A stretch of 64,000 nt of DNA from an uncultured Chloroflexia bacterium (GCA_963746845.1 CAVVCZ010000004.1:352001-416000); one strand, 5' to 3'; shown: positions 1 to 64,000, counted from the stretch's first letter. Made by a program: numbers and translations. The notes: generated from the letters alone by a model not told the origin.

Positions 1-2
1 AC

Positions 3-209
3 GCGGGTCGTCTCAAGGTCGTCAAGGTCAACGTCGACGACAACCAGGGTCTCGCCCGCCGGTTCGACGCATCGAGCATCCCGACGATGGTGGTGCTCCG
101 CGATGGCGCCGTGGTCGATCGGGTCGTCGGGGCGCTGCCGAAGCCACAGCTCCAGGCGCAGATCGCGCGCCATGTGAAGCCCCCGAAGACGACCGAGCCA
201 GTCCAGTGA
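3..209 (+). CDS. trxA: thioredoxin, C-terminal part (5' end outside the window)
   Basis: Manual translation GRLKVVKVNVDDNQGLARRFDASSIPTMVVLRDGAVVDRVVGALPK; the SIPT cis-Pro loop and VGA motif are typical of thioredoxin; TGA at 207-209. Confidence 0.85.
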   Translation, partial: AGRLKVVKVNVDDNQGLARRFDASSIPTMVVLRDGAVVDRVVGALPKPQLQAQIARHVKPPKTTEPVQ

Positions 210-233
210 AGGCCGAGAAGTGCTACTCGGCCT
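210..233. other. perfect 8-bp inverted repeat with 8-bp spacer (AGGCCGAG-AAGTGCTA-CTCGGCCT); terminator-like hairpin or array boundary site
   Basis: Seen directly after the trxA stop; contains TGCTACTCGGCC, similar to the right flank of the array repeats. Confidence 0.5.
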
Positions 234-338
234 ACCCCGGCGACCAGTAGACCAGCGGTCAGATGGGCGGCCAGTGCTCCTTCGGACCCAGACGCAGTCG
301 GGTTCTACCGGGACCACCGGGCGAACTAGACTCCGGGC

Positions 339-637
339 GTGCGACAAGCCCGACTGGCGCTGTTCGTCGGGGTCGTCGGCCTCCTTGCCTGGCCCCTGTC
401 CTACGCATGGATCCCGAATGCCGGACACAACCCGGAATGGATCGGGGTTGTAGTCCCCGTGGCCGAGTGGGGAGCGGTCGCGTGTGCGGTCATCGCGATC
501 TGGCTCGGGATCAGGTCACGGCGAGCCGGCGTGACATCGCTCGCAGCCGTCTGGGCACCCGCGTCGGCCTCCTGACGCTCGGTCTGATGGCCATCGCCGC
601 CTTCGGGATCGCGCCTGCCCTGCATCGAGAAGGTTGA
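339..637 (+). pseudogene. small membrane protein with about 3 TM segments, split by a frameshift near 560
   Basis: ORF 339-575 (two hydrophobic segments) continues in another frame as RVGLLTLGLMAIAAFGIAPALHREG to TGA 637; TAGACT -10 box at 327-332, 6 nt before the GTG. Confidence 0.6.
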
Positions 638-875
638 CCATGCGCTAGAGCCGCTGGGCGAGCATCCACGCCCCAGCCGGCCTCCCAACCGCTCGTCGTC
701 CTCGAGGCCGTCCCGGGCCGCCTGAAGCTCCCACTGGGCGATCAGGCGCTCCGCTTGATCCGGTAGCTCGCCCCCGCCGATAGCCGTTGGAGCGTCGCCG
801 CCCGCTTGAAGCCGCCTGCCGCACGACGTCGGTGAGGCCATGGCGGCGGTAGGCCGGTAGACTCCGGGGCCTGCC

Positions 876-2060
876 GTGTCGACGCCATCGCACTCCCGAC
901 TCAAGACCCCCGAGGACATCGATCGCGTCGCGGGCATGGCCGATCCCGTGATCCGCAACCTCCAGATCACCCAGGCCTATCACGATCTCTCGGACGCGGC
1001 GGCGGCGCTCCTCGGGCCCGTCGCCAACTGGTGCACGTACGCGACGTGGGCGTCGAAGCAGGCCGGACGCACGATCCGCAAGGAGGACATCCAACGCGCG
1101 CTGGAGGCGGCGTTTCGAACCTCACCGGCCGCGATGGGCGCCTCGAGCGAGGTCATGACGGAGGCAAGCCGATTCGGCGCGGACATCTCTGTCAGCGACT
1201 CGCTCCGGTCTGTTTGGGAGGTCATCGATCCTGCGGCCGCACTGGATCAGGCCAGCGCCGCGGTTGCCCGTGGCAACCTCCGCGTGTTCGAGGAGATCGG
1301 CCGCGAGTTCGCGCGCTTCGACGTCGAGTGCGGCGGGGATGCGGCCGTCGACCCGGACACCCTCGCCCGGTTCGTGGAGGGTCTTGTGCCGGGCGAACCG
1401 CCCGAAGGACAGCGCTACCTGCGCCAGGCCTTCTCCCATTACCACCAGGCGCGCTTCGAGGTCAACCCGATGACGCGCGCCCAGCTCGTCCTGCTCGCCA
1501 ACCTGGAGATCGGTTTCCACGAGCAGACCCGTCTCCAGCCGGAGATTGCGGCTGCGCTCAACGCCGCCGTCGTGGATCCACGCGACAGGCGGGAGCGCGT
1601 CGTCGCGGCCTTGTTCCCGGATGCCGGCTGGATCGTTCGGTCGCGTGTCTTGATCGCCCGGCTGCGCGGGCGACGCACGCTGCTCGATCTCGCCATCGAC
1701 GCGCTGGTCCTCGAAGAGCAAGCGCTCGTACGCCGCGTCCTGACTCGTCACTTCATGTCCATCGACCTCGGGGCCGCCCTCCACCTCAGGCTCGGCGAGG
1801 ACCTCGGCGCGGACTTCCCGCCGTCACTTCGGGAGATCGTCCTGCCCGAGCTCCGCCAGCTTCTCGATCGGATCGATCCGACGCGTGATGACCCGCGGGA
1901 ATCCGGTGCCGTGGACTGGGCCGATCTCGATGATCGGGTGCATTTCATCGCCGAGATGTTCCGGTGCTTCCAGGAATCACCGTTCCTGTTCGACCCGCCA
2001 TTTACGCCGGCACAGCTGCTACTGCTCGACGCCGGCGAACGACCGCCAGATCCGCTCTGA
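876..2060 (+). CDS. hypothetical protein (394 aa)
   Basis: Long ORF with GC3-biased codons and globular composition (RNLQITQAYH, ANWCTYATWASKQAG); TAGACT at 858-863. Confidence 0.8.
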   Translation: MSTPSHSRLKTPEDIDRVAGMADPVIRNLQITQAYHDLSDAAAALLGPVANWCTYATWASKQAGRTIRKEDIQRALEAAFRTSPAAMGASSEVMTEASRFGADISVSDSLRSVWEVIDPAAALDQASAAVARGNLRVFEEIGREFARFDVECGGDAAVDPDTLARFVEGLVPGEPPEGQRYLRQAFSHYHQARFEVNPMTRAQLVLLANLEIGFHEQTRLQPEIAAALNAAVVDPRDRRERVVAALFPDAGWIVRSRVLIARLRGRRTLLDLAIDALVLEEQALVRRVLTRHFMSIDLGAALHLRLGEDLGADFPPSLREIVLPELRQLLDRIDPTRDDPRESGAVDWADLDDRVHFIAEMFRCFQESPFLFDPPFTPAQLLLLDAGERPPDPL

Positions 2061-2152
2061 TGCCACGGCGGCTGACGGGTCGAGGAGCGGCCACCTCGGC
2101 GGTCCCGGGCCCGCGGGAAACGCGCCGCTACCGTGGCCGCCTGGTTCGGCCC

Positions 2153-2174
2153 GATAGACCTTTCCCTTGCATTG
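2153..2174 (+). repeat. cassette-boundary repeat copy 1 (GATAGACCTTTCCCTTGCATTG)
   Basis: One of six direct copies of GMTRRACCYTTMCCTTGCAYTG. Confidence 0.95.
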
Positions 2175-2496
2175 CTACACGGCCGTCGCACATCGACGGA
2201 ACCGACCCGCGGGGCTGGTGACGACACCACAGACCATGCACAGCTTCACCCGCCAATCGTCCGCAGGGTTGCTGGCGCGGTCTATTCGCTCGCGGTGCTA
2301 CGCCCCTGGAGCCATACTCGATGGCTCCACTACGGGCGGCGGTGAGGATCCGACGTGCTCGACCAGCGGCGGTCGTTCTGGGCGCGGTGCTCTCGCGCTT
2401 GCTGACGGACGCATGACTCGGATCACTCCGAGCAGACGGGCGGCATGGAGCCGGGGTCCGCATGAACAGCGTGATGCCGGACGCAAGGAGGCTGCG

Positions 2497-3189
2497 ATGA
2501 GGCTGTTCGAGCTTGCCTACGCGTGCCGGGTCTATGGCCACATGACCGATTACGACAACGCTCTAGTGCAATTCCGCAAGGTTGCACAGCCACAGCTCGA
2601 CCCATCTCGTCCGGAGCAACAGGTGGCGCTATTCCGCTGGCTCAACGAGTGGGGGTGTCGGCAGTTCGCGAAGCAGCATCACGCGACCGTCGCCGCAGTC
2701 TCGCTCGTGCGATGGGCAGATCGGTGGCTCGGCTCGTTGCCCGGACCTGACGCTCGACTCGAAGAACTCGGTCCAGCGGAGCTCAAGCGGGCGGCCGATG
2801 CATACGGTGCGCTCCAATCTCAGATAGCAAGCCACCGAGGTGCGAGCTCGACACCCGTCAGGTTCGGAGCTACCGGCGCGGCGAAGACCCTGTTTGCGTT
2901 GCGACCGAACGTCTTCGCACCCTGGGACGATCCCATCCGCGTCAGATTGCACCTCGACGGCGGGCGATCCAGCTTCGCCACCTACTTGGCGGTAGTAGCT
3001 GACCACCTGCGCGCGCTGTCAGCGGAGGCGGGCGTGCCTGTCGCGGACCTGCCGGCCCTCGTTCGGCGCCCGGGATCGACACCGCCGAAGCTCATCGATG
3101 AGTACAACTGGGTCGTGATCACGAGGAACAGCCGTCCCCCTTCGCGTGCGGAGTTGGCGCAATGGCTGCAATGGGCAGACCTGCCCTAG
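2497..3189 (+). CDS. hypothetical protein (230 aa), possibly an alpha-helical DNA glycosylase-like fold
   Basis: AAGGAG SD before ATG 2497; motifs FGATGAAKTLFALRP-x4-PWDDPIR and KLIDEYNW. Confidence 0.75.
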   Translation: MRLFELAYACRVYGHMTDYDNALVQFRKVAQPQLDPSRPEQQVALFRWLNEWGCRQFAKQHHATVAAVSLVRWADRWLGSLPGPDARLEELGPAELKRAADAYGALQSQIASHRGASSTPVRFGATGAAKTLFALRPNVFAPWDDPIRVRLHLDGGRSSFATYLAVVADHLRALSAEAGVPVADLPALVRRPGSTPPKLIDEYNWVVITRNSRPPSRAELAQWLQWADLP

Positions 3190-3274
3190 CCATTCCAGGC
3201 TGGCTACCAGCCGCCTCGCGGATGTGCACCGGGTTCAACTAGCCCGCGACTTGGCGCCCCTCGTTCCCGCACTC

Positions 3275-3296
3275 GATGAACCTTTCCCTTGCATTG
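3275..3296 (+). repeat. cassette-boundary repeat copy 2 (GATGAACCTTTCCCTTGCATTG)
   Basis: Direct repeat. Confidence 0.95.
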
Positions 3297-3440
3297 GTTC
3301 TTCGCCGTTCCCGGAGATGGACCAACAGGCGCCATCCGGCCGGAATGGTCTCGATCGCGGACAGATGGGTCGTGGCACCGGGACCAGTCGAGCCATGGCT
3401 AGGCACGGGGCCCACGTCCCGTCGCTACAGTTGGATGGCG

Positions 3441-4253
3441 ATGGCCAAGAAGACGCCCCAGGAAGAAATGCGCGAGTTCCTGACCGGGCAGTCACCGGAG
3501 CGGGCCGCGATGCGCCGTTTCTTCAGCCGCCTGCCCAGCGGGCCGAACTGCAAGATTTGCGCTGCGCCGTTCGCGGGACCAGGTGGGGCGGTCCTTGGAC
3601 ATGTGGGCTTTGGTCGCTTCGCCGGTAACCCCACGATCTGCAACTTCTGCATCACGGATCTGCAGCGTAAGGGAGTCCAGGGCGCGGAGATTCCGGTGAG
3701 CCTGCTGTTTGCCGACATCCGTGGCTCGACTGCCATCGGCGAGCGCCTATCTCCGACTGAGTTCCGGGCTTTTCTCGACCATTTCTATCGGATCTCGTCG
3801 AAGGCCGTGGTGGGCAGCAACGGCATCGTCGACAAGTTCGTCGGTGACGAGGTCATCGGCCTGTTCTTCCGTGGCATCAGCGGCGATGACCATGCGGCTG
3901 CGGCCATCAGGGCGGGACGGACGCTGCTCTTGCGGGCGGGACGCGCGGATGTCACGCCGACCGGCCCGATCCCCATTGGCGCTGGCGTCCATACAGGGGT
4001 CGCCTTCGTGGGCTCGACGGCGACGGACGGCGTCGTGAAAGACTTCACGGCACTCGGGGACGTGGTCAACACGACGGCGCGGCTCGCGGGCCATGCCGCA
4101 AGCGGTCAGCTCCTCGTCTCGGTCGAGGCTGCCATGGCGGCCGGCATGGACACTACGGTCCTCGACCGTCGCACGGTCGAAGTTCGCGGCCGCACCGAAC
4201 CCGTCGAGGTCGTCTCCTTGACGATCACGGGCGAGCCGATCGCGGCGAGCTGA
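3441..4253 (+). CDS. class III adenylate/guanylate cyclase with N-terminal CxxC...CxxC putative Zn-binding domain
   Basis: LLFADIRGST, DKFVGDEV, GVHTG and FTALGDVVNTTARL motifs; CKIC and CNFC; alternative in-frame ATG at 3435. Confidence 0.9.
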   Translation: MAKKTPQEEMREFLTGQSPERAAMRRFFSRLPSGPNCKICAAPFAGPGGAVLGHVGFGRFAGNPTICNFCITDLQRKGVQGAEIPVSLLFADIRGSTAIGERLSPTEFRAFLDHFYRISSKAVVGSNGIVDKFVGDEVIGLFFRGISGDDHAAAAIRAGRTLLLRAGRADVTPTGPIPIGAGVHTGVAFVGSTATDGVVKDFTALGDVVNTTARLAGHAASGQLLVSVEAAMAAGMDTTVLDRRTVEVRGRTEPVEVVSLTITGEPIAAS

Positions 4254-4363
4254 TCGTCAGCGTGGCGGGAAGTACCTGAGCATCAGGATCGTCGCTATTC
4301 GTCTTCCTGATGGTGATGAAGCTGGGAGCCTCACCGACGCCACCAGACGCGGCCCTCCGCCCG

Positions 4364-4385
4364 GATAAACCCTTCCCTTGCATTG
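4364..4385 (+). repeat. cassette-boundary repeat copy 3 (GATAAACCCTTCCCTTGCATTG)
   Basis: Direct repeat. Confidence 0.95.
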
Positions 4386-4492
4386 CTACATGGCCTTCGC
4401 AGCGGCTAGCGATTCGGGGACCTGACTTGAACGCGCGTCCGGCCGAGGTCGCCGAGTGGTGATCGCTGTCTGTCCATGGCTATGCTGGGGAC

Positions 4493-5119
4493 GTGGTGCG
4501 TGACGGCTACTGGCAGAACGTCTACCTGACGCGGCCGCCTGCTGAGGTCGGCTGGTACGAGCCGGACCCGGTTGTATCCCGGCGTCTGGTCGCGGAGGCC
4601 GTTCGCGGTGGGGCTCAGAGCGTCCTCGACGTCGGCGGGGGAGCCTCGTCCCTGGTAGACCATCTGCTCGACCTCGACATCCCACGCATCGCCGTGCTTG
4701 ACGTGTCCGACGCCGGGATGGACGTGTCGAGGCGCCGCCTTGGCAGTCGCGCGAGTCGAGTCGAATGGATTGTCGGTGACGTGACGAGCGTGAGCGACGT
4801 GGGTCAGTTCGACATCTGGCACGACCGTGCCGTCTTTCACTTCCTGGTCGAGCCTGAGGACCGCGCGGCCTACGTCCGTCTTGCGCAAAGGACGCTCGGC
4901 CACGGAGGAACCCTGTTCGTCGCGACCTTCGCCCCAGATGGCCCAGAGCGATGCAGTGGGCTACCAGTCTGCCGGTACGACGGCGACCTCCTCGCGCAAA
5001 CCCTGGGACCAGCCTTCCGACTCGACGCCACCGAGCGGTACACCCACACGACGCCGGGTGGCGTCGCCCAGGCCTTCGTTTACGCGGCCTTCGCACGCGT
5101 CGGCAACGTCCTCGACTAG
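4493..5119 (+). CDS. class I SAM-dependent methyltransferase
   Basis: VLDVGGGAS motif I and WHDRAVFHFL; TATGCT -10 box 6 nt before the GTG. Confidence 0.9.
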   Translation: MVRDGYWQNVYLTRPPAEVGWYEPDPVVSRRLVAEAVRGGAQSVLDVGGGASSLVDHLLDLDIPRIAVLDVSDAGMDVSRRRLGSRASRVEWIVGDVTSVSDVGQFDIWHDRAVFHFLVEPEDRAAYVRLAQRTLGHGGTLFVATFAPDGPERCSGLPVCRYDGDLLAQTLGPAFRLDATERYTHTTPGGVAQAFVYAAFARVGNVLD

Positions 5120-5146
5120 ACCAACGGCAACGGCGGCGACCGAACC

Positions 5147-5168
5147 GCTGAACCTTTCCCTTGCATTG
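5147..5168 (+). repeat. cassette-boundary repeat copy 4 (GCTGAACCTTTCCCTTGCATTG)
   Basis: Direct repeat. Confidence 0.95.
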
Positions 5169-5314
5169 GTTCTCGGCCTGCTCCCGTCCTGATCGCCTAG
5201 GGGATGTCGTCGGCCACGAGACGTTGTAATCTGCCGAGACTGCCCGTCTCGGTGCTGATCGCACCGGGCGGGCATTTCTGTATGAGAAGGAGCGACGGGC
5301 GGAGGGAGGCAACG

Positions 5315-6256
5315 GTGACCACGGAGAACGAGGCCCCAGGCAAGGTAGGCGTCGTGAACGTGGGAGGGGCGCACCTTCGGTATCGGATCGAGGGAAAAGG
5401 CCAGCCGTGCCTGGTGGTCGGCTCCAGCGTCTGCTACCCCCGAGTGTTCTCGCAGGACCTGCGCCGGCACCTGCAGCTGATCTTCGTCGACCTGCGGCAC
5501 TTCGTCGACCCGCGAGAACTTCCTTCGGCGGATCCGTCGTTCGATCTCAATCGAATCTCCCTCGACACCTATGCCGACGACATCGAGCAGGTCCGACAGG
5601 CACTCGGGCTTGGCGACGTGGTCGTGATCGGCCATTCCATCCACGCCACCCTCGCGCTGGAGTACGCCCGCCGCTATCCCGAGCATGTCCGAGGCGTGGT
5701 CCCCATTGGCGGGTTCGCTGGAACGGAAGGAGACGAAGCGGCGACCGACGCGCTCTGGGACGCCGCGTCCGACGAGCGGAAGGAGATCTTCGCTCGGAAC
5801 AAGGCCGAGCTGACGTCCGAGCTGCAGGCCAGCCTCTCGCCGTCAGAGTTCTTCGTCCGCCGGTACGTGGCCCTTGGGCCGTGGTACTGGTACGACCCCA
5901 CGACCGATGCTTCCTGGCTATGGGAGGACGTCGTGCCGGACATGCCTGTCTTCACTCGACTGGGGGAGCTGCTCAACCCGTACGACCTGGCCCAGGGGCC
6001 AGGCGAGATCAGCGTGCCGGTGCTCATCGCCGACGGCAAGCATGACTTCGGCAATCCCTGGACGAACTGGGAAGCGCACGCGCACAAGCTCCCCCGCCAC
6101 ACCTTCGCGTTCTTCGAAAAGAGTGCGCACTTTCCGTCGCTCGAGGAGCCGGAGCTCTTCGACCGGACGCTGCTGGCGTGGATCGAGGATCTCGCTCCCG
6201 CTCCCCTGATCTCCGTCGGTTCGACTCTAGGTCGATCACCAGTCACCGAGAGCTAG
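5315..6256 (+). CDS. alpha/beta hydrolase (proline iminopeptidase-like)
   Basis: GHSIH nucleophile elbow, GKHD acid and SAHFP catalytic His; GGAGG SD before GTG 5315; its stop TAG lies inside repeat copy 5. Confidence 0.88.
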   Translation: MTTENEAPGKVGVVNVGGAHLRYRIEGKGQPCLVVGSSVCYPRVFSQDLRRHLQLIFVDLRHFVDPRELPSADPSFDLNRISLDTYADDIEQVRQALGLGDVVVIGHSIHATLALEYARRYPEHVRGVVPIGGFAGTEGDEAATDALWDAASDERKEIFARNKAELTSELQASLSPSEFFVRRYVALGPWYWYDPTTDASWLWEDVVPDMPVFTRLGELLNPYDLAQGPGEISVPVLIADGKHDFGNPWTNWEAHAHKLPRHTFAFFEKSAHFPSLEEPELFDRTLLAWIEDLAPAPLISVGSTLGRSPVTES

Positions 6257-6273
6257 ACCTTTACCTTGCACTG
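6252..6273 (+). repeat. cassette-boundary repeat copy 5 (GCTAGACCTTTACCTTGCACTG)
   Basis: Direct repeat; supplies the stop codon of the upstream gene. Confidence 0.93.
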
Positions 6274-6430
6274 CTGGTCGGGGTCCTCTGATCGCCCGTT
6301 GATGGCGTCGTATGAGGACTTTCGACCCCCCAATTCCGACCACCGGCCCGGCCTAGACTCGCGACGTGACGAAGCGAATCGCGGCCACTCCTGCGACTTC
6401 GTAACGCGGCAGCCGTAGGGGCGGATCGAC

Positions 6431-6547
6431 ATGCGCTTCATCCTCGCCTGGGTGTATCTGATCTACCTGTTCGCCAGGCAGCACCCGAAGACGTTCCTCG
6501 CGATCTGGGGATCGCTGATCGTGTTGGGCGCGATCACGAAACGCTGA
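6431..6547 (+). CDS. 38-aa small membrane protein MRFILAWVYLIYLFARQHPKTFLAIWGSLIVLGAITKR
   Basis: Manual translation (below the ORF-track size cutoff); AGGGG SD-like sequence upstream; two hydrophobic stretches; TGA lies inside repeat copy 6. Confidence 0.65.
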   Translation: MRFILAWVYLIYLFARQHPKTFLAIWGSLIVLGAITKR

Positions 6548-6564
6548 ACCCTTCCCTTGCACTG
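6543..6564 (+). repeat. cassette-boundary repeat copy 6 (GCTGAACCCTTCCCTTGCACTG)
   Basis: Direct repeat. Confidence 0.95.
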
Positions 6565-6697
6565 GTCGCAACCCGGTCCTGACGACATCGTCTGCTGATC
6601 ACGGAGCCGGCCCGCCCCACGACGCCGGGTAGACTGGTTGCATGCTCAACGAGTCACTTCGCGTCGACGACATCTGCGCTCCGACGCAGCCGGACCG

Positions 6698-7350
6698 ATG
6701 AAGGTCGAGATCTGGTCGGACGTCGTCTGCCCGTGGTGCTACATCGGCAAGCGCCGGTTCGAGCGGGCCCTCGCGGACTTCGACGGGGCCGCCGACATCG
6801 AGGTCCAGTGGCGGAGCTTCCAGCTCAATCCGGATCAGCCGCGCGGCGTCCGCGCCACCCACGATGAGTACCTCGCCGCGAAGATGGGGGCGAGCATCGA
6901 CCAGGTCCACCAGCTCAACGCCCGCGTCGTCGCGCTCGCCGCGGAGGAGGGCCTCGAGTACCACTTCGAGACCTACCAGGTGATCAACACCTTCGATGCG
7001 CACCGCGTGGCGCACCTGGCCCGGGCGAACGGTTTCGACGATCCGGCGCAGGAGCGGCTGCTGCGGGCCCAGCTCGTCGAGGGCGAGGTGCTCGACGACG
7101 CGGACACCCTCGCCCGACTCGGCGGCGAGATCGGCCTCGATCCGGCCGACGTCCGGCGGTCCTCGCGACGGATGAATTCGCCTCGGACGTGCGTCACGAT
7201 CTCGCAGAAGCGCGGGCGCTGGGCATCAACGGCGTGCCGTTCTTCGCCTTCGACCGGCGGTTCGGGGTGTCCGGCGCGCAGCCCGCCGAGATCTTCCTCG
7301 ACGCGTTGCGCATGGCCCGGGCCGAGGCCGGCGGCGCGACGCCGGTCTAA
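6698..7350 (+). CDS. DsbA/FrnE family oxidoreductase with a frameshift near 7160
   Basis: MKVEIWSDVVCPWCYIG; the C-terminus GINGVPFF...GVSGAQP is in a shifted frame ending at TAA 7350. Confidence 0.85.
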
Positions 7351-7440
7351 GGGTCCGATGCGTCCGCTTCGGCGACGAGCGATGAGTCCTGCGGCCTCCA
7401 GCGGTCGTATCGTCGAACCCATGACCGAGGAGGACGTCCG

Positions 7441-8004
7441 ATGCGCAGCGTGACCTATTCGATGGGCGTCTCGCTGGACGGCTACATCGTGGGGCCGGAC
7501 GGCAACATCACCTCGTGGGCGCCTGACGAGGAAGTCTGGCAATTCGTGCTGGACGAGATCCGCGGGGTCGACGTCCACCTGATGGGCCGCCGCCTGTACG
7601 AGACGATGCTGTACTGGGAGGACCCGGACCAGGAGTCCTCGTTCGACGCCTCGGAGCTCGCGTGGGTCGCGCTCTGGAGGCCGCTCCCGAAGGTGGTGTT
7701 CTCGACCACGCTGTCGGCGGTGGAGGGCACCGCCCGCCTGGCGTCCGGCGGCCTCGTTGAAGAGATCGAGCGGTTGCGGGCCGAGCCGGGCGAGGGCGAC
7801 ATCGCGATCGGCGGCGCGACGCTCGCCGCCGAGGCGGCGGCGCTGGACCTGATCGACGAGTTCCGGATCCGTGTCTACCCGGTGCTGGTCGGCGGCGGCA
7901 TCCCGTACTTCCCGCGGGCCGAGCGCCGGGTGGATCTCGAGCTCGTCGAGACCCGGACCTTCAGCTCGAAGGTCGTCTACCTCCGCTACCGCGTGCCGCG
8001 CTAG
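7441..8004 (+). CDS. dihydrofolate reductase/RibD C-terminal family protein
   Basis: SLDGYI, MGRRLYE, GGATLA and PVLVGGG motifs. Confidence 0.88.
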   Translation: MRSVTYSMGVSLDGYIVGPDGNITSWAPDEEVWQFVLDEIRGVDVHLMGRRLYETMLYWEDPDQESSFDASELAWVALWRPLPKVVFSTTLSAVEGTARLASGGLVEEIERLRAEPGEGDIAIGGATLAAEAAALDLIDEFRIRVYPVLVGGGIPYFPRAERRVDLELVETRTFSSKVVYLRYRVPR

Positions 8005-9506
8005 CCGCGTTCCGAGGCAGTCGGCGGTCCGAACCAGGTGGTCAGCGCCTCGGCGAGCCCCAGCTGCGTCCCGTCTCCCACCCACGCCACGTATCCGTCT
8101 GGCCGGATCAGCACGGCGGAGGGGGCGGCGACCGCCCCGAGGGCCGGAAGCTCCCACGGACCGTCGGACCTGGCCTCGACCAGCCGAACCCGATCGGCCC
8201 ACGGCGTGATGTCGAAGCCGCCGGGCGTTCCAAGATCGATCAGCACCGGCCGGGCATCGTGCAACAGGCTGAAGACCCGCAGCGGGCCGTCGGCGGTGAC
8301 CAGGTCGAGATCGGGCATGCGGCGTCCGAGCAGCGCGTGGCCCACGCCGAGGTCGTAGTGAATGTCCAGGCCGGACATCATCGCGGCGAACCGTCGACGC
8401 GGCTCGTCCATGCTCAGGAGCTCGGACACGCTGTCGCGCAAGGCCTCGGTGCGCTCGTCGGCGCGCGTGAGCGCGACCTGCGCCATCGTGGTGCGGAGCA
8501 CGCGGGCACCGACGGGGTGCCGCTCGTCGTGGTACGTATCGAGCAGACGCTCCGGCGAGATCCCCTTGACCACCTGCGCCAGCTTCCATCCCAGGTTCAC
8601 CGCGTCCTGCACACCGGTATTGAGGCCCTGCCCACCCACCGGGGAGTGCACGTGGGCAGCGTCGCCGGCCAAGAGGACGCGTCCCTTGCGGTAGGCCGCG
8701 GCCTGGCGAGTCACGTCGGTGAACCGGGTGATCCAGGTGAGATCGTGGATCCCGTAATCGGTCCCGTACACGGCGATGAGGCCCTCGCGAAGGTCGCGCA
8801 GGGTGGGCTCGGCGGTGCCGACCTCCGGCTCGGTCAACATCACCCCGACCGTCCCGCCCGGCTTGTAGACCACCGCGCCGTCCTGGATCTCGTACTCGAC
8901 CTTGCCCAGGGCATGCGTGCCCGACGGCGTCCGGCGAATGCCCAGCTCGGGCTCCTCGGTCATCTCGACCTCGGCGAGCAGGGCGCTCGTCGTCGCATCC
9001 CAGCCGCGGAACTCGATGCCGGCTTCCTTGCGGACCAGGCTGCGTCCTCCGTCGCACCCGACGAGATACGGCGCCCAGAGGCGTCGACCGTCGGACAGCA
9101 CGACGTCCACGCCATCGTCGTCCTGCGCGAACCCGGTCACCTCGGTGCCGTAGTGGATCGGGACCTTCAGCTCGGCGACCCAGCCCGCGAGGATGCGCTC
9201 GATATGTCGCTGCCACAGACCCAGCCCGTAGGGATGCCGGGTGGGAAAGTCGCTGATGTCCAGCCGGATCATTGCGAACCCGGCGACCTGGGCCACCTGC
9301 CCCTCGGCAAGGAATCGATCGGCGAAACCGCGCTGATCGAGGACCTCGATCGTGCGTGACTGCAGGCCGCCGGCGCGCGAGCCCGGGAGGTCCTGGTCCG
9401 GGCGCCGCTCGACGATGACGGAGTCGACGCCGGCGAGGGCCAGCTCGCCCGCCAGCATCAGCCCCGTCGGACCAGCTCCGGTGATCACCACCGCATGCCC
9501 GGTCAT
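8001..9506 (-). CDS. FAD-dependent aromatic monooxygenase (PheA/TfdB; rifampicin monooxygenase-like architecture)
   Basis: GAGPTG, GCDGGRS, LAGDAAHVH-x3-GGQGLN and C-terminal LIRPDGYVAW. Confidence 0.9.
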   Translation of the reverse strand: MTGHAVVITGAGPTGLMLAGELALAGVDSVIVERRPDQDLPGSRAGGLQSRTIEVLDQRGFADRFLAEGQVAQVAGFAMIRLDISDFPTRHPYGLGLWQRHIERILAGWVAELKVPIHYGTEVTGFAQDDDGVDVVLSDGRRLWAPYLVGCDGGRSLVRKEAGIEFRGWDATTSALLAEVEMTEEPELGIRRTPSGTHALGKVEYEIQDGAVVYKPGGTVGVMLTEPEVGTAEPTLRDLREGLIAVYGTDYGIHDLTWITRFTDVTRQAAAYRKGRVLLAGDAAHVHSPVGGQGLNTGVQDAVNLGWKLAQVVKGISPERLLDTYHDERHPVGARVLRTTMAQVALTRADERTEALRDSVSELLSMDEPRRRFAAMMSGLDIHYDLGVGHALLGRRMPDLDLVTADGPLRVFSLLHDARPVLIDLGTPGGFDITPWADRVRLVEARSDGPWELPALGAVAAPSAVLIRPDGYVAWVGDGTQLGLAEALTTWFGPPTASERG

Positions 9507-9644
9507 CGCCGCGAACCCATGGGCTGATCGTGGTCCATGGCCGCGCGGTGGTCAACGGATGACACCTCGGGCGTTGCAACTGCGCCACCGAGTGTGGGAA
9601 ACCTCGCGTCCGCCCGACCCCAATGCCAAACTCCGGAGACCCGA

Positions 9645-10013
9645 TCAAGAAGTCTGCGTGGCTCCCGCGGTGCTGATCTCCCACTGACTGCCTTCACACG
9701 GCTTCGCAATCGTCGCGATGGTGCGCCCATCCTGGATCACGACGAATGTCCCTGTCATGCACGAGTGGAGCAGCGGACCGTTGAAACCCCGGGTAGCGCC
9801 GGGCGCGATCGTCTCAACGGCTTCTGGGTGGTCCAGACCGTCGCCCGACGTCTCATGGACAGTGACCTGCACAGTGCCACTGGTCAGGTTGGCGATCGTC
9901 ACGGGCCTCGCCGCTCCCATGTCGGAACAGCCCGCGACCAGCAGTGCGACGAGCGCGACGCCCACCCCGATCACGCTTGCCCGACGTTGAACATTGAGAC
10001 GAGCGCGTGTCAT
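9645..10013 (-). CDS. putative lipoprotein
   Basis: Basic N-terminus, hydrophobic core and LVAG-C lipobox. Confidence 0.6.
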   Translation of the reverse strand: MTRARLNVQRRASVIGVGVALVALLVAGCSDMGAARPVTIANLTSGTVQVTVHETSGDGLDHPEAVETIAPGATRGFNGPLLHSCMTGTFVVIQDGRTIATIAKPCEGSQWEISTAGATQTS

Positions 10014-10097
10014 GTGGCCATCGTCATCGACGACCGGGACTGACGCAAGAGATCGGCGGTTCCCACACCTTGTGGCGCTGCGGGCTCTTCCCTGCTC

Positions 10098-10127
10098 TTG
10101 ACATGTGACAAGCGAGTCACATATATT
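10098..10127 (+). promoter_or_regulatory. sigma70-type promoter (TTGACA-N18-TATATT) overlapped by the palindromic operator ATGTGAC-N6-GTCACAT
   Basis: Seen directly; GTG at 10135 is 7 nt after the -10 box; probable ArsR autoregulation site. Confidence 0.75.
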
Positions 10128-10134
10128 CGCGGCT

Positions 10135-10920
10135 GTGGACGAGATGGCGGCGATCTTCCGAGCGCTGGGCGATCCCAGCCGGCGCCTGCTCCTCGATCGG
10201 CTGTTCGATCGCGACGGACAGACCCTCGGCGAGCTGTGCACCTGGCTGCCGGAGATGACCCGGTTCGGCGTGATGCGCCACCTCGACGTTCTCGAGGAGG
10301 CCGGCCTGATCGAGACGCGGAAGGTCGGCCGCGAGAAGCACCACTACCTGAACCCCGTCCCGATCCGGCTCGTCGCCGATCGCTGGATCGGCAAGTTCGC
10401 CGAGCCGGTCGTCGGGCGGATGACCGCGATCAAGCACGACCTGGAGGCACCCGCGATGCTCGCACCCGATCACGTCTACTCGGTCTACATCCGGGCCACG
10501 CCGGACCGCGTCTGGCGAGCGATCACCGACGGCGTCGAGACCGAGCGCTACTACTACGGTACCCACGTCGATTCCGACTGGTCGAAGGGCGGCCGGGTCG
10601 CCTACTCCTATCCGGACGGCTCCGTGGCCGCCGACGGGGAGGTGATCGACATCGACCCGGGGCGGTTCGTCACGATGACGTTCCATCCGCGCTGGAGCCC
10701 GGAGGTCGACGCCGAGGGCCCGGTCCGGATGACATGGGCGATCGAGCCGGCCGGACCGGAGACGTCGAAGCTGACCGTCACGACGGCCGGGATCCAGGAG
10801 GGCGGCGCGATCGCGCGCGAATTCGCCGGCGGCACGGTGTTCATCGTGTCGGGGCTGAAGACGTACCTGGAGACGGGCGAGTCGATCGCGTCCGCGCCGG
10901 AGCCCGCGACGGCGGGCTGA
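10135..10920 (+). CDS. ArsR-family regulator fused to an SRPBCC/AHSA1 domain
   Basis: FRALGDPSRR...HLDVLEEAGLI winged HTH, followed by YIRATPDRVWRAITD. Confidence 0.9.
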   Translation: MDEMAAIFRALGDPSRRLLLDRLFDRDGQTLGELCTWLPEMTRFGVMRHLDVLEEAGLIETRKVGREKHHYLNPVPIRLVADRWIGKFAEPVVGRMTAIKHDLEAPAMLAPDHVYSVYIRATPDRVWRAITDGVETERYYYGTHVDSDWSKGGRVAYSYPDGSVAADGEVIDIDPGRFVTMTFHPRWSPEVDAEGPVRMTWAIEPAGPETSKLTVTTAGIQEGGAIAREFAGGTVFIVSGLKTYLETGESIASAPEPATAG

Positions 10921-10946
10921 CGGGGCACCGCCCGCGATGCGCCGAG

Positions 10947-11074
10947 TGCGTCAAACGACGCCCGGCGCCCGCCCCACCGGACGATAGACGCGCCTGCCGC
11001 GCCAAACGTCGGCTGAACGGCCCGGATCGGCCGGGATCGGGCCCGCGCGGCACGTCCAGCGGTCGTTTGACGCA
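10947..11074. repeat. 128-bp intergenic element with perfect 13-bp terminal inverted repeats (TGCGTCAAACGAC/GTCGTTTGACGCA)
   Basis: Seen directly. Confidence 0.6.
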
Positions 11075-11111
11075 GCGGCTGCATCGCGGGCGGGGCTCAC
11101 CCACGCAGCAC

Positions 11112-11143
11112 GAGGCCCGACCCCTCCGAAGGGGTCGGGCCTC
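11112..11143. terminator. strong hairpin between convergent genes
   Basis: GAGGCCCGACCCCT-CCGA-AGGGGTCGGGCCTC, a 14-bp perfect stem. Confidence 0.75.
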
Positions 11144-11164
11144 ATGACCTTGCGACGAACGGGA

Positions 11165-11503
11165 CTACATGATCCCGACGACGTGACCCTCCGGATCGGC
11201 GAAGAGCGCGATCGTCGTCTCGGGCGCTACCTCGGTCAGGGGCATGAGCACCCGCCCACCCTTGGCCGCCACCTTGTCGAGGACGCCCTGCGCGTTCTCG
11301 GTGTGGACGTAGAACGTGACGTGGCCGATCGTCCCGTCCTGCGACGCGCCGATCCCGCCGCTGACGCCGCTGTCCTGACGGACCATCCCGTACCCGCCGG
11401 GATTGTTCTTGTCGAGGTCCCAGCCGAAGATGTCCTCATAGAAGGACTGGAGTGCGGCTCCGTCCTTGCCACGGACCTCGACGTGCACGATCTGGGCTCC
11501 CAT
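11165..11503 (-). CDS. VOC/glyoxalase family protein
   Basis: IVHVEV...FYEDIFGW...FADPEGHVVG; GGAGG SD. Confidence 0.88.
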   Translation of the reverse strand: MGAQIVHVEVRGKDGAALQSFYEDIFGWDLDKNNPGGYGMVRQDSGVSGGIGASQDGTIGHVTFYVHTENAQGVLDKVAAKGGRVLMPLTEVAPETTIALFADPEGHVVGIM

Positions 11504-11849
11504 GGCACAACCTCCTCGATTCGTTGTTCGGCGGCCCGTCGGGTCCGCCCCTTCATCTGCACGACGAACGGCCACGGACGGAATCGACAGGCGGATCGCC
11601 CTGGGAACCGATCCGCGTTCGCCGACGAAATCCGGAGTGGCGAGGCATTCCACCGCAACCTGATCACCCCATCAGTGTTCAACGGCGTTACACTTCGAGC
11701 AGCGGACCACGGACGGATCGCGCGCACCTACGGACGCCGCAAGCGAGCCCATCCGCCGGCCCGATCGTCGACATCTGGCAGCTCGTCGCGAGGGGAGCGG
11801 GACGGGCCAGTGAACGCCCCCATCGTGGGGTGGAGGAGGACGGTCGCGC

Positions 11850-12722
11850 ATGATCCCGGCACCCTTCGATTACGCTCGTCCGCCGGATCTGGACGGCGCC
11901 CTCAAGCTCCTTGCCGATCACGAGGGTGAGGCCAAGATCCTGTCGGGCGGCTACAGCCTCCTGCCCCTGCTGAAGCTGCGCCTCGCGCAGCCCGGCCTCC
12001 TCGTCGACATCCAGGACGTCACCGGGCTCGACGGGATCGTCGAGACGGACGACGAGCTCCGGATCGGCGCGCGGGCCACCCATCGCCAGATCCACGAGAG
12101 CGCGATCATCGGACGCTATCCGCTGCTCCACGACGTGTCGGGCGGGATCGGCGATCCGCAGGTCCGCAACTGGGGCACGATCGGCGGCTCCGTCGCGCAC
12201 GCCGACCCGGCCTCCGATTGGCCGGCCGCGCTCCTCGCCGTCAACGCGCGGGTCGTCTGCCGCGGGCGCAACGGCGAGCGCCAGATCGCGGCCCGCGACT
12301 TCTTCCTCGACACGTTCACGACGGCCATCGAGCCGACCGAGGTCCTGACCGAGATCCGCTTCGGCCGCCGGCCACGCGGCCAGGGTGGCGCCTACACGAA
12401 GCTCGAGCGACGGGTCGGCGACTTCGCGACCGCCGGCGTCGCGGCGGTTGTCCGGGTGGGCGACGGCGGATCGATCGGGTTCGCCGGGATCGGCGTGACC
12501 GGCGTCTCCGGCTCACCATTCGCCGCGACGGACGCCGAGGCCGCCCTGACCGGCAAGGTGGCCTCCGACGACGTGTTCCGGGCGGCTGGATCGGCGGCCG
12601 CCGCGATGAGCGAGCCCGCGGCGGACCTCCGCGGTCCCGTCGACTACAAGCGGGCGATGGTCGCCGAGCTCACCGTTCGATCGCTCCGCAAGGCGGTCGA
12701 GCGCGCGCTGGCGTACGCGTGA
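11850..12722 (+). CDS. coxM: aerobic CO dehydrogenase medium (FAD) subunit
   Basis: MIPAPFDY, GGYSLLPLLKLR and TIGGSVAHADP; adjacent to coxS and coxL. Confidence 0.92.
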   Translation: MIPAPFDYARPPDLDGALKLLADHEGEAKILSGGYSLLPLLKLRLAQPGLLVDIQDVTGLDGIVETDDELRIGARATHRQIHESAIIGRYPLLHDVSGGIGDPQVRNWGTIGGSVAHADPASDWPAALLAVNARVVCRGRNGERQIAARDFFLDTFTTAIEPTEVLTEIRFGRRPRGQGGAYTKLERRVGDFATAGVAAVVRVGDGGSIGFAGIGVTGVSGSPFAATDAEAALTGKVASDDVFRAAGSAAAAMSEPAADLRGPVDYKRAMVAELTVRSLRKAVERALAYA

Positions 12723-12815
12723 GGGAGCGACGATGACCAATCCTCGGGCCAATGGCCTCGCGGAGCTCGGCCTTGGACCTCGGAGAGCCCCGTCCTGTTC
12801 CACGGAGACACGACC

Positions 12816-13352
12816 GTGACGAATCAGCACATCAGGGTTACCGTCAACGGCGAGGCCCGCGAGGCCGACGTCGAGCCGCGGCTCCTCCTTGTCCACCTGC
12901 TCCGCGACGTCTTCGGGCTGACCGGGACGCACATCGGCTGCGACACGAGCAACTGCGGCGCGTGCACGGTCCACGTCAACGGCCGGAGTGCGAAGTCGTG
13001 CACGATGCTCGCGGTCCAGGCCGACGGCGCCGAGATCAAGACGATCGAGGGGATGGTCGACGGGGCCACCCTCCATCCGCTCCAGCAGGCGTTCTGGGAC
13101 CAGCACGGTCTCCAGTGCGGGTTCTGCACCCCCGGGATGATCATGCAGGCCGCCTGGCTGCTCGACGAGAACCCGAGCCCATCCGAGGCAGAGATCCGCG
13201 AGGGGATCAGCGGCAACCTCTGTCGCTGCACCGGCTACGTGAACATCGTGAAGGCGATCCAGCAGGCGGCGGGCGAGCTCAGCACGAGCGAGTCGGCGCC
13301 CGTCGTGGCCGCCGCGACCACCGACGGCCAGGCCGTCGCGGCGGAGGCATGA
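12816..13352 (+). CDS. coxS: CO dehydrogenase small (2Fe-2S) subunit
   Basis: [15 protein letters not shown] and CRC motifs. Confidence 0.93.
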
Positions 13353-13353
13353 G

Positions 13354-15723
13354 ATGACGACCGACGCACCCCTCCAGACGACCCCCGAGGTCGGGGGCAT
13401 GGGTCACTCCGTCAAGCGCAAGGAGGACCCCCGGTTCATCCGGGGAAAGGGCGAGTACATCGACGACGTCAACCTCCCGGGCCAGCTCTGGCTCGACATC
13501 GTCCGCAGCCCGTATGCCCACGCCACGATCAAGGGCATCGACGCCAGCGAGGCGTTGAAGGTCCCGGGCGTGGTCGCCGTGATCACCGGCGCCGACCTCG
13601 AGAAGGCCGGTCTCCACTGGATGCCGACCCTCGCGGGCGACAAGCAGATGGTCCTGCCGACGACGACCGTGATGTACCAGGCCCAGGAGGTCGCGGCCAT
13701 CGTCGCCACCTCGCGCTACGCGGCCGCCGACGGCGTGGCCGCCGTGATGGTCGACTACGAGCCGCTGCCGGTCATCGTCGACCCGCACAAGGCGCTCGAG
13801 CCGGATGCGTTCGTCCTCCGTCCGGACCGGGGTCCGGACAAGCAGAACAACCACATCTGGCACTGGGAATCGGGGGACAAGGCCAAGGCCGATGCGGCGA
13901 TGGCCGCCGCCGAGGTCCACGTCGAAGAGGACATCTACATCCCGCGGATCCACGTCGCGTCGATCGAGACGTGCGGCTGCGTCGCCGACTGGGACGCCGT
14001 CCGCGGCCAGCTGACCCTCCACATGACCACCCAGGCGCCGCACGCGATCCGGACGGTCCTCGCCCTGGTCTCCGGCCTGCCGGAGCAGAACATCCGGGTG
14101 AAGACCCACGACATCGGCGGCGGCTTCGGCGGCAAGGTGCCGGTCTACCCCGGCTACGTCCTCGCGGTCGTCGCCAGCCTGACCGTCGGCAAGCCGATCA
14201 AGTGGATCGAGGATCGCTCGGAGAACCTCCAGGCGGACTCGTTCGCCCGGGACTACCACATCCACGCCGAGATGAGCGCCACCAAGGCGGGCAAGATCAC
14301 CGGCCTCAAGGTCCGGACGATCGCCGACCACGGCTACACCGATGCCGCGGCCGACCCGTCGAAGTTCCCGGCCGGGCTGTTCAACGTCATCACCGGCTCG
14401 TACGACTTCCAGAACGCGTTCGTCGAGGTCGACGGCGTCTACACGAACAAGCCGCCGGGCGGCGTCGCCTACCGCTGCTCGTTCCGGGTGACCGAGGCCG
14501 TCCACGCGATCGAGCGGATGGTCGACATCCTCGCCCACGACATCGGCAAGGACCCGGCCCAGCTCCGGATGGAGAACTTCATCCAGCCCGACCAGTTCCC
14601 GTACGCCACGCCGACGGGCTGGTCGTACGACTCGGGCAACTACCCGGCCGCCCTCCAGAAGGCGATGGACATGATCGACTACGCCGGGCTCCGCCGGGAG
14701 CAGGCGGAGAAGCGGGCCCGTGGCGAGCTGATGGGCATCGGGATCAGCAGCTTCACCGAGATCGTCGGCGCGGGACCGTCCCACGACTTCGACATCCTCG
14801 GGATCAAGATGTTCGACTCGTGCGAGATCCGGGTCCACCCGACGGGCAAGGTCATCGCCCGGCTCGGCGTCCAGTCGCAGGGCCAGGGCCACGAAACCAC
14901 CTTCGCCCAGATCATCGCCGAGGAGCTCGGCTTCCCGGTCGCCGACATCAAGATCGAGGAAGGCGACACGGATACCGCGCCGTATGGGCTCGGGACCTAT
15001 GCGTCACGCTCGACACCGGTCGCCGGCGCCGCCACGGCCGTCGCCGCGCGCAAGATCAAGGAGAAGGCCCGGCACATCGCCGCGCATCTCCTCGAGGCGA
15101 GCGCGGACGATCTCGAGTGGTCCAACGGGAAGTGGAGCGTCAAGGGCTCACCCGAGCGCTTCAAGACCATCCAGGAGATCGCCTTCGCGGCCTACACCAA
15201 CCATCCGGCCGGGATGGAGGCCGGCCTCGAGGCCGTCGACTACTACGACCCGCCGAACCTGACGTTCCCGTTCGGCAGCTACATCTGCGTCGTCGACATC
15301 GACAAGGGGACCGGTGAGGTCCACGTCCGCCGCTTCGTCGCGATCGACGACTGCGGCAACATCATCAACCCGATGATCGTCGACGGCCAGATCCACGGCG
15401 GGCTCACGATGGGCCTGGCGCCGGCACTGTACGAGTCGATCACCTACGACGACAACGGCAACAACCTCGCCGGCACGTTCATGGACTACCTCCTCCCGAC
15501 CGCGGTCGAGACTCCGGCGTGGGAGGTCGGCAAGACGGTCACGCCGTCGCCGCATCACCCGATCGGCGCGAAGGGCGTCGGGGAGTCGGCCACCGTCGGC
15601 GCCCCGCCGGCGATCGCGAACGCCGTCGTCGATGCCCTGTGGCATCTCGGCGTCCGCAACATCGACATCCCGATCACCCCCCAGAAGGTCTGGGCGATCC
15701 TGCACGAGAAGGGCGTCTCGTAG
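13354..15723 (+). CDS. coxL: form I CO dehydrogenase large (Mo-Cu) subunit
   Basis: Active-site signature AYRCSFR and coxMSL gene order. Confidence 0.96.
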   Translation: MTTDAPLQTTPEVGGMGHSVKRKEDPRFIRGKGEYIDDVNLPGQLWLDIVRSPYAHATIKGIDASEALKVPGVVAVITGADLEKAGLHWMPTLAGDKQMVLPTTTVMYQAQEVAAIVATSRYAAADGVAAVMVDYEPLPVIVDPHKALEPDAFVLRPDRGPDKQNNHIWHWESGDKAKADAAMAAAEVHVEEDIYIPRIHVASIETCGCVADWDAVRGQLTLHMTTQAPHAIRTVLALVSGLPEQNIRVKTHDIGGGFGGKVPVYPGYVLAVVASLTVGKPIKWIEDRSENLQADSFARDYHIHAEMSATKAGKITGLKVRTIADHGYTDAAADPSKFPAGLFNVITGSYDFQNAFVEVDGVYTNKPPGGVAYRCSFRVTEAVHAIERMVDILAHDIGKDPAQLRMENFIQPDQFPYATPTGWSYDSGNYPAALQKAMDMIDYAGLRREQAEKRARGELMGIGISSFTEIVGAGPSHDFDILGIKMFDSCEIRVHPTGKVIARLGVQSQGQGHETTFAQIIAEELGFPVADIKIEEGDTDTAPYGLGTYASRSTPVAGAATAVAARKIKEKARHIAAHLLEASADDLEWSNGKWSVKGSPERFKTIQEIAFAAYTNHPAGMEAGLEAVDYYDPPNLTFPFGSYICVVDIDKGTGEVHVRRFVAIDDCGNIINPMIVDGQIHGGLTMGLAPALYESITYDDNGNNLAGTFMDYLLPTAVETPAWEVGKTVTPSPHHPIGAKGVGESATVGAPPAIANAVVDALWHLGVRNIDIPITPQKVWAILHEKGVS

Positions 15724-15757
15724 GGCTCCGCCCGGCGAACGTTCCGGACCCGCGTCC

Positions 15758-16804
15758 ATGACCCGCAGCGTCTTCGCGAGGGCGGCCGAGCTCGAAGAGG
15801 CCGGCCGCCCGTTCGTCGTCGCGACCGTCGTCGCCGTCGCCCGGCCGACGTCCGCGCGACCCGGCGCGAGCGGCATCGTCCACCCCGACGGCACGATCGA
15901 GGGCTGGGTCGGCGGCAGCTGCGCCCAGCCCGTGGTCGTCCGCGAGGCGCTCCATGCGATGGCCGACGGCCAGCCCCGCCTCCTCCGCCTGTCGAAGGAC
16001 GGGCCGGCCGAGGGGCGGCGCGCCGACGGCGTCATCGAGCTCGTGATGACCTGCCACTCCGGTGGCACCCTGGAGATCTACGTGGAACCGCATCTCCCCG
16101 CGCCGCTCCTGTGGGTCGCCGGCACGACCCCGATCGCCGGCGCCCTCGCCACGCTCGGTGCCGCCTCCGGATGGCGCGTCTCGGTCTTCGACCCGTTCGC
16201 GGCCGCGGAGGACTTCCCGGCGGCGGAGCGGGTCAGCCCGGAGGTGGCGCTCGGTCGCGTCGACCCGGAGTCGAGCCCGTACATCGTCGTCGCGACGCAG
16301 GGCCAGTGGGACGAGGAGGCCCTGGCCGCCGGGCTCCGCCGGAATGCCTCCTACGTCGGGCTCGTCGCCTCACCGACGCGGGCGAACGTCGTCCGCCAGT
16401 GGCTCCGCGACGAGACCGGTCTCGCCGAGGAGCGGCTCGCCGCGCTCCGCGCCCCGGCGGGCATGGACCTCGGCGCGGAGACGCCCGAGGAGATCGCGCT
16501 CTCGATCCTCGCCGAGCTGGTCCAGGTCCGGCGCGGTCGCGCCCCGTTCGTCGCGGCGCCCGGTCCGGCGACGCTCAGCGGTGACGCGGCCATGGCCGTC
16601 CAGCCGCTCCAGCCCGTGGTCGACGACATCGTCCTCGTCGACCCGGTCTGCGGGATGACGGTGGATCGCTCGACGGCTCGCCACCTCGCCGAGCACGACG
16701 GCACGGTCTACGCGTTCTGCTCGATCGGCTGCCGGACGCGGTTCATCAAGGAGCCGTCGGAGTATCTGTCCGCTCCCGGCACGCACTCCATGGAGGCCTC
16801 ATGA
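15758..16804 (+). CDS. XdhC/CoxF-CoxI family maturation protein with C-terminal YHS domain
   Basis: GWVGGSC, CHSGG and GAETPEEIALSI; C-terminal DPVCGM...FCSIGC. Confidence 0.88.
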   Translation: MTRSVFARAAELEEAGRPFVVATVVAVARPTSARPGASGIVHPDGTIEGWVGGSCAQPVVVREALHAMADGQPRLLRLSKDGPAEGRRADGVIELVMTCHSGGTLEIYVEPHLPAPLLWVAGTTPIAGALATLGAASGWRVSVFDPFAAAEDFPAAERVSPEVALGRVDPESSPYIVVATQGQWDEEALAAGLRRNASYVGLVASPTRANVVRQWLRDETGLAEERLAALRAPAGMDLGAETPEEIALSILAELVQVRRGRAPFVAAPGPATLSGDAAMAVQPLQPVVDDIVLVDPVCGMTVDRSTARHLAEHDGTVYAFCSIGCRTRFIKEPSEYLSAPGTHSMEAS

Positions 16805-17241
16805 AGTTCGAGGGAACCGTCGACATCGCCGCGCCGCGTGACAAGGTCTGGGCCTTCGTCATCGATCCGAACCAGGTCGGCCAGTGCGGGCCGGGGGTCG
16901 AATCGATCGAGGTCATCGACGACACGCACTTCAAGGCGACGGCGAAGGTGGGGATCGGCTTCATCAGCGCACGGTTCGTCGTGAACATGGAGATGGCGGA
17001 GCAGCAGCCGCCGGACCGGGCGGTGATCAAGGCCCACGGCCAGGCGCCCGGCAGCGCGGTCGACGCGACGGCCCAGATGACGCTCAGCGACGGCGAATCC
17101 GGCGGGACCCGGATGGACTGGAGCGCGGACGTCGCGATCTCCGGCAGCCTCGCGTCGCTCGGCGCGCGCCTGATCGAGGGGACCGCGAACAAGATGATCG
17201 GCCAGACCTTCGAGTGCATGAAGGAGAAGCTCGAGGGGTAG
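16801..17241 (+). CDS. coxG: CO dehydrogenase subunit G (SRPBCC)
   Basis: VWAFVIDP...CGPG...GSLASLGARLI; located in the cox cluster. Confidence 0.85.
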   Translation: MKFEGTVDIAAPRDKVWAFVIDPNQVGQCGPGVESIEVIDDTHFKATAKVGIGFISARFVVNMEMAEQQPPDRAVIKAHGQAPGSAVDATAQMTLSDGESGGTRMDWSADVAISGSLASLGARLIEGTANKMIGQTFECMKEKLEG

Positions 17242-17274
17242 GGAAGGGCGGCCGGCCGGCCCGACCGGAGCACG

Positions 17275-17913
17275 ATGGAGCGGATCAGCCGGGTCGTCGG
17301 CCCGGTGGCGACCAACGTCCACGTCCTTGCGGATCCGCGCACGCGCGAGGCCATCGCGATCGATACGGCGATCCCGTCGCTGGCCTGGATCGCCGACGAG
17401 CTGGCCGCCCGCGACTGGACGCTCAAGCTCATCGTCTCCACGCACGGGCACTGGGACCACATCGGGGACAACGCCGCGGTGTCGGCCGCCACGGGCGCCG
17501 AGATCGCCGTGCATGCCCTGGACCGGGAGGCGCTGATCCGGCCGATGCCGCTCTGGGCGCCGTTCGAGATCCCGCCGTCCGTGCCGGCGGTCGAGCTCGC
17601 CGAGGGCGGCGAGATCCGGTTCGGCGAGATCCGGCTCCAGGTGCTCCACACGCCGGGCCACACCCCGGGCTCGGTCTGCCTGCTCTCGAACGACGATGGG
17701 CTGCTGCTCAGCGGCGACACGCTGTTCGCGGGCGGCTGGGGCCGGACGGACCTGCCGGGCGGCTCCGAGGCGGCGATCGCGGAGTCGCTCGTGCGCCTGT
17801 CCGAGCTCGAGGCGCCGGTGACGGTCCTGCCCGGCCACGGCCCGTCGACGACGATCGGCCGCGAGCGGCCGTGGCTGGAGCTGGTGCGGTCGACCGGGCG
17901 GCTGCCCGCCTGA
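17275..17913 (+). CDS. MBL-fold hydrolase (glyoxalase II-like)
   Basis: THGHWDH, HTPGHT, SGDTLF and PGHG. Confidence 0.9.
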   Translation: MERISRVVGPVATNVHVLADPRTREAIAIDTAIPSLAWIADELAARDWTLKLIVSTHGHWDHIGDNAAVSAATGAEIAVHALDREALIRPMPLWAPFEIPPSVPAVELAEGGEIRFGEIRLQVLHTPGHTPGSVCLLSNDDGLLLSGDTLFAGGWGRTDLPGGSEAAIAESLVRLSELEAPVTVLPGHGPSTTIGRERPWLELVRSTGRLPA

Positions 17914-18148
17914 ATCGGACGCTTCCGTTGCGGCCATGGGTCACCGACGTGCTCGAATGCGGAACGTCGGCCGTCCCTGCCGGACATGTCGTCGACACAT
18001 GCTCGAACGGTGTCGCACGGATCCGGGCGATCAGGGACCAACCGGCGACGTCCCACGATGGGCCACGCACATCAGCGGACAGGCGTACCCGGGCGGGGCG
18101 GGGCCCCCGCGCCGGGCGGGGCGGGGCCCGGCGCCTCGCGCCGCCTCG

Positions 18149-18297
18149 CGCGCGTGTGTCACTCCCACGCGAACACGCGATAGGTTTCGTTGCGTGTGCG
18201 CGGCACACGGCCGACACGACGGCGGGCGCCCGTGACGCTCGGATCGGCGGGAAGGTCGGTCGGCTCGCCGTTCTCGCGTGTGTCAGGCACACGCGCG
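18149..18297. repeat. intergenic element with 10-bp terminal inverted repeats (CGCGCGTGTG/CACACGCGCG) and internal repeats
   Basis: Seen directly; CGCGTGTGTCA at 18151 and 18275. Confidence 0.45.
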
Positions 18298-18352
18298 GGA
18301 GGGCCGGCCGGGGCGAGGGGAGGCTCGCGCGCCGCGCCCTGCGCCTCAGAGC

Positions 18353-19297
18353 TCAGCCGTTCACGAGCCCCGTCGTGTCGACGACCTCGAGCATCGAGCC
18401 GGTGATCCCCTGGAGCCCGTGCAGGTCGTCGTCGTTCCAGCGCGGGTCGGGGGCGCCCGAGATGTAGTACGCGGAGCCGTTGTCGGCCAGGATCATCCCG
18501 TACTTCTTCAGCGCCGCGAGGATCACGCGGCTCTGCGGACCGTACGCGTTGATGTTCACGCTCGCCTTCAGGCGAACGCGCAGGCCCATCGGCGGGAGCG
18601 ACGCGCTCGATCCGTCGCCCGCGTCGTGGCGGGCCGGGTAGATGTGGGCGGACCGGGTCGACGGGACGGTGAACCGGAGCGCGTGCGCGATCACGCCCGC
18701 CGCGACCTCGTCGTACCGGGCGAGGCCCGGGTAGATCGGCAGCCCTGCGGCATCGGCCGAGGTCCAGCCGTCTGGCCGGAGGGCGTTCGAGGTCAGGTCC
18801 CAGGTGGCGCCGGAGCCGGCGGTCCAGGTTCCGTTGACCTTCGCGGCCGCGAACAGCTCCCACAGCCGGCAGGTCTTCTGGTCGACCATGAGGATGTGCC
18901 GGTCACCACCCGCGCCGGCCCCCTCGATCTTCGGCGATGGCGGGATCGGGTAGCCCACCCGGTCCGATTCGGACGGCCACTGGAACGTGACCGTCGAAGC
19001 AGCCGTCGCCGCCGAGTTGACCATGTTCACGGGGATGCCGTAGCCGGCGAACGTGCCGAAATCCGGATGCAGGTACTTGCTCACGCCCATCGTCGCGATG
19101 AGGGTCGCCGAGTCGCTCCGGACGGGCAGGGCATCGACGCGCTTGTTCCAGACGTTCGACGCGGGAAAGGGCAGCGTGCACGGCGTCCGGTACTTGTAGC
19201 GCGAGATGGTCGGCGCGGCCGACGCCGAGGCGCCGCCGACCGAGGCGGCCACGAGGGCGATGAGGACGGCCACGCGGAGCGAGCGACGAGCGGGCAT
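18353..19297 (-). CDS. secreted hypothetical protein
   Basis: Signal peptide MPARRSLRVAVLIALVAASVGGASASAA; WTSADAAGLP, HALRFT and LKKYGMILADNGS. Confidence 0.8.
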   Translation of the reverse strand: MPARRSLRVAVLIALVAASVGGASASAAPTISRYKYRTPCTLPFPASNVWNKRVDALPVRSDSATLIATMGVSKYLHPDFGTFAGYGIPVNMVNSAATAASTVTFQWPSESDRVGYPIPPSPKIEGAGAGGDRHILMVDQKTCRLWELFAAAKVNGTWTAGSGATWDLTSNALRPDGWTSADAAGLPIYPGLARYDEVAAGVIAHALRFTVPSTRSAHIYPARHDAGDGSSASLPPMGLRVRLKASVNINAYGPQSRVILAALKKYGMILADNGSAYYISGAPDPRWNDDDLHGLQGITGSMLEVVDTTGLVNG

Positions 19298-19379
19298 GCC
19301 GTCATCGTCCGACGGCGGCTGTCGATGAGCGCTGATCCGATGGTCCCGAACGGTGCCCGAACACACCGCCTGATTGGCT

Positions 19380-19492
19380 GTCGCGCCCGAACGCCGATGG
19401 CCGCGTTGTCGACCGCGCTGCTCGCTCACGCACATTGAAGTGCGCTCGCTCCGCTGCTCCCCGGCGCCTTGCCCTCGGCGCCCGGACGCGAC
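19380..19492. repeat. ERIC/IRU-like long imperfect palindrome
   Basis: About 22-nt complementary ends; internal GCGTTG...CTCACGCAC-loop-GTGCGCTC...CGCCTTG. Confidence 0.55.
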
Positions 19493-19502
19493 GAACGCCG
19501 TG

Positions 19503-20513
19503 TTAGCCGAGCGAGACGTCCTTCCGGTAGGCCACGCCGACGCGGTGACGCCGGAAGCCCATTGCCTCGTACACGCGGAGGGCGCCCGAGACGTTCTCCG
19601 CATCGACCCCGAGAGCCGCCTCCGTGAGCCCGCGCTCGCGCAGCGCGACGAGCGAGCGGGCGATCAGCGCCGACGCGAGCCCGCGGCGACGCCACGGCCG
19701 GCGGACGCTGATGTGCTCGAGCCAGCCGCGACCGATCCCCAGCTGGACGTTCTCCTTGGCGAAGACGAACGGCATCACGGAGCCGGCGATCTCGTCGCCG
19801 TCCCAGGCCACCTGCCACAGGCTCGTGTCGAGCTCGGGCATCGCGAACCATCGATCGAAGTCCGCGTCCGTCCGCTCGCCGTGGTTCCAGTGATCGCGGA
19901 ACGCCTCGACGTCGGCGTCCCAGATCCGGCGGTGGTCGTCCGCCTCGACGGGCCGGACCTCCAGTCCGTCCGGCATCGGCAGATCCGGGATCGGCTCGGC
20001 GAGATCGCGGACCATCATGTAGCCGTACCGGACGATCCGGTACCCGGCTCCCTCGTACAGGGCCACGGCGCCCACCTGGACCTCGTCCGGCCAGGCGGTC
20101 AGGGCCCGGTTTCGTGGGCGCCCGTCGACGCGCGCGACCTCGGCGGCGCGCCGCTCGGTCCAGCCGAGCAGGGCCCGGCCGAGACCGCGTCGACGCCACG
20201 CCGGGCGGACCCAGCCCTCCATCTGATGGCTCCCGATCCCGTCGCGTGTCCGTACGTCGGTCTCGGCCGCGGCGACGACCACCCCGTCGATCTCGGCGAG
20301 GAGGACATCCCGACGCGGATCGAACTCGTCGGCGTGCTCGTAGTCGTTCCGGAGCTGTTCGACGGTCGGGATCCAGTCGATCCCGTCGGCGAGATGGGCC
20401 TCGCCGATCAGCGCGGCGAGCGCCGCGTAGTCGCGTGCGGGGTCGAACGGGCGGAAGCGCAGCCCCGGGATCGCCGGCGCGACGGGGAAGGCGACCGGGG
20501 TGTCGTCGATCAT
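19503..20513 (-). CDS. tandem-domain GNAT acetyltransferase
   Basis: Two VRPxWRRRGLG/A motif-A copies; LGVDAEN. Confidence 0.88.
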   Translation of the reverse strand: MIDDTPVAFPVAPAIPGLRFRPFDPARDYAALAALIGEAHLADGIDWIPTVEQLRNDYEHADEFDPRRDVLLAEIDGVVVAAAETDVRTRDGIGSHQMEGWVRPAWRRRGLGRALLGWTERRAAEVARVDGRPRNRALTAWPDEVQVGAVALYEGAGYRIVRYGYMMVRDLAEPIPDLPMPDGLEVRPVEADDHRRIWDADVEAFRDHWNHGERTDADFDRWFAMPELDTSLWQVAWDGDEIAGSVMPFVFAKENVQLGIGRGWLEHISVRRPWRRRGLASALIARSLVALRERGLTEAALGVDAENVSGALRVYEAMGFRRHRVGVAYRKDVSLG

Positions 20514-21556
20514 GGCGCGTCCTCCGCGCCGGCCGGCTCGACGGCCGGCAGGGGCTTGCGGTAGGCGGTCGTGCTCGAGGCGACCTGGAAGCCGCAGGAT
20601 TCGTAGAGCCCGAGCGCCTGGTTCGCGTTCGCCGAGTCGACGCCGAGCGCTGCCGTCGTGACGCCCCGATCGCGGAGGGCCAGAAGGCTCCGGGCGATCA
20701 GGGCCCGTGCCAGCCCGCGCCTGCGCCAGGGCCGTCGAGTGAACACGGAATCGAGCCAGCCGACCGGGATGCCGTCGTGGCCCTTGTGGATCCCGTTGAG
20801 GATGCCGCCCGCGATCTCGTCGCCGTCGAACGCGACGACCCACAGCGACGTGTCGGTGTCCGGGTCGGCCATCATCTGGGTGTAGACGCTCTCCGGGTCG
20901 TCGACCGACCCGAAGCTCTCGAGAAAGGCCTCCGTGTCGGCAGCGATCACGGCCCGGATCGCGGTCGGCTCGGTCGGGATCGGCCGGGTCTCGAGACCGT
21001 CGGGCAGGGGCAGATCCGGGATGGCCTCGAAGTCGGGGCGGCGCATCGAGTGGAACCGCCGGAACGGCTCGTAGCCTGCCCGTCGCAGGACGATGCCGCC
21101 GCCGACGTCGCCGTCGTGGCTGAACGTCGTCAGCCAGCGCGGCCGGTCGAGCGCCGCGCCCGCGGCCCGGTCCTCGGCGGCCATGGCGATTCGCCGCGCC
21201 TCGGTCCAGGCGAGGAGCCGCGCGCCCACCCCGCGTCGCCGGACATCCGGGTCGACAAAGCAGGCGGACTCGTACCAGCGCTCGCCGTCGGTTGAATCCG
21301 TCCACTGGACCCTGCCGTAGCCGACGATCGCCTCGCCGCTCCGGGCGATGACGAGATCCGTGGCCGGCGTGAAGTGCTGAAGGCTGTCGTAGTAGGCGTG
21401 CATCGCCTCGAACGTGTTCCGTTCGATCTCGCCGTCGGCGCGCCGGGTCCGTTCCGCCGTCGCGTACATCCCCGGCAGCTCCGCCTCGAGATCCATCGAA
21501 GGGTCGATCCGCACCCCGGCCCCGGTCGCGGCGTCCGCCGCCCGCGTGGAGGTCAT
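20510..21556 (-). CDS. tandem-domain GNAT acetyltransferase (paralog of the neighbour)
   Basis: VDPDVRRRGVG, TRRPWRRRGLA and LGVDSAN. Confidence 0.88.
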   Translation of the reverse strand: MTSTRAADAATGAGVRIDPSMDLEAELPGMYATAERTRRADGEIERNTFEAMHAYYDSLQHFTPATDLVIARSGEAIVGYGRVQWTDSTDGERWYESACFVDPDVRRRGVGARLLAWTEARRIAMAAEDRAAGAALDRPRWLTTFSHDGDVGGGIVLRRAGYEPFRRFHSMRRPDFEAIPDLPLPDGLETRPIPTEPTAIRAVIAADTEAFLESFGSVDDPESVYTQMMADPDTDTSLWVVAFDGDEIAGGILNGIHKGHDGIPVGWLDSVFTRRPWRRRGLARALIARSLLALRDRGVTTAALGVDSANANQALGLYESCGFQVASSTTAYRKPLPAVEPAGAEDAP

Positions 21557-22665
21557 CGCCAGCCCTCCGTCCCGTACTTCGCGTCCATGTGCCGGCCCAC
21601 CGCCTTGCCGATCGCCTTCCACTTCCGTCGCTCCTCGGCGCGCGCCAGGCCGTCGACGCGGCGCTCGTGGTGGGCAGCCTCCCGCTGCAGCTTGCGCCAG
21701 CTCTCGAACCGATCCGCCGGCAGACGGCCGTCCGCCCGCGCCGCGCTCACGGCACAGCCCGGCTCGCCGTCGTGCGAGCAGTCATTGAACCGACAGCCGG
21801 CCGCGAGCTCGTCGATGTCGCCGAACGAACGATCGAGGCCGTCGCCGTCCCAGAGGGCCAGCTCGCGCATCCCCGGTGTGTCGAGGATCAGTCCGCCGTC
21901 GGGCAGCAGGTGGAGCTGGCGGCGCGTGGTCGTGTGGCGTCCCCGCGCGTCGTCGTCGCGGATGTCCTGGGTCACGGCGATCTCGGCGCCGGCCAGCCGA
22001 TTCAGGAGGGTCGACTTGCCCACGCCCGACGAGCCGACAAACGCGACCGTTCGGCCGGAGCCGATCCGCTCTCGGACCTGCTCGACGCCACGGCCGTCGA
22101 CGGCGCTCACCGCGATGACGGTCGCGCCCGTCGCCACGGCCTCGACCGCGGCGAGCGCCTCCGCGATGTCGTCGTCGCTGTCCAGGTCGGCCTTGGAGAG
22201 GAGGACGACCGGTTCGGCACCGCTGTCCCATGCGGCCGCCAGGTAGCGCTCGAGACGACGCACATTGAGGTCGGCGTTGAGCGACGCGACGACGAAGACG
22301 ACGTCGAGGTTGGCGCCGACGACCTGCGCCTCGGTCCGCCGGCCCGCGGCCTGGCGGACCAGCGCGGAGCGGCGGGGGAGCAGGGCATGGATGACCGTCT
22401 CACCGGTCATCCCGCCCTCGACCGCGACCCAGTCGCCGACGGCCGGGAATGCCGATGGATCGTCATCCGCGTCGAACCGGAAGCGGCCGCTGACCGCGGC
22501 CCGCTGCTCGCCGGCGGCGCCGGCGAGCTGGTACGAGCCGCGATCCTCGGCGACGACCCGGGCCGGCTCACGGCCCAGCGCGGCATGCGCCGCATGGGCT
22601 GCGGCCAGCGCCTCGGTCCAGCCGAGCGCATGGAGGGTCGTCGGAGCGGCGAAGGTCCCGCTCAT
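21553..22665 (-). CDS. rsgA: ribosome small subunit-dependent GTPase A
   Basis: Circularly permuted GTPase: SKAD, GSSGVGKS, GRHTTT, DTPG and the CRFNDCSHDGEPGC Zn finger. Confidence 0.95.
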   Translation of the reverse strand: MSGTFAAPTTLHALGWTEALAAAHAAHAALGREPARVVAEDRGSYQLAGAAGEQRAAVSGRFRFDADDDPSAFPAVGDWVAVEGGMTGETVIHALLPRRSALVRQAAGRRTEAQVVGANLDVVFVVASLNADLNVRRLERYLAAAWDSGAEPVVLLSKADLDSDDDIAEALAAVEAVATGATVIAVSAVDGRGVEQVRERIGSGRTVAFVGSSGVGKSTLLNRLAGAEIAVTQDIRDDDARGRHTTTRRQLHLLPDGGLILDTPGMRELALWDGDGLDRSFGDIDELAAGCRFNDCSHDGEPGCAVSAARADGRLPADRFESWRKLQREAAHHERRVDGLARAEERRKWKAIGKAVGRHMDAKYGTEGWR

Positions 22666-23465
22666 CCGACGCGCTTCAGCTTGCCGGTCCGCTTGGCGTA
22701 GCGCTCGGCGCGGCCGAACGCCCACAGCCCGAACGGGATGAGGAACACGCCCATCACGATCAGGGGCCAGACGTCGTACAGGAGCTCGTTGACCGGCGTC
22801 CCGTCGACGACGCCCTTGCGGACGCCATCGAGGACGTAGGTCGCCGGCGAGAACTTCGAGAGCACCTGCATCCAGCCGGGCAGGATCGTGACGGAGTAGT
22901 ACACGCCGCTGACGAGCAGCAGGCATGACTGGAGGACGAACGTCATCTGCGCCCCGCGCTCCACGTAGAGGAGCGGCAGGATCGCGGCGATCATCCCGAT
23001 CCCGACGATGCTGAACGAGCCGAGCAGGACGAACGTGATGACCGTGACCGGGTTCGCCCCGGCCACCTCGAGCTGGGGGAAGAACAGGATCAGCACGACG
23101 AGGATCGCGGCGGTGTGGATCAGCCCGTACACCATCGCGTACAGGACCGAGCCGAGCAGCTGCGACCAGCGCCGGATCGGCGCCATCATCGTGTACTCGA
23201 GCGTGCCCTCCCAACGCTCGACGCTGATCGTCTCCGCGATCCAGCTGAACACCACCGAGAGGTAGTTCCAGAAGATCGCGCCGATCATCAGCATCAACGT
23301 GAGGTGGGCGTCGCCCTGATCGGCCCCGATGAGCGAGATGCTGAGCGCACCCGCCACGGAGTAGATCAGGAAGGCGATCTCCCAGCCCCAGTAGCGCCGG
23401 GTCAGGAAGAAGTTGCGCTCCATGAAGGCGTACGACGCCTTCATCTCGTGCGCGAGGGTGGTCAT
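22662..23465 (-). CDS. ABC-2 type transporter permease
   Basis: Six TM segments, ERWEGTLE and SGVYY. Confidence 0.88.
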   Translation of the reverse strand: MTTLAHEMKASYAFMERNFFLTRRYWGWEIAFLIYSVAGALSISLIGADQGDAHLTLMLMIGAIFWNYLSVVFSWIAETISVERWEGTLEYTMMAPIRRWSQLLGSVLYAMVYGLIHTAAILVVLILFFPQLEVAGANPVTVITFVLLGSFSIVGIGMIAAILPLLYVERGAQMTFVLQSCLLLVSGVYYSVTILPGWMQVLSKFSPATYVLDGVRKGVVDGTPVNELLYDVWPLIVMGVFLIPFGLWAFGRAERYAKRTGKLKRVG

Positions 23466-23500
23466 GGGGGTTCTCCGGGTCTGGGCGCCGGCCCGGCCGC

Positions 23501-23695
23501 TCATTGCGGCCGAGCCAGCGAATAGGCCGCCTCACCGGCCAGGCGGTTCCCGAACCGGATGATCCGCGTGCCGATGGCACGCCGGATCGACGGCGCGGGC
23601 GTCTCGAACTGGCGGCTGATGGCCGCCCGGTCGAAGGCCTGCTGGCGAAGCTCGTTGATCAGCCAGAGCTGGTCGTTGGCGTTCGCGAACTGCAT
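23501..23695 (-). CDS. 64-aa small hypothetical protein
   Basis: Strong AAAGGAGGTG SD; lies between the ABC ATPase and permease genes. Confidence 0.7.
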   Translation of the reverse strand: MQFANANDQLWLINELRQQAFDRAAISRQFETPAPSIRRAIGTRIIRFGNRLAGEAAYSLARPQ

Positions 23696-23712
23696 CTCGT
23701 TCTCACCTCCTT

Positions 23713-24600
23713 TCATTCGGTGTCGTCGTCGGCCTCGTCCTCGACGTCGTCGTCGAGCGAGCGGCCGGTGTGGGTCATGAAGACGTCGTGGAGGGTCGCG
23801 GTCCGACCCGTCCGTGCTGCCTCGGTCGCGATCAGGCCGGCCGGCGTGTCCTCGACGACGACCCGGCCGCCGGCCAGGACCGTGATCGAGTCGCACAGCC
23901 GCTCGGCCTCGTCCAGGTCGTGCGTCGTGAGGACGATCGACGCGTCGTGCGTCTCCCGGAGCTCCTCGATGAACGCCTGGACGTCGAGCTTCGAGCGCGG
24001 ATCGAGACCCGTCGTCGGCTCGTCGAGCAGGAGGAGCGACGGGCTCGTCAACAGGGCTCGCGCGATGGCGACCTTCTGCTGCATCCCCCGGCTCATCTGC
24101 TCGATGGGCCGGCCCACCCGCTTCTCGCTGATCCCGAGGCGACCCAGGATCGCGATGGCCTCGTGCTTCGCCTGCGCCGCCTCGAGGCCATAGAGCCTGG
24201 CGGCGAAGAGGAGGTTCTCCATCGGGCTGAGCTTCTTGAAGAAGGCGGCGTCGACGCTGACCCGGTTGATCAGCCGCTTGACCTCCATCTCGTCTCGCTC
24301 GATGTCGAAGCCGAAGACCGAGACCCGGCCCTCGTCCAGGGTCAGCAGGCCCGAGACGAGGCGGATGAGGGTGGACTTGCCCGACCCGTTGGCGCCGAGG
24401 ATCCCGACGATGTCGCCCCGCTCGAGGCGGAGGGACACGTCCGCGATCGCGATGACGGGCGTGCGCTTGCGACCGACGACGAACCGCTTGGTGACGCCCT
24501 CCACGAGGAGCGCCGGCACGGCCGTGTCGACCGCCCGCGCAGCGCCGCTGGCGCCGTCTGGACGGGCGATCTTCTGTTGTCCGAGGACGGTGGCGGTCAC
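23713..24600 (-). CDS. ABC transporter ATP-binding protein (DrrA-like)
   Basis: GANGSGKS, MSRGMQQ and LLLDEPT. Confidence 0.92.
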   Translation of the reverse strand: MTATVLGQQKIARPDGASGAARAVDTAVPALLVEGVTKRFVVGRKRTPVIAIADVSLRLERGDIVGILGANGSGKSTLIRLVSGLLTLDEGRVSVFGFDIERDEMEVKRLINRVSVDAAFFKKLSPMENLLFAARLYGLEAAQAKHEAIAILGRLGISEKRVGRPIEQMSRGMQQKVAIARALLTSPSLLLLDEPTTGLDPRSKLDVQAFIEELRETHDASIVLTTHDLDEAERLCDSITVLAGGRVVVEDTPAGLIATEAARTGRTATLHDVFMTHTGRSLDDDVEDEADDDTE

Positions 24601-24759
24601 TGCACTGGGCTCCTGGTGGTTCGCGCGGTAGGGACGACTGGTGGCGTTTCCGCTGCGGATCCGGTGACCGGGAATCGATCGAGCCGCGGACCCGGTTCGA
24701 TGCTCCGGCGCATCGCGTGGGCTCGCGGCTCGGGTGACGGCTCTCCGCGGAGAGGCATC

Positions 24760-24790
24760 AAAAAAGCCGGGGGCCCGTCTGGCCCACGGC
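24760..24790 (-). terminator. intrinsic terminator in the 5' leader of the ABC operon (attenuator)
   Basis: Minus strand GCCGTGGGCC-AGACG-GGCCCCCGGC-TTTTTT. Confidence 0.8.
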
Positions 24791-24827
24791 TCGTGGTTCG
24801 TCTGGAGGGCGGACTCGCCGCCTCAGG

Positions 24828-24914
24828 CTAGCTCGAGATGGGCACAGATCTCCCGCTCACGACGGCACTGAGGGGTGCGGTCGTGCGCCGGTAGAACTCG
24901 GTGTTCATCTGCAT
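24828..24914 (-). CDS. putative 28-aa leader peptide MQMNTEFYRRTTAPLSAVVSGRSVPISS
   Basis: GGAGG SD at 24924-24928; lies between the promoter and the leader terminator. Confidence 0.6.
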   Translation of the reverse strand: MQMNTEFYRRTTAPLSAVVSGRSVPISS

Positions 24915-24967
24915 TCGGAGTGACCTCCGCGAGCTGGATGGGACGGGCGATCTGCACGCCGGCGGGC

Positions 24968-24997
24968 AGTCTACGCGCGTCGAGGACGCGACGTCAA
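24968..24997 (-). promoter_or_regulatory. sigma70-type promoter TTGACG-N18-TAGACT
   Basis: Seen directly upstream of the leader peptide. Confidence 0.7.
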
Positions 24998-25011
24998 CCG
25001 GGCGGAACGAC

Positions 25012-25257
25012 GATGTCGGCCATGCGACAGATGACGTAGGGCGGGTGAGTGCCGACCCCGCCGATGTGCATCGTATGCACACGTCGACACAGCCCGGCTG
25101 CGTTCGTGTCGGAGTCGTGCACCTCGTGCACAGGTTCGCCCCAGGGCGGCGGAAACGTGCATCCGATGCTTGGTTCGCGACCATTTCCGGTGCGACACAC
25201 AGGCCAAGCATTGCGACGCGTGCACCCGGTGCAAGCGGCACAATCGAGCCGGACATC
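25012..25257. repeat. region with four GTGCA-N5-TGCAC-type palindromes bounded by an imperfect inverted repeat
   Basis: Copies at 25066, 25117, 25157 and 25220; ends GATGTCGGC and GCCGGACATC. Confidence 0.55.
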
Positions 25258-25858
25258 AGAGGTCCAGCCGGACCACGGGGCGGGGCCAGCGGGTTGCGCC
25301 CGGCCGGCGCTCGCCGACGACGTCGAACCCCGCTCCCAGGAACATCCGGAGCGTCCCCCCGTAGGCGATCGGCGTCGGGATCCGCTGACCACCGGGCTCG
25401 ATCGGGTAGGCCTCGACCGAGCCCGCGCCGCCGGTCCTGGCGTGGTCGACGCCCGCGGCCAGCATGGCCCGCGCCAGGCCCCGGCCCCGTTCGCGGCGAT
25501 CGACCACGAAGCAGACGATCGACCAGACGGGCGCCCTGGCAGACGCGTCGGACATGTGGTTCTCGCGCCCTGCGAGCTTCAGGAACCCGTCCCGGGGCCC
25601 GACGCTCACCCACGCAACGACCCGGCCGTCGCGGTAGCCCAGGAGACCCGGCGATGGTCCGCGAACGGTCCGCTCGGTGAGGACCTCCCGGTTCTCGTCC
25701 CGCGGCCGTGCCTTGACGGAGCCCGTGATGTGGAACGAGGCGCACCAGCACCACTTCGGGTCGCCCGGCTGCTCGAACAGACCGGCGAGATCCTCGAGAC
25801 GGTCAGGGGTCAGCGGCCGGATGTCGAGCCCGGTCTCGGCCGGCACTTCCGCCATCAC
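25256..25858 (-). CDS. GNAT acetyltransferase (CxC motif type)
   Basis: WCWC, WSIVCFVV...RGRGLA and VEAYP. Confidence 0.85.
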   Translation of the reverse strand: MMAEVPAETGLDIRPLTPDRLEDLAGLFEQPGDPKWCWCASFHITGSVKARPRDENREVLTERTVRGPSPGLLGYRDGRVVAWVSVGPRDGFLKLAGRENHMSDASARAPVWSIVCFVVDRRERGRGLARAMLAAGVDHARTGGAGSVEAYPIEPGGQRIPTPIAYGGTLRMFLGAGFDVVGERRPGATRWPRPVVRLDL

Positions 25859-26448
25859 GATTCGATCGATCGCCGGACGATGACCCGACGGACGGTCGCC
25901 TGTGGCGAGTCGATCCGGTGGACGACCTCGAAGCCGGCGGCCTCGAACGTCGACAGGAGCCCTGTGTACCCGAGTGCGGCCGGGACGCGCCCGTCGCCGG
26001 GATCGACCGGGTACGCCTCGATTCCCGGCGCGCCGTGGTCCCGGGCGTACTCGGTGGCCGCCTCGAGCAGCAGCGTCGTGAGGCCCTCGCCACGTGCCGC
26101 CTTGGAGACCACGAAGCAGACGACCGACCAGACCGGCGTGTCGTCGATCCTCGGGCGGACCCGTGAGTTCGTCAGGCGTTCGTAGTCCTCACGAGGCGCG
26201 ACGCTGACCCAGCCGATCGCCCGGCCATCCCGAGAGGCGAGGAGCCCGGGCGCCGGGTCGCGCCCCTCGTCGACGAGGGCGTGGAATCCCTCCCGGGTCT
26301 CCGCGCTGTTCGTGAACGACCAGTCCTTCGACCGGAGCCGCCAGAACATGCACCAGCAGGTCTTCGGGTCCCCACCCTCGCTGAACAGCGCGGCGACGTC
26401 GTCCCAGCGATCCGGGGTCAGCGGGACGATCTCGAGCGCCTCGTCCAT
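25855..26448 (-). CDS. GNAT acetyltransferase (tandem paralog)
   Basis: TCWCM, WSVVCFVV...RGEGL and IEAYP; TAGGAT -10 box 7 nt before the ATG. Confidence 0.85.
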   Translation of the reverse strand: MDEALEIVPLTPDRWDDVAALFSEGGDPKTCWCMFWRLRSKDWSFTNSAETREGFHALVDEGRDPAPGLLASRDGRAIGWVSVAPREDYERLTNSRVRPRIDDTPVWSVVCFVVSKAARGEGLTTLLLEAATEYARDHGAPGIEAYPVDPGDGRVPAALGYTGLLSTFEAAGFEVVHRIDSPQATVRRVIVRRSIES

Positions 26449-26498
26449 GCCCCGCATCCTAGACCGTCGATCCGCCAGTCCCTGTCATCATCGAGGCG

Positions 26499-27416
26499 AT
26501 GGACGACGAGCGCCTCGCCTGGCTCCGGGCTGCGGTCGCGCCGCCGCGGCGGTCGATCGTCGAGCTGGTCGGGGGCGGGGTTCTGGACCCCGAGCTCGCG
26601 GGCCTCGCATGGCTGCTGCTCGAGGCCCGACTGCCATTGATCGTCGCCGGACTCGCCCAGGGTGCCGGCAAGACGACCCTGTTCGATGCCCTGCTGGACT
26701 TCCTGCCGGCGACCACCCGCCGGATCGACCTCGCGGGTGTCGAGGAAGACTTCGCATGGCTGCCCGAGGCGCCGGCGCTCGGCTGGCCGTCCTCGACGAG
26801 CGAGCTCTACGTCCCGCCGACGTCCGTGCTGCCCGTCACGCCGGCCTCGGGGTACCTGGTGGCGGCCGAGCTGTCCGCCCACCTGCCGCTCTACACCTGG
26901 GGCGAGGCGGCCCGGACGCTGGTCCGGGCGGCGTCGCTCGGGTACGGGATCGGTGCCACGATCCACGCGGATCGGCTCGAGGACGTCCACGACGAGCTCC
27001 GGTCGCCGTCCGTGGGTCTGACCGACGACGAGCTCTCGTATCTGGGGCTGATCCTCGTCATCCGGCCGGAGCGCGGCCCGGACGGTCACGTCCGCAGGCG
27101 GGTCGTCGCCGCCCACTACGCACGGCCGGTGGGTCGAGACGAGCACGGCCACGTCCAGCGCCTGCCACCGGCGGTCGTCGCGGTCCGCGACGAGCGGTCC
27201 GACCGGCTCGAGCACTTCGCGTGGGGGATCATGCCGGAGCTCGCGATCCGCCTGGGGCGGAAGGCCGGCGACCTCGAGGCCGACCATGCCGAGCGTGCGG
27301 AGCTGCTCCGGCAGCTGGCAGCCGAGGGCGTCGTCGACGTGGACTCGGTCCGTCACGAGATCGCGGCATTCGTCGGCGCGCATTCGTCGGCGCGCGACCG
27401 ATCACCGCTGCACTGA
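26499..27416 (+). CDS. P-loop ATPase resembling the core of VirB11/CpaF-type secretion ATPases
   Basis: GAGKTT Walker A and ATIHA His box; N-terminal domain absent. Confidence 0.65.
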   Translation: MDDERLAWLRAAVAPPRRSIVELVGGGVLDPELAGLAWLLLEARLPLIVAGLAQGAGKTTLFDALLDFLPATTRRIDLAGVEEDFAWLPEAPALGWPSSTSELYVPPTSVLPVTPASGYLVAAELSAHLPLYTWGEAARTLVRAASLGYGIGATIHADRLEDVHDELRSPSVGLTDDELSYLGLILVIRPERGPDGHVRRRVVAAHYARPVGRDEHGHVQRLPPAVVAVRDERSDRLEHFAWGIMPELAIRLGRKAGDLEADHAERAELLRQLAAEGVVDVDSVRHEIAAFVGAHSSARDRSPLH

Positions 27417-27423
27417 GCAGCTC

Positions 27424-27513
27424 GTGCTGACCGGCATCGACCATCTCGTGATCGCGGTGACGGACCCGGACGCCGGAGTGACCATCGTCGTCGGTCCGTC
27501 GGTGCCAAGATGA
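27424..27513 (+). pseudogene. truncated VOC-family gene remnant
   Basis: GTG LTGIDHLVIAVTDPDAG is a classic VOC N-terminus, but the frame stops after about 29 codons. Confidence 0.5.
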
Positions 27514-30188
27514 CCCAGCCGATGGGACTTCCGACCGGTCCAGCCGTCACGTTCCTGTTCACCGACATCGAGGGCTCGACGCGCCTCGAGCGCGCCGTCG
27601 GTTCGGCCGCCTGGGCGGGGATCGTCGCCCGCCACGATGCGCTGCTTCGTGGCGCGATCGAGACGAACGGCGGCGCCGTCGTCAAGACCGAGGGCGACGC
27701 GTTCTTCGCGGCCTTCGCGCGGCCCGTCGACGCCGTACGAGCGGCCGTCGACGCCCAGCGAGCCCTCGCCGCCGAACCCTGGCCGGATGACGCGACGCTC
27801 CGGGTCCGGATGGGCCTCCACCTCGGCGAGGGTCGGCTCCGCCACGCCGGACCGGACGGCGACCATCCAGAGGACTACGTCGGGATCGACGTGAACTACA
27901 CGGCCCGCATCACGGCTGCCGGAAACGGCGGCCAGGTCGTCGTGTCCGATGCGCTGGCCATCGCCGTCCGGGACGACGTGGCGGCAAAGCCAGCGCTCGG
28001 GGACGCCGAGCTCGTGGACGAGGGGCTTCGCGCCGTCAAGGACTTCGACGATCCCGCGCGGCTTCATCGCCTGGTGATCCCCGGCGCGGCCGACGACATC
28101 CGCCGCCTGCGGACGAGCGACGCACCGTCGAACCTCCCGGGCGAGGTCACCGCGCTCGTCGGCCGCGAGGCGGAGATCGAGCTCCTCCGCGAGGCGCTCG
28201 GGACGAGCCGGATCGTGACCCTGACCGGACCGGGCGGCAGCGGCAAGACCCGCCTCGCGCTGGGCGTCGCCCGCACCACGGTCGACCGGTTCCCGCACGG
28301 CTCCTGGTTCGTCGACCTGGCCGCGCTGCGCGAGCCCACGCTGCTCGAGGCCGCGATCGCCGCAACGATCGGGGTCCGCGAGACGACCGATCAGACCGTC
28401 GCCGAGGCCCTCGGGTCCCGGCTTCGGGACCAGACCGCGCTGTTCGTCCTCGACAACCTCGAGCAGCTCCTTCCGGATGCCGCGGACCGTGTCGCGGGGC
28501 TCGTCCGCGCAGCGCCCGAGATCCGGATCCTCGTGACCAGCCGCGAGCTGCTGAGGATCTCGGGCGAGCGTGGGTTCCCGGTTCCTCCTCTCGACGGATC
28601 GGCCGGCGTCGCGCTGTTCGAGGACCGGGCGCGCGGCCATCGACCCGACTTCCTCCTGACCGACGAGGGTCGGGCAGCGATCCGTGCGATCTGCGACCGG
28701 CTCGGCGGCCTGCCCCTCGCGATCGAGCTCGCGGCGGCGCGGATCCGGACCTTGAGCCCGGCCCAGATCCTCGAGCGACTCGGTCGCAGCCTGGACCTGG
28801 CCGGTGGCAGTCGCGACCTGCCGGAGCGCCAGCGCACGCTCCGCGGCGCGATCACCTGGAGCCATGACCTGCTGTCCGACGCGGAGCGCCGCCTGTTCCG
28901 ACGGCTGGCGGTGTTCGCCGGCGGGTGGACGGTCGACGGGGCCGAGGCCGTCACGAACGCGGACGGCGATCTCGGCATCGACCTCGTCGACGGGCTGGAG
29001 TCGCTCGCCGACAAGAGCCTGGTGCGGGTCGAGCCCGACGACGACGGCGGCGGGGGCGGGAGCGGGAGCGACGAGACCCGCTTCGGGCTCCACCCGCTCC
29101 TTCGCGAGTACGCCGTCGAGCGCCTCGAGGACGGGGGCGAGCTGGCTGCGATGCAGCTCCGGCACGCGGATCTCATGACCGTGGTCGCCGAGCGGCTCGG
29201 CTCGGGCATCCTCGGCGCCGACGGCGAGGCCCGGATCACCCGGCTCGATCACGAGGAGTACAACCTCCGTGCTGCGATCGACTGGTCGCTGGCGAACGAC
29301 CGATCCGACGTCGGCCTTCGCCTGATGGCAACCACCTGGCGCTGGTTCCAGCAGCGCGGCCGGCTGCGCGAGGGCCTCGCCATCCTCGCCGAGCTCCTTG
29401 CACGGCCGGCAGGCGATGTCCGCGTCCGGATCGGCGGGCTCGCCGCCCAGGGTGGCCTGGCGTACTGGATGGACGACCTTGCGCTGGCGCGGGCCGCCTA
29501 CGACGAACGCCTGGAGCTCGCATCGGGCACCGGCGATCCAGTGCTTGTCGCCGACGCTCACTACGACCGCGGCTTCCTGTCGATGGCGGAACGGGACGGC
29601 GAGAGCCTTCGCCGCCACGAGCAGGAAGCCCTGAACCTGTACCTCGCGGCGGATCGGGGGGACGACGTGCTCCGGGCGCGTTCGGCCCTGGTGCTCGGGG
29701 TCTTCCTGGCCGGCGACGATGCCCAGGCGATCGCGCTCCAGGAGGAGAACCTGGCCGCATACCGAAGGAACGCGTCCCGGAACGAGATCGCCGACGCGTC
29801 GACGCTTCTGGCGGGCATCCTCTTCCGGCACGGGGAGCCGGCGCTGGCCTGGGAGCGGATGATCGAGGGCCTGCGGACCTTCGCCGCAAGCGAGTTCTGG
29901 TCGGGGATCGCTCGCGACCTGGTGGTGGCCGCGCAGCTCCAGGTCGTCCATGGCGATGCCGAGCTCGGCGCGCGGGTCGCGGGCGCCGTTCATGAGCTCG
30001 CGCGGGAGCGGGGCCTGATGCTGGCTCCGATCAAGATCCTCCACCTGCCGGACCCGGCCGAGCTGGCCGTCGAGCGGCTCGGCCAGCACCGCGCCGAGGA
30101 GCTCCTCCGGGCCGGCGCCGCGGTTCCCATCGACGAGGTCATCGACGAGGTCCTGGCCGCGCCGGTGCCCACCGGCGCCCTCGTTTGA
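27510..30188 (+). CDS. class III cyclase + STAND/NB-ARC-like ATPase + TPR-like protein
   Basis: FLFTDIEGST, KTEGDAF, GPGGSGKT, VLDNLE and GLPLAIELAA. Confidence 0.9.
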   Translation: MTQPMGLPTGPAVTFLFTDIEGSTRLERAVGSAAWAGIVARHDALLRGAIETNGGAVVKTEGDAFFAAFARPVDAVRAAVDAQRALAAEPWPDDATLRVRMGLHLGEGRLRHAGPDGDHPEDYVGIDVNYTARITAAGNGGQVVVSDALAIAVRDDVAAKPALGDAELVDEGLRAVKDFDDPARLHRLVIPGAADDIRRLRTSDAPSNLPGEVTALVGREAEIELLREALGTSRIVTLTGPGGSGKTRLALGVARTTVDRFPHGSWFVDLAALREPTLLEAAIAATIGVRETTDQTVAEALGSRLRDQTALFVLDNLEQLLPDAADRVAGLVRAAPEIRILVTSRELLRISGERGFPVPPLDGSAGVALFEDRARGHRPDFLLTDEGRAAIRAICDRLGGLPLAIELAAARIRTLSPAQILERLGRSLDLAGGSRDLPERQRTLRGAITWSHDLLSDAERRLFRRLAVFAGGWTVDGAEAVTNADGDLGIDLVDGLESLADKSLVRVEPDDDGGGGGSGSDETRFGLHPLLREYAVERLEDGGELAAMQLRHADLMTVVAERLGSGILGADGEARITRLDHEEYNLRAAIDWSLANDRSDVGLRLMATTWRWFQQRGRLREGLAILAELLARPAGDVRVRIGGLAAQGGLAYWMDDLALARAAYDERLELASGTGDPVLVADAHYDRGFLSMAERDGESLRRHEQEALNLYLAADRGDDVLRARSALVLGVFLAGDDAQAIALQEENLAAYRRNASRNEIADASTLLAGILFRHGEPALAWERMIEGLRTFAASEFWSGIARDLVVAAQLQVVHGDAELGARVAGAVHELARERGLMLAPIKILHLPDPAELAVERLGQHRAEELLRAGAAVPIDEVIDEVLAAPVPTGALV

Positions 30189-30221
30189 CGCCTCGCGGAG
30201 CCGGTCGTACGCTCGCCGCCC

Positions 30222-31670
30222 GTGCCACCGACCACTGACGATCCCGCCCGCCGACCGCAGACCCTCGGGGAGCTGCGCGCCGCGGGCTGGTCCGGGCGCT
30301 CGGTCAAGGAAGAGCTCCGGGCCAATCTGCTGGCGCGGCTGGCCGCGGGGCGCCCGATCATGTCGGGCATCGTCGGGTACGACGAATCCGTCCTGCCAGC
30401 CGTCGAGAACGCGATCATCGCGGGGCAGGATCTCGTCTTCCTCGGCGAGCGCGGGCAGGCCAAGACGCGTCTGGCGCGCCTCCTGGTGGGGCTGCTGGAC
30501 GAGGCGATCCCCGTCGTGCGCGGCGGAGAGCTGAACGACGACCCGCTCGCGCCGATCTCGCCGAGCGCCATCGCCATCGTCGCCGAGCACGGGGACGACA
30601 CCCCGATCGACTGGCTGCCCCGCGACCGTCGCTACGCGGAGAAGCTCGCGACACCGGACATCACGATCGCCGACCTGATCGGCGAGGTCGATCCCATCCG
30701 GGTCGCCGAGGGCCGCTACCTGAGCGACGAGCTGACGCTCCACTACGGGCTGATCCCGCGTTCGAACCGCGGGATCTTCGCGATCAACGAGCTGCCCGAC
30801 CTCGCGGAACGGATCCAGGTGGGCCTCCTGAACATCCTCGAGGAGCGCGACGTCCAGATCCGCGGCTTCCAGGTCCGGCTTCCGCTCGACCTGTTCGTCG
30901 TCGCGAGCGCCAACCCCGAGGACTACACGAGCCGCGGCCGGATCATCACGCCGCTCAAGGACCGCCTCGGGTCGCAGATCCGGACGCACTATCCGCGGAC
31001 CTTGGACCACGAGCTCGAGATCGTCCGCCAGGAGAAGCAGCGCTTCGCCGGCGGCGACGACGAGCCCGCGATCGCGGTGCCCGGGTTCATGGAGGAGCTG
31101 CTCGCCGAGCTGACCCACCTCGCGCGGCGATCGCCCGAGATCAGCCAGCGTTCCGGCGTCAGCGTCCGGGTCACGGTCGCGAACACCGAGGTGCTCGAGG
31201 CGGCCGCCCTCCGCCGCGCCGTCCGGCTCGGCGAGACCGTGGCCGCGCCGCGCGTCTCCGACCTGGGTGCCGTCGTCGCCTCGACCGTCGGCAAGATCGA
31301 GCTCGAGTCCGTCGGCGACGACGCGCCCGAGGAGCGGATCGTCGAGCGGCTGATCACGAAGGCCCTGTTCGCGACGTTCGGGCGGCGGGTCGACCTGGAC
31401 GACCTCGATGACGTGGTCGTCTCGTTCGAGGACGGTCTCGTGATCGAGACGGGTGACCGCGTGCCGTCGCGCGAGTACGTCCACTGGATGGGCGAGGTCC
31501 CCGGGCTGCATGACGCCGTCCGGCGGCTCGGCACGTTCGATGTCACGGACGGGGCGGAGGAGCCGGCGGTCGTCGCGTCAGCGGTCGAGTTCCTCCTCGA
31601 GGGCCTTCACCTCTCCCGGCGGATCAACAAGGACCGCTCGGGCTCCGGAGCCGTCGTCTACCGGCGATGA
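30222..31670 (+). CDS. AAA+ ATPase (ChlI/MoxR-like)
   Basis: GERGQAKT, INELPDL and ANPEDY; promoter TTGACG-N17-TACGCT at 30185-30213. Confidence 0.88.
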   Translation: MPPTTDDPARRPQTLGELRAAGWSGRSVKEELRANLLARLAAGRPIMSGIVGYDESVLPAVENAIIAGQDLVFLGERGQAKTRLARLLVGLLDEAIPVVRGGELNDDPLAPISPSAIAIVAEHGDDTPIDWLPRDRRYAEKLATPDITIADLIGEVDPIRVAEGRYLSDELTLHYGLIPRSNRGIFAINELPDLAERIQVGLLNILEERDVQIRGFQVRLPLDLFVVASANPEDYTSRGRIITPLKDRLGSQIRTHYPRTLDHELEIVRQEKQRFAGGDDEPAIAVPGFMEELLAELTHLARRSPEISQRSGVSVRVTVANTEVLEAAALRRAVRLGETVAAPRVSDLGAVVASTVGKIELESVGDDAPEERIVERLITKALFATFGRRVDLDDLDDVVVSFEDGLVIETGDRVPSREYVHWMGEVPGLHDAVRRLGTFDVTDGAEEPAVVASAVEFLLEGLHLSRRINKDRSGSGAVVYRR

Positions 31671-31686
31671 GCGACGGCGACGGCAG

Positions 31687-33810
31687 ATGACCGCGTCGTA
31701 CTCGCCCGACCCGCGCGACCTCGAGGCGCCCGGCGCCGCGTCGTCCGGCCGGGATCCGCTGCTGGCCCGCGCCGCCCGCTACGCGCGCTGGGACGGCACC
31801 CAGACGATCCCCGCCCTCGATGCCGACGAGATCCTCGACGCGATGGCCGACGACGTCATGGCCGAGGGCGACCTGTCCGAGGCGCTCCGGCGGTTGATGG
31901 AGCGCGGCTGGCGGACCTCGGACCCAACGCGCAGGGACCTCGCCGGGCTGAACGAGCTGCGCGAGCGCCTCCGCCGGCGCCGCGAGGAGCTCCAGGAGCG
32001 TTACCAGCTCCGCGACGTCCTCGCCGACGTCCGCCAGGAGCTCGACGACATCGTCGCGCAGGAGCGTGCCGGCATCGAGCGCCGGCTGGACGACGCCGCC
32101 TCGCCGCCCGACGGGTCGCCCTCCGACCCGGCGCTCCGGGCGATGCTCCGCGACGCCGCGGCCCGCCGGATCGACCAGCTCGACGACCTGCCGCGCGACG
32201 TCGGGGGCCGGATCCGCCGGCTCGAGGAATACGACTTCATGGAGCCGGAGGCGCGCGACCGGTTCAACGCCCTCACGGAGCGGCTCCGGAAGCAGACCCT
32301 CGACCGCTTCGTCGACGGCCTGTCGGAGGCGATCCAGGGCACGACGCCCGAGGACCTCGCGGCGAACCGGGAGATGGTCCGCGATCTCAACTCGCTCCTC
32401 GAGGAGCGGCTCGACGGCCGCGAGCCGGGCCAGGACCAGGTCGACGACTTCCTCGCGAAGCACGGGCGGTTCTTTCCCGGAGCCCGGACCCTCGACGACA
32501 TCGTCGAGCAGCTGACCCAGCGGATGGCCGCGATGTCCTCGCTCCTCCGGTCGATGACGCCGCAGCAGCGCGCCGAGCTCCAGTCGATGATGGACGCCCT
32601 GCTCCGTGACGACCGGCTGCGCTGGGACCTCGCGCGGCTGGCGTCGAACATGGACCAGCTGATGCCGGACGGCCTCGGGGAGGGCTACGAGTTCAGCGGC
32701 GAGCAGCCGCTCGGCCTGGAGCCGGCGCTCGAGCGGATCGGCCAGCTCCAGTCGCTCGACCGGCTCGAGGACCAGCTGAACGCGATCGAGGAACCGGCCG
32801 ATCTCGGCGGACTCGACCCCGATGAGGTCCGCGAGCTGCTCGGGGCCGACAGCGCGCGCGACCTCGAGGCGCTCGACGAGCTCGCCCGGCGGCTCGAGGA
32901 GGCCGGCTACCTGTCGCGCAAGGGCGATCGGATGGAGTTGACCCCGCGCGGCAGCCGGCGGATCGGTCAGAAGGTCCTCGACGATCTGTTCGCGCGGCTG
33001 TCCCGCGACGCCTTCGGCGGTCACCGGATCGACCGGGCCGGTCGGGGAGGTGAGCGCGAGGAGACGACCAAGCCCTACGAGTTCGGCGACCCGTTCCACC
33101 TGGATATCCGCGGCACGATCGAGAACGCGCTGAGACGCCCCGAGAACGCGCCGGCCGAACGGCTCGCCCGGGGCGATTCCGGTGTCCGGCTCTCACCCGC
33201 GGACTTCGAGGTCTTCCGGACCGAGCAGATGACCCGGACGTCGACCGTCCTGCTCGTCGACATGAGCCGCTCGATGCTCCTGCGGGGCTGCTTCGTGGCG
33301 GCGAAGAAGGTCGCGGTCGCCCTCGACACCCTGATCCGGACCCAGTTCCCGCACGACGACCTGTCGATCATCGGGTTCGCCTACTACGCCCGCGAGCTGC
33401 GGCCGGAGGCCCTCGCCGAGCTGACCTGGCACGGCTACGAGTACGGCACGAATCTGCAGCACGGGCTGATGCTCGCGCGCAAGATCCTCGCGCGGCAGCG
33501 GGGCGGGGATCGCCAGATCGTCGTGATCACGGACGGCGAGCCGACCGCCCACTTCGAGAACGGCCAGGTCGAGTTCAGCTACCCGCCGACCCGGCGGACG
33601 ATCCAGGAGACCCTCCGCGAGGTCCAGCGCTGCACCCGGGACGGGATCACGATCAACACGTTCATGCTCGAGCGCTCGCGCGCGCTGGCGGAGTTCGTCG
33701 CGCTCGTCACCCGGATGAACCGCGGCCGGGCGTTCTACGCGACCCCGGAGCGGCTCGGCGAGTACGTCCTCGTCGATTTCGTGGCGAACCGGACCCGCGG
33801 CGTGGGCTAG
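31687..33810 (+). CDS. VWA domain protein, partner of the AAA+ ATPase
   Basis: MIDAS motif DMSRSM, GTN and ITDGEP. Confidence 0.88.
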   Translation: MTASYSPDPRDLEAPGAASSGRDPLLARAARYARWDGTQTIPALDADEILDAMADDVMAEGDLSEALRRLMERGWRTSDPTRRDLAGLNELRERLRRRREELQERYQLRDVLADVRQELDDIVAQERAGIERRLDDAASPPDGSPSDPALRAMLRDAAARRIDQLDDLPRDVGGRIRRLEEYDFMEPEARDRFNALTERLRKQTLDRFVDGLSEAIQGTTPEDLAANREMVRDLNSLLEERLDGREPGQDQVDDFLAKHGRFFPGARTLDDIVEQLTQRMAAMSSLLRSMTPQQRAELQSMMDALLRDDRLRWDLARLASNMDQLMPDGLGEGYEFSGEQPLGLEPALERIGQLQSLDRLEDQLNAIEEPADLGGLDPDEVRELLGADSARDLEALDELARRLEEAGYLSRKGDRMELTPRGSRRIGQKVLDDLFARLSRDAFGGHRIDRAGRGGEREETTKPYEFGDPFHLDIRGTIENALRRPENAPAERLARGDSGVRLSPADFEVFRTEQMTRTSTVLLVDMSRSMLLRGCFVAAKKVAVALDTLIRTQFPHDDLSIIGFAYYARELRPEALAELTWHGYEYGTNLQHGLMLARKILARQRGGDRQIVVITDGEPTAHFENGQVEFSYPPTRRTIQETLREVQRCTRDGITINTFMLERSRALAEFVALVTRMNRGRAFYATPERLGEYVLVDFVANRTRGVG

Positions 33811-33892
33811 CAGAACCGGGTCACGCTCCACGAGGCGCGCCTCTATGCTCGCGAATCGAGCGCGGCGTCCGCCGTGCCATGGCGAGGAATCC

Positions 33893-34369
33893 ATGACGAT
33901 CTGGATCGCGATCTTCCTGTTCCTGCACGTGATGGGCGCGATCATCGCGTTCGGCCCGACGTTCTCGCTCCCGATCATCGGCAAGATGGCCGGCCAGGAG
34001 CCACAGCACGCGAACTTCGCCGCCCGGGTGACCGTGAAGATCGCCGGCCAGCGGATCGAGCCGCTCGCGATCTTCCAGGGCGTCACGGGCCTGATCCTGA
34101 TCTGGCTGACGGGGATCAACCCGTTCTCGACGCTGTGGCTCGGGCTCGGGATCATCCTGTACGTGATCGCGCTCGGCTACGCGCTCGGCGTCCAGCGGCC
34201 GACCGCCGCGAAGATCGCGGAGCTCAGCGCGACGCCGCCGCCTCCAGGTGCCACCGGCCCGTCGCCGGAGCTGATGGCCGCCGTCAAGAAGGCCCAGCGC
34301 GGCGGGATGTTCCTCGGGATCATGATCATCCTGATCGTGATCCTCATGGTGACCAAGCCGACCCTCTGA
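33893..34369 (+). CDS. 4-TM membrane protein (DUF2269-like)
   Basis: FLHVMGAIIAFGP...LMVTKP. Confidence 0.75.
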   Translation: MTIWIAIFLFLHVMGAIIAFGPTFSLPIIGKMAGQEPQHANFAARVTVKIAGQRIEPLAIFQGVTGLILIWLTGINPFSTLWLGLGIILYVIALGYALGVQRPTAAKIAELSATPPPPGATGPSPELMAAVKKAQRGGMFLGIMIILIVILMVTKPTL

Positions 34370-34459
34370 TCGTCGCAACCGGGGCGCAACCGGGCCGCTC
34401 CCGGCGGGCGGTCTACCATGGGTTCGATCGCCCCGCCTGCCGCTGGAGAGCCCTGACCG

Positions 34460-35872
34460 ATGCCCCACGTCGCCGACCGTGTACCGGACCTGATCGACCG
34501 CCTCGGTGGCGCGGCCCGCCTCGTCGGTGACGCGCTCGTCGTCGACGACGAGGCGACGTTCCGGAGCACGACGATCCGCGACCTCGCCTGGACGGCGGCG
34601 TTCGCGACCGATGAAGCGACGACCGCGGCCGCCCAGTGGCTGATCCACGAGGCCGCTCGGGTCCTCGGGGCGCACAGCGCGAGCATCCACGACCTGTACA
34701 TGGCGCGAGCCCGCGGCGAGGTCTCCGGGTTCACCGTCCCGGCCATCAACATCCGGGCCCAGACCTTCGACATGGCACGGACGGTCTACGAGACCGCGAC
34801 GGCGGCCGGCGTCGGCGCCGTGATCCTCGAGCTCGCCCGGAGCGAGCAGACGTACACCTTCCAGCGGCCGATCGACTACTCGACCGCGGTGCTGGCGGGT
34901 GCGGTTGCCGCGGGCTGGCGGGGCCCGATCTTCATCCAGGGGGACCACTACCAGTTCAACGCGAAGAAGTACGCCGCAGACCCCGAGGCGATGACCGAGG
35001 AGATCCGCCGGGCATGCCGTCTCGCGATCGACGCCGGCTATCGGAACATCGACATCGACAGCTCGACCCTCGTGGATCTGTCGAAGGCCACCCGAGACGA
35101 GCAGCAGCGCGAGAACTACCTGCGGGCGGCCGAACTGACCGCCCTGATCCGATCGCTCGAGACCGACGGGGTGACCGTCAGCGTCGGCGGCGAGATCGGC
35201 GAGGTCGGCAAGGAGAATTCGAACGAGGAGGAGCTGGTCGCCTATCTCGACGGCTACCGCGCCGAGCTTGGGCGCCGCGCACAGGGCGCGATCGGCATCA
35301 GCAAGGTCAGCGTCCAGACCGGCACGTCCCACGGCGGTGTGCCGATGGCGGACGGCACCGTGGCCGCGGTGAAGCTGGACTTCGACGTGCTGCGCCGGCT
35401 CGGCGAGGTCGCCCGCTCGTACGGGCTGGCGGGTGCCGTCCAGCACGGGGCGTCGACGCTGCCGGACGAGCTGTTCCACCACTTCCCGGCGGTCGAGACC
35501 GCCGAGATCCACCTGGCGACCGGCTTCCAGAACGCGCTCTACGAGCACCCCGCCTTCCCGGCCGAGCTCCATCGCGAGATCGAGGGATGGTGCTTCGACA
35601 ATGCGCTCGACGAGCGCAAGGCCGACCAGACCGACCAGCAGTTCGTCTACACGACCCGCAAGAAGGCGATCGGGCCGTTCAAGCGCCAGCTGTGGGACCT
35701 CGCGACGAAGGACGAGATCCTTGCCGCCCAGCGGCGGAAGATCGCGTTCCTGTTCACGGAGCTCGGCGTGAACGGCTCGCGATCGATGGTCGAGCAGTAC
35801 ATCCGGTCGGTCGAGCAGCGGCGCCCGATGCCGGATGCGCTCCGCGCGGCGACGGCGGGGGTCGCGGGCTGA
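34460..35872 (+). CDS. class II fructose-bisphosphate aldolase family protein (long form)
   Basis: FTVPAIN, QGDH, GEIGEVG, GTSHGG and VQHGAS. Confidence 0.85.
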   Translation: MPHVADRVPDLIDRLGGAARLVGDALVVDDEATFRSTTIRDLAWTAAFATDEATTAAAQWLIHEAARVLGAHSASIHDLYMARARGEVSGFTVPAINIRAQTFDMARTVYETATAAGVGAVILELARSEQTYTFQRPIDYSTAVLAGAVAAGWRGPIFIQGDHYQFNAKKYAADPEAMTEEIRRACRLAIDAGYRNIDIDSSTLVDLSKATRDEQQRENYLRAAELTALIRSLETDGVTVSVGGEIGEVGKENSNEEELVAYLDGYRAELGRRAQGAIGISKVSVQTGTSHGGVPMADGTVAAVKLDFDVLRRLGEVARSYGLAGAVQHGASTLPDELFHHFPAVETAEIHLATGFQNALYEHPAFPAELHREIEGWCFDNALDERKADQTDQQFVYTTRKKAIGPFKRQLWDLATKDEILAAQRRKIAFLFTELGVNGSRSMVEQYIRSVEQRRPMPDALRAATAGVAG

Positions 35873-36435
35873 CGGACCCCACGCCACCGGCCGGTCTCCG
35901 GATCCGGCCCGAGACGCCGGCCGACTTCGCGGCGATCGATCGCTTCCAGCTGGCCGCGTTCGGCGATCCGCAGATCCCGCCGTTGATCGCGGCGATCCGG
36001 GCGGATCCCGGCTACATCCCGGAGCTCGCGCTCGTGGCGGAGCTCCCCGGCCACGGCGCCGCGCGGCCACAGGTCGTCGGCCAGATCATGGTCAGCGGGA
36101 CGGTCCTCGGGATCGACACTGGGGCGCGCGTGGCCGTGCTGATGCTGTCGCCGCTTGGCGTGGATCCCGGCTGGCAGGGCCATGGGATCGGCGCGGCGCT
36201 GACCCGCGCCGCCCTCGAGATCGCCGACCGGCGCCCGGAGCCGCTGATGATCGTCCAGGGCCACCCGGGCTACTACCCGCGCTTCGGATTCGTGCGCGGT
36301 CGGACGATCGGCGTGCTCCCGCCCGAGCACCTCGGCACGATCGACCAGGCGTGGATGGCCCGGCGCTCACCCACCTGGAGGCCCTCGATCCGCGGCCGCG
36401 TGGTCTACCCGGGGCACTTCCTCGACCTCGACTGA
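35869..36435 (+). CDS. GNAT acetyltransferase (YhbS-like)
   Basis: IRPETPAD, LSPLGVDPGWQGHGIG and GHPGYYPRFGF; start uncertain (CTG overlapping the upstream stop). Confidence 0.8.
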   Translation: MTDPTPPAGLRIRPETPADFAAIDRFQLAAFGDPQIPPLIAAIRADPGYIPELALVAELPGHGAARPQVVGQIMVSGTVLGIDTGARVAVLMLSPLGVDPGWQGHGIGAALTRAALEIADRRPEPLMIVQGHPGYYPRFGFVRGRTIGVLPPEHLGTIDQAWMARRSPTWRPSIRGRVVYPGHFLDLD

Positions 36436-36677
36436 GGTCCGCCGCCGGGCCGCCTCCGTCTCCGGGGGCTGTCCAGCGGCCCAACCGACCGCCGGACCGG
36501 CTGCGAGCCGCGATCGGGACCGGCTTCCGGGGGCGATGGCGGTCGCGCGGTCTGCCGGACGGCCCGGATCGACCAACCCGACTCGGATGTGGCCGTACAG
36601 GGCCACGTCGGCGGTCGTTTTCGTCCGCCCCATGGCCATCGCGGGATGGAAACGGGCCCGCCGGTTCGGGAACTCCG

Positions 36678-36728
36678 TTGACTCGCCTCGTGGCGATGCC
36701 TATTCTCGGCCGAAATCGCGTCGCCACG
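36678..36728 (+). promoter_or_regulatory. promoter TTGACT-N17-TATTCT with an inverted repeat (CGTGGCGATGC/GCGTCGCCACG) flanking the -10 box
   Basis: Seen directly upstream of the APC permease. Confidence 0.6.
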
Positions 36729-36824
36729 GAGGGGGCGATGCGGTCCGGTGTGCCCTGCGTCCTCGCGTTCCACTCCAGAGGTCAGTCTCGCGCCCGTCGG
36801 GCGCGGCGGTAGGAGGAGGAAACC

Positions 36825-38466
36825 GTGACGGGATCGGTCCAGGACCAGGTAGCGCGCGACGACGCTCAACTGCGATCGCTCGGGATCAAGCCCGAGCTCA
36901 GACGGACGCTCGGGTTCCTGTCGAACTTCGCGATCGCGTTCAGCTTCATCAGCGTCTCGACGGGCAGCTACGGCAACTTCGCGATCGGAATCGGCCAGGC
37001 CGGTCCAGCGTTCTTCTGGTCGTGGCCGATCGTGATCATCGGCCAGTTCATCGTCGCGCTCGTCTTCGCCGAGCTGGCCAGCCACTTCCCGGTCGCGGGC
37101 TCGATCTACCAGTGGTCGAAGCGCCTCTCGAACCGGACCCTCGGCTGGTTCACGGGCTGGTTCTACTTCTGGGCCCAGGTCGTGACGGTCACGGCGGTCG
37201 CGGTCATCGTCGGGTACGTCATCGACGGCATCCACGGTCCGGTTCCCGAAGGACAGACGCCTTTCCTGTCGAGCCCGGATCCGACCGGCCTCACCTCGAT
37301 GTTCACGTTCATCGCGCTGGGGACGCTCGTGATCACGACGGTGATCAACGCCTACGGAGTCCGGCTCCTGTCGATCCTGAACAACATCGGCGTCGGGACC
37401 GAGATCCTCGGCATGGTCGTCTTCGCCCTGATCCTGCTGTTCTTCGCGCACAACCAGCCTGCGAGCGTTCTGTTCGACTCGGCCGGAACCGAGCAGGCGA
37501 CGGGCGGGCAGTACCTGCCGGCCTTCTCTCTCGGCATGTTCATGGCCCTGTTCGTCGTCTACGGCTTCGACACGGCCGGCACGTTCGGCGAGGAGACCGT
37601 CGACGCCGGCCGGCACGCACCCCGCGGCGTGATCTGGTCGGTCGCGATCGCCGGCATCGTCGGGACGATCTTCCTCGTCGCCGTCATCCTCGCGATTCCG
37701 GACATGTCCGCCGCGATCAAGGAGGGTCAGGCTCTCGGCTTCCCGATCGCGACCACGATCACCTCGACACTCGTGTACGACATCGGGGGAACCGGGATCA
37801 CCGTCGGCGAGATCTATCTGTTCGTCATCCTCGCCTCGGTCTTCGTCTGCACGCTCGCGATCCAGGGGGCGGCGAGCCGGATGATGTTCTCGATGAGCCG
37901 CGACAAGCACCTGCCGTTGGGAGGCGTGTGGGGCCACGTCAATTCGAGGTTCCGGACGCCGGCGAACGCCGCCATCGCGGTCGGCATCCTCGCGGCGATC
38001 CCCATCCTCGTCATCGGCCCGGGCGGCGGGTTCTCGGTCTCCATCGCGGCCACCGGGCTGATCTATCTCAGCTACCTGCTCTGCAACATCGGCGTCATGG
38101 CCGCCCGGATGCGCGGCTGGCCACGGACGCCGGCGTGGTTCAGCCTGGGTCGATGGGGAAAGCTGGTCAACGTGGTCGCGATCCTGTGGGGCGGGCTGAT
38201 GCTGATCAACATTGCCATCTGGCAGGACCCGAACCTGTTCGGTAACTTCGGCGGCGCCGGACGTGCGGCAACGAACCCGACGATCGACACGTTCGTGAAG
38301 CCGTTCGGCAACGACGATCGCCGGCATGCCGGCCTGGCCGGTGTTCGAGGTCCTCGTGATCGCGTTGATCCTGTTCGGTGCGCTCTACTACGTCGTGTCG
38401 ATCCGCGGTCGTGCCCCCGACACCGAGGCGGCGGATGCCGCGACGGGCGAAGCGGTGATCGGCTGA
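36825..38466 (+). CDS. APC-family amino acid/amine permease with a frameshift near 38310
   Basis: LGFLSNFAIAFSFIS and AELASHFPVAG; the last TM segment WPVFEVLVIALILFGALYY is in a shifted frame ending at TGA 38466. Confidence 0.88.
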
Positions 38467-38545
38467 CAGCCATCCCTGGATCCCTGTCCTCCAGCGGCGC
38501 GCCGTCCCCCCGGCGCGCCGCTGTCCTTGTCCGGGCGACGTCCCC

Positions 38546-39502
38546 GTGACGGAGACGACCGAGCCCGCCCTCCACGGCGAGCTCCGGGACGAGCTCGTCC
38601 GGGCGATGCAGCGCGTGCCGGAGCTCGCCGGCCGTGAGCTGACCCTCACGGCGCTCTCCGGCGGGATCACGAATCGGAACTTCCTCGTGACGGTGGCCGG
38701 CTCGACCGACCGGTACGTCATCCGGCTCGCCGGCAACGACACCCACCTGCTCGGGATCTCGCGGGAGGTCGAGCATGCCGCCACCGTCGCGGCGGCCGGC
38801 GTCGGCGTGGGGCCCGAGGTGACCGCGTTCATCCGGCCCGAGGGCTACCTGGTCACCCGGTTCATCGAGGGCTCGCCCGTCTCGGACGAGGCCGTCCATA
38901 CCGCGGAGACGATCGGCCGCGTCGCGGTGTCCCTTCGCCGGATCCATGACGGCCCGCCGATCCCTGGACTGTTCGTCCCGCTCCGGATCGCCGAGGCGTA
39001 CCGGGCGCTGGCGGTCGCCCGCGGGGTGCCGATCCCGCCGGAGTACGAGCTGACCGCCGCGATCGGCCGGCGGATCGAGCTCGCCTGTCTGGCCAACCCG
39101 GTCGAGCTGCGGCCGTGCCACAACGACCTTCTGAACGCCAACTTCATCGACGACGGGGCGCGGATCCGGATCGTGGACTGGGAGTACGCCGGGATGGGCG
39201 ACCCGTTCTTCGACCTCGGCAACTTCAGCATCAACCACGAGCTGACCGCCGACGAGGACGCGTACCTGCTGTCCATGTACGACGGATCCGATCACGCCGA
39301 CGACCGCGCGGCCCGGCTCGCCCGGCTGACCCTCATGCGGACGGTGTCGGACTTCCGCGAGGCGATGTGGGGCGTGCTCCAGCAGGGCATCAGCACGCTC
39401 GACGTCGACTTCGTCGCGTACGCGGGCGAGCACTTCGAGCGGCTGCTCGAGGGGGCGACGACGCCGCGCTTCGAGCGGGCCCTGCGCGAGGCGGCCGGCT
39501 AG
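38546..39502 (+). CDS. choline/ethanolamine kinase family phosphotransferase
   Basis: LSGGITN, CHNDLLNAN and IVDWEYA. Confidence 0.88.
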   Translation: MTETTEPALHGELRDELVRAMQRVPELAGRELTLTALSGGITNRNFLVTVAGSTDRYVIRLAGNDTHLLGISREVEHAATVAAAGVGVGPEVTAFIRPEGYLVTRFIEGSPVSDEAVHTAETIGRVAVSLRRIHDGPPIPGLFVPLRIAEAYRALAVARGVPIPPEYELTAAIGRRIELACLANPVELRPCHNDLLNANFIDDGARIRIVDWEYAGMGDPFFDLGNFSINHELTADEDAYLLSMYDGSDHADDRAARLARLTLMRTVSDFREAMWGVLQQGISTLDVDFVAYAGEHFERLLEGATTPRFERALREAAG

Positions 39503-39566
39503 CGGCGCAGGGCGGCCGACGACGCCCGCCCGCTGATCTCCCGGTCCCCGGGTACCCTTCCCTCCG

Positions 39567-40589
39567 ATGGACGACCGCGCCTCGACCGCACGCCAGGCGG
39601 GCCTGCTCATCGTGGTCTTCATCGCCACGCTCGTCCTGCTCGCCGGCCTCCGCGCACTGATCGATGGGTCCGGCGCGCGCGACGCGACGGCCTCCCCCCG
39701 CACGAGCGGGCCGACCGCGTCCGCCCCGGGATCGATCGCGAGCAACCCGGCGGGCGGCCCCTCGGCGACGCCCCTCGGCCCGGACCCGTCGGGCACCGTG
39801 GTGATCACCGGCGCCGGCGACATCGCCGTGTGCGGATCGGACGGAGCGAAGCAGACGTCGGACATCCTGCTGCAACAGCAGGGCGCCTTCTTCACCGCCG
39901 GTGACAACGCGTACGACAAGGGCACCGCCACGGAGTTCGCGACCTGCTACGACCCGACCTGGGGCCGCGTGAAGGACCGGACGATCCTGCCGGTCGCCGG
40001 CAACCACGACTGGGACACAACGGGCGCCGCCGGGTACCTGGCCTACTTCGGGACGACGGCCGCGCCGCAGGGCGTGACCTGGTATTCGACGGACGTCGGA
40101 GCGTGGCACGTCATCGTCCTCGACTCGGAGTGCCCTCAGGTCGGCGGCTGCGGCACCGACTCGCCGCAGGGCCGCTGGCTCGCCAACGACCTGACGACCA
40201 GCACGGCCCGCTGCACGCTGGCGATCTGGCACAAGCCCCGATTCAGCTCCGGCGAGCACGGGGACGATCGCGACGTCGGCCCGTTCTGGGACCTGCTGCA
40301 CGAGGACGGCGCGGAGCTCGTGATCAACGGCCACGACCATGACTACGAGCGGTTCGCGCCGCAGGACCCGAGCGGCAACGAGGAGCGGCCCGGCGGGATT
40401 CGGGAGATCGTCGTCGGAACCGGTGGGGCGGAGCTGCGCCAGTTTGGCCGGACGGCCCGGAACAGCGAGTTCCGGATGGCCGGCACGTACGGCGTCCTGC
40501 GCCTGACCCTCCACCCGGCGAACTACGACTGGGAGTTCCTGCCGGTCAGCGGCGACGTCGCGGACTCGGGCTCGACGATCTGTCACTGA
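39567..40589 (+). CDS. membrane-anchored metallophosphoesterase
   Basis: AGD, GDNAY, GNHD and GHDH motifs; N-terminal TM. Confidence 0.88.
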   Translation: MDDRASTARQAGLLIVVFIATLVLLAGLRALIDGSGARDATASPRTSGPTASAPGSIASNPAGGPSATPLGPDPSGTVVITGAGDIAVCGSDGAKQTSDILLQQQGAFFTAGDNAYDKGTATEFATCYDPTWGRVKDRTILPVAGNHDWDTTGAAGYLAYFGTTAAPQGVTWYSTDVGAWHVIVLDSECPQVGGCGTDSPQGRWLANDLTTSTARCTLAIWHKPRFSSGEHGDDRDVGPFWDLLHEDGAELVINGHDHDYERFAPQDPSGNEERPGGIREIVVGTGGAELRQFGRTARNSEFRMAGTYGVLRLTLHPANYDWEFLPVSGDVADSGSTICH

Positions 40590-40649
40590 CCGGCGCCGAG
40601 CGGTGACACGGCCCCACGCGACGCACACCCGCCCGATACGCTCTTGCGC

Positions 40650-43112
40650 ATGGTGGACCACGCCCGGGCGGTGATCATCGGCGGCGGCGTCGGCGGGACG
40701 TCGATCGCCTACCACCTCGCCGAGCGCGGCTGGACGGACGTCGTCCTCGTCGACCGCGCGGAGCTCACGTCGGGATCCACGTTCCACTCGGCCGGGCTCG
40801 TCGGGCAGCTCCGGAGCTCGGTGACTCTGACGACGATGATGATGTACGGCGCCGGGCTGTACCGGCGTCTCCGCGACGAGACGGGGGTCGACCCGTCGTG
40901 GCACGAGGTCGGCTCGTTGCGCCTCGCGTCGACGAGGGCCCGGTTCGAGGAGCTCCAGCGCCAGGCGAGCTGGGCGAAGACATTCGGGCTGCCGCTCGAG
41001 CTCATCACCGCCGACGAGGCCCAGGATCGGTTCCCGCTCATGGCGACCGACGGTGTCCTCGGTGCCGTCTGGCTGCCGACCGATGGCTGGCTCGACCCGT
41101 CCGGGCTCGCGATGGCGTTGGCCGCCGGCGCCCGCGGGAAGGGCGTCACGATCCGGACGAACACCCGCGTCGTCGGGATCGGGGTCGAGCGCGGGCGCGT
41201 CACGGGCGTCGTCGTGGAGCTGCGCGACGGCTCCCGCGAGGAGATCGGCGCGGACATCGTGGTCAACGCCGGTGGCATGTTCGCCCCGGAGATCGGGCGC
41301 CTTGTCGGCGTCACGATCCCGATCATCCCGATGGCCCACCAGTACCTGTTCACCGACGCGATCGAGGGCGTCGACGCCGGCCTGCCCCAGCTCCGCGACC
41401 CGGACAACCTCGTCTACTTCCGCGAGGAGGTCGGCGGCCTGTGCATGGGGGGCTACGAGCGCGACCCCGCGCCGTGGTCGCTCGACGGCGTGCCGCCGGA
41501 CTTCAACGGCAAGCTCCTCGCGCCCGACTGGCCGCGGTTCGAGGAGATCATGGCCGGGGCCGTCCGGCGCGTCCCCGCGATCGCCGACGCTGGCGTGTCG
41601 CGGATGATCAACGGCCCGGAGGGCTTCACGCCGGACAGCGAGTTCATCCTCGGCGAGAGCGACGTCCGCGGGTTCTTCGTCGCCGCCGGGTTCTGCGCGC
41701 ACGGGATCGCCGGCGCGGGCGGGATCGGCCGGCAGGTCGCGAGCTGGATCGTCGACGGCGAGCCCGAGCTCGATCTGTGGCACATGGACATCCGACGGTT
41801 CGGTGGTCAGCACTGGCGATCGCGGGAGTGGACGCTCGCCCGGACGACCGAGGTCTACGCGACCTACTACGACATCCACTACCCGAACGAGGAGCGCCAG
41901 GCCGGCCGTCCGCTCCGGACCGCGCCCACCTACGAGCGGCTGCGGGCGCTCGGGGCGTCGTTCGGGGAGAAGTCCGGCTGGGAGCGGCCGAACTGGTTCG
42001 AGTCGACGGCGGACGACGAGCGGTTCGGTGGCCGGGCGGCGCTCGAGCGACTGCGCCCCCGCGGCTGGGCCGGCCAGCACTGGAGCCCGGCGATCGCGGC
42101 GGAGGCGATCGCGACCCGGATCGACGCGGGCCTGTTCGACGAGACGAGCTTCGCCAAGCTCGAGGTGGTCGGGCCGGGATCCGTCGGGTTCCTGAACCAG
42201 ATGGCCGCGAACCAGGTCGACGTCCCCGTCGGACGGATGGTCTACACGTCGCTGCTGAACACCCGCGGGGGCATCGAGTGCGATCTGACGATCACCCGGA
42301 TCGCGCCGGATCGCTTCTTCCTGGTGACCGGCACGGCGTTCGGCCAGCACGATCTCGCGTGGCTCCGGGCGCACCTCCCAGACGACGGCTCCGTCCAGCT
42401 CAACGATCTGACGTCCGGGCGCGTCTGCTTCGGGCTGTGGGGGCCGCGCGCCAGGGACATCCTCGAGCCGCTCACGACGGACGACCTTTCGAACGGGTCC
42501 TTCCCGTTCCTGACCGCCCGCTCGGTCACGGTGGGCCGGGTGCCCGTCCTGGCGCTGCGTGTCACCTACGTCGGCGAGCTCGGCTGGGAGCTGTACGCCC
42601 CGACGGAGTTCGGGCCGGCCCTGTGGGACACCCTGATCGACGCCGGCCGGCCGCACGGACTGACGCCTGCCGGCTATCGCGCGATCGACGCGCTCCGGCT
42701 CGAGAAGGGTTACCGCGTCTGGTCGAGCGACATCACCCCGGACGAGACGCCGTTCGAGGCGGGTCTCGGGTTCGCCGTCGCGCTCGACAAGCCGGGCGGG
42801 TTCATCGGGCGGGAGGCGCTGGTCAAGGCGAGGGCCGCCGGGCCGCGCAAGCGGCTGCGCTGCCTGGTCCTCGACGACCCGCGGTCCGTGTGCCTCGGCA
42901 ATGAGCCGGTCCGCATCGGCGGGCGGATCGTCGGGCGGGTGACGTCGGGCGGATTCGGGTATGCCGTCGAGCGCTCGATCGCCTATGCCTACCTCCCGCC
43001 GGATGCGTCGATCGGCACGCGCGGCGAGATCGACGTCTTCGGGGAGTGGATCGGGTTCGAGGCGGTCCGCGAGCCGCTCTGGGATCCAACCAACGAGCGG
43101 ATCAAGGCGTGA
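40650..43112 (+). CDS. GcvT-family FAD oxidoreductase (dimethylglycine/sarcosine dehydrogenase-like)
   Basis: GGGVGG, SGSTFHSAG, YVGELGWEL and LRLEKGY. Confidence 0.92.
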   Translation: MVDHARAVIIGGGVGGTSIAYHLAERGWTDVVLVDRAELTSGSTFHSAGLVGQLRSSVTLTTMMMYGAGLYRRLRDETGVDPSWHEVGSLRLASTRARFEELQRQASWAKTFGLPLELITADEAQDRFPLMATDGVLGAVWLPTDGWLDPSGLAMALAAGARGKGVTIRTNTRVVGIGVERGRVTGVVVELRDGSREEIGADIVVNAGGMFAPEIGRLVGVTIPIIPMAHQYLFTDAIEGVDAGLPQLRDPDNLVYFREEVGGLCMGGYERDPAPWSLDGVPPDFNGKLLAPDWPRFEEIMAGAVRRVPAIADAGVSRMINGPEGFTPDSEFILGESDVRGFFVAAGFCAHGIAGAGGIGRQVASWIVDGEPELDLWHMDIRRFGGQHWRSREWTLARTTEVYATYYDIHYPNEERQAGRPLRTAPTYERLRALGASFGEKSGWERPNWFESTADDERFGGRAALERLRPRGWAGQHWSPAIAAEAIATRIDAGLFDETSFAKLEVVGPGSVGFLNQMAANQVDVPVGRMVYTSLLNTRGGIECDLTITRIAPDRFFLVTGTAFGQHDLAWLRAHLPDDGSVQLNDLTSGRVCFGLWGPRARDILEPLTTDDLSNGSFPFLTARSVTVGRVPVLALRVTYVGELGWELYAPTEFGPALWDTLIDAGRPHGLTPAGYRAIDALRLEKGYRVWSSDITPDETPFEAGLGFAVALDKPGGFIGREALVKARAAGPRKRLRCLVLDDPRSVCLGNEPVRIGGRIVGRVTSGGFGYAVERSIAYAYLPPDASIGTRGEIDVFGEWIGFEAVREPLWDPTNERIKA

Positions 43113-43972
43113 CGACCCTCCTGCGCGACCAGACCGGCGGGTTCGGGCCGGCGTGGAGCGCGAGCCTGGCCGCCGTCCCGGATCACGAGCTCGACGCGTG
43201 GCTGGCGCTCGCGACGGCCGCCTGCGACGAGGCCGACGGCATCGCCCGATCGACGTTCCGGCGCGACCTCGAGATCTCGACGAAACCGGACCGGACGTTC
43301 GTCACGCAGGCCGACCAGGCGATCGAGCGGGCGATCCGGGCCCGGATCCTCGCCGCGTACCCGGACCACGGGCTCGTCGGCGAGGAATACGGCACGGAGG
43401 CCGGCGACGCCGCGACCCGCTGGTACATCGACCCGATCGACGGGACCCACAACTTCATCCGCGGCGTGCCGCTGTTCGGGACGCTGCTCGCGGTCGAGCG
43501 CCTCGGCGAGCTCCAGGCCGCGGTGATCTCGGCGCCGGCCCTCCACGAGCGCTGGTGGGCCCGGCGGGGCGGGGGAGCCTGGGCCCACGGACCGGACGAT
43601 GCCGAGCCCCGCCGGATCCGGGTGTCGGCGGTTACCTCGCTGGACGATGCCCAGGTCCTGTACGGGTCCGGCCACGACATCGAGACATCCGGGCTCGCGC
43701 CCGGTTTCCGGGCGTTGCTGGGCGCCGTCTGGCGCGAGCGCGGATTCGGCGACTTCTGGGGCTACGCGCTCCTCGCCGAGGGCGCGGCGGAGGCGATGGT
43801 CGAGGTCGACCTGTCGTCATGGGACGCCGCCGCGCCGACGGTCCTGATCGAGGAGGCCGGCGGCCGCGTCACGGACTTCGACGGCCGGCGCGCCATCGAC
43901 AGCGGCTCGTTCCTTGCGACGAACGGCCTGCTCCACGACGAGGTGCTGACCCGGCTGGCCCGCTTGCCCTGA
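43109..43972 (+). CDS. hisN: histidinol-phosphatase, inositol monophosphatase family
   Basis: GEE, IDPIDGTHNFIRG, RGFGDFW and WDAAA. Confidence 0.8.
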   Translation: MTTLLRDQTGGFGPAWSASLAAVPDHELDAWLALATAACDEADGIARSTFRRDLEISTKPDRTFVTQADQAIERAIRARILAAYPDHGLVGEEYGTEAGDAATRWYIDPIDGTHNFIRGVPLFGTLLAVERLGELQAAVISAPALHERWWARRGGGAWAHGPDDAEPRRIRVSAVTSLDDAQVLYGSGHDIETSGLAPGFRALLGAVWRERGFGDFWGYALLAEGAAEAMVEVDLSSWDAAAPTVLIEEAGGRVTDFDGRRAIDSGSFLATNGLLHDEVLTRLARLP

Positions 43973-44043
43973 TCAGGGCGCGGATGACCGCACGCTTCGA
44001 TCCCTTTGTGTGACCTGACAGCCACGATCGACGAGGCTCGCTG

Positions 44044-44739
44044 TCAGGGCACGTCCGGTTCGGCCGTGGTCGTTTGCCGAGTGCGGGCGCCGAGCGAGAC
44101 GCAGGCCGGGCAACATGCGTCGGCCCAGGCGACGACGGTGGCCCCGATGGACGGCTTGCCCTCGGCGCGTCGACGGCGGATCCACAGCCAGCCGGCGAGG
44201 CCGAGGACCGCCAGCGCGACCCCGGCGATGGCCAGCGGCAGGGTCGCCCGTCCGAGGAGCGCGATCGCCGGCTCGCCGAGGACGTAGCCGATCCCGAAGT
44301 GGGCCGAGATGAACACCGCGTTGCCGAGGGTGAGGCCACCCACGAACGTCCATGCCGGCACGGCGGCCAACGCGCTGGCTGCCACCGTCACCGTCCGGAG
44401 ACCGGGAGTCATCCGCCCCGCCGCAATGGCTGGCGCCCCGTGCCGGCGCAGGCGCTCGGTCTGACTCTCGATCCGGTCCGGCGATGCGAACCGACTGAGG
44501 ACCAGGAGGACCGCGGGACGCGCGAAGGACCGGAAGGCCAGGTACTGGATCAGGCCGCCGGCGATGCTCGCGACGATCAGGGCGGCCAGCGCCAGCCTCG
44601 GGTCGAGATCGCCGCGCGCACCCGCGACACCGGCGCCGAGCAGCAAGAGGTCGCCGGGCACCGGCACGGGCACGCCAGCCTCCTTGACGAGGACAAGGCC
44701 GACCAGCCCAGCGAGCGGCGCGATCTGCTCAGGGTCCAT
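44044..44739 (-). CDS. DedA/VTT family membrane protein
   Basis: EAGVPVPVPGD and GRMTPGLR. Confidence 0.85.
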   Translation of the reverse strand: MDPEQIAPLAGLVGLVLVKEAGVPVPVPGDLLLLGAGVAGARGDLDPRLALAALIVASIAGGLIQYLAFRSFARPAVLLVLSRFASPDRIESQTERLRRHGAPAIAAGRMTPGLRTVTVAASALAAVPAWTFVGGLTLGNAVFISAHFGIGYVLGEPAIALLGRATLPLAIAGVALAVLGLAGWLWIRRRRAEGKPSIGATVVAWADACCPACVSLGARTRQTTTAEPDVP

Positions 44740-44772
44740 CGGCGACGCCTTCGTTCAGGGTCCGTCGCCGAA

Positions 44773-45444
44773 TCATCGCTCGGTGGATCGCTGGCGCGGG
44801 AATCGGCCCATCTGCTCCCGGGCACGATCGAGGTCGTCGGCACTCAGCAGCACGGACCCGCCGATCTGCTCCGCGCGCCAGGCGAGCATCGCCAGCTCCT
44901 CGACCCGTTCCGCGCGTCCCAGCGCGCTGGCGAGCGTCCGCGCGACCGCGATCGCCCCGTGGTTCGAGAGCAGGCACGCGTTGTCCGTGCCGAGCGTCGC
45001 GACGGCGTTCCGCGCCAGCTCCTCGGTCCCGAACGTGGCATACGGAGCCACCCGGACCGTGTCCCGGCCGGCCCCGACGAGCGTCGCCAGGACATAGTGG
45101 GCGGCCGGGATCTCGCGGCGAGCGACAGAGTACGTCGTCGCGAACGGCGAGTGGGTGTGGACGATCGCGTCAACGTCGGAGCGCGCCGCGAACAGCGCCA
45201 CGTGGAGCGGCAGCTCCGAGCTCGGACGGCGGCGTCCCTCGGACGGCGTGCCGTCCGGCATCACGACGACGACGTCCTCGACCGTGATCTCGTCGTATTC
45301 CATGGTCGACGGGGTGATGGCGATCCGTCCGTCGTCCAGCCGAGCCCCCACGTTGCCGGATGTCCCGACCGCCAGCCCACGCGTCTGCAGCGCTCGTGCG
45401 ACGCGGACGATCTCCCCGCGGGCCTCGCGCAGCGAGTGACTCAT
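44773..45444 (-). CDS. class II aldolase/adducin family (FucA-like)
   Basis: GTSGN, PSSELPLH, HTHS and NHG. Confidence 0.9.
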   Translation of the reverse strand: MSHSLREARGEIVRVARALQTRGLAVGTSGNVGARLDDGRIAITPSTMEYDEITVEDVVVVMPDGTPSEGRRRPSSELPLHVALFAARSDVDAIVHTHSPFATTYSVARREIPAAHYVLATLVGAGRDTVRVAPYATFGTEELARNAVATLGTDNACLLSNHGAIAVARTLASALGRAERVEELAMLAWRAEQIGGSVLLSADDLDRAREQMGRFPRQRSTER

Positions 45445-45469
45445 CGAGGCGCGGTCCCCGGGACGGCCG

Positions 45470-45895
45470 CTATGGCAGCAGCCGGGCCCACAGCCCGAGC
45501 AGCTCGGCGTGGTCGTCCGGGTCGAGGCGGTCGCCGAGGATCGTGGCGGTGACCGCGTCCCCGAGCGAATCGAGCATCCGGACCTTGTCGTCCTTGGTGC
45601 CGGACGGCGGGGCGATGTTCATGCCCATGATCGTGCCGCGCATCTGCTCGGATTGATACATGTGGATGACCGCCTCCTGGAGCGCATGACGCGCCGCCCG
45701 GATGCCGTCGCTCAGGCCCGCCTCGTCCGCGACGCCTGCCGCCGTCTCCACGGATCGCTGGTGCTCTTCGTCGGACCGGGTGTCGGCGTAGAGCGGGAGA
45801 TCGTCGAGCGGGACCCGCTCGATCGCCCGGGCGAGCTCGTCGAGTCGTTGCCGGGCATCGGCCGGGAGTCCGTCGATCGCGTCGTCGTCGCTCAT
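45470..45895 (-). CDS. hypothetical protein
   Basis: Its start overlaps the aminotransferase stop (ATGA); plausible composition. Confidence 0.7.
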   Translation of the reverse strand: MSDDDAIDGLPADARQRLDELARAIERVPLDDLPLYADTRSDEEHQRSVETAAGVADEAGLSDGIRAARHALQEAVIHMYQSEQMRGTIMGMNIAPPSGTKDDKVRMLDSLGDAVTATILGDRLDPDDHAELLGLWARLLP

Positions 45896-47238
45896 GCGCC
45901 GGCGGCGGCGAGGCTCTCGTCGAGGGTCCGCAGGGCCAGGTCGACCTCGTCCGCCGTCGTGACAAGCGGCGGGATGATCCGGACGACGTTCACGTAGGTG
46001 CCGGCGGTCAGGATGATCAGCTTCCGGTCGAGCGCCTCGGTCTGGACCCGCTTCGTCACGTCGGGATCCGGGACCCGCCCGTCGCCGACGCCGGGCTGGA
46101 CGAACTCGAGCGCGAGCATCAGGCCGAGGCCGCGGACGTCCCCGATCGAGCGGTACTTCGGGGCCAGGGCCCGGAGCCCGGCGAGGAACTGGGCGCCCCG
46201 TTCGCGGGCGTTCGCGACGAGCCCCTCATCCTCGATCACGTCGAGCGTCGCGTTGGCGGCGGCACAGGCCACGACGTTGCCGCCGTAGGTCCCGCCGTGG
46301 GAGCCCGCCGGCAGCTGGTCGAGGATCTCGCGCCGCGCGACGATGCCGCTCAACGGCAGCCCCGACGCGATCCCCTTGGCCATGACGAGGATGTCCGGCT
46401 CGACGTCCCAGTGACGGACCGCGAACAGCTCGCCGGTCCGTCCGAACCCGGTCTGGACCTCGTCGGCGATCAGCAGGATCCCGTTCTGTCGGGTGATCTC
46501 GCGGAGTCGGGGCAGGAACCCGGGCGGCGGGACGAGGTAGCCGCCCTCGCCGAGGACCGGCTCGACGATGATCGCCGCGACGTGCTCCGGGTAGACGTAC
46601 TGGTGGAACGTCAGGTCGAGCTGAGCCTCCCAGTCGCAGACGCAGTCGGCCGGTTCGTGCGCCCCGCCGGCCCACCGATAGCAGTACGGATAGGCCGTGT
46701 GGTAGACGCTGCCGGGCAACGGCTCGAAGTGGCCGCGGTACACGTCCTTCGCGGTCGTGAGGGCCATCGTCTGGCCGGTTCGGCCGTGGTAGCCGTAGCG
46801 GAACCCGAGGATCACCGGCCGGCCCGTCGCGATCCGGGCCAGCTTCACCGACGCCTCGACCGCCTCCGCGCCGCTGTTCGAGAGGAACGCGCCCCACTCG
46901 CCGCCGGCGGCCGGGCCGGGCAGGACGTGTCGGAGCCGCTCGTACAGCCGAAGCCCGGGCTCGTGGTAGGTGATGTTCTGCTGGGCGTGGAGGATCTTCG
47001 CGGCCTGCGCCTGGACCGCGGCGACGACCCGAGGATGGGCGTGGCCGGTGTTCGTGACCCCGATCCCGCTGCTGTAATCGAGGTATCGCTCACCGTCGGT
47101 CGTGATCAGCCACGAGCCCTCGCCGCGATCGACGAGCAGGTTCGTGATCCGGCCCCAGACCGGCGGGATGACCGACCGGTCGGGGAGGGGGGCGCCGGCA
47201 CCGGGGGCCGACCCGACGCGTTCCGCGGTCGTGCTCAT
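45892..47238 (-). CDS. class III aminotransferase (GabT-like)
   Basis: NSGAEAVE, DEVQTGFGRTG, MAKG and GGTYGGN. Confidence 0.92.
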   Translation of the reverse strand: MSTTAERVGSAPGAGAPLPDRSVIPPVWGRITNLLVDRGEGSWLITTDGERYLDYSSGIGVTNTGHAHPRVVAAVQAQAAKILHAQQNITYHEPGLRLYERLRHVLPGPAAGGEWGAFLSNSGAEAVEASVKLARIATGRPVILGFRYGYHGRTGQTMALTTAKDVYRGHFEPLPGSVYHTAYPYCYRWAGGAHEPADCVCDWEAQLDLTFHQYVYPEHVAAIIVEPVLGEGGYLVPPPGFLPRLREITRQNGILLIADEVQTGFGRTGELFAVRHWDVEPDILVMAKGIASGLPLSGIVARREILDQLPAGSHGGTYGGNVVACAAANATLDVIEDEGLVANARERGAQFLAGLRALAPKYRSIGDVRGLGLMLALEFVQPGVGDGRVPDPDVTKRVQTEALDRKLIILTAGTYVNVVRIIPPLVTTADEVDLALRTLDESLAAAGA

Positions 47239-48104
47239 GGCCGCGGTCCCGCCGAAGCCGATCGGCGGCGACCCGCGAGCGTCGAGAGCAGGACGAACCC
47301 GACGGCCACGAGGAAGATGACCGTGCCGATGACGTTGACCTGGACAGGGACGCCGACCCGGTTCTTGGCGTAGATGAAGAGCGGGAACGTCTGGGTCTTG
47401 CCGGACGTGAAGTTCGTGACGACGAAGTCGTCGATCGACAGGCTGAAGGCGAGCAGCGCGCCCGCGATGATGCCGGGCAGGATCAGCGGGAAGGTGACCT
47501 TCCAGAAGGTGACCCACTCGTTCGCCCCGAGGTCCATCGCCGCCTCCTCGAGGTGGCGCGGGAAGTTCGACAGACGCGCGCGAACGGTCACCACGACGTA
47601 GCTGATGTTGAACATCACGTGGGCGATGAGGATCGTGATGAAGTTCAGCGGGAAGAACGGCACGTTGCCGATCGACACGAACAGGGTCAGCAGGGACGCG
47701 CCGAGGATGATCTCGGGCGTGGCCATCGGCAGGAAGATCAGGGCGTTGATCGCGCCGCGCCCGCCGAAGTTGTAGCGGACCAGGGCGAGCGCGATCAGGG
47801 TGCCCAGTGTGGTGGCGATGGCGGTCGACAGGAACGCGATCGCGAGGCTCGCCCCGAGCGCCTCCGGCAGCCCGTCCACCCCGAGCGGGTTCAGCCAGTA
47901 CTTGAGGGTGAAGCCCGCCCAGGCGGTGTTGCTCTTGCCGGGCGGGTTGTTGAAGCTGAAGAGGATGATCAGGATGACCGGCAGGAGCAGGTAGAAGACC
48001 GCCAGGATCGTGTAGATCACGAGCAGGTACTTGTCCGCCCAGCGCGTGAACACGGTCAGGGGAGAGGCCGCCGGGCGGGGCGCCGCGAGGGTGTCGGTGG
48101 CCAT
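47235..48104 (-). CDS. potC: polyamine ABC transporter permease
   Basis: EEAAMDLGA and FSLSIDDF; pot operon context. Confidence 0.88.
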   Translation of the reverse strand: MATDTLAAPRPAASPLTVFTRWADKYLLVIYTILAVFYLLLPVILIILFSFNNPPGKSNTAWAGFTLKYWLNPLGVDGLPEALGASLAIAFLSTAIATTLGTLIALALVRYNFGGRGAINALIFLPMATPEIILGASLLTLFVSIGNVPFFPLNFITILIAHVMFNISYVVVTVRARLSNFPRHLEEAAMDLGANEWVTFWKVTFPLILPGIIAGALLAFSLSIDDFVVTNFTSGKTQTFPLFIYAKNRVGVPVQVNVIGTVIFLVAVGFVLLSTLAGRRRSASAGPRP

Positions 48105-48105
48105 G

Positions 48106-49119
48106 TCAGAGCCGCCCGGTGGAGACGTCCTCGGTGCCGAGGACACGGGCATAGATCGCGACGACGACGAGGACGCCGGCCATGAGGATGAACGACATCG
48201 CCGCGGCGGTCGGATAGTCGTTCTGGGTGAGGAACTTGTTCTGGATGACGTTGCCGATCATCCGCGTGTCCGGGTTGCCGAGGAACTCGGCGTTGACGTA
48301 GTCGCCGATCGCGGGGATGAACGTCAGCAGGGACCCGGCGAAGACGCCGGGCAGGGACAGCGGGAACGTTACGCGGACGAATGACTCCGAGACGAGCGCC
48401 CACGCGACCAGGGCACCGAACGCCGCTCCGACCGCGGCCATCACGGGCCACAGCCAGCCGAAGATGATCCCGAGGACGCCGCCCAGCAACCCGCCGACGA
48501 TCGCCCCGGCGATGGCCCCGCCCGGTCGCCACGGACCGGCGTACAGGTCCTTCGCCGCCTCCACCAGCCGCACGTCGATCTTCTCAAGGGCGACGTAGAT
48601 CGGCAGGGTCATGAACGGCAGGAAGTTGTAGGTGATCCCGGAGATCACCGCGACCGGGGTCGCGAGCAGGCGGAAGTCCTCGGGGACGACGCCGACCGCC
48701 TTGAGCGGGCCGAGGAACAGACCGGAGTCGCTCAGGATGATCTTCCACGAGATCGTCCGGAGGAGGAAGCTCGTGAAGAATGGTGCGACGACGAGGAACA
48801 GGAGCAGGTTCTTCTGGCGGCCGCCCTTGAACGCGATCGTGTACGCCAGCGGATACGAGATCAGGAACGTCAGCAGCGTCGCCGCGCCCGCGTAGACGAT
48901 CGAGCGCAGGTAGAACGGCGCGTACTGGTCGATCGCGTCGGTGTAGTTCGAGACGTTATCGAGCGAGAACGTGAACCCTTTCTCGAGGGAGCCGCTCCAG
49001 AGGCTCGTGATGAACATCTGGAACGCGGGGTACACGTAGAAGAAGAGGAGCCACAGGATCCCCGGCGCGAGGAGCAGGTATGGCGTCAGTCCCTTGCGAC
49101 GCTTGAGCCACGCACGCAC
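48106..49119 (-). CDS. potB: polyamine ABC transporter permease with an internal hydrophobic insertion
   Basis: YPLAY, PFFTSFLLR, VEAAKDL and FIPAIGDY. Confidence 0.88.
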   Translation of the reverse strand: MRAWLKRRKGLTPYLLLAPGILWLLFFYVYPAFQMFITSLWSGSLEKGFTFSLDNVSNYTDAIDQYAPFYLRSIVYAGAATLLTFLISYPLAYTIAFKGGRQKNLLLFLVVAPFFTSFLLRTISWKIILSDSGLFLGPLKAVGVVPEDFRLLATPVAVISGITYNFLPFMTLPIYVALEKIDVRLVEAAKDLYAGPWRPGGAIAGAIVGGLLGGVLGIIFGWLWPVMAAVGAAFGALVAWALVSESFVRVTFPLSLPGVFAGSLLTFIPAIGDYVNAEFLGNPDTRMIGNVIQNKFLTQNDYPTAAAMSFILMAGVLVVVAIYARVLGTEDVSTGRL

Positions 49120-49143
49120 GGCAACCTCGGTGTGGGCAGTGGG

Positions 49144-50406
49144 TCAGGCGACCCCGATCACCTTGGCGAACTGCTGGTTGAAGTACGTCTCGTCTTCCTC
49201 GCTCAGGGCCCCGAAGATGTGGAGGCGGGCGACCCAGTCCGGCGGCGGGTTGAGCAGGGGGCTGTTCGCGAGCTCGGGGTGACTCTTCGCAAGGATCTCG
49301 TCCGAGCCCTTGACCGGCGAGATGTACGCAACGCCCGCGGAGACCGTCGCCGACACCGCAGGGTCGTAGTAGTAGTTGATCAGCAGCTCGGCCGTGCCCT
49401 TGTGGGCAGCGCCTTTCGGGATCATCAGGTTGTCCGTCCAGAGCATGCCGCCCTCGGTGGCGAGGTTGTACTTGAGGGTCGGCTTGTCGATCTGGCCGTA
49501 GACCATGTCGCCGGACCAGGCCATCGCCAGGACGGTGTCGCCGCTCTTGAGGTCCTCGAGGTAGCTCTGGCCCTTGACGTCGCGGATCACGCCGTCCGCC
49601 TTGGCCTTCTGCATCAGGGCGACCGCCTGGTCGCAGCCGTCGCGCGTCGGCTTCGAGGGATCGAGCCCGAGCTGGAGCATCGACAGCCCGATCGCGTCGC
49701 GCATCTCGGTCAGGTAGTTGACCTTGCCCTTCCAGCGCGGATCCGGCGTGTACAGCGAGGCGAGGCTCGTGACCTCGCCGGCCTTGGCCGAGTCGAACCC
49801 GAGACCGGTCGTCCCCGACCGCCACGGCGCATGGTGGGAGTTGTCCGGATCCCAGTCGAGGTTCCGGTAGACGTCCTTGAGGTTGGCGATGACGTTCGGG
49901 ACGTTGGCCGGATCGAACTTCTCCACCCAGCCGAGCCGGATGAGCCGGGCGGCCATCCAGTCCGTGAGGGTGATGACGTCCCAGCCGGTGTCCTTGCCGG
50001 TGTTGAGCGCATCCTTGATCGTGGCGACGAAGTCCTCGTTGCCCTCGATGACCTCCTGGTAGTGGACCGTCGTGCCGTACTTCGTCTTGAACGCGTCGAC
50101 CGTCGGGAACTTGGTCGCGTCGTTCGGGTCGACGTCCATGTAGGCCGACCAGTTGGCCCAGTTCAGCTCGGGCGACGGGGTCGCGGCGATCGGCGGGACC
50201 GCCGAGGGCGACCCGGCGGACGAGGCCGTCGGCCCGACCGACGACGGCGGGGTCGACGCGACCGCGGCCTCGGATGCCTCCGCGCTCGCGGCGGGCTTGG
50301 TCCCTGTGCAGGCGGCGAGGAACGCCGCGAAGCCCGCCAGGGCCGTGCCCTGGATGAAGCGGCGACGGGTGAGGTCGGGGTTCAGGCGCTCCGGTCGATC
50401 GGCCAT
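49144..50406 (-). CDS. potD: polyamine ABC substrate-binding lipoprotein with Tat signal
   Basis: TRRRFI and LAAC lipobox; NWSAY, WSGD and WTDNL. Confidence 0.88.
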   Translation of the reverse strand: MADRPERLNPDLTRRRFIQGTALAGFAAFLAACTGTKPAASAEASEAAVASTPPSSVGPTASSAGSPSAVPPIAATPSPELNWANWSAYMDVDPNDATKFPTVDAFKTKYGTTVHYQEVIEGNEDFVATIKDALNTGKDTGWDVITLTDWMAARLIRLGWVEKFDPANVPNVIANLKDVYRNLDWDPDNSHHAPWRSGTTGLGFDSAKAGEVTSLASLYTPDPRWKGKVNYLTEMRDAIGLSMLQLGLDPSKPTRDGCDQAVALMQKAKADGVIRDVKGQSYLEDLKSGDTVLAMAWSGDMVYGQIDKPTLKYNLATEGGMLWTDNLMIPKGAAHKGTAELLINYYYDPAVSATVSAGVAYISPVKGSDEILAKSHPELANSPLLNPPPDWVARLHIFGALSEEDETYFNQQFAKVIGVA

Positions 50407-50431
50407 TGATGACTCCTCGGTTCCGGCGCCG

Positions 50432-51610
50432 TCAGGCGCCGCTCGTCGCGGCCGGCTCGTCCGTGCCGCTGGTCTCTGACGGCGCACCCACGCCGCTGGG
50501 TTGGGCGGTGTCATCGTCGGCGGATGGCACGACGAAGCTGTGGTCCGGAGCCCACGTGAGCTGGACCTTGTCGCCGCGTGCCCACAGCTCGCTGCGGGTC
50601 GCCCGCTCGACGTTCTGCTCGTACACGGTCAGATTGCCCGCCGGCGACTCGACGAGGTACTGGGTGCTCACGCCCAGGTACGACGCGTCGCGGACGGTGC
50701 CGCTCATCCGGTTGTGGCCGGCCGGCCCCGCCGTCTCGGGATCGCTGAGGCGGATCTTCTCCGGACGAACGCCGATGCCGATCCGCGTCTTGCCGTTGGT
50801 CAGGGCCCGCGGGATCCGGACGGTCGTGTCGTCGCCGAGGCGGGCGCTCGTGTACGAGTCGTCGGATCCGACGATCGTCGCGGCGAGCAGGTTGCTGACC
50901 CCGAGGAACCCGGCGACGAAACGGCTCGTGGGCCGTTCGTAGAGGGCCTCGGGGTCACCGAGCTGCTCGTACTTCCCCTGGTTCATCACGGCGATGCGAT
51001 CGGACATCGTCATCGCCTCCTCCTGGTCGTGGGTCACGTAGATGAACGTGATCCCGACCTCCTGCTGGATCCGCTTCAGCTCGACCTGCATCTGCTTGCG
51101 CAGCTTCAGGTCCAGCGCCCCGAGCGGCTCGTCGAGCAGCAGCACCGCGGGCCGGTTGATCAGGGCCCGGGCGAGCGCGACGCGCTGCGCCTGCCCACCG
51201 GAGATCTGGGTCGGCTTGCGGCCCTCGAAGCCCGGCAGCTCGACGAGGCGGAGCATGTCCGTGACCCGGGTCTTCACCTCGGGCCCCTTGATGCCCTTGC
51301 GGCGCAGGCCGAAGGCGACGTTCTCGAAGATCGTCAGGTGGGGGAAGAGGGCGTAGTTCTGGAAGACCGTGTTGACGTTGCGCTTGAACGGCGGCAGCCA
51401 CGTGACGTCCTGGCCCTGGAGCTCGATCAGCCCGGAGGTCGCCTGCTCGAAGCCGCCGATCATCCGGAGGGTCGTCGTCTTGCCGCAGCCCGATGGCCCG
51501 AGCAGGCTGAAGAACTCGCCGATGCGGACCTCGAGGTTGATGTGATCGACGGCATACGTGTCGCCGAACTTCTTGACGACATCGACGAGGCGGACGTCGA
51601 CCTCAGGCAA
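50432..51610 (-). CDS. potA: polyamine ABC transporter ATPase
   Basis: [21 protein letters not shown] and TOBE C-terminus; TTG start after GGGGAG. Confidence 0.92.
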
Positions 51611-51980
51611 CTTGTGCACTCCCCAGAGGCCGGAACGCCTCGACCGGCCGACGACGACCAGCTGCGCGTCCCGGGGGACACCCACCGGCGGACCTCCTCC
51701 GTCCGTCGTCGGCAGGCCGAGAATAGGTGCCGCCTGAGGAGGGTGTCAAGAACGCGAACTGCGAGCGTGGATGCACGCCGGCACCACGAGATTCGAATCT
51801 CGCAGCACGCCTTTCCGCAGTGATTCGCAGGCGTCGCGGGAGCCGTCGACCCGGTCCGAGCGGCCTGGACCGCAGCGGGGCCCGTTCGTGCAAGCCGCGG
51901 TACGATGCGGATATCGACACACGCCTCGTCAGAAGGTCCGTCCCCAGGCCGTCCCCGCCACGCTCCGAGGTTCCGCCCGC

Positions 51981-53060
51981 ATGTCCAACCTGACCGAAAG
52001 CGCCATCACCGACGCGCTCCGCCGGGTCCAGGAGCCCGAGCTCGGCCGGGACATCGTGTCCCTCGAGATGGTCAAGGCGATCGCCATCGACGGAACCGCG
52101 GTCGCCTTCACGATCGAGCTGACAACCCCGGCCTGCCCGCTCAAGGACGAGATCGAGGGCAACGCGCGCGCCGTCCTCACCGAGCTCGGCGCGACGAAGG
52201 TCGACATCACCTGGGGCGCGATGGTCCGGCGGGCCGCGCCGCGGACCGCGGAGCAGCTCCTCCCCAACGTGAAGAACATCATCGCCGTGGGGTCGGGCAA
52301 GGGCGGCGTGGGGAAGAGCACCGTGAGCGTCAACCTCGCGGTCGCGCTGGCCCAGGCGGGCGCGGCGGTCGGGCTCCTCGACGCGGACATCACCGGGCCG
52401 AACATCCCGATGATGCTCGGCGTCGACGGTCAGCCGAAGGCGAGCGACAACAACAAGATCACGCCGCTCGAGCGTCACGGCGTGAAGTGCATCTCGATCC
52501 AGTTCTTCGTCCCCGAGGGCCAGCCGATCGTCTGGCGTGGACCGCTCGTCGGCGGGGCGATCCAGCAGTTCCTTCGCGACGTCGACTGGGGCGATCTCGA
52601 CTACCTCGTCGTCGACCTGCCGCCGGGGACATCGGACGCCCAGCTGACGCTCGCCCAGTCCGTCCCGCTCAGCGGTGCGGTGCTCGTCACGACGCCCCAG
52701 GAGGTCGCGCTGAGCGACGTCGGCAAGGCCCTCGCGATGTTCAAGCGCCTGTCCGTGCCGATCCTCGGGCTCGTCGAGAACATGACCGCGTTCGCCTGCC
52801 CGCACTGCGGCGAGCTGACCGAGATCTTCGGCCGCGGGGGCGGAGAGCGGTTCTGCCAGACCCACGGCCTGGACTTCCTGGGCGGCGTGCCGCTCGACGT
52901 GACCGTCCGCCAGGGCGGCGACGTCGGCGTGCCGGCGGTCGCCCAGCGCGAGCCGGGTCCGGCAGCCCGCGCCCTGACGGCGGTCGCCGGGGCCGTGGCC
53001 GCGCGGATGAGCGTCCGTGCGGCGACCGCGGACCAGCAGCCCCTCCTTTCGATCAGTTGA
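51981..53060 (+). CDS. mrp: Mrp/NBP35 (ApbC) Fe-S carrier ATPase
   Basis: TTPACP, GKGGVGKS, DLPPGT and ENM-x3-CPHC. Confidence 0.93.
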   Translation: MSNLTESAITDALRRVQEPELGRDIVSLEMVKAIAIDGTAVAFTIELTTPACPLKDEIEGNARAVLTELGATKVDITWGAMVRRAAPRTAEQLLPNVKNIIAVGSGKGGVGKSTVSVNLAVALAQAGAAVGLLDADITGPNIPMMLGVDGQPKASDNNKITPLERHGVKCISIQFFVPEGQPIVWRGPLVGGAIQQFLRDVDWGDLDYLVVDLPPGTSDAQLTLAQSVPLSGAVLVTTPQEVALSDVGKALAMFKRLSVPILGLVENMTAFACPHCGELTEIFGRGGGERFCQTHGLDFLGGVPLDVTVRQGGDVGVPAVAQREPGPAARALTAVAGAVAARMSVRAATADQQPLLSIS

Positions 53061-53225
53061 TCGTCCCGGTCGCACCGCCTGCGACCGCACCGCACCGCTC
53101 CGCACCGCACCCGCTCGGCGCGTCCGGTCACCACCCGGCCCTCGAGCGCGGCCGCCGCGCGGGGTAGACTCGCCTTCCGGGCAGGTCGCGCGCGGCCGCT
53201 CGGACCGGTAGGGGAGGCGTGTCGA

Positions 53226-55361
53226 GTGCGCTGTCCGGCGTGCGGGGCCGACGCGGGGCCGGCGGCCCGGTTCTGTGCCCAATGCGGTTCCCGACTGTCG
53301 ACGTCGACGTCGAAGTCGACGCCGACGCCGGCCGGCAGTGTGCCGCCGACGGACGTCGTGGCCGTCATGGGCGCCACGGGAGCCGCCGGCGATCGCCGGG
53401 TGGTGACGGCCCTCTTCGCGGACCTCGTCGACTACGTCCGGCTGGTCGCCGAGCACGATCCCGAGGAGGTCCGCCGGCGGGTCGGGGCGGCGCTCGCGGC
53501 GATGGACGAGGCGATCGAGCGGTTCGACGGCACCCGGGAGAAGTTCATCGGCGATGCGGTGTTCGCGGTCTTCGGCTGGCCGGCCGCCCACGACGACGAC
53601 GCGCTCCGGGCGACCCATTGCGCCCTCGCGATCCGGGACGCGCTCGCCCGGCTCGGCGACGTGACCGGTGAGGCGCTCCAGGTGCGGATCGGGCTGGCGA
53701 CCGGCGAGGTCGTCGCGGCCCCGCGTGGCGTGCCAGGCGAGATGGACTGGTCCCTGACCGGTCCGGCGATCACGACGGCCGCCCGGCTCCAGGGCCTCGC
53801 CGGCCCGGGTGAGATCCTCCTCGACGAGCCGACCCGGCGCGCGGCCCGCAAGCGCCTTGCCGTCGAGGACCTCGGGGAGCGTCTCCTGCGCGGCCAGCGC
53901 CATCCGGTCCGGATCAGCCGCCTCGTCGGGGAGACCGGGTTCCAGCCCTGGCAGCCGCCGAGTGGCCGGCTCGTGGGCCGCGACACCGAGCGCGATCGGC
54001 TGAGCCGGCTCCTCGGCCGGCTCCGCGCGGACCACCATGGCGGTGCCGCCGTCGTCCGGGGCGAGGCGGGGATCGGGAAGTCGCGGCTGCTCGCAGATCT
54101 CGAGGGGGAGGCGCGCGCCGCGGGTCTCGCGTGGACCTGGGTCGACAACGTCTCGTACGGCCAGGCCGAGCCGTACCGGTTCGGCCGGTCGCTCGCCCAG
54201 GCCATTGCGGACGAGCACGGGATGGATTCCGGCTCGTACGTCCGCCGGCTGCTCTTCACCGGCGACGTCGACCCGGACGATCTGCGCCGGTGGGCCGGGG
54301 GGATCGCCGCGATCGCGCGGGACGCCGCGTTCTCCGGCTGGGAGGCGGAAGCGGAGCTTGTCCCGCCCGATCCGGCCGACGTCGCCAGCGCGATCCGTTC
54401 CCTCGCGCTCGCGTATCTGGATCGCCTGCTCGATCTCGACGGGCCGCGTGTCGTCGTCATCGACGACCTCCATTGGCTGGACGCGTCGAGCGCCGGCATC
54501 TTCGAGGAGCTAGTCGGCGTGACGGCCCGTGCCCCGCTGGTCCTGCTCGTCGGGAGCCGCCCGGAAGGGGTCACGTACCCGTTCCTCGATCGGCCGGGGG
54601 TCCTCCACCTCGAGCTGACCGGGCTCGACGTGCGACAGACCGGCGAGCTGGCCGGCGAGGTCTCCGGCGCCGTGGTGGACGCCGACGACGCGCAGCGGCT
54701 CCACCTCCGGACGAGCGGCAATCCGCTGTTCATCGGCGAGACGGTCCGGGCGTTCGTCGACGAGGGTGCGATCACCGACGACGGTCGGCTCGACGTGGGC
54801 GGGGCCGCATCCGCGGACCTGCCCGTCACCCTCCGGGCCATCCTCGGGAGCCGGATCGACGCCCTGTCGGCGGACAGCCGGAGCGTCCTTCGCGTCGGCG
54901 CGGTGATCGGGATGTCGTTCCGTGAGCCGGTCGTCGGCGACGTGATCGGCGAGCCGGTCGATCCGGCGCTGTACGAGCGGCTGGCGGAGGCGGCGATGAT
55001 CGTTCCGATCGACGCCACCGGAGGATGGCGGTTCTGCCACCCGTTGATCCACGACGCGGCGTACCGCAGCCTGCTCGCGACCGACCGGGCAATCCTCCAC
55101 ACCCGCATCGCGGACCGGCTCGAGGCCCGTCAGCCGTCCGGCCCGGTCGCGGCCATCGCGCGCCACCGGGCGGCGGCGGGTGATGCCACGCGCGCCATCC
55201 CGCTCCTGATCCGGGCTGCCGACCACGCGGTCGCCATGGCCGCTCCGACGGAGGCCGCAGGCTACCTGGAGACGGCCGCGGGGCTGGAGATGGACCCGAA
55301 CGTCGCGGCCGGGCTGCGCCAGCGAGCGACGGACGTCCGGGGGATGGCGCTCGTCCGCTGA
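53226..55361 (+). CDS. zinc-ribbon + class III adenylate cyclase + AAA ATPase protein
   Basis: CPAC..FCAQC, LFADL, KFIGDAV, GEAGIGKS and IDDLHW. Confidence 0.88.
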   Translation: MRCPACGADAGPAARFCAQCGSRLSTSTSKSTPTPAGSVPPTDVVAVMGATGAAGDRRVVTALFADLVDYVRLVAEHDPEEVRRRVGAALAAMDEAIERFDGTREKFIGDAVFAVFGWPAAHDDDALRATHCALAIRDALARLGDVTGEALQVRIGLATGEVVAAPRGVPGEMDWSLTGPAITTAARLQGLAGPGEILLDEPTRRAARKRLAVEDLGERLLRGQRHPVRISRLVGETGFQPWQPPSGRLVGRDTERDRLSRLLGRLRADHHGGAAVVRGEAGIGKSRLLADLEGEARAAGLAWTWVDNVSYGQAEPYRFGRSLAQAIADEHGMDSGSYVRRLLFTGDVDPDDLRRWAGGIAAIARDAAFSGWEAEAELVPPDPADVASAIRSLALAYLDRLLDLDGPRVVVIDDLHWLDASSAGIFEELVGVTARAPLVLLVGSRPEGVTYPFLDRPGVLHLELTGLDVRQTGELAGEVSGAVVDADDAQRLHLRTSGNPLFIGETVRAFVDEGAITDDGRLDVGGAASADLPVTLRAILGSRIDALSADSRSVLRVGAVIGMSFREPVVGDVIGEPVDPALYERLAEAAMIVPIDATGGWRFCHPLIHDAAYRSLLATDRAILHTRIADRLEARQPSGPVAAIARHRAAAGDATRAIPLLIRAADHAVAMAAPTEAAGYLETAAGLEMDPNVAAGLRQRATDVRGMALVR

Positions 55362-55365
55362 CCGG

Positions 55366-56193
55366 TCAGTTCAGCGGCGCCTGCGCAAGGCCCGGGCTGG
55401 CCGTGGTGCCGCCGCCGCTCGCCTCCTCGGGATCGGTGTGATGCTCGACCTCGATCCGGAGGCCCGGGTGGCCGGCAACGGCTCCCGGCCGCGCGGCGCA
55501 GGCGCCGTCGATCCGGGGGCGGAGCTCGGCGCGGAAGTGGACGAGGACCACCTGCGCCGCACCGGCGCGGTCGGCCATGTCGAGCGCTTCCTCGGGCGTC
55601 AGGTGTCCGCGTCGCGGGTCGTCGAACTCGGAGCTCACGAGGGTCGCCTCCGCGACGAACAGGTCCGCCCCGCGGGCGGCCTCGACGAAGCGATCACTCG
55701 GCCCGGTGTCGCCCGAGATCGCGATCGTGGCCCCGGCGGCATCCCTGATCACGCACCCCCACGCCGGGACGTAGTGCTGGCCCTCGACGAACGTGATCGT
55801 GAGGTCGCCGACGTGGAGACGATGGTCCGGGTCGTACTCGAGGACGCTGTAGGCGTCGTCGAAGAAGTGCGGTCGCTCGCTGATCCCGATGGCGAGCGCG
55901 TCGAGCCGGGCCTTGCCGCCGGGCGGCAGCAGGACGGGCATGTGCTCGCCGGCGACGCCCTCCCACGGCAGCAGGTAGCGGAGCGACACCAGGTCGATGT
56001 AGTGGTCGGCGTGCATGTGACCGATCACGATCGCGTCGAGCTCACGCGGATCGCGGATCGACATCAGCTCCCGGATGATCCCCTGGCCGCAGTCGACGAG
56101 CAGCGCCGTCTCGTCCGTCTCGATCAGCAGGCCGGATGCCGGAGTCTCGGGCTGTGGCTGGGAGGTCCCGCTCCCGACCACGGTCAGGCGCAC
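55366..56193 (-). CDS. MBL-fold hydrolase (RNase Z/cyclic-nucleotide phosphodiesterase-like)
   Basis: LTVVGSG, LVDCG, HMHADH, SGDT, EAT and GHLT. Confidence 0.85.
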   Translation of the reverse strand: MRLTVVGSGTSQPQPETPASGLLIETDETALLVDCGQGIIRELMSIRDPRELDAIVIGHMHADHYIDLVSLRYLLPWEGVAGEHMPVLLPPGGKARLDALAIGISERPHFFDDAYSVLEYDPDHRLHVGDLTITFVEGQHYVPAWGCVIRDAAGATIAISGDTGPSDRFVEAARGADLFVAEATLVSSEFDDPRRGHLTPEEALDMADRAGAAQVVLVHFRAELRPRIDGACAARPGAVAGHPGLRIEVEHHTDPEEASGGGTTASPGLAQAPLN

Positions 56194-56392
56194 GACGGTA
56201 GCCCGGAAGCGCTGAGCATGGAGCGGATCGTACGCATCCGCGCGACAGGGCGTCGAGTCGAAACGGGACGAGTGACCTGTCACGCGTCCGACAACGTCGG
56301 TACCAGGACCCCGACGGGCCGATCCGCGCGTCAACGCCGAACCTGCGTCGCTGGGCAGGATCGCCCGGTTCTGACGCGGTACGATCCGGACC

Positions 56393-57094
56393 ATGGTCGA
56401 CGTCGCATCCATGACCGACACGCTCGCGGCCGTCCCGCTCTTCGCGGGGCTCGACGAGGGCGGCCTCGAGAACCTGATCCGCGGGATGCGAGTGCGTCGG
56501 TTCCGGCGCGGGGAGACCGTCTTCCACGTCGGCGATCCGGGTGACGCGCTGTTCATCGTGATCTCGGGCTCGATCAAGATCACGTTGCCCGCGGACACCG
56601 GCGACGAGGCGATCCTCGCGACGCTCCGGCCGGGCGACTTCTTCGGCGAGCTCGCGCTGCTCGACGGGGCGCCGCGGAGCGCGACGGCGATCGCGATCGA
56701 GGCGACCGAGACGTACATCCTCCCGCGCGACCGGTTCCGGGCCCTGATCGCGACGGAGCCCCTCATGCGCGACACCGTCCTTGCGACGCTCGCCGCCGAG
56801 GTCCGCCGCCTGACCCACCATGTCGAGGAGCTGCACTTCCTCGACATCACGGGGCGTCTGGCGTCGCGCCTTGCGCGCCTCGCGAACGAGAGCGGCGCGA
56901 CACGCCTGCCCGACGGGACGATCCGTCTCGCGGGGCCGCTCACCCAGGGCGACCTCGCGGCGATGATCGGCTGCACCCGCCAGAGCGTGAACAAGCTGCT
57001 CGGGATGTTCACGGACGACGGGCTGATCCGCCTCGACCGCGACCGGATCGTCGTCCTGGACCTCGACGGGCTCCTGCGCGCGGCCCATCGCTGA
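56393..57094 (+). CDS. Crp/Fnr family regulator with cNMP-binding pocket
   Basis: FFGELALL..PRSA cAMP motif; HTH LTQGDLAAMIGCTRQSVNK. Confidence 0.92.
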   Translation: MVDVASMTDTLAAVPLFAGLDEGGLENLIRGMRVRRFRRGETVFHVGDPGDALFIVISGSIKITLPADTGDEAILATLRPGDFFGELALLDGAPRSATAIAIEATETYILPRDRFRALIATEPLMRDTVLATLAAEVRRLTHHVEELHFLDITGRLASRLARLANESGATRLPDGTIRLAGPLTQGDLAAMIGCTRQSVNKLLGMFTDDGLIRLDRDRIVVLDLDGLLRAAHR

Positions 57095-57107
57095 CCCGCG
57101 GCCGGCG

Positions 57108-58316
57108 TCAGCGGCCGGGGGGATGCTCCCGGAGGGCCGTCAGGGCGACGTGGACCGCGGCGAGGGCGGCGCGACTCCGGCCGTTGGCGCCGCCGAGGAA
57201 CACGATCCGGCGCTCGCGATGGACCCAGTCCGGCCCGACGACGACGACCGAGACGGCCGTGTCCGAGCCGCGGGCCCGGGCGCGGACCGCGATCCCGTGG
57301 GTCGCCTCGCCGAGCTCCCGCCCGCGCCGGGCGAGGTGCTCGAGGGCCGTCGGCGTCCCATGGGCCTTCGCCGTCGCCGTCCCTGCGCCGACTGCCTCGG
57401 CGAACGTCAGCCAGTCACGATCCCCGAGCAATGCGGCCAGCGAGCCGGCGGTCCCGACCTCGACCACTGCGAGGGAGCCTCGTCGCTCCCCGAGCGCGGC
57501 TCCGATCGCCTCGGCCCAGCTGGTCGCGCCCTCCGCCCACACGTGGCCGGCGAGGATCGTCGCGATCCGATCCGCATGCTCGTTCACGCGCACGGCCGGC
57601 GGTGATCCGTCCGCGCCCATACCACGGGCAGAGATCCGGACGTCGACGGCATCCGATCGCGCGTAGGTCGCTACCACCGGATCGGTCGCGCGGAGCAGCG
57701 CCTCACCGAGCAGCTCGGCGACCTGCGACTCGCCGATCCCCGCCAGGCGGAGGGTCCGGCTCGCGACGAGCGCGCCGAGACCGCGGGCGGCCAGCCGCGG
57801 CAAGACCTCGCCCGACCACATCGGACCCATCTCCCTGGGCGGCCCGGGCATCGCGACGATCAGCCCCCCGTCCGCTCGCTCGACCCACCAGCCGGGCGCG
57901 GTCCCGTTCGGGTTTGCGAGCGCGGCGGCCGACGGGACCAGCCAGGCCTGCTTGAGGTTCATCGCGGGGAAGGGGAGCCCGCGGCGCGACCAGATCTCGC
58001 GCAGCCACGTCTCCAGGCCCGGATCGACGGCCGGCGTCTCGCCGATGGCGCCGGCGATCGCCTCGCGGGTCAGGTCGTCGGGCGTCGGTCCGAGGCCGCC
58101 CGTGGAGACCATGAGATCTGCCCGGCCGGCACCGTCCCGGAACGCCCCGAGCACGGCCTCCAGGTCGTCCGGCAGGGCGACGATCCGGCGGACCGCGACG
58201 CCCAGCTCGGTCAGGGAGCGCGCAAGGTCGCCGGCGTTGGTGTCCCGCGTCTCGCCGACGGTCAGCTCCGTCCCGATGCTCAGGATCTCGGCGGTCAGGA
58301 TCGGGCGTGTGGCCAC
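57108..58316 (-). CDS. cinA: competence/damage-inducible protein A (C-terminal domain degenerate)
   Basis: IGTEL..G..DTN, GGLGPTPDDLT, NGTAPG and PGPPREM. Confidence 0.88.
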   Translation of the reverse strand: MATRPILTAEILSIGTELTVGETRDTNAGDLARSLTELGVAVRRIVALPDDLEAVLGAFRDGAGRADLMVSTGGLGPTPDDLTREAIAGAIGETPAVDPGLETWLREIWSRRGLPFPAMNLKQAWLVPSAAALANPNGTAPGWWVERADGGLIVAMPGPPREMGPMWSGEVLPRLAARGLGALVASRTLRLAGIGESQVAELLGEALLRATDPVVATYARSDAVDVRISARGMGADGSPPAVRVNEHADRIATILAGHVWAEGATSWAEAIGAALGERRGSLAVVEVGTAGSLAALLGDRDWLTFAEAVGAGTATAKAHGTPTALEHLARRGRELGEATHGIAVRARARGSDTAVSVVVVGPDWVHRERRIVFLGGANGRSRAALAAVHVALTALREHPPGR

Positions 58317-58508
58317 GTCGGCAGCCTATCGCACGGGATCCCGGGTCCGTGCCGGCGCTGCGGCCCGCACGCGCGCGTTGCCACCCCGCACACTGAGTAC
58401 CATCGGGCCGGGTGTCACGGAACCTTCGCGCGGTGCCGTCCGGCGATCGCGCGGCGGAACCTCCCGACACGGATCCGGCGTCGTCCGGGTCCGCGGCTGA
58501 GGTGGCCG

Positions 58509-59159
58509 ATGCACGAGATCGAGCGAAGCGGGTTCTCGGAGTTCGATCGCTGGCTCGGGCTGGCGAAGCGGACGCGCGAGCTGCTCGACGCCGCGCTCGG
58601 TGAGGGCGAGCTGCCGCTGGGCGGCGCCGACTACCTCGCCGACCGGACGCTGCCTCACCTCGAGAGCGTGCAGGCCGGGTTCGTGGGCTGGCTCCGATCC
58701 GATGCGGCCGGGGTCGACGAGCTGCGCTACCTGCTCGGCCGCGTGGCGGCGATCCGGGTGGATGCGCCCGCGAACAATGCCGAGCGACGGGCCGCCGCGG
58801 CGGAGGCCGCCGCCGAGCACGCGTTCGCGAGCCGCGAGGGGCGTCGACCGGCGGCGCTGCGGATCGCCGAGCCGTGGAGCCTCGCGGCCCTCGGCCACGC
58901 ACGGGTCGTGCTGGCGATGCTGCCCCGGATCGCGGACGACGCGGTCCGCTACCCGGCAGGGCGGCGAACGTATGCCGACATCTCCGCGCCGCGCGGCCCG
59001 GCCGAGCTGTCCGATCGGCTCGAGGAGCTGGAGCGCTCGCTATGGCACACGGCCACCGGCCACCGGCCCGATCCGACCGATCCGGCGTTCCGCCGCTCGT
59101 ACGGGTTCTTCGACGCGGCCGACCGGCTCGGCCGCTCGGCGTTCGGGATCGCCGCCTGA
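58509..59159 (+). CDS. hypothetical protein
   Basis: GAGGT SD; GC3-biased codons. Confidence 0.7.
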   Translation: MHEIERSGFSEFDRWLGLAKRTRELLDAALGEGELPLGGADYLADRTLPHLESVQAGFVGWLRSDAAGVDELRYLLGRVAAIRVDAPANNAERRAAAAEAAAEHAFASREGRRPAALRIAEPWSLAALGHARVVLAMLPRIADDAVRYPAGRRTYADISAPRGPAELSDRLEELERSLWHTATGHRPDPTDPAFRRSYGFFDAADRLGRSAFGIAA

Positions 59160-59269
59160 CGAGAGGACGTCGCGGCGCCGCGGCGGGGTATCATCCCGGG
59201 GTTCCCTGATCCCTGCCCACTGGGAGCCCGGCCCTGGACGAACCGCAGATCCCACCGCCTCCGTCCGAC

Positions 59270-60307
59270 GTGCCGCCGGCACCGGACCCCGCGCCGGGTT
59301 CCGCGACCGGCTCGTCGTCGGATGCCGCCCCGCCGCCCACCGGCCCGGCCACGCCGCCGCCGAAGCCGCCCGCGAGCTCGGCCCCGCCGCCACCCGGGTC
59401 GGGGCCGCCACCGCCACCGAAGCCGCCGCCCGGCTCACCTCCACCCGGCTCCCCGCCGCCCGGCTCCCCGCCGCCCGGGTCGCCGCCGCCGCCGCCCGGC
59501 CCTGAGCCCGCGCCCGGTCTCGGCGAGCAGGTCTCCGCGACCCGCGAGGCCGCCAGGCGCCTCGTCGAGGCCCATGTCGAGCTCGCCAAGGCCGAGTTCG
59601 CGGAGATCGGCGATTCGGCCAAGCGCGCCTCGATCTACGTGGGGATCGCGGTCGGGACGGCGATCCTCGCGGCGCTGCTCCTGGGCGTCGGCCTGCCGCT
59701 GTTCCTCGGGGAGTGGATCTTCGGATCGATCGGCTGGGGGATCCTGCTCGGGCTCCTGCTCCTGGTCGCCGCCGCGCTCGCCGGCACCCTCCTCGCCCTC
59801 GAGCCCGCGATCAACGCCCACGTCGGCCGGGCGTTCGCGTTCGGAGTCTTCATCGGCATCGTCGTCGCGATCATCTTCGGCGGCAACCTGACGAACGCCG
59901 CGTGGGCCGTGCTCGCCGACAACGTGGCCGGGAACCTCGCGGCCGACTCCCGCCCGCTCGTGGTCGCCCTGATCTCCCTGAGTGCGATCGGGGCCGTGAT
60001 CGGCCTCGTCGTCGGCCTCGCGAATGGGCTCGGCACCCGGGCGATCGGGACGCTCGTCCTCGGTGCTCTGGCCGGCTTCGGGCTCGGCTACCTGACCGCC
60101 GCGGCGCCCGGTCCGCGGGTCGGCATCGCCATCGCGATCGCCGTCGGGCTGGCCGTGTGGATCGCCTACATGGTTCGCGCCCTCGCCGGCGCCGAGTGGG
60201 ACACGGAAGGATTCAAGGCTCGCTACACCCCGACCCGGACCATCCAGGCAACGAAGGAGACCATCGAGTGGGCACGCGAACGGATGCCGCTCTCGAAGCG
60301 CTCGTAG
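59270..60307 (+). CDS. membrane protein with Pro-rich N-terminus and phage-holin-like (YqjE-type) domain
   Basis: PPGSP repeats; LVEAHVELAKAE followed by several TM segments. Confidence 0.7.
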   Translation: MPPAPDPAPGSATGSSSDAAPPPTGPATPPPKPPASSAPPPPGSGPPPPPKPPPGSPPPGSPPPGSPPPGSPPPPPGPEPAPGLGEQVSATREAARRLVEAHVELAKAEFAEIGDSAKRASIYVGIAVGTAILAALLLGVGLPLFLGEWIFGSIGWGILLGLLLLVAAALAGTLLALEPAINAHVGRAFAFGVFIGIVVAIIFGGNLTNAAWAVLADNVAGNLAADSRPLVVALISLSAIGAVIGLVVGLANGLGTRAIGTLVLGALAGFGLGYLTAAAPGPRVGIAIAIAVGLAVWIAYMVRALAGAEWDTEGFKARYTPTRTIQATKETIEWARERMPLSKRS

Positions 60308-60873
60308 CCGCGCGCTCCGACTTCGCGAACGAGGTCGACCGGCTCGAGGCGGCCGGGCGCGCCGCCGTGGACGTCCCCGCCAAGGTCCGGGCGAACCCGG
60401 GCAAGGCGGCGGGTGTCGCCGCGGGCGGCGCATTCCTTGTGGCCGGCGGGCCGCGCCGGGTCTTCCGCCGCGTCCGGCGGGCGGTGACGGGCAAGGAGGC
60501 CGAGCTGCCGTCGGAGCTGTTGCCGAAGGAGATCGAACGGACGCTCAAGAAGATGGGCACCGACGGGAAGGCCGTCCGCGGGACCATCGAGCGCGATTTC
60601 GCCAAGTACCTGGACGACCGGCAGAAGCAGCGCCAGCAGGAAGGCGTGGTCAACGCGCTGACCGGGCTGGTCTCGACGGCCCTCCGGCCGCTCGCGGTCC
60701 GTGGTGGCCAGCGGATCGCCCAGCGCATGCTCGACCCGGATCAGCCAGGCTTCAACGAGCAGCTCGACAGGATCCGCCAGCGCGCGCAGGCCGCGGCGTC
60801 GTCATCTCGTGGTTCGGGCGGCGAGACCGGGGGGAGCGGCTCGCCGGGTGCCCCGAAGGACGCCGGCCTCTAG
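60268..60873 (+). CDS. hypothetical protein coupled to the upstream membrane protein
   Basis: AAGGAG SD before GTG 60268; MGTRTDAALEALVAARSDF... Confidence 0.7.
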   Translation: MGTRTDAALEALVAARSDFANEVDRLEAAGRAAVDVPAKVRANPGKAAGVAAGGAFLVAGGPRRVFRRVRRAVTGKEAELPSELLPKEIERTLKKMGTDGKAVRGTIERDFAKYLDDRQKQRQQEGVVNALTGLVSTALRPLAVRGGQRIAQRMLDPDQPGFNEQLDRIRQRAQAAASSSRGSGGETGGSGSPGAPKDAGL

Positions 60874-60929
60874 TCCGTCCCGGCAGCGCATCTTCAGGGC
60901 GTGCGTGAGCAGGCGCTAGACTCGCCGAC

Positions 60930-61017
60930 GGGCGAGTGGCGGAATGGCAGACGCGCCGGCCTTAGGAGCCGGTGTCCCGTGAGGGACGTGGAGGTTCGAC
61001 CCCTCTCTCGCCTACCA
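60930..61017 (+). tRNA. tRNA-Leu (anticodon TAG)
   Basis: Acceptor stem GGGCGAG/CTCGCCT, anticodon arm CCGGC-CTTAGGA-GCCGG, long variable arm, GGTTCGAC T-loop and encoded CCA; TAGACT -10 box at 60917. Confidence 0.96.
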
Positions 61018-61200
61018 CGTTCGGCGTTGCGACCGATCATCCGGCGACCCGACCGGGCCCGTGGCCACGCGACCCGCCGTTGGTCCGACCGGCCCAGCTC
61101 GGCCGACCCACGCGGATGCCGTTCGGCTCGGGATTCGGTCGAAACAGCACTGACCTGCGAGCCCTGGCGATCGACACCATCGGATCCAGGAGGTGTCGGC

Positions 61201-61722
61201 ATGCGCAGGATCGTCATGGGCATCGCAGCGGCGACGACGGTGGTGATCGGAGCCTTCTGGGTGTGGCGTCGCGACCCGAGGATCGGCTCAGGGTTCGTGA
61301 ACTCGGTCATGAACCCGTGGCTGATCAGCCGCGGGCTGGCGGGCGGCGAGGCGTCCGAGATCGGCATGCTCGAGCACGTCGGACGGAAGTCCGGGATCCG
61401 ACGGCTGACACCAGTGCATCCCGAGCCGACCAGTGAAGGTTTTCGGATCGTGCTGCCGCTCGGGCCGAACTCGCAGTGGGCGCTCAACGTTCTGGCCGCC
61501 GGGCATTGCCGAATGCAGCTCCACGAGACGGTCTACGACCTCGCCGAGCCGACGATGATCCCGGCGGACGACGCCGACAACCTGCCGGCGGCCGTGCGCG
61601 CCGCGATGGCGGGCCTCGGCTTCCGGTACCTCACCCTGCGGACGACCGGCGAACGTCGCGGGGCGCTCATGGCGGCACGCGCTGAGGATTCGCCCGGCCC
61701 CGGGATGCCGGCAGCGGCCTGA
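61201..61722 (+). CDS. deazaflavin (F420)-dependent nitroreductase-family protein
   Basis: LEHVGRKSG..R.TPV and LG.NSQWALNVLAAG; GGAGG SD. Confidence 0.75.
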   Translation: MRRIVMGIAAATTVVIGAFWVWRRDPRIGSGFVNSVMNPWLISRGLAGGEASEIGMLEHVGRKSGIRRLTPVHPEPTSEGFRIVLPLGPNSQWALNVLAAGHCRMQLHETVYDLAEPTMIPADDADNLPAAVRAAMAGLGFRYLTLRTTGERRGALMAARAEDSPGPGMPAAA

Positions 61723-61799
61723 CCGGCCGGATCCGGGCTTCGGTCGCGGTTCGCCCCGATCCGGCTTGCCCGGACAACCTTGGGCTATCCTTCGCGGCG

Positions 61800-63248
61800 A
61801 TGCAGATCACGACCACACCCGCTGCCAAGAGCACCGTCGTCGTCGAGGTCGAGGTCCCGGCCGAACGCCTGACCACAGCCGTGGGCGAGGCGACCCGCGC
61901 CCTCTCCCGCCGCACGCGCGTCCCGGGCTTCCGCCCCGGCAAGGCCCCGCGCGGCGTCCTCGAAGCCGTCCTCGGCCATGGGGCCGTCCTCGATGAAGCC
62001 GTCGACCGGGTCGTCCAGTCGGCCTACCGGGACGCGCTGATCGAGAAGGAGATCCTGCCCCTCACGAACGCCGACGTGGAGATCGTCCAGGCGGAGGAAG
62101 GCAAGCCGCTGATCTTCAAGGCGACGGTCCCCGTCCGCCCGGAGGTCGAGCTCGGTGACTACCGGAACTTCAAGTTCACGCCGGAGATCGAGCCGACAGA
62201 CGACGCCCGAGTCGACAAGGTGATCGAGGAGATGCGCGACACGGGCGCGACGCTCGCCCCGGTCGAAGACCGGCCGGCCCGGAAGGGCGACTACGCCGTC
62301 ATCAAGTACGAGGGCACCCGCGACGGCGTCCCGTTCGATGGCGGCTCGACCGAGCGGATGCCGCTGATCATCGGTGAGGACCGCCTGATCCCGGGCTTCG
62401 AGGACGAGCTCGTCGGTCTGAACGTCGGCGACACGAAGGGCTTCGACATCACGTTTCCCGCCGACTACGGCGAGGAGTCGCTCGCCGGCAACCAGGCCCA
62501 TTTCGAGGTCGAGCTGCGCGAGCTCCGCGAGAAGGTCCTGCCCGACCTCGACGAGGACTTCGTGCGCTCGATGGGCGATTTCGAGGACATGGCCGAGCTC
62601 CGGAGCGAGATCCGCAAGCGGCTCGAACGGAACGCTCTCGACAAGGCGCGACACGGCTTCTCGGACCGGATCATCGAGTACGCGGTCGCGAACTCGACGA
62701 TCGACCTGCCCGACATCCTCGTCGAGCAGGAGGTCGAGGTGATGCACGACGAGTTCCGGAGCGCCCTCGCCCGGCAGGGGATCAGCGACGAGGCGTATGA
62801 GAAGGTCTCGGGCAAGAGCCACGAGGACCTCCACACCGACTTCCGGCCCGACGCCGAGAAGCGCGTCCGGGTCCTCCTCGTTCTGAGCAAGATCGCCGAG
62901 GTCGAGGGCCTGACGATCTCGGACGCCGATGTCGAGACGGAGATCGCCAAGGCTCGCGTCCGGTACGACGGGGACCAGAAGACCCTCCGCTACTTCGACA
63001 GCGAACGCGGCCGGAGCTACATCCGCTCGACGCTCCGCCGCAGCCGCGTCATCGAACAGCTCGTCGACGACTGGCTCGCCGCCCATCCGGAGCAGCCCCC
63101 GATCCCGCACATCGAGGACGGCCCGGCCGAGAGCGTCGACGAGGATCAGGCCCGATCGGTGGCCGCGGTCGACGCGACGGATCCGGGGTCCATCCTGGAG
63201 CCGGACCGCTCCGAAACACCGAGCGACGCCGCGGCGTCCCCCGGTTGA
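61800..63248 (+). CDS. tig: trigger factor
   Basis: PGFRPGKAP ribosome-binding motif and FKBP domain IPGFE. Confidence 0.96.
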
Positions 63249-63304
63249 TCAGCCAGCCCCAGTCCGCCTTCGAGCGACACCCACCGCAGCCCGGGAGACC
63301 CCAG

Positions 63305-64000
63305 ATGCTCGTTCCGATGGTCATCGAGTCCAGCAGCCGTGGAGAGCGCGCCTACGACATCTACTCGCGGCTGCTCCGGGAGCGGATCATCTTCCTCGGC
63401 GACCAGATCGAGGACCATGTCGCCAACCTGATCATCGCCCAGCTCCTGTTCCTCGACTCCGAGGATCCCGAGAAGGACATCAGCCTCTACATCAACTCGC
63501 CCGGCGGCGTGGTGACGAGCGGGCTCGCGATCTACGACACGATGCAGTACGTGCGGGCCCCGGTCGCGACGATCTGCCTCGGGATGGCGGCCTCGATGGC
63601 GGCCGTCCTGCTGGCGGCCGGCGCGGAGGGCAAGCGGTACGCGCTGCCGAACAGCCGGATCATGATCCACCAGGGGTCCGGCGGGTTCCGGGGCGCGGCG
63701 CCGGACGCGATCATCCAGATGAAGGAGTGGGAGTTCCTCGTCCAGCGGAACCACGAGATCCTTGCGAAGCACACCAAGCAGCCGCTGGACAAGGTCATCA
63801 CGGACACGAACCGGGACTTTTTCATGGCTCCCGAGGCGGCCAAGGACTATGGCATCATCGATTACGTCTACACGGCCACGGGCGACTCGCTGATCGCGCG
63901 CGCACATGATCTCGGCCTCGCGGGCGGGGAAGGGGGCGGGGTCCCCAACGCCGCGACGGAGGCCGAGGCCAAGTCCGACGGGGACAAGAAGACGAAGTAG
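63305..64000 (+). CDS. clpP: ATP-dependent Clp protease proteolytic subunit
   Basis: [21 protein letters not shown] and IMIHQ; follows tig. Confidence 0.96.

Follow-up and report, generated by a model that had tools for sequence, protein, structure and literature searches.

A putative gene-cassette array between trxA and dsbA of an uncultured Chloroflexia bacterium, delimited by a composite site with an ssb-derived half

The window, which is the whole 64-kb stretch of DNA analysed here, belongs to the genome of an uncultured Chloroflexia bacterium (G000; 3.56 Mb, 12 contigs, 92% complete), and near its start it has a series of genes placed between a thioredoxin gene and a DsbA-family gene, and separated by a short direct repeat (Table 1). 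Each interval between two repeats has one plus-strand ORF, as the preliminary description had reported and as ORF calling and family scans bear out. The GC content of the array is 0.65-0.67, against 0.71 for the genome. Regarding the flanks, the name trxA was given by eye from the translation and from the preliminary description, and the DsbA-family gene has an apparent frameshift near 7160.

Table 1. Features of the array and of its flanks, in window coordinates
Feature	Position	Strand	Basis or remark
Thioredoxin gene 3' part (trxA), left conserved flank	3..209	+	Cut by window start; thioredoxin-like C-terminus, TGA 207-209
Right-half-only site TGCTACTCGGCCTAC, left array edge	221..235	+	Hybrid junction of flank and right half
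First, multi-gene variable segment	236..2152	+	ORF 263-637; degenerate 66-aa family copy; 394-aa ORF 876-2060
Site c1	2153..2187	+	Left half 2153-2174, right half to ~2187; pattern match and site alignment
Cassette 1 gene, hypothetical protein, 230 aa	2497..3189	+	Family scans: none matched
Site c2	3275..3309	+	Pattern match
Cassette 2 gene, class III nucleotide cyclase domain protein	3441..4253	+	Guanylate_cyc PF00211, E 3.4e-9
Site c3	4364..4398	+	Pattern match
Cassette 3 gene, SAM-dependent methyltransferase	4493..5119	+	Methyltransf_25 PF13649, E 1.3e-8
Site c4	5147..5181	+	Pattern match
Cassette 4 gene, alpha/beta hydrolase	5315..6256	+	Abhydrolase_1 PF00561, E 1.6e-17; stop inside c5
Site c5	6252..6286	+	Pattern match; left half ends homology to L141
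Cassette 5 putative ORF, 38-aa hydrophobic peptide	6431..6547	+	No family matched; stop inside c6
Site c6, last site	6543..6577	+	Pattern match; right half diverged
DsbA-family gene, right conserved flank	6698..7350	+	PF01323, E 2.5e-25 for 6698-7156

The variable region does not start at the first repeat, as had been supposed, and begins instead at about position 236, directly 3' of trxA. This first segment has no counterpart at the trxA-dsbA locus of two relatives, G016 and G065; it contains an ORF (263-637) with no Pfam match, a degenerate minus-strand copy of a multi-copy 66-aa gene family at about 645-845, and the 394-aa ORF, for which no Pfam, NCBIfam or Atlas match was found; the latter occurs in 5 of 43 genomes, and its presence does not track that of the sites.

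As for the repeat, a search of both strands of the window with GMTRRACCYTTMCCTTGCAYTG, allowing up to three mismatches, returned exactly six matches and none in 100 shuffles; all six are plus-strand copies without mismatches at the starts given earlier, and their spacings of 1122, 1089, 783, 1105 and 291 bp agree as well. The absence of other full copies, noted by eye for the window, holds for all of G000, where the same six are the only matches (six forward, none reverse; none for the reversed control), and a position-weight scan with a threshold of 18 bits added a single degenerate relic (C4:602407, 22.8 bits). A CRISPR array, in which repeats of 25-40 bp alternate with non-coding spacers of about their own size, was ruled out by the spacing of 291-1122 bp and by the protein-coding genes between the sites; the terminal repeat of an IS or MITE was ruled out by the lack of an inverted partner on the reverse strand of G000, and a search for the IS110 and Y1 families found no such transposase in this genome.

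The repeat had been described as 22-24 bp long; it is real but longer, since conservation continues for about 13 nt further to the right, which gives a full site of about 35 bp, GCTAAACCTTTCCCTTGCAYTG followed by GTACTCGGCCTTC. Across 55 distinct sites, positions 1-24 are rich in information and positions 25-35 moderately so, whereas no information is left past position 35; the left edge is sharp. The site is a composite of two halves. The left one (L, 22 bp) is element-specific and sharply bounded; the right one (R) corresponds to ssb codons 41-46 read in antisense and grades into a decayed piece of the ssb 5' end, and such fragments come after each site. Read on the minus strand, the ssb N-terminus runs up to ...KAEY and is followed by the core, and the homology to the ssb of G000 itself ends after GCCGAGTACCA. 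In the same 55-site comparison, L is almost invariant beside an ssb fragment decayed to noise, hence selection acts on L where it now stands.

The TRR position of the motif had been noted as a stop triplet, and it does terminate two ORFs, those that end at 6256 and 6547; as a feature of the site, it is probably incidental. The triplets in the 55 sites are TAA (38), TGA (10), TAG (6) and CAA (1), the missing TGG is not significant because only about one was expected, and a coding-like frame of at least 80 codons ends at just one of 54 sites. Finally, no dyad symmetry was found in the site, a trait that the core sites of tyrosine recombinases usually have; folding of 100 nt around each of the six sites, on both strands, gave z values between -1.9 and +2.3 and no hairpin common to the sites, and the motif has no Rfam match.

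The left edge of the array, directly after trxA, has the right half only. The 15-nt half-site TGSTACTCGGCCTWC has two exact matches in the whole of G000, one in ssb and the other at this edge, which is therefore the sole exact copy outside ssb; with one mismatch allowed there are three matches, the same number as for the reversed control at this threshold. In G065, the equivalent sequence at the same place is TGGTACGCGGCCTTC. The edge resembles the first junction of a tandem insertion.

The trxA-dsbA interval differs among relatives: the window has about 6.5 kb between the two genes, G065 about 9.3 kb with a different set of cassettes, and G016 only some 0.76 kb, free of sites; identical content and order were thus not seen. 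The surroundings are conserved, with window positions 1-233 matching G065 (L026 16537-16306) and 6-186 matching G016 (L029 14923-15103), both at 85%, and with a dsbA flank syntenic with both genomes. The 3' end of trxA is one of two defined insertion targets, ssb being the other, and its unoccupied allele is in G016.

The ssb gene is itself a target, observed both empty and occupied. In G013, an array of 10.4 kb with five sites lies between ssb, at codon 46, and the original, decayed 5' end of the gene (81% over 54 nt); both flanks of this array are syntenic with the ssb locus of G000, which has no array there. A stretch of 284 bp, made of ssb codons 1-46 and 146 bp upstream, occurs twice, 95% identical, on either side of two cargo genes and one site; among the ssb fragments, identity falls from 95% next to ssb to 81% at the outermost position.

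Sites occur in 9 of the 43 genomes of the genus, and a further 44 were found in soil metagenomes, on 29 contigs of high GC, where they often form direct arrays with 0.25-1.4 kb between sites. The cargo consists of diverse accessory genes, in mixed orientation within the cassettes. Single cassettes recur in different contexts and their homology breaks at the site: window 6121-6273 matches the metagenome contig L141 and the match ends at the final base of the 22-bp L; window 3275-3372 matches L160 (2550-2643) from the first base of the site; and the 91% match between L021 3256-4014 and L026rc 7354-8109 also ends at the final base of L. Among cross-contig pairs of 68 sites, 7 share both flanks, 6 the left only and 18 the right only, a shared ssb fragment explaining 6 of these 18 and the left flank being too short to test in 3. 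At different loci, G016 and G065 have a DUF642 cassette with 92% identity, which exceeds the 78-83% of their syntenic flanks; the cyclase cassette that G065 has in common with G016, where it is at a different locus, is 83% identical, no higher than the core genome, so that this copy could be old. The preliminary description had suggested looking for homologues of the cargo elsewhere; the same cassettes do turn up at other loci and in other genomes, and their homology ends at the site.

Three of the four enzyme types considered as catalysts, namely serine recombinases, IS110 and Y1-HUH, gave no match in G000 (92% complete), and no IntI-type integrase was found adjoining an array. Tyrosine recombinases (PF00589) gave four matches in G000: two full-length proteins, named XerD and XerC from their sequences and neighbours (after recN and after topA, respectively), and two integrase fragments, one 58 kb away and the other on another contig. 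The same syntenic Xer pair is present in five further genomes, and none adjoins an array; the integrase fragments of G000, G005 and G013 resemble ordinary islands beside tRNA genes. Family scans of the array ORFs found no recombinase among the cargo, and no integrase domain in those of the window, G013 (including 14300-17700), G065, G005 and the metagenome arrays. A recombinase supplied in trans, as the preliminary description proposed, would be consistent with the data, XerC and XerD being the only candidates found in G000.

The preliminary description took the repeats as recombination sites, or scars, of site-specific gene capture, and the data support this; the three outcomes that it had named as contrary, i.e., the same gene content and order in all relatives, single motifs scattered upstream of genes, and a match to the terminal repeat of an IS, were all looked for and none occurred, the motif being confined in G000 to the array and the one relic. 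The region is read here, with moderate confidence, as an array in which conservative site-specific recombination at the composite site of about 35 bp has stacked small mobile cassettes of genes. The chromosomal targets would be the natural ssb sequence and its look-alike just after trxA. A cassette would have the order R flank, cargo, L, with a single L|R site in its circular form; from a target B|R, insertion would produce B|R-cargo-L|R, so that every internal junction would be a complete L|R site and L would be missing from the first one. Circular intermediates are presumed in this scheme, the crossover would fall near TG|STAC, and the work is attributed to a recombinase, one encoded outside the arrays, rather than to RecA. 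At ssb, the gene would stay intact only if the cassette supplied a replacement 5' end and promoter, which would explain the ssb fragments decaying behind each site. Gene capture of this kind gives no source for the L half.

The main alternative, which is unlikely, is accretion followed by decay: larger phage-like or island-like elements, each with its own tyrosine integrase and a replacement ssb 5' end, would have integrated repeatedly in ssb and pushed older copies outward, comparable to tycheposons at tRNA genes; the sites would then be attP-type junctions, and the cassettes leftovers of deletion rather than units that move by themselves. The age gradient of the G013 fragments is as expected from such a history, the junction types (flank|R, repeated L|R, L|original 5' end) fit tandem integration, and phage-type integrase fragments are present in these genomes; moreover, passages of the tycheposon report describe newer integrations that displace older ones outward, with degenerate partial copies of the target gene left through the island (10.1101/2020.12.28.424599). 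However, these integrase fragments appear to lie beside tRNA genes and not at sites, and none is in any array examined (window, G013, G065, G005, metagenome). Units are as small as 249-291 bp, and the window intervals have one intact gene each, which random deletion rarely gives; nor does accretion account for a nearly invariant L beside a decayed ssb fragment, or for the same single-gene units reappearing in different contexts.

Homologous recombination without a dedicated recombinase is improbable. Here the 35-bp repeats and the longer ssb fragments would anchor swaps, deletions and insertions by RecA, similar to the minimal mobile elements of Neisseria, in which variable segments lie between conserved flanks. 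The failure of the search to find a recombinase and the absence of dyad symmetry in the site agree with this proposal, and the 284-bp direct repeat flanking the G013 insertion is the classical signature of a single (Campbell) crossover. Nevertheless, repeats of 22-35 bp barely reach, or fall short of, the length that RecA usually needs to recombine efficiently, and RecA exchange leaves unexplained the nearly invariant, sharp-edged L in non-coding DNA of genomes whose flanking genes are just 75-83% identical, as well as the missing L at the first junction and the origin of the chimeric L|ssb junction.

Lastly, an operator, terminator, RNA-processing site or similar element of co-regulated accessory genes in an ordinary cluster, to which the position of the motif between genes on one strand and the stop triplet at its left end would be suited, is very improbable and largely refuted, as the motif is found nowhere else in G000 bar the relic, is a chimera with ssb coding sequence, lacks an Rfam match and a significant fold, and marks the point where homology breaks, the content of the locus differing among relatives, while positions 1-7400 have no promoter-like sites and only two terminator-like sites, both inside cassette genes and none at the cores.

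Returning to cassette capture by site-specific recombination, integrons are the closest parallel: in both cases, one-directional arrays of small, mostly single-gene, unrelated cassettes have one recombination site at the end of each cassette, the first junction is part cassette and part chromosomal site, a cassette ORF sometimes stops within the site, and cassette content and order vary among relatives. Integron attC sites, however, are imperfect palindromes of 55-140 bp with R''/L''-L'/R' boxes and a single-strand fold; the 35-bp site has none of these, and the earlier remark that RYYYAAC...GTTRRRY ends and a long palindrome are absent is correct. Integron arrays start at attI next to intI, whereas those described here start in or beside ssb or trxA with no IntI found, and, unlike integrons, their target half copies the coding sequence of an essential gene. 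Arrays that lack a neighbouring integrase, termed CALINs, have been described (PMC4889954).

Tycheposons and tandem tRNA-targeting islands share with the present arrays a highly conserved target gene, a partial target copy flanking each unit, and older units farther from the intact gene. The differences are that the tycheposon target is a tRNA and not a protein-coding gene cut at codon 46 of ssb, that the units here (0.25-3.7 kb) have no replication module and no integrase of their own or remnants of one, and that an element-specific 22-bp arm is kept at every junction.

A third parallel is that of pdif modules, whose 28-bp XerC-spacer-XerD sites have a pair of 11-bp arms in partial dyad symmetry, resemble dif and reportedly alternate in orientation; the sites of the present arrays are direct and without dyad symmetry, the arrays are chromosomal, and a generic dif pattern gave no convincing dif in G000. 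No tyrosine recombinases other than XerC and XerD are intact in this genome, and the pdif/Xer and IMEX literature describes small gene modules with short recombination sites served by a host recombinase in trans (PMC6449649, PMC13141974). Tentatively, and with somewhat less than even confidence, the arrays may be a platform by which soil Chloroflexota capture genes, one that works like integrons but arose independently, with single-gene cassettes devoid of integrase, a 35-bp site lacking the attC type of fold, and a target half that mimics the essential ssb and so would guarantee a target in every host; its catalyst could be the host XerC/XerD or a recombinase family not yet recognised. If true, this platform in soil Chloroflexota would be a previously unrecognised one.

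Regarding contigs built from reads, no circle, excision product or order variant of the window array was seen among them, the X1 and X2 contigs being without 2471-3705. A contig from run X5 joins 2134 to 5144, that is, from just before c1 to just before c4; as evidence for site-specific capture it is weak, with 36 nt on its shorter side. A contig from run X1 is identical to window 6562-7016 and its 95 nt to the left are unrelated, so the break lies no more than 2 nt from the point where L ends in c6.

Six copies of the repeat, all in the same orientation, lie between the trxA and dsbA flanks of the window, as the preliminary description had it: its pattern, searched with up to three mismatches allowed, returned six matches with 0 mismatches, and none of 100 shuffled controls contained a match. 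Its claim that no full copy lies elsewhere in the window holds for the whole source genome (G000, 3.56 Mb), in which the window is C4:352001-416000: the 17-nt core was found six times in forward and 0 times in reverse orientation, at the same six places, with 0 matches for the reversed control, and a weight-matrix scan added a single degenerate relic. Each interval between neighboring sites holds one + strand ORF, and the family assignments agree that the functions are unrelated; the GC content of the array is 0.65-0.67 vs 0.71 for the genome.

Coordinates of the features in the window and at the loci compared
Feature	Location	Strand	Description
Left syntenic flank	window 1-233		shared with genomes G065 and G016
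Half-site	window 221-235		R half without L
Site c1	window 2153 (start)	+	
Interval gene 1	between c1 and c2	+	hypothetical protein
Site c2	window 3275 (start)	+	
Interval gene 2	between c2 and c3	+	nucleotide cyclase
Site c3	window 4364 (start)	+	
Interval gene 3	between c3 and c4	+	methyltransferase
Site c4	window 5147 (start)	+	
Interval gene 4	between c4 and c5	+	alpha/beta hydrolase; ends on triplet inside next site
Site c5	window 6252 (start)	+	
Interval gene 5	between c5 and c6	+	38-aa hydrophobic peptide; ends on triplet inside next site
Site c6	window 6543 (start)	+	
Right syntenic flank	window 6620-7348		shared with genomes G065 and G016
DsbA-family ORF	window 6638-7453		overruns expected stop at 7350; frame shift near 7160 (region 7100-7453)
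66-67 aa protein, copy	window 645-845	-	N-terminus looks degenerate
66-67 aa protein, copy	L166 7164-7364		
Degenerate site	G000:C4:602407-602524 (L024 8408-8525)		with 114-nt ssb 5' fragment
G000 ssb	G000:C4:1048984		
Reverse transcriptase region	G000:C4:720-724 kb (L164 3679-7130)		502-aa reverse transcriptase, 647-aa helicase-like ORF
G013 ssb	L017 6720-7199	-	intact
G013 last site	L017 17643		adjoins ssb fragment
G013 insertion	L017 3133-6781		multicopper oxidase, MFS transporter
G016 interval ORF	L029 15207-15683	-	74%-identical counterpart in G065
G065 counterpart	L026 5724-6198		far side of dsbA
G021 DUF4760 cassette	L021 3256-4014		

In related genomes the conservation of the repeat extends further rightward, and this extension reads, on the minus strand, as the N-terminus of the single-strand binding protein SSB, the best copies running through 44 residues and a final F or Y before they switch to QCKGKV; at the nucleotide level, homology between the G000 ssb and the repeat ends after GCCGAGTACCA, and the core comes next. 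In a pool of 55 distinct genomic and metagenomic sites, information was high at positions 1-24, moderate at 25-35 and none further, with a sharp left edge; on account of this profile, the functional site is predicted to span ~35 bp, GCTAAACCTTTCCCTTGCAYTG|GTACTCGGCCTTC, made up of an element-specific left half (L, 22 bp) and a right half (R) antisense to ssb codons 41-46. An ssb 5' fragment, decayed to varying degree, lies behind R in each copy. Dyad symmetry is absent from the site, neither of its strands folds significantly as a single strand (z from -1.9 to +2.3), and Rfam gave no match; the distinction from attC drawn in the preliminary description holds. The stop triplet at the left end, noted there as the actual stop of the upstream gene in copies 5 and 6, fared less well: the last two interval ORFs do end there, but over the 55 sites (TAA 38, TGA 10, TAG 6, CAA 1; TGG never, with ~1 expected) the triplet is read as incidental, and only 1 of 54 sites closes a coding-like frame at least 80 codons long.

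Other readings of the core were discarded. For TTGCAT as a promoter -35 box, no -10 box was seen by eye at the right distance, and a promoter scan returned 0 sites. The minus-strand core starts with GTGCA, like the 5' end of a group II intron; Rfam found no intron RNA, and the sole reverse transcriptase of G000 lies far from the array and looks defense-type by eye. As for an intein or coding reading of QCKGKV, a stop occurs just upstream in that frame in two window copies. The reverse transcriptase lies directly downstream of the helicase-like ORF, no group II intron RNA was found at this locus, and by eye it looks like a defense-type RT system. The degenerate seventh site, outside the window and ~13.6 kb from xerD, sits in a second variable island that has homologous segments in common with two G016 island loci (L019, L022).

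There are two targets, each with an unoccupied allele, the first being ssb. In genome G013, the intact ssb precedes two cargo genes, one for an alpha/beta hydrolase and one for a glyoxalase-family protein; next come a site and a repeated copy of ssb codons 1-46 together with 146 bp of upstream sequence, 284 bp in all at 95% identity. Four further sites come next, the last of which adjoins an ssb fragment (81% over 54 nt), and beyond this fragment the sequence is homologous to the region upstream of the G000 ssb. This array measures 10.4 kb and both its flanks are syntenic with the ssb locus of G000, in which ssb and its GGDEF-HD neighbor are adjacent and the site is absent. The arrangement is the one expected if successive insertions took place at ssb codon 46, each of which would bring a replacement 5' end and displace the older one outward. 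On the other side of the G013 ssb there is a further insertion of ~3.6 kb, absent in G000 at the syntenic position and flanked by no site.

The second target is the 3' end of trxA. Cassettes had been proposed to stack between trxA and dsbA, and the content of this locus does differ among relatives: between the same flanks, G065 holds ~9.3 kb, with other genes and four strong sites, and G016 holds ~0.76 kb, which is free of sites and has a single minus-strand ORF. The variable region of the window opens directly after the trxA stop with TGCTACTCGGCCTAC, that is, R without L; exact copies of this 15-nt half-site occur in G000 only here and in ssb, and at one mismatch there are 3 matches, as many as for the reversed control. 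Circles carrying one L|R site would insert into such a chromosomal R-like site, leaving a first junction without L and full L|R junctions afterward, which is the pattern found. The G016 interval ORF has its counterpart in G065 on the far side of dsbA, and from this placement the variable region is accompanied by a local rearrangement on a small scale. The DsbA orthologue of G065 is intact (217 aa), and that of the window has its C-terminal third correct in another frame, a change that could be either a real pseudogene or an assembly indel error.

Single cassettes recur in different surroundings. A DUF4760 cassette is common to G021 and G065 (91% identity), and the homology stops on the last base of L; a cyclase cassette is found at the trxA-dsbA locus of G065 and at a different locus of G016 (C4 near 600 kb, 83%), and a DUF642 cassette of G065 recurs in G016 (C1 near 413 kb) with 92% identity, compared with only 78-83% for the syntenic flanks of the two genomes. 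Homology of the window array to metagenome contigs likewise breaks at the site: the end of the hydrolase gene with c5 matches metagenome contig L141 up to the last base of L, and the sequence from the first base of c2 rightward matches contig L160, whose left neighbor differs. For 68 sites, the cross-contig pairs were sorted by the flanks they share: 7 have both in common, 6 agree just on the left as far as the site, and 18 agree just on the right, beginning at the site. The common ssb fragment accounts for 6 of these 18, and in 3 more the left flank is too short for a test. The cargo covers diverse accessory functions, namely hydrolases, several cyclases, a methyltransferase, glyoxalase and YCII proteins, SnoaL proteins, a luciferase-like oxidoreductase, and DUF4760 and DUF642 proteins. 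The genes do not all point the same way, but most are co-oriented with the sites.

At the level of reads, the evidence consists of contigs of older runs. One contig of run X1 is identical to window 6562-7016 and has 95 unrelated nucleotides on its left, with the break within 2 nt of the c6 L|R boundary; a 20-nt search for this left sequence found it in 0 of 167 loci. A contig of run X5, from a strain ~94% identical, joins position 2134, shortly ahead of c1, to 5144, shortly ahead of c4; the shorter side has 36 nt, and the junction is taken as weak evidence. Excised circles, which the preliminary description proposed to look for, gave no junction among the run contigs; those of X1 and X2 leave window 2471-3705 uncovered, a gap that counts neither for nor against the array.

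Regarding the enzyme, a recombinase acting in trans had been supposed, and none was found beside the arrays. The four PF00589 matches in G000 (92% complete) are two full-length genes and two fragments at other places; the full-length genes are, by sequence and neighbors, XerD (after recN) and XerC (after topA), and the same syntenic pair occurs in five other genomes, adjoining an array in none. Searches of G000 that covered the serine recombinase, IS110 and Y1-HUH families gave no matches, and no recombinase ORF is visible inside the examined arrays. No convincing dif was found in G000 with a generic pattern, and a dif/Xer likeness of the site is kept as a candidate reading rather than rejected. 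The integrase fragments of G000, G005 and G013 are all of a single phage-type family and are frameshifted; they were rejected as the site enzyme, for they apparently lie beside tRNA genes, judging from translations, and not beside sites. Their frameshifts could be assembly errors, since the window dsbA gene is frameshifted too. The 394-aa ORF beside c1 was also rejected: it has no family or Atlas match and occurs in 5 of 43 genomes, not tracking the sites.

Within the genus, 9 of 43 genomes contain the core, and 6 of the 14 assemblies with 30 contigs or fewer have sites; in the sister family, it is in 0 of the 24 genomes sampled. A class-wide sample of 401 genomes gave, outside the genus, 10 single one-mismatch matches, compared with 22 for the reversed control. 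A scan of all species genomes returned 95 stretches against a rough chance estimate of ~140, and those that look real come from records titled Chloroflexia or Chloroflexota, with the sole exception of a 3.3-kb contig titled Acidimicrobiales. Matches on six viral contigs (37-52% GC) were taken as chance. In metagenomes, 30 of 32 matching contigs have 64-72% GC; 29 of these carry 44 sites scoring 20 bits or more, the remaining one has its site at the contig edge, and many of the sites form direct arrays 0.25-1.4 kb apart. All six runs holding part of the locus are labeled soil metagenome.

A site-specific cassette system working like an integron is the best-supported reading of these sequence comparisons, and probably the correct one; that it represents an independent, new class of gene-capture system is put forward more tentatively. 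In the main rival, which is unlikely, elements with their own integrase targeted ssb, accreted there and decayed, in the manner of tycheposons at tRNA genes (10.1101/2020.12.28.424599). With tRNA-targeting islands the arrays have in common target-gene mimicry and outward accretion, but the units here are without integrase. Four findings speak against the rival: no examined array holds an integrase remnant, units are as short as 249 bp, L is almost invariant though the adjoining ssb fragment has decayed, and single-gene units recur in differing contexts. RecA-driven exchange at the repeats has still less to recommend it, because it leaves both the selection on L and the L-less first junction unexplained. 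Finally, a regulatory element is hardly credible: that the site is restricted to arrays and chimeric in origin rules it out.

To our knowledge, integrons are the only well-understood system stockpiling single promoterless genes at one chromosomal site; they are defined by the IntI integrase and folded attC sites, and attC primers are used to recover their cassettes. The array is built alike, would work alike and has the same comparative signatures (variable arrays, cassettes at several loci, empty sites), but it lacks these two defining features, both of which were tested. With pdif modules, trans-acting host recombination is in common only as a possibility. In the literature, supplements aside, neither cassette arrays that target ssb nor Chloroflexota arrays of a non-attC type were found described, and nothing relevant was found on Chloroflexi integrons. 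If the cassette reading is confirmed, gene-cassette capture would have evolved more than once, and with a new targeting logic, in which the element would copy part of the coding sequence of an essential gene and repair that gene on inserting. The 22-bp left half offers a sequence handle for recovering, via PCR or read mining, the accessory genes that an uncultured soil lineage has at its disposal.

Two further observations were made. A repeat unit of ~250 bp, encoding a 66-67 aa protein (...PDQAERLIAQWELQAARDG...), occurs in many copies in these variable islands, several of them in L018, L019, L022, L024 and L027; Pfam and NCBIfam searches gave no match, and none of its 27 database homologues has a Pfam domain or informative annotation, one bearing the JGI label YoaH/UPF0181. 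The Acidimicrobiales-titled contig (L093) carries the L021 cassette, and its cassette and site context is that of contigs from the Chloroflexota genus (L021/L044), which suggests either mis-binning or cassette transfer.
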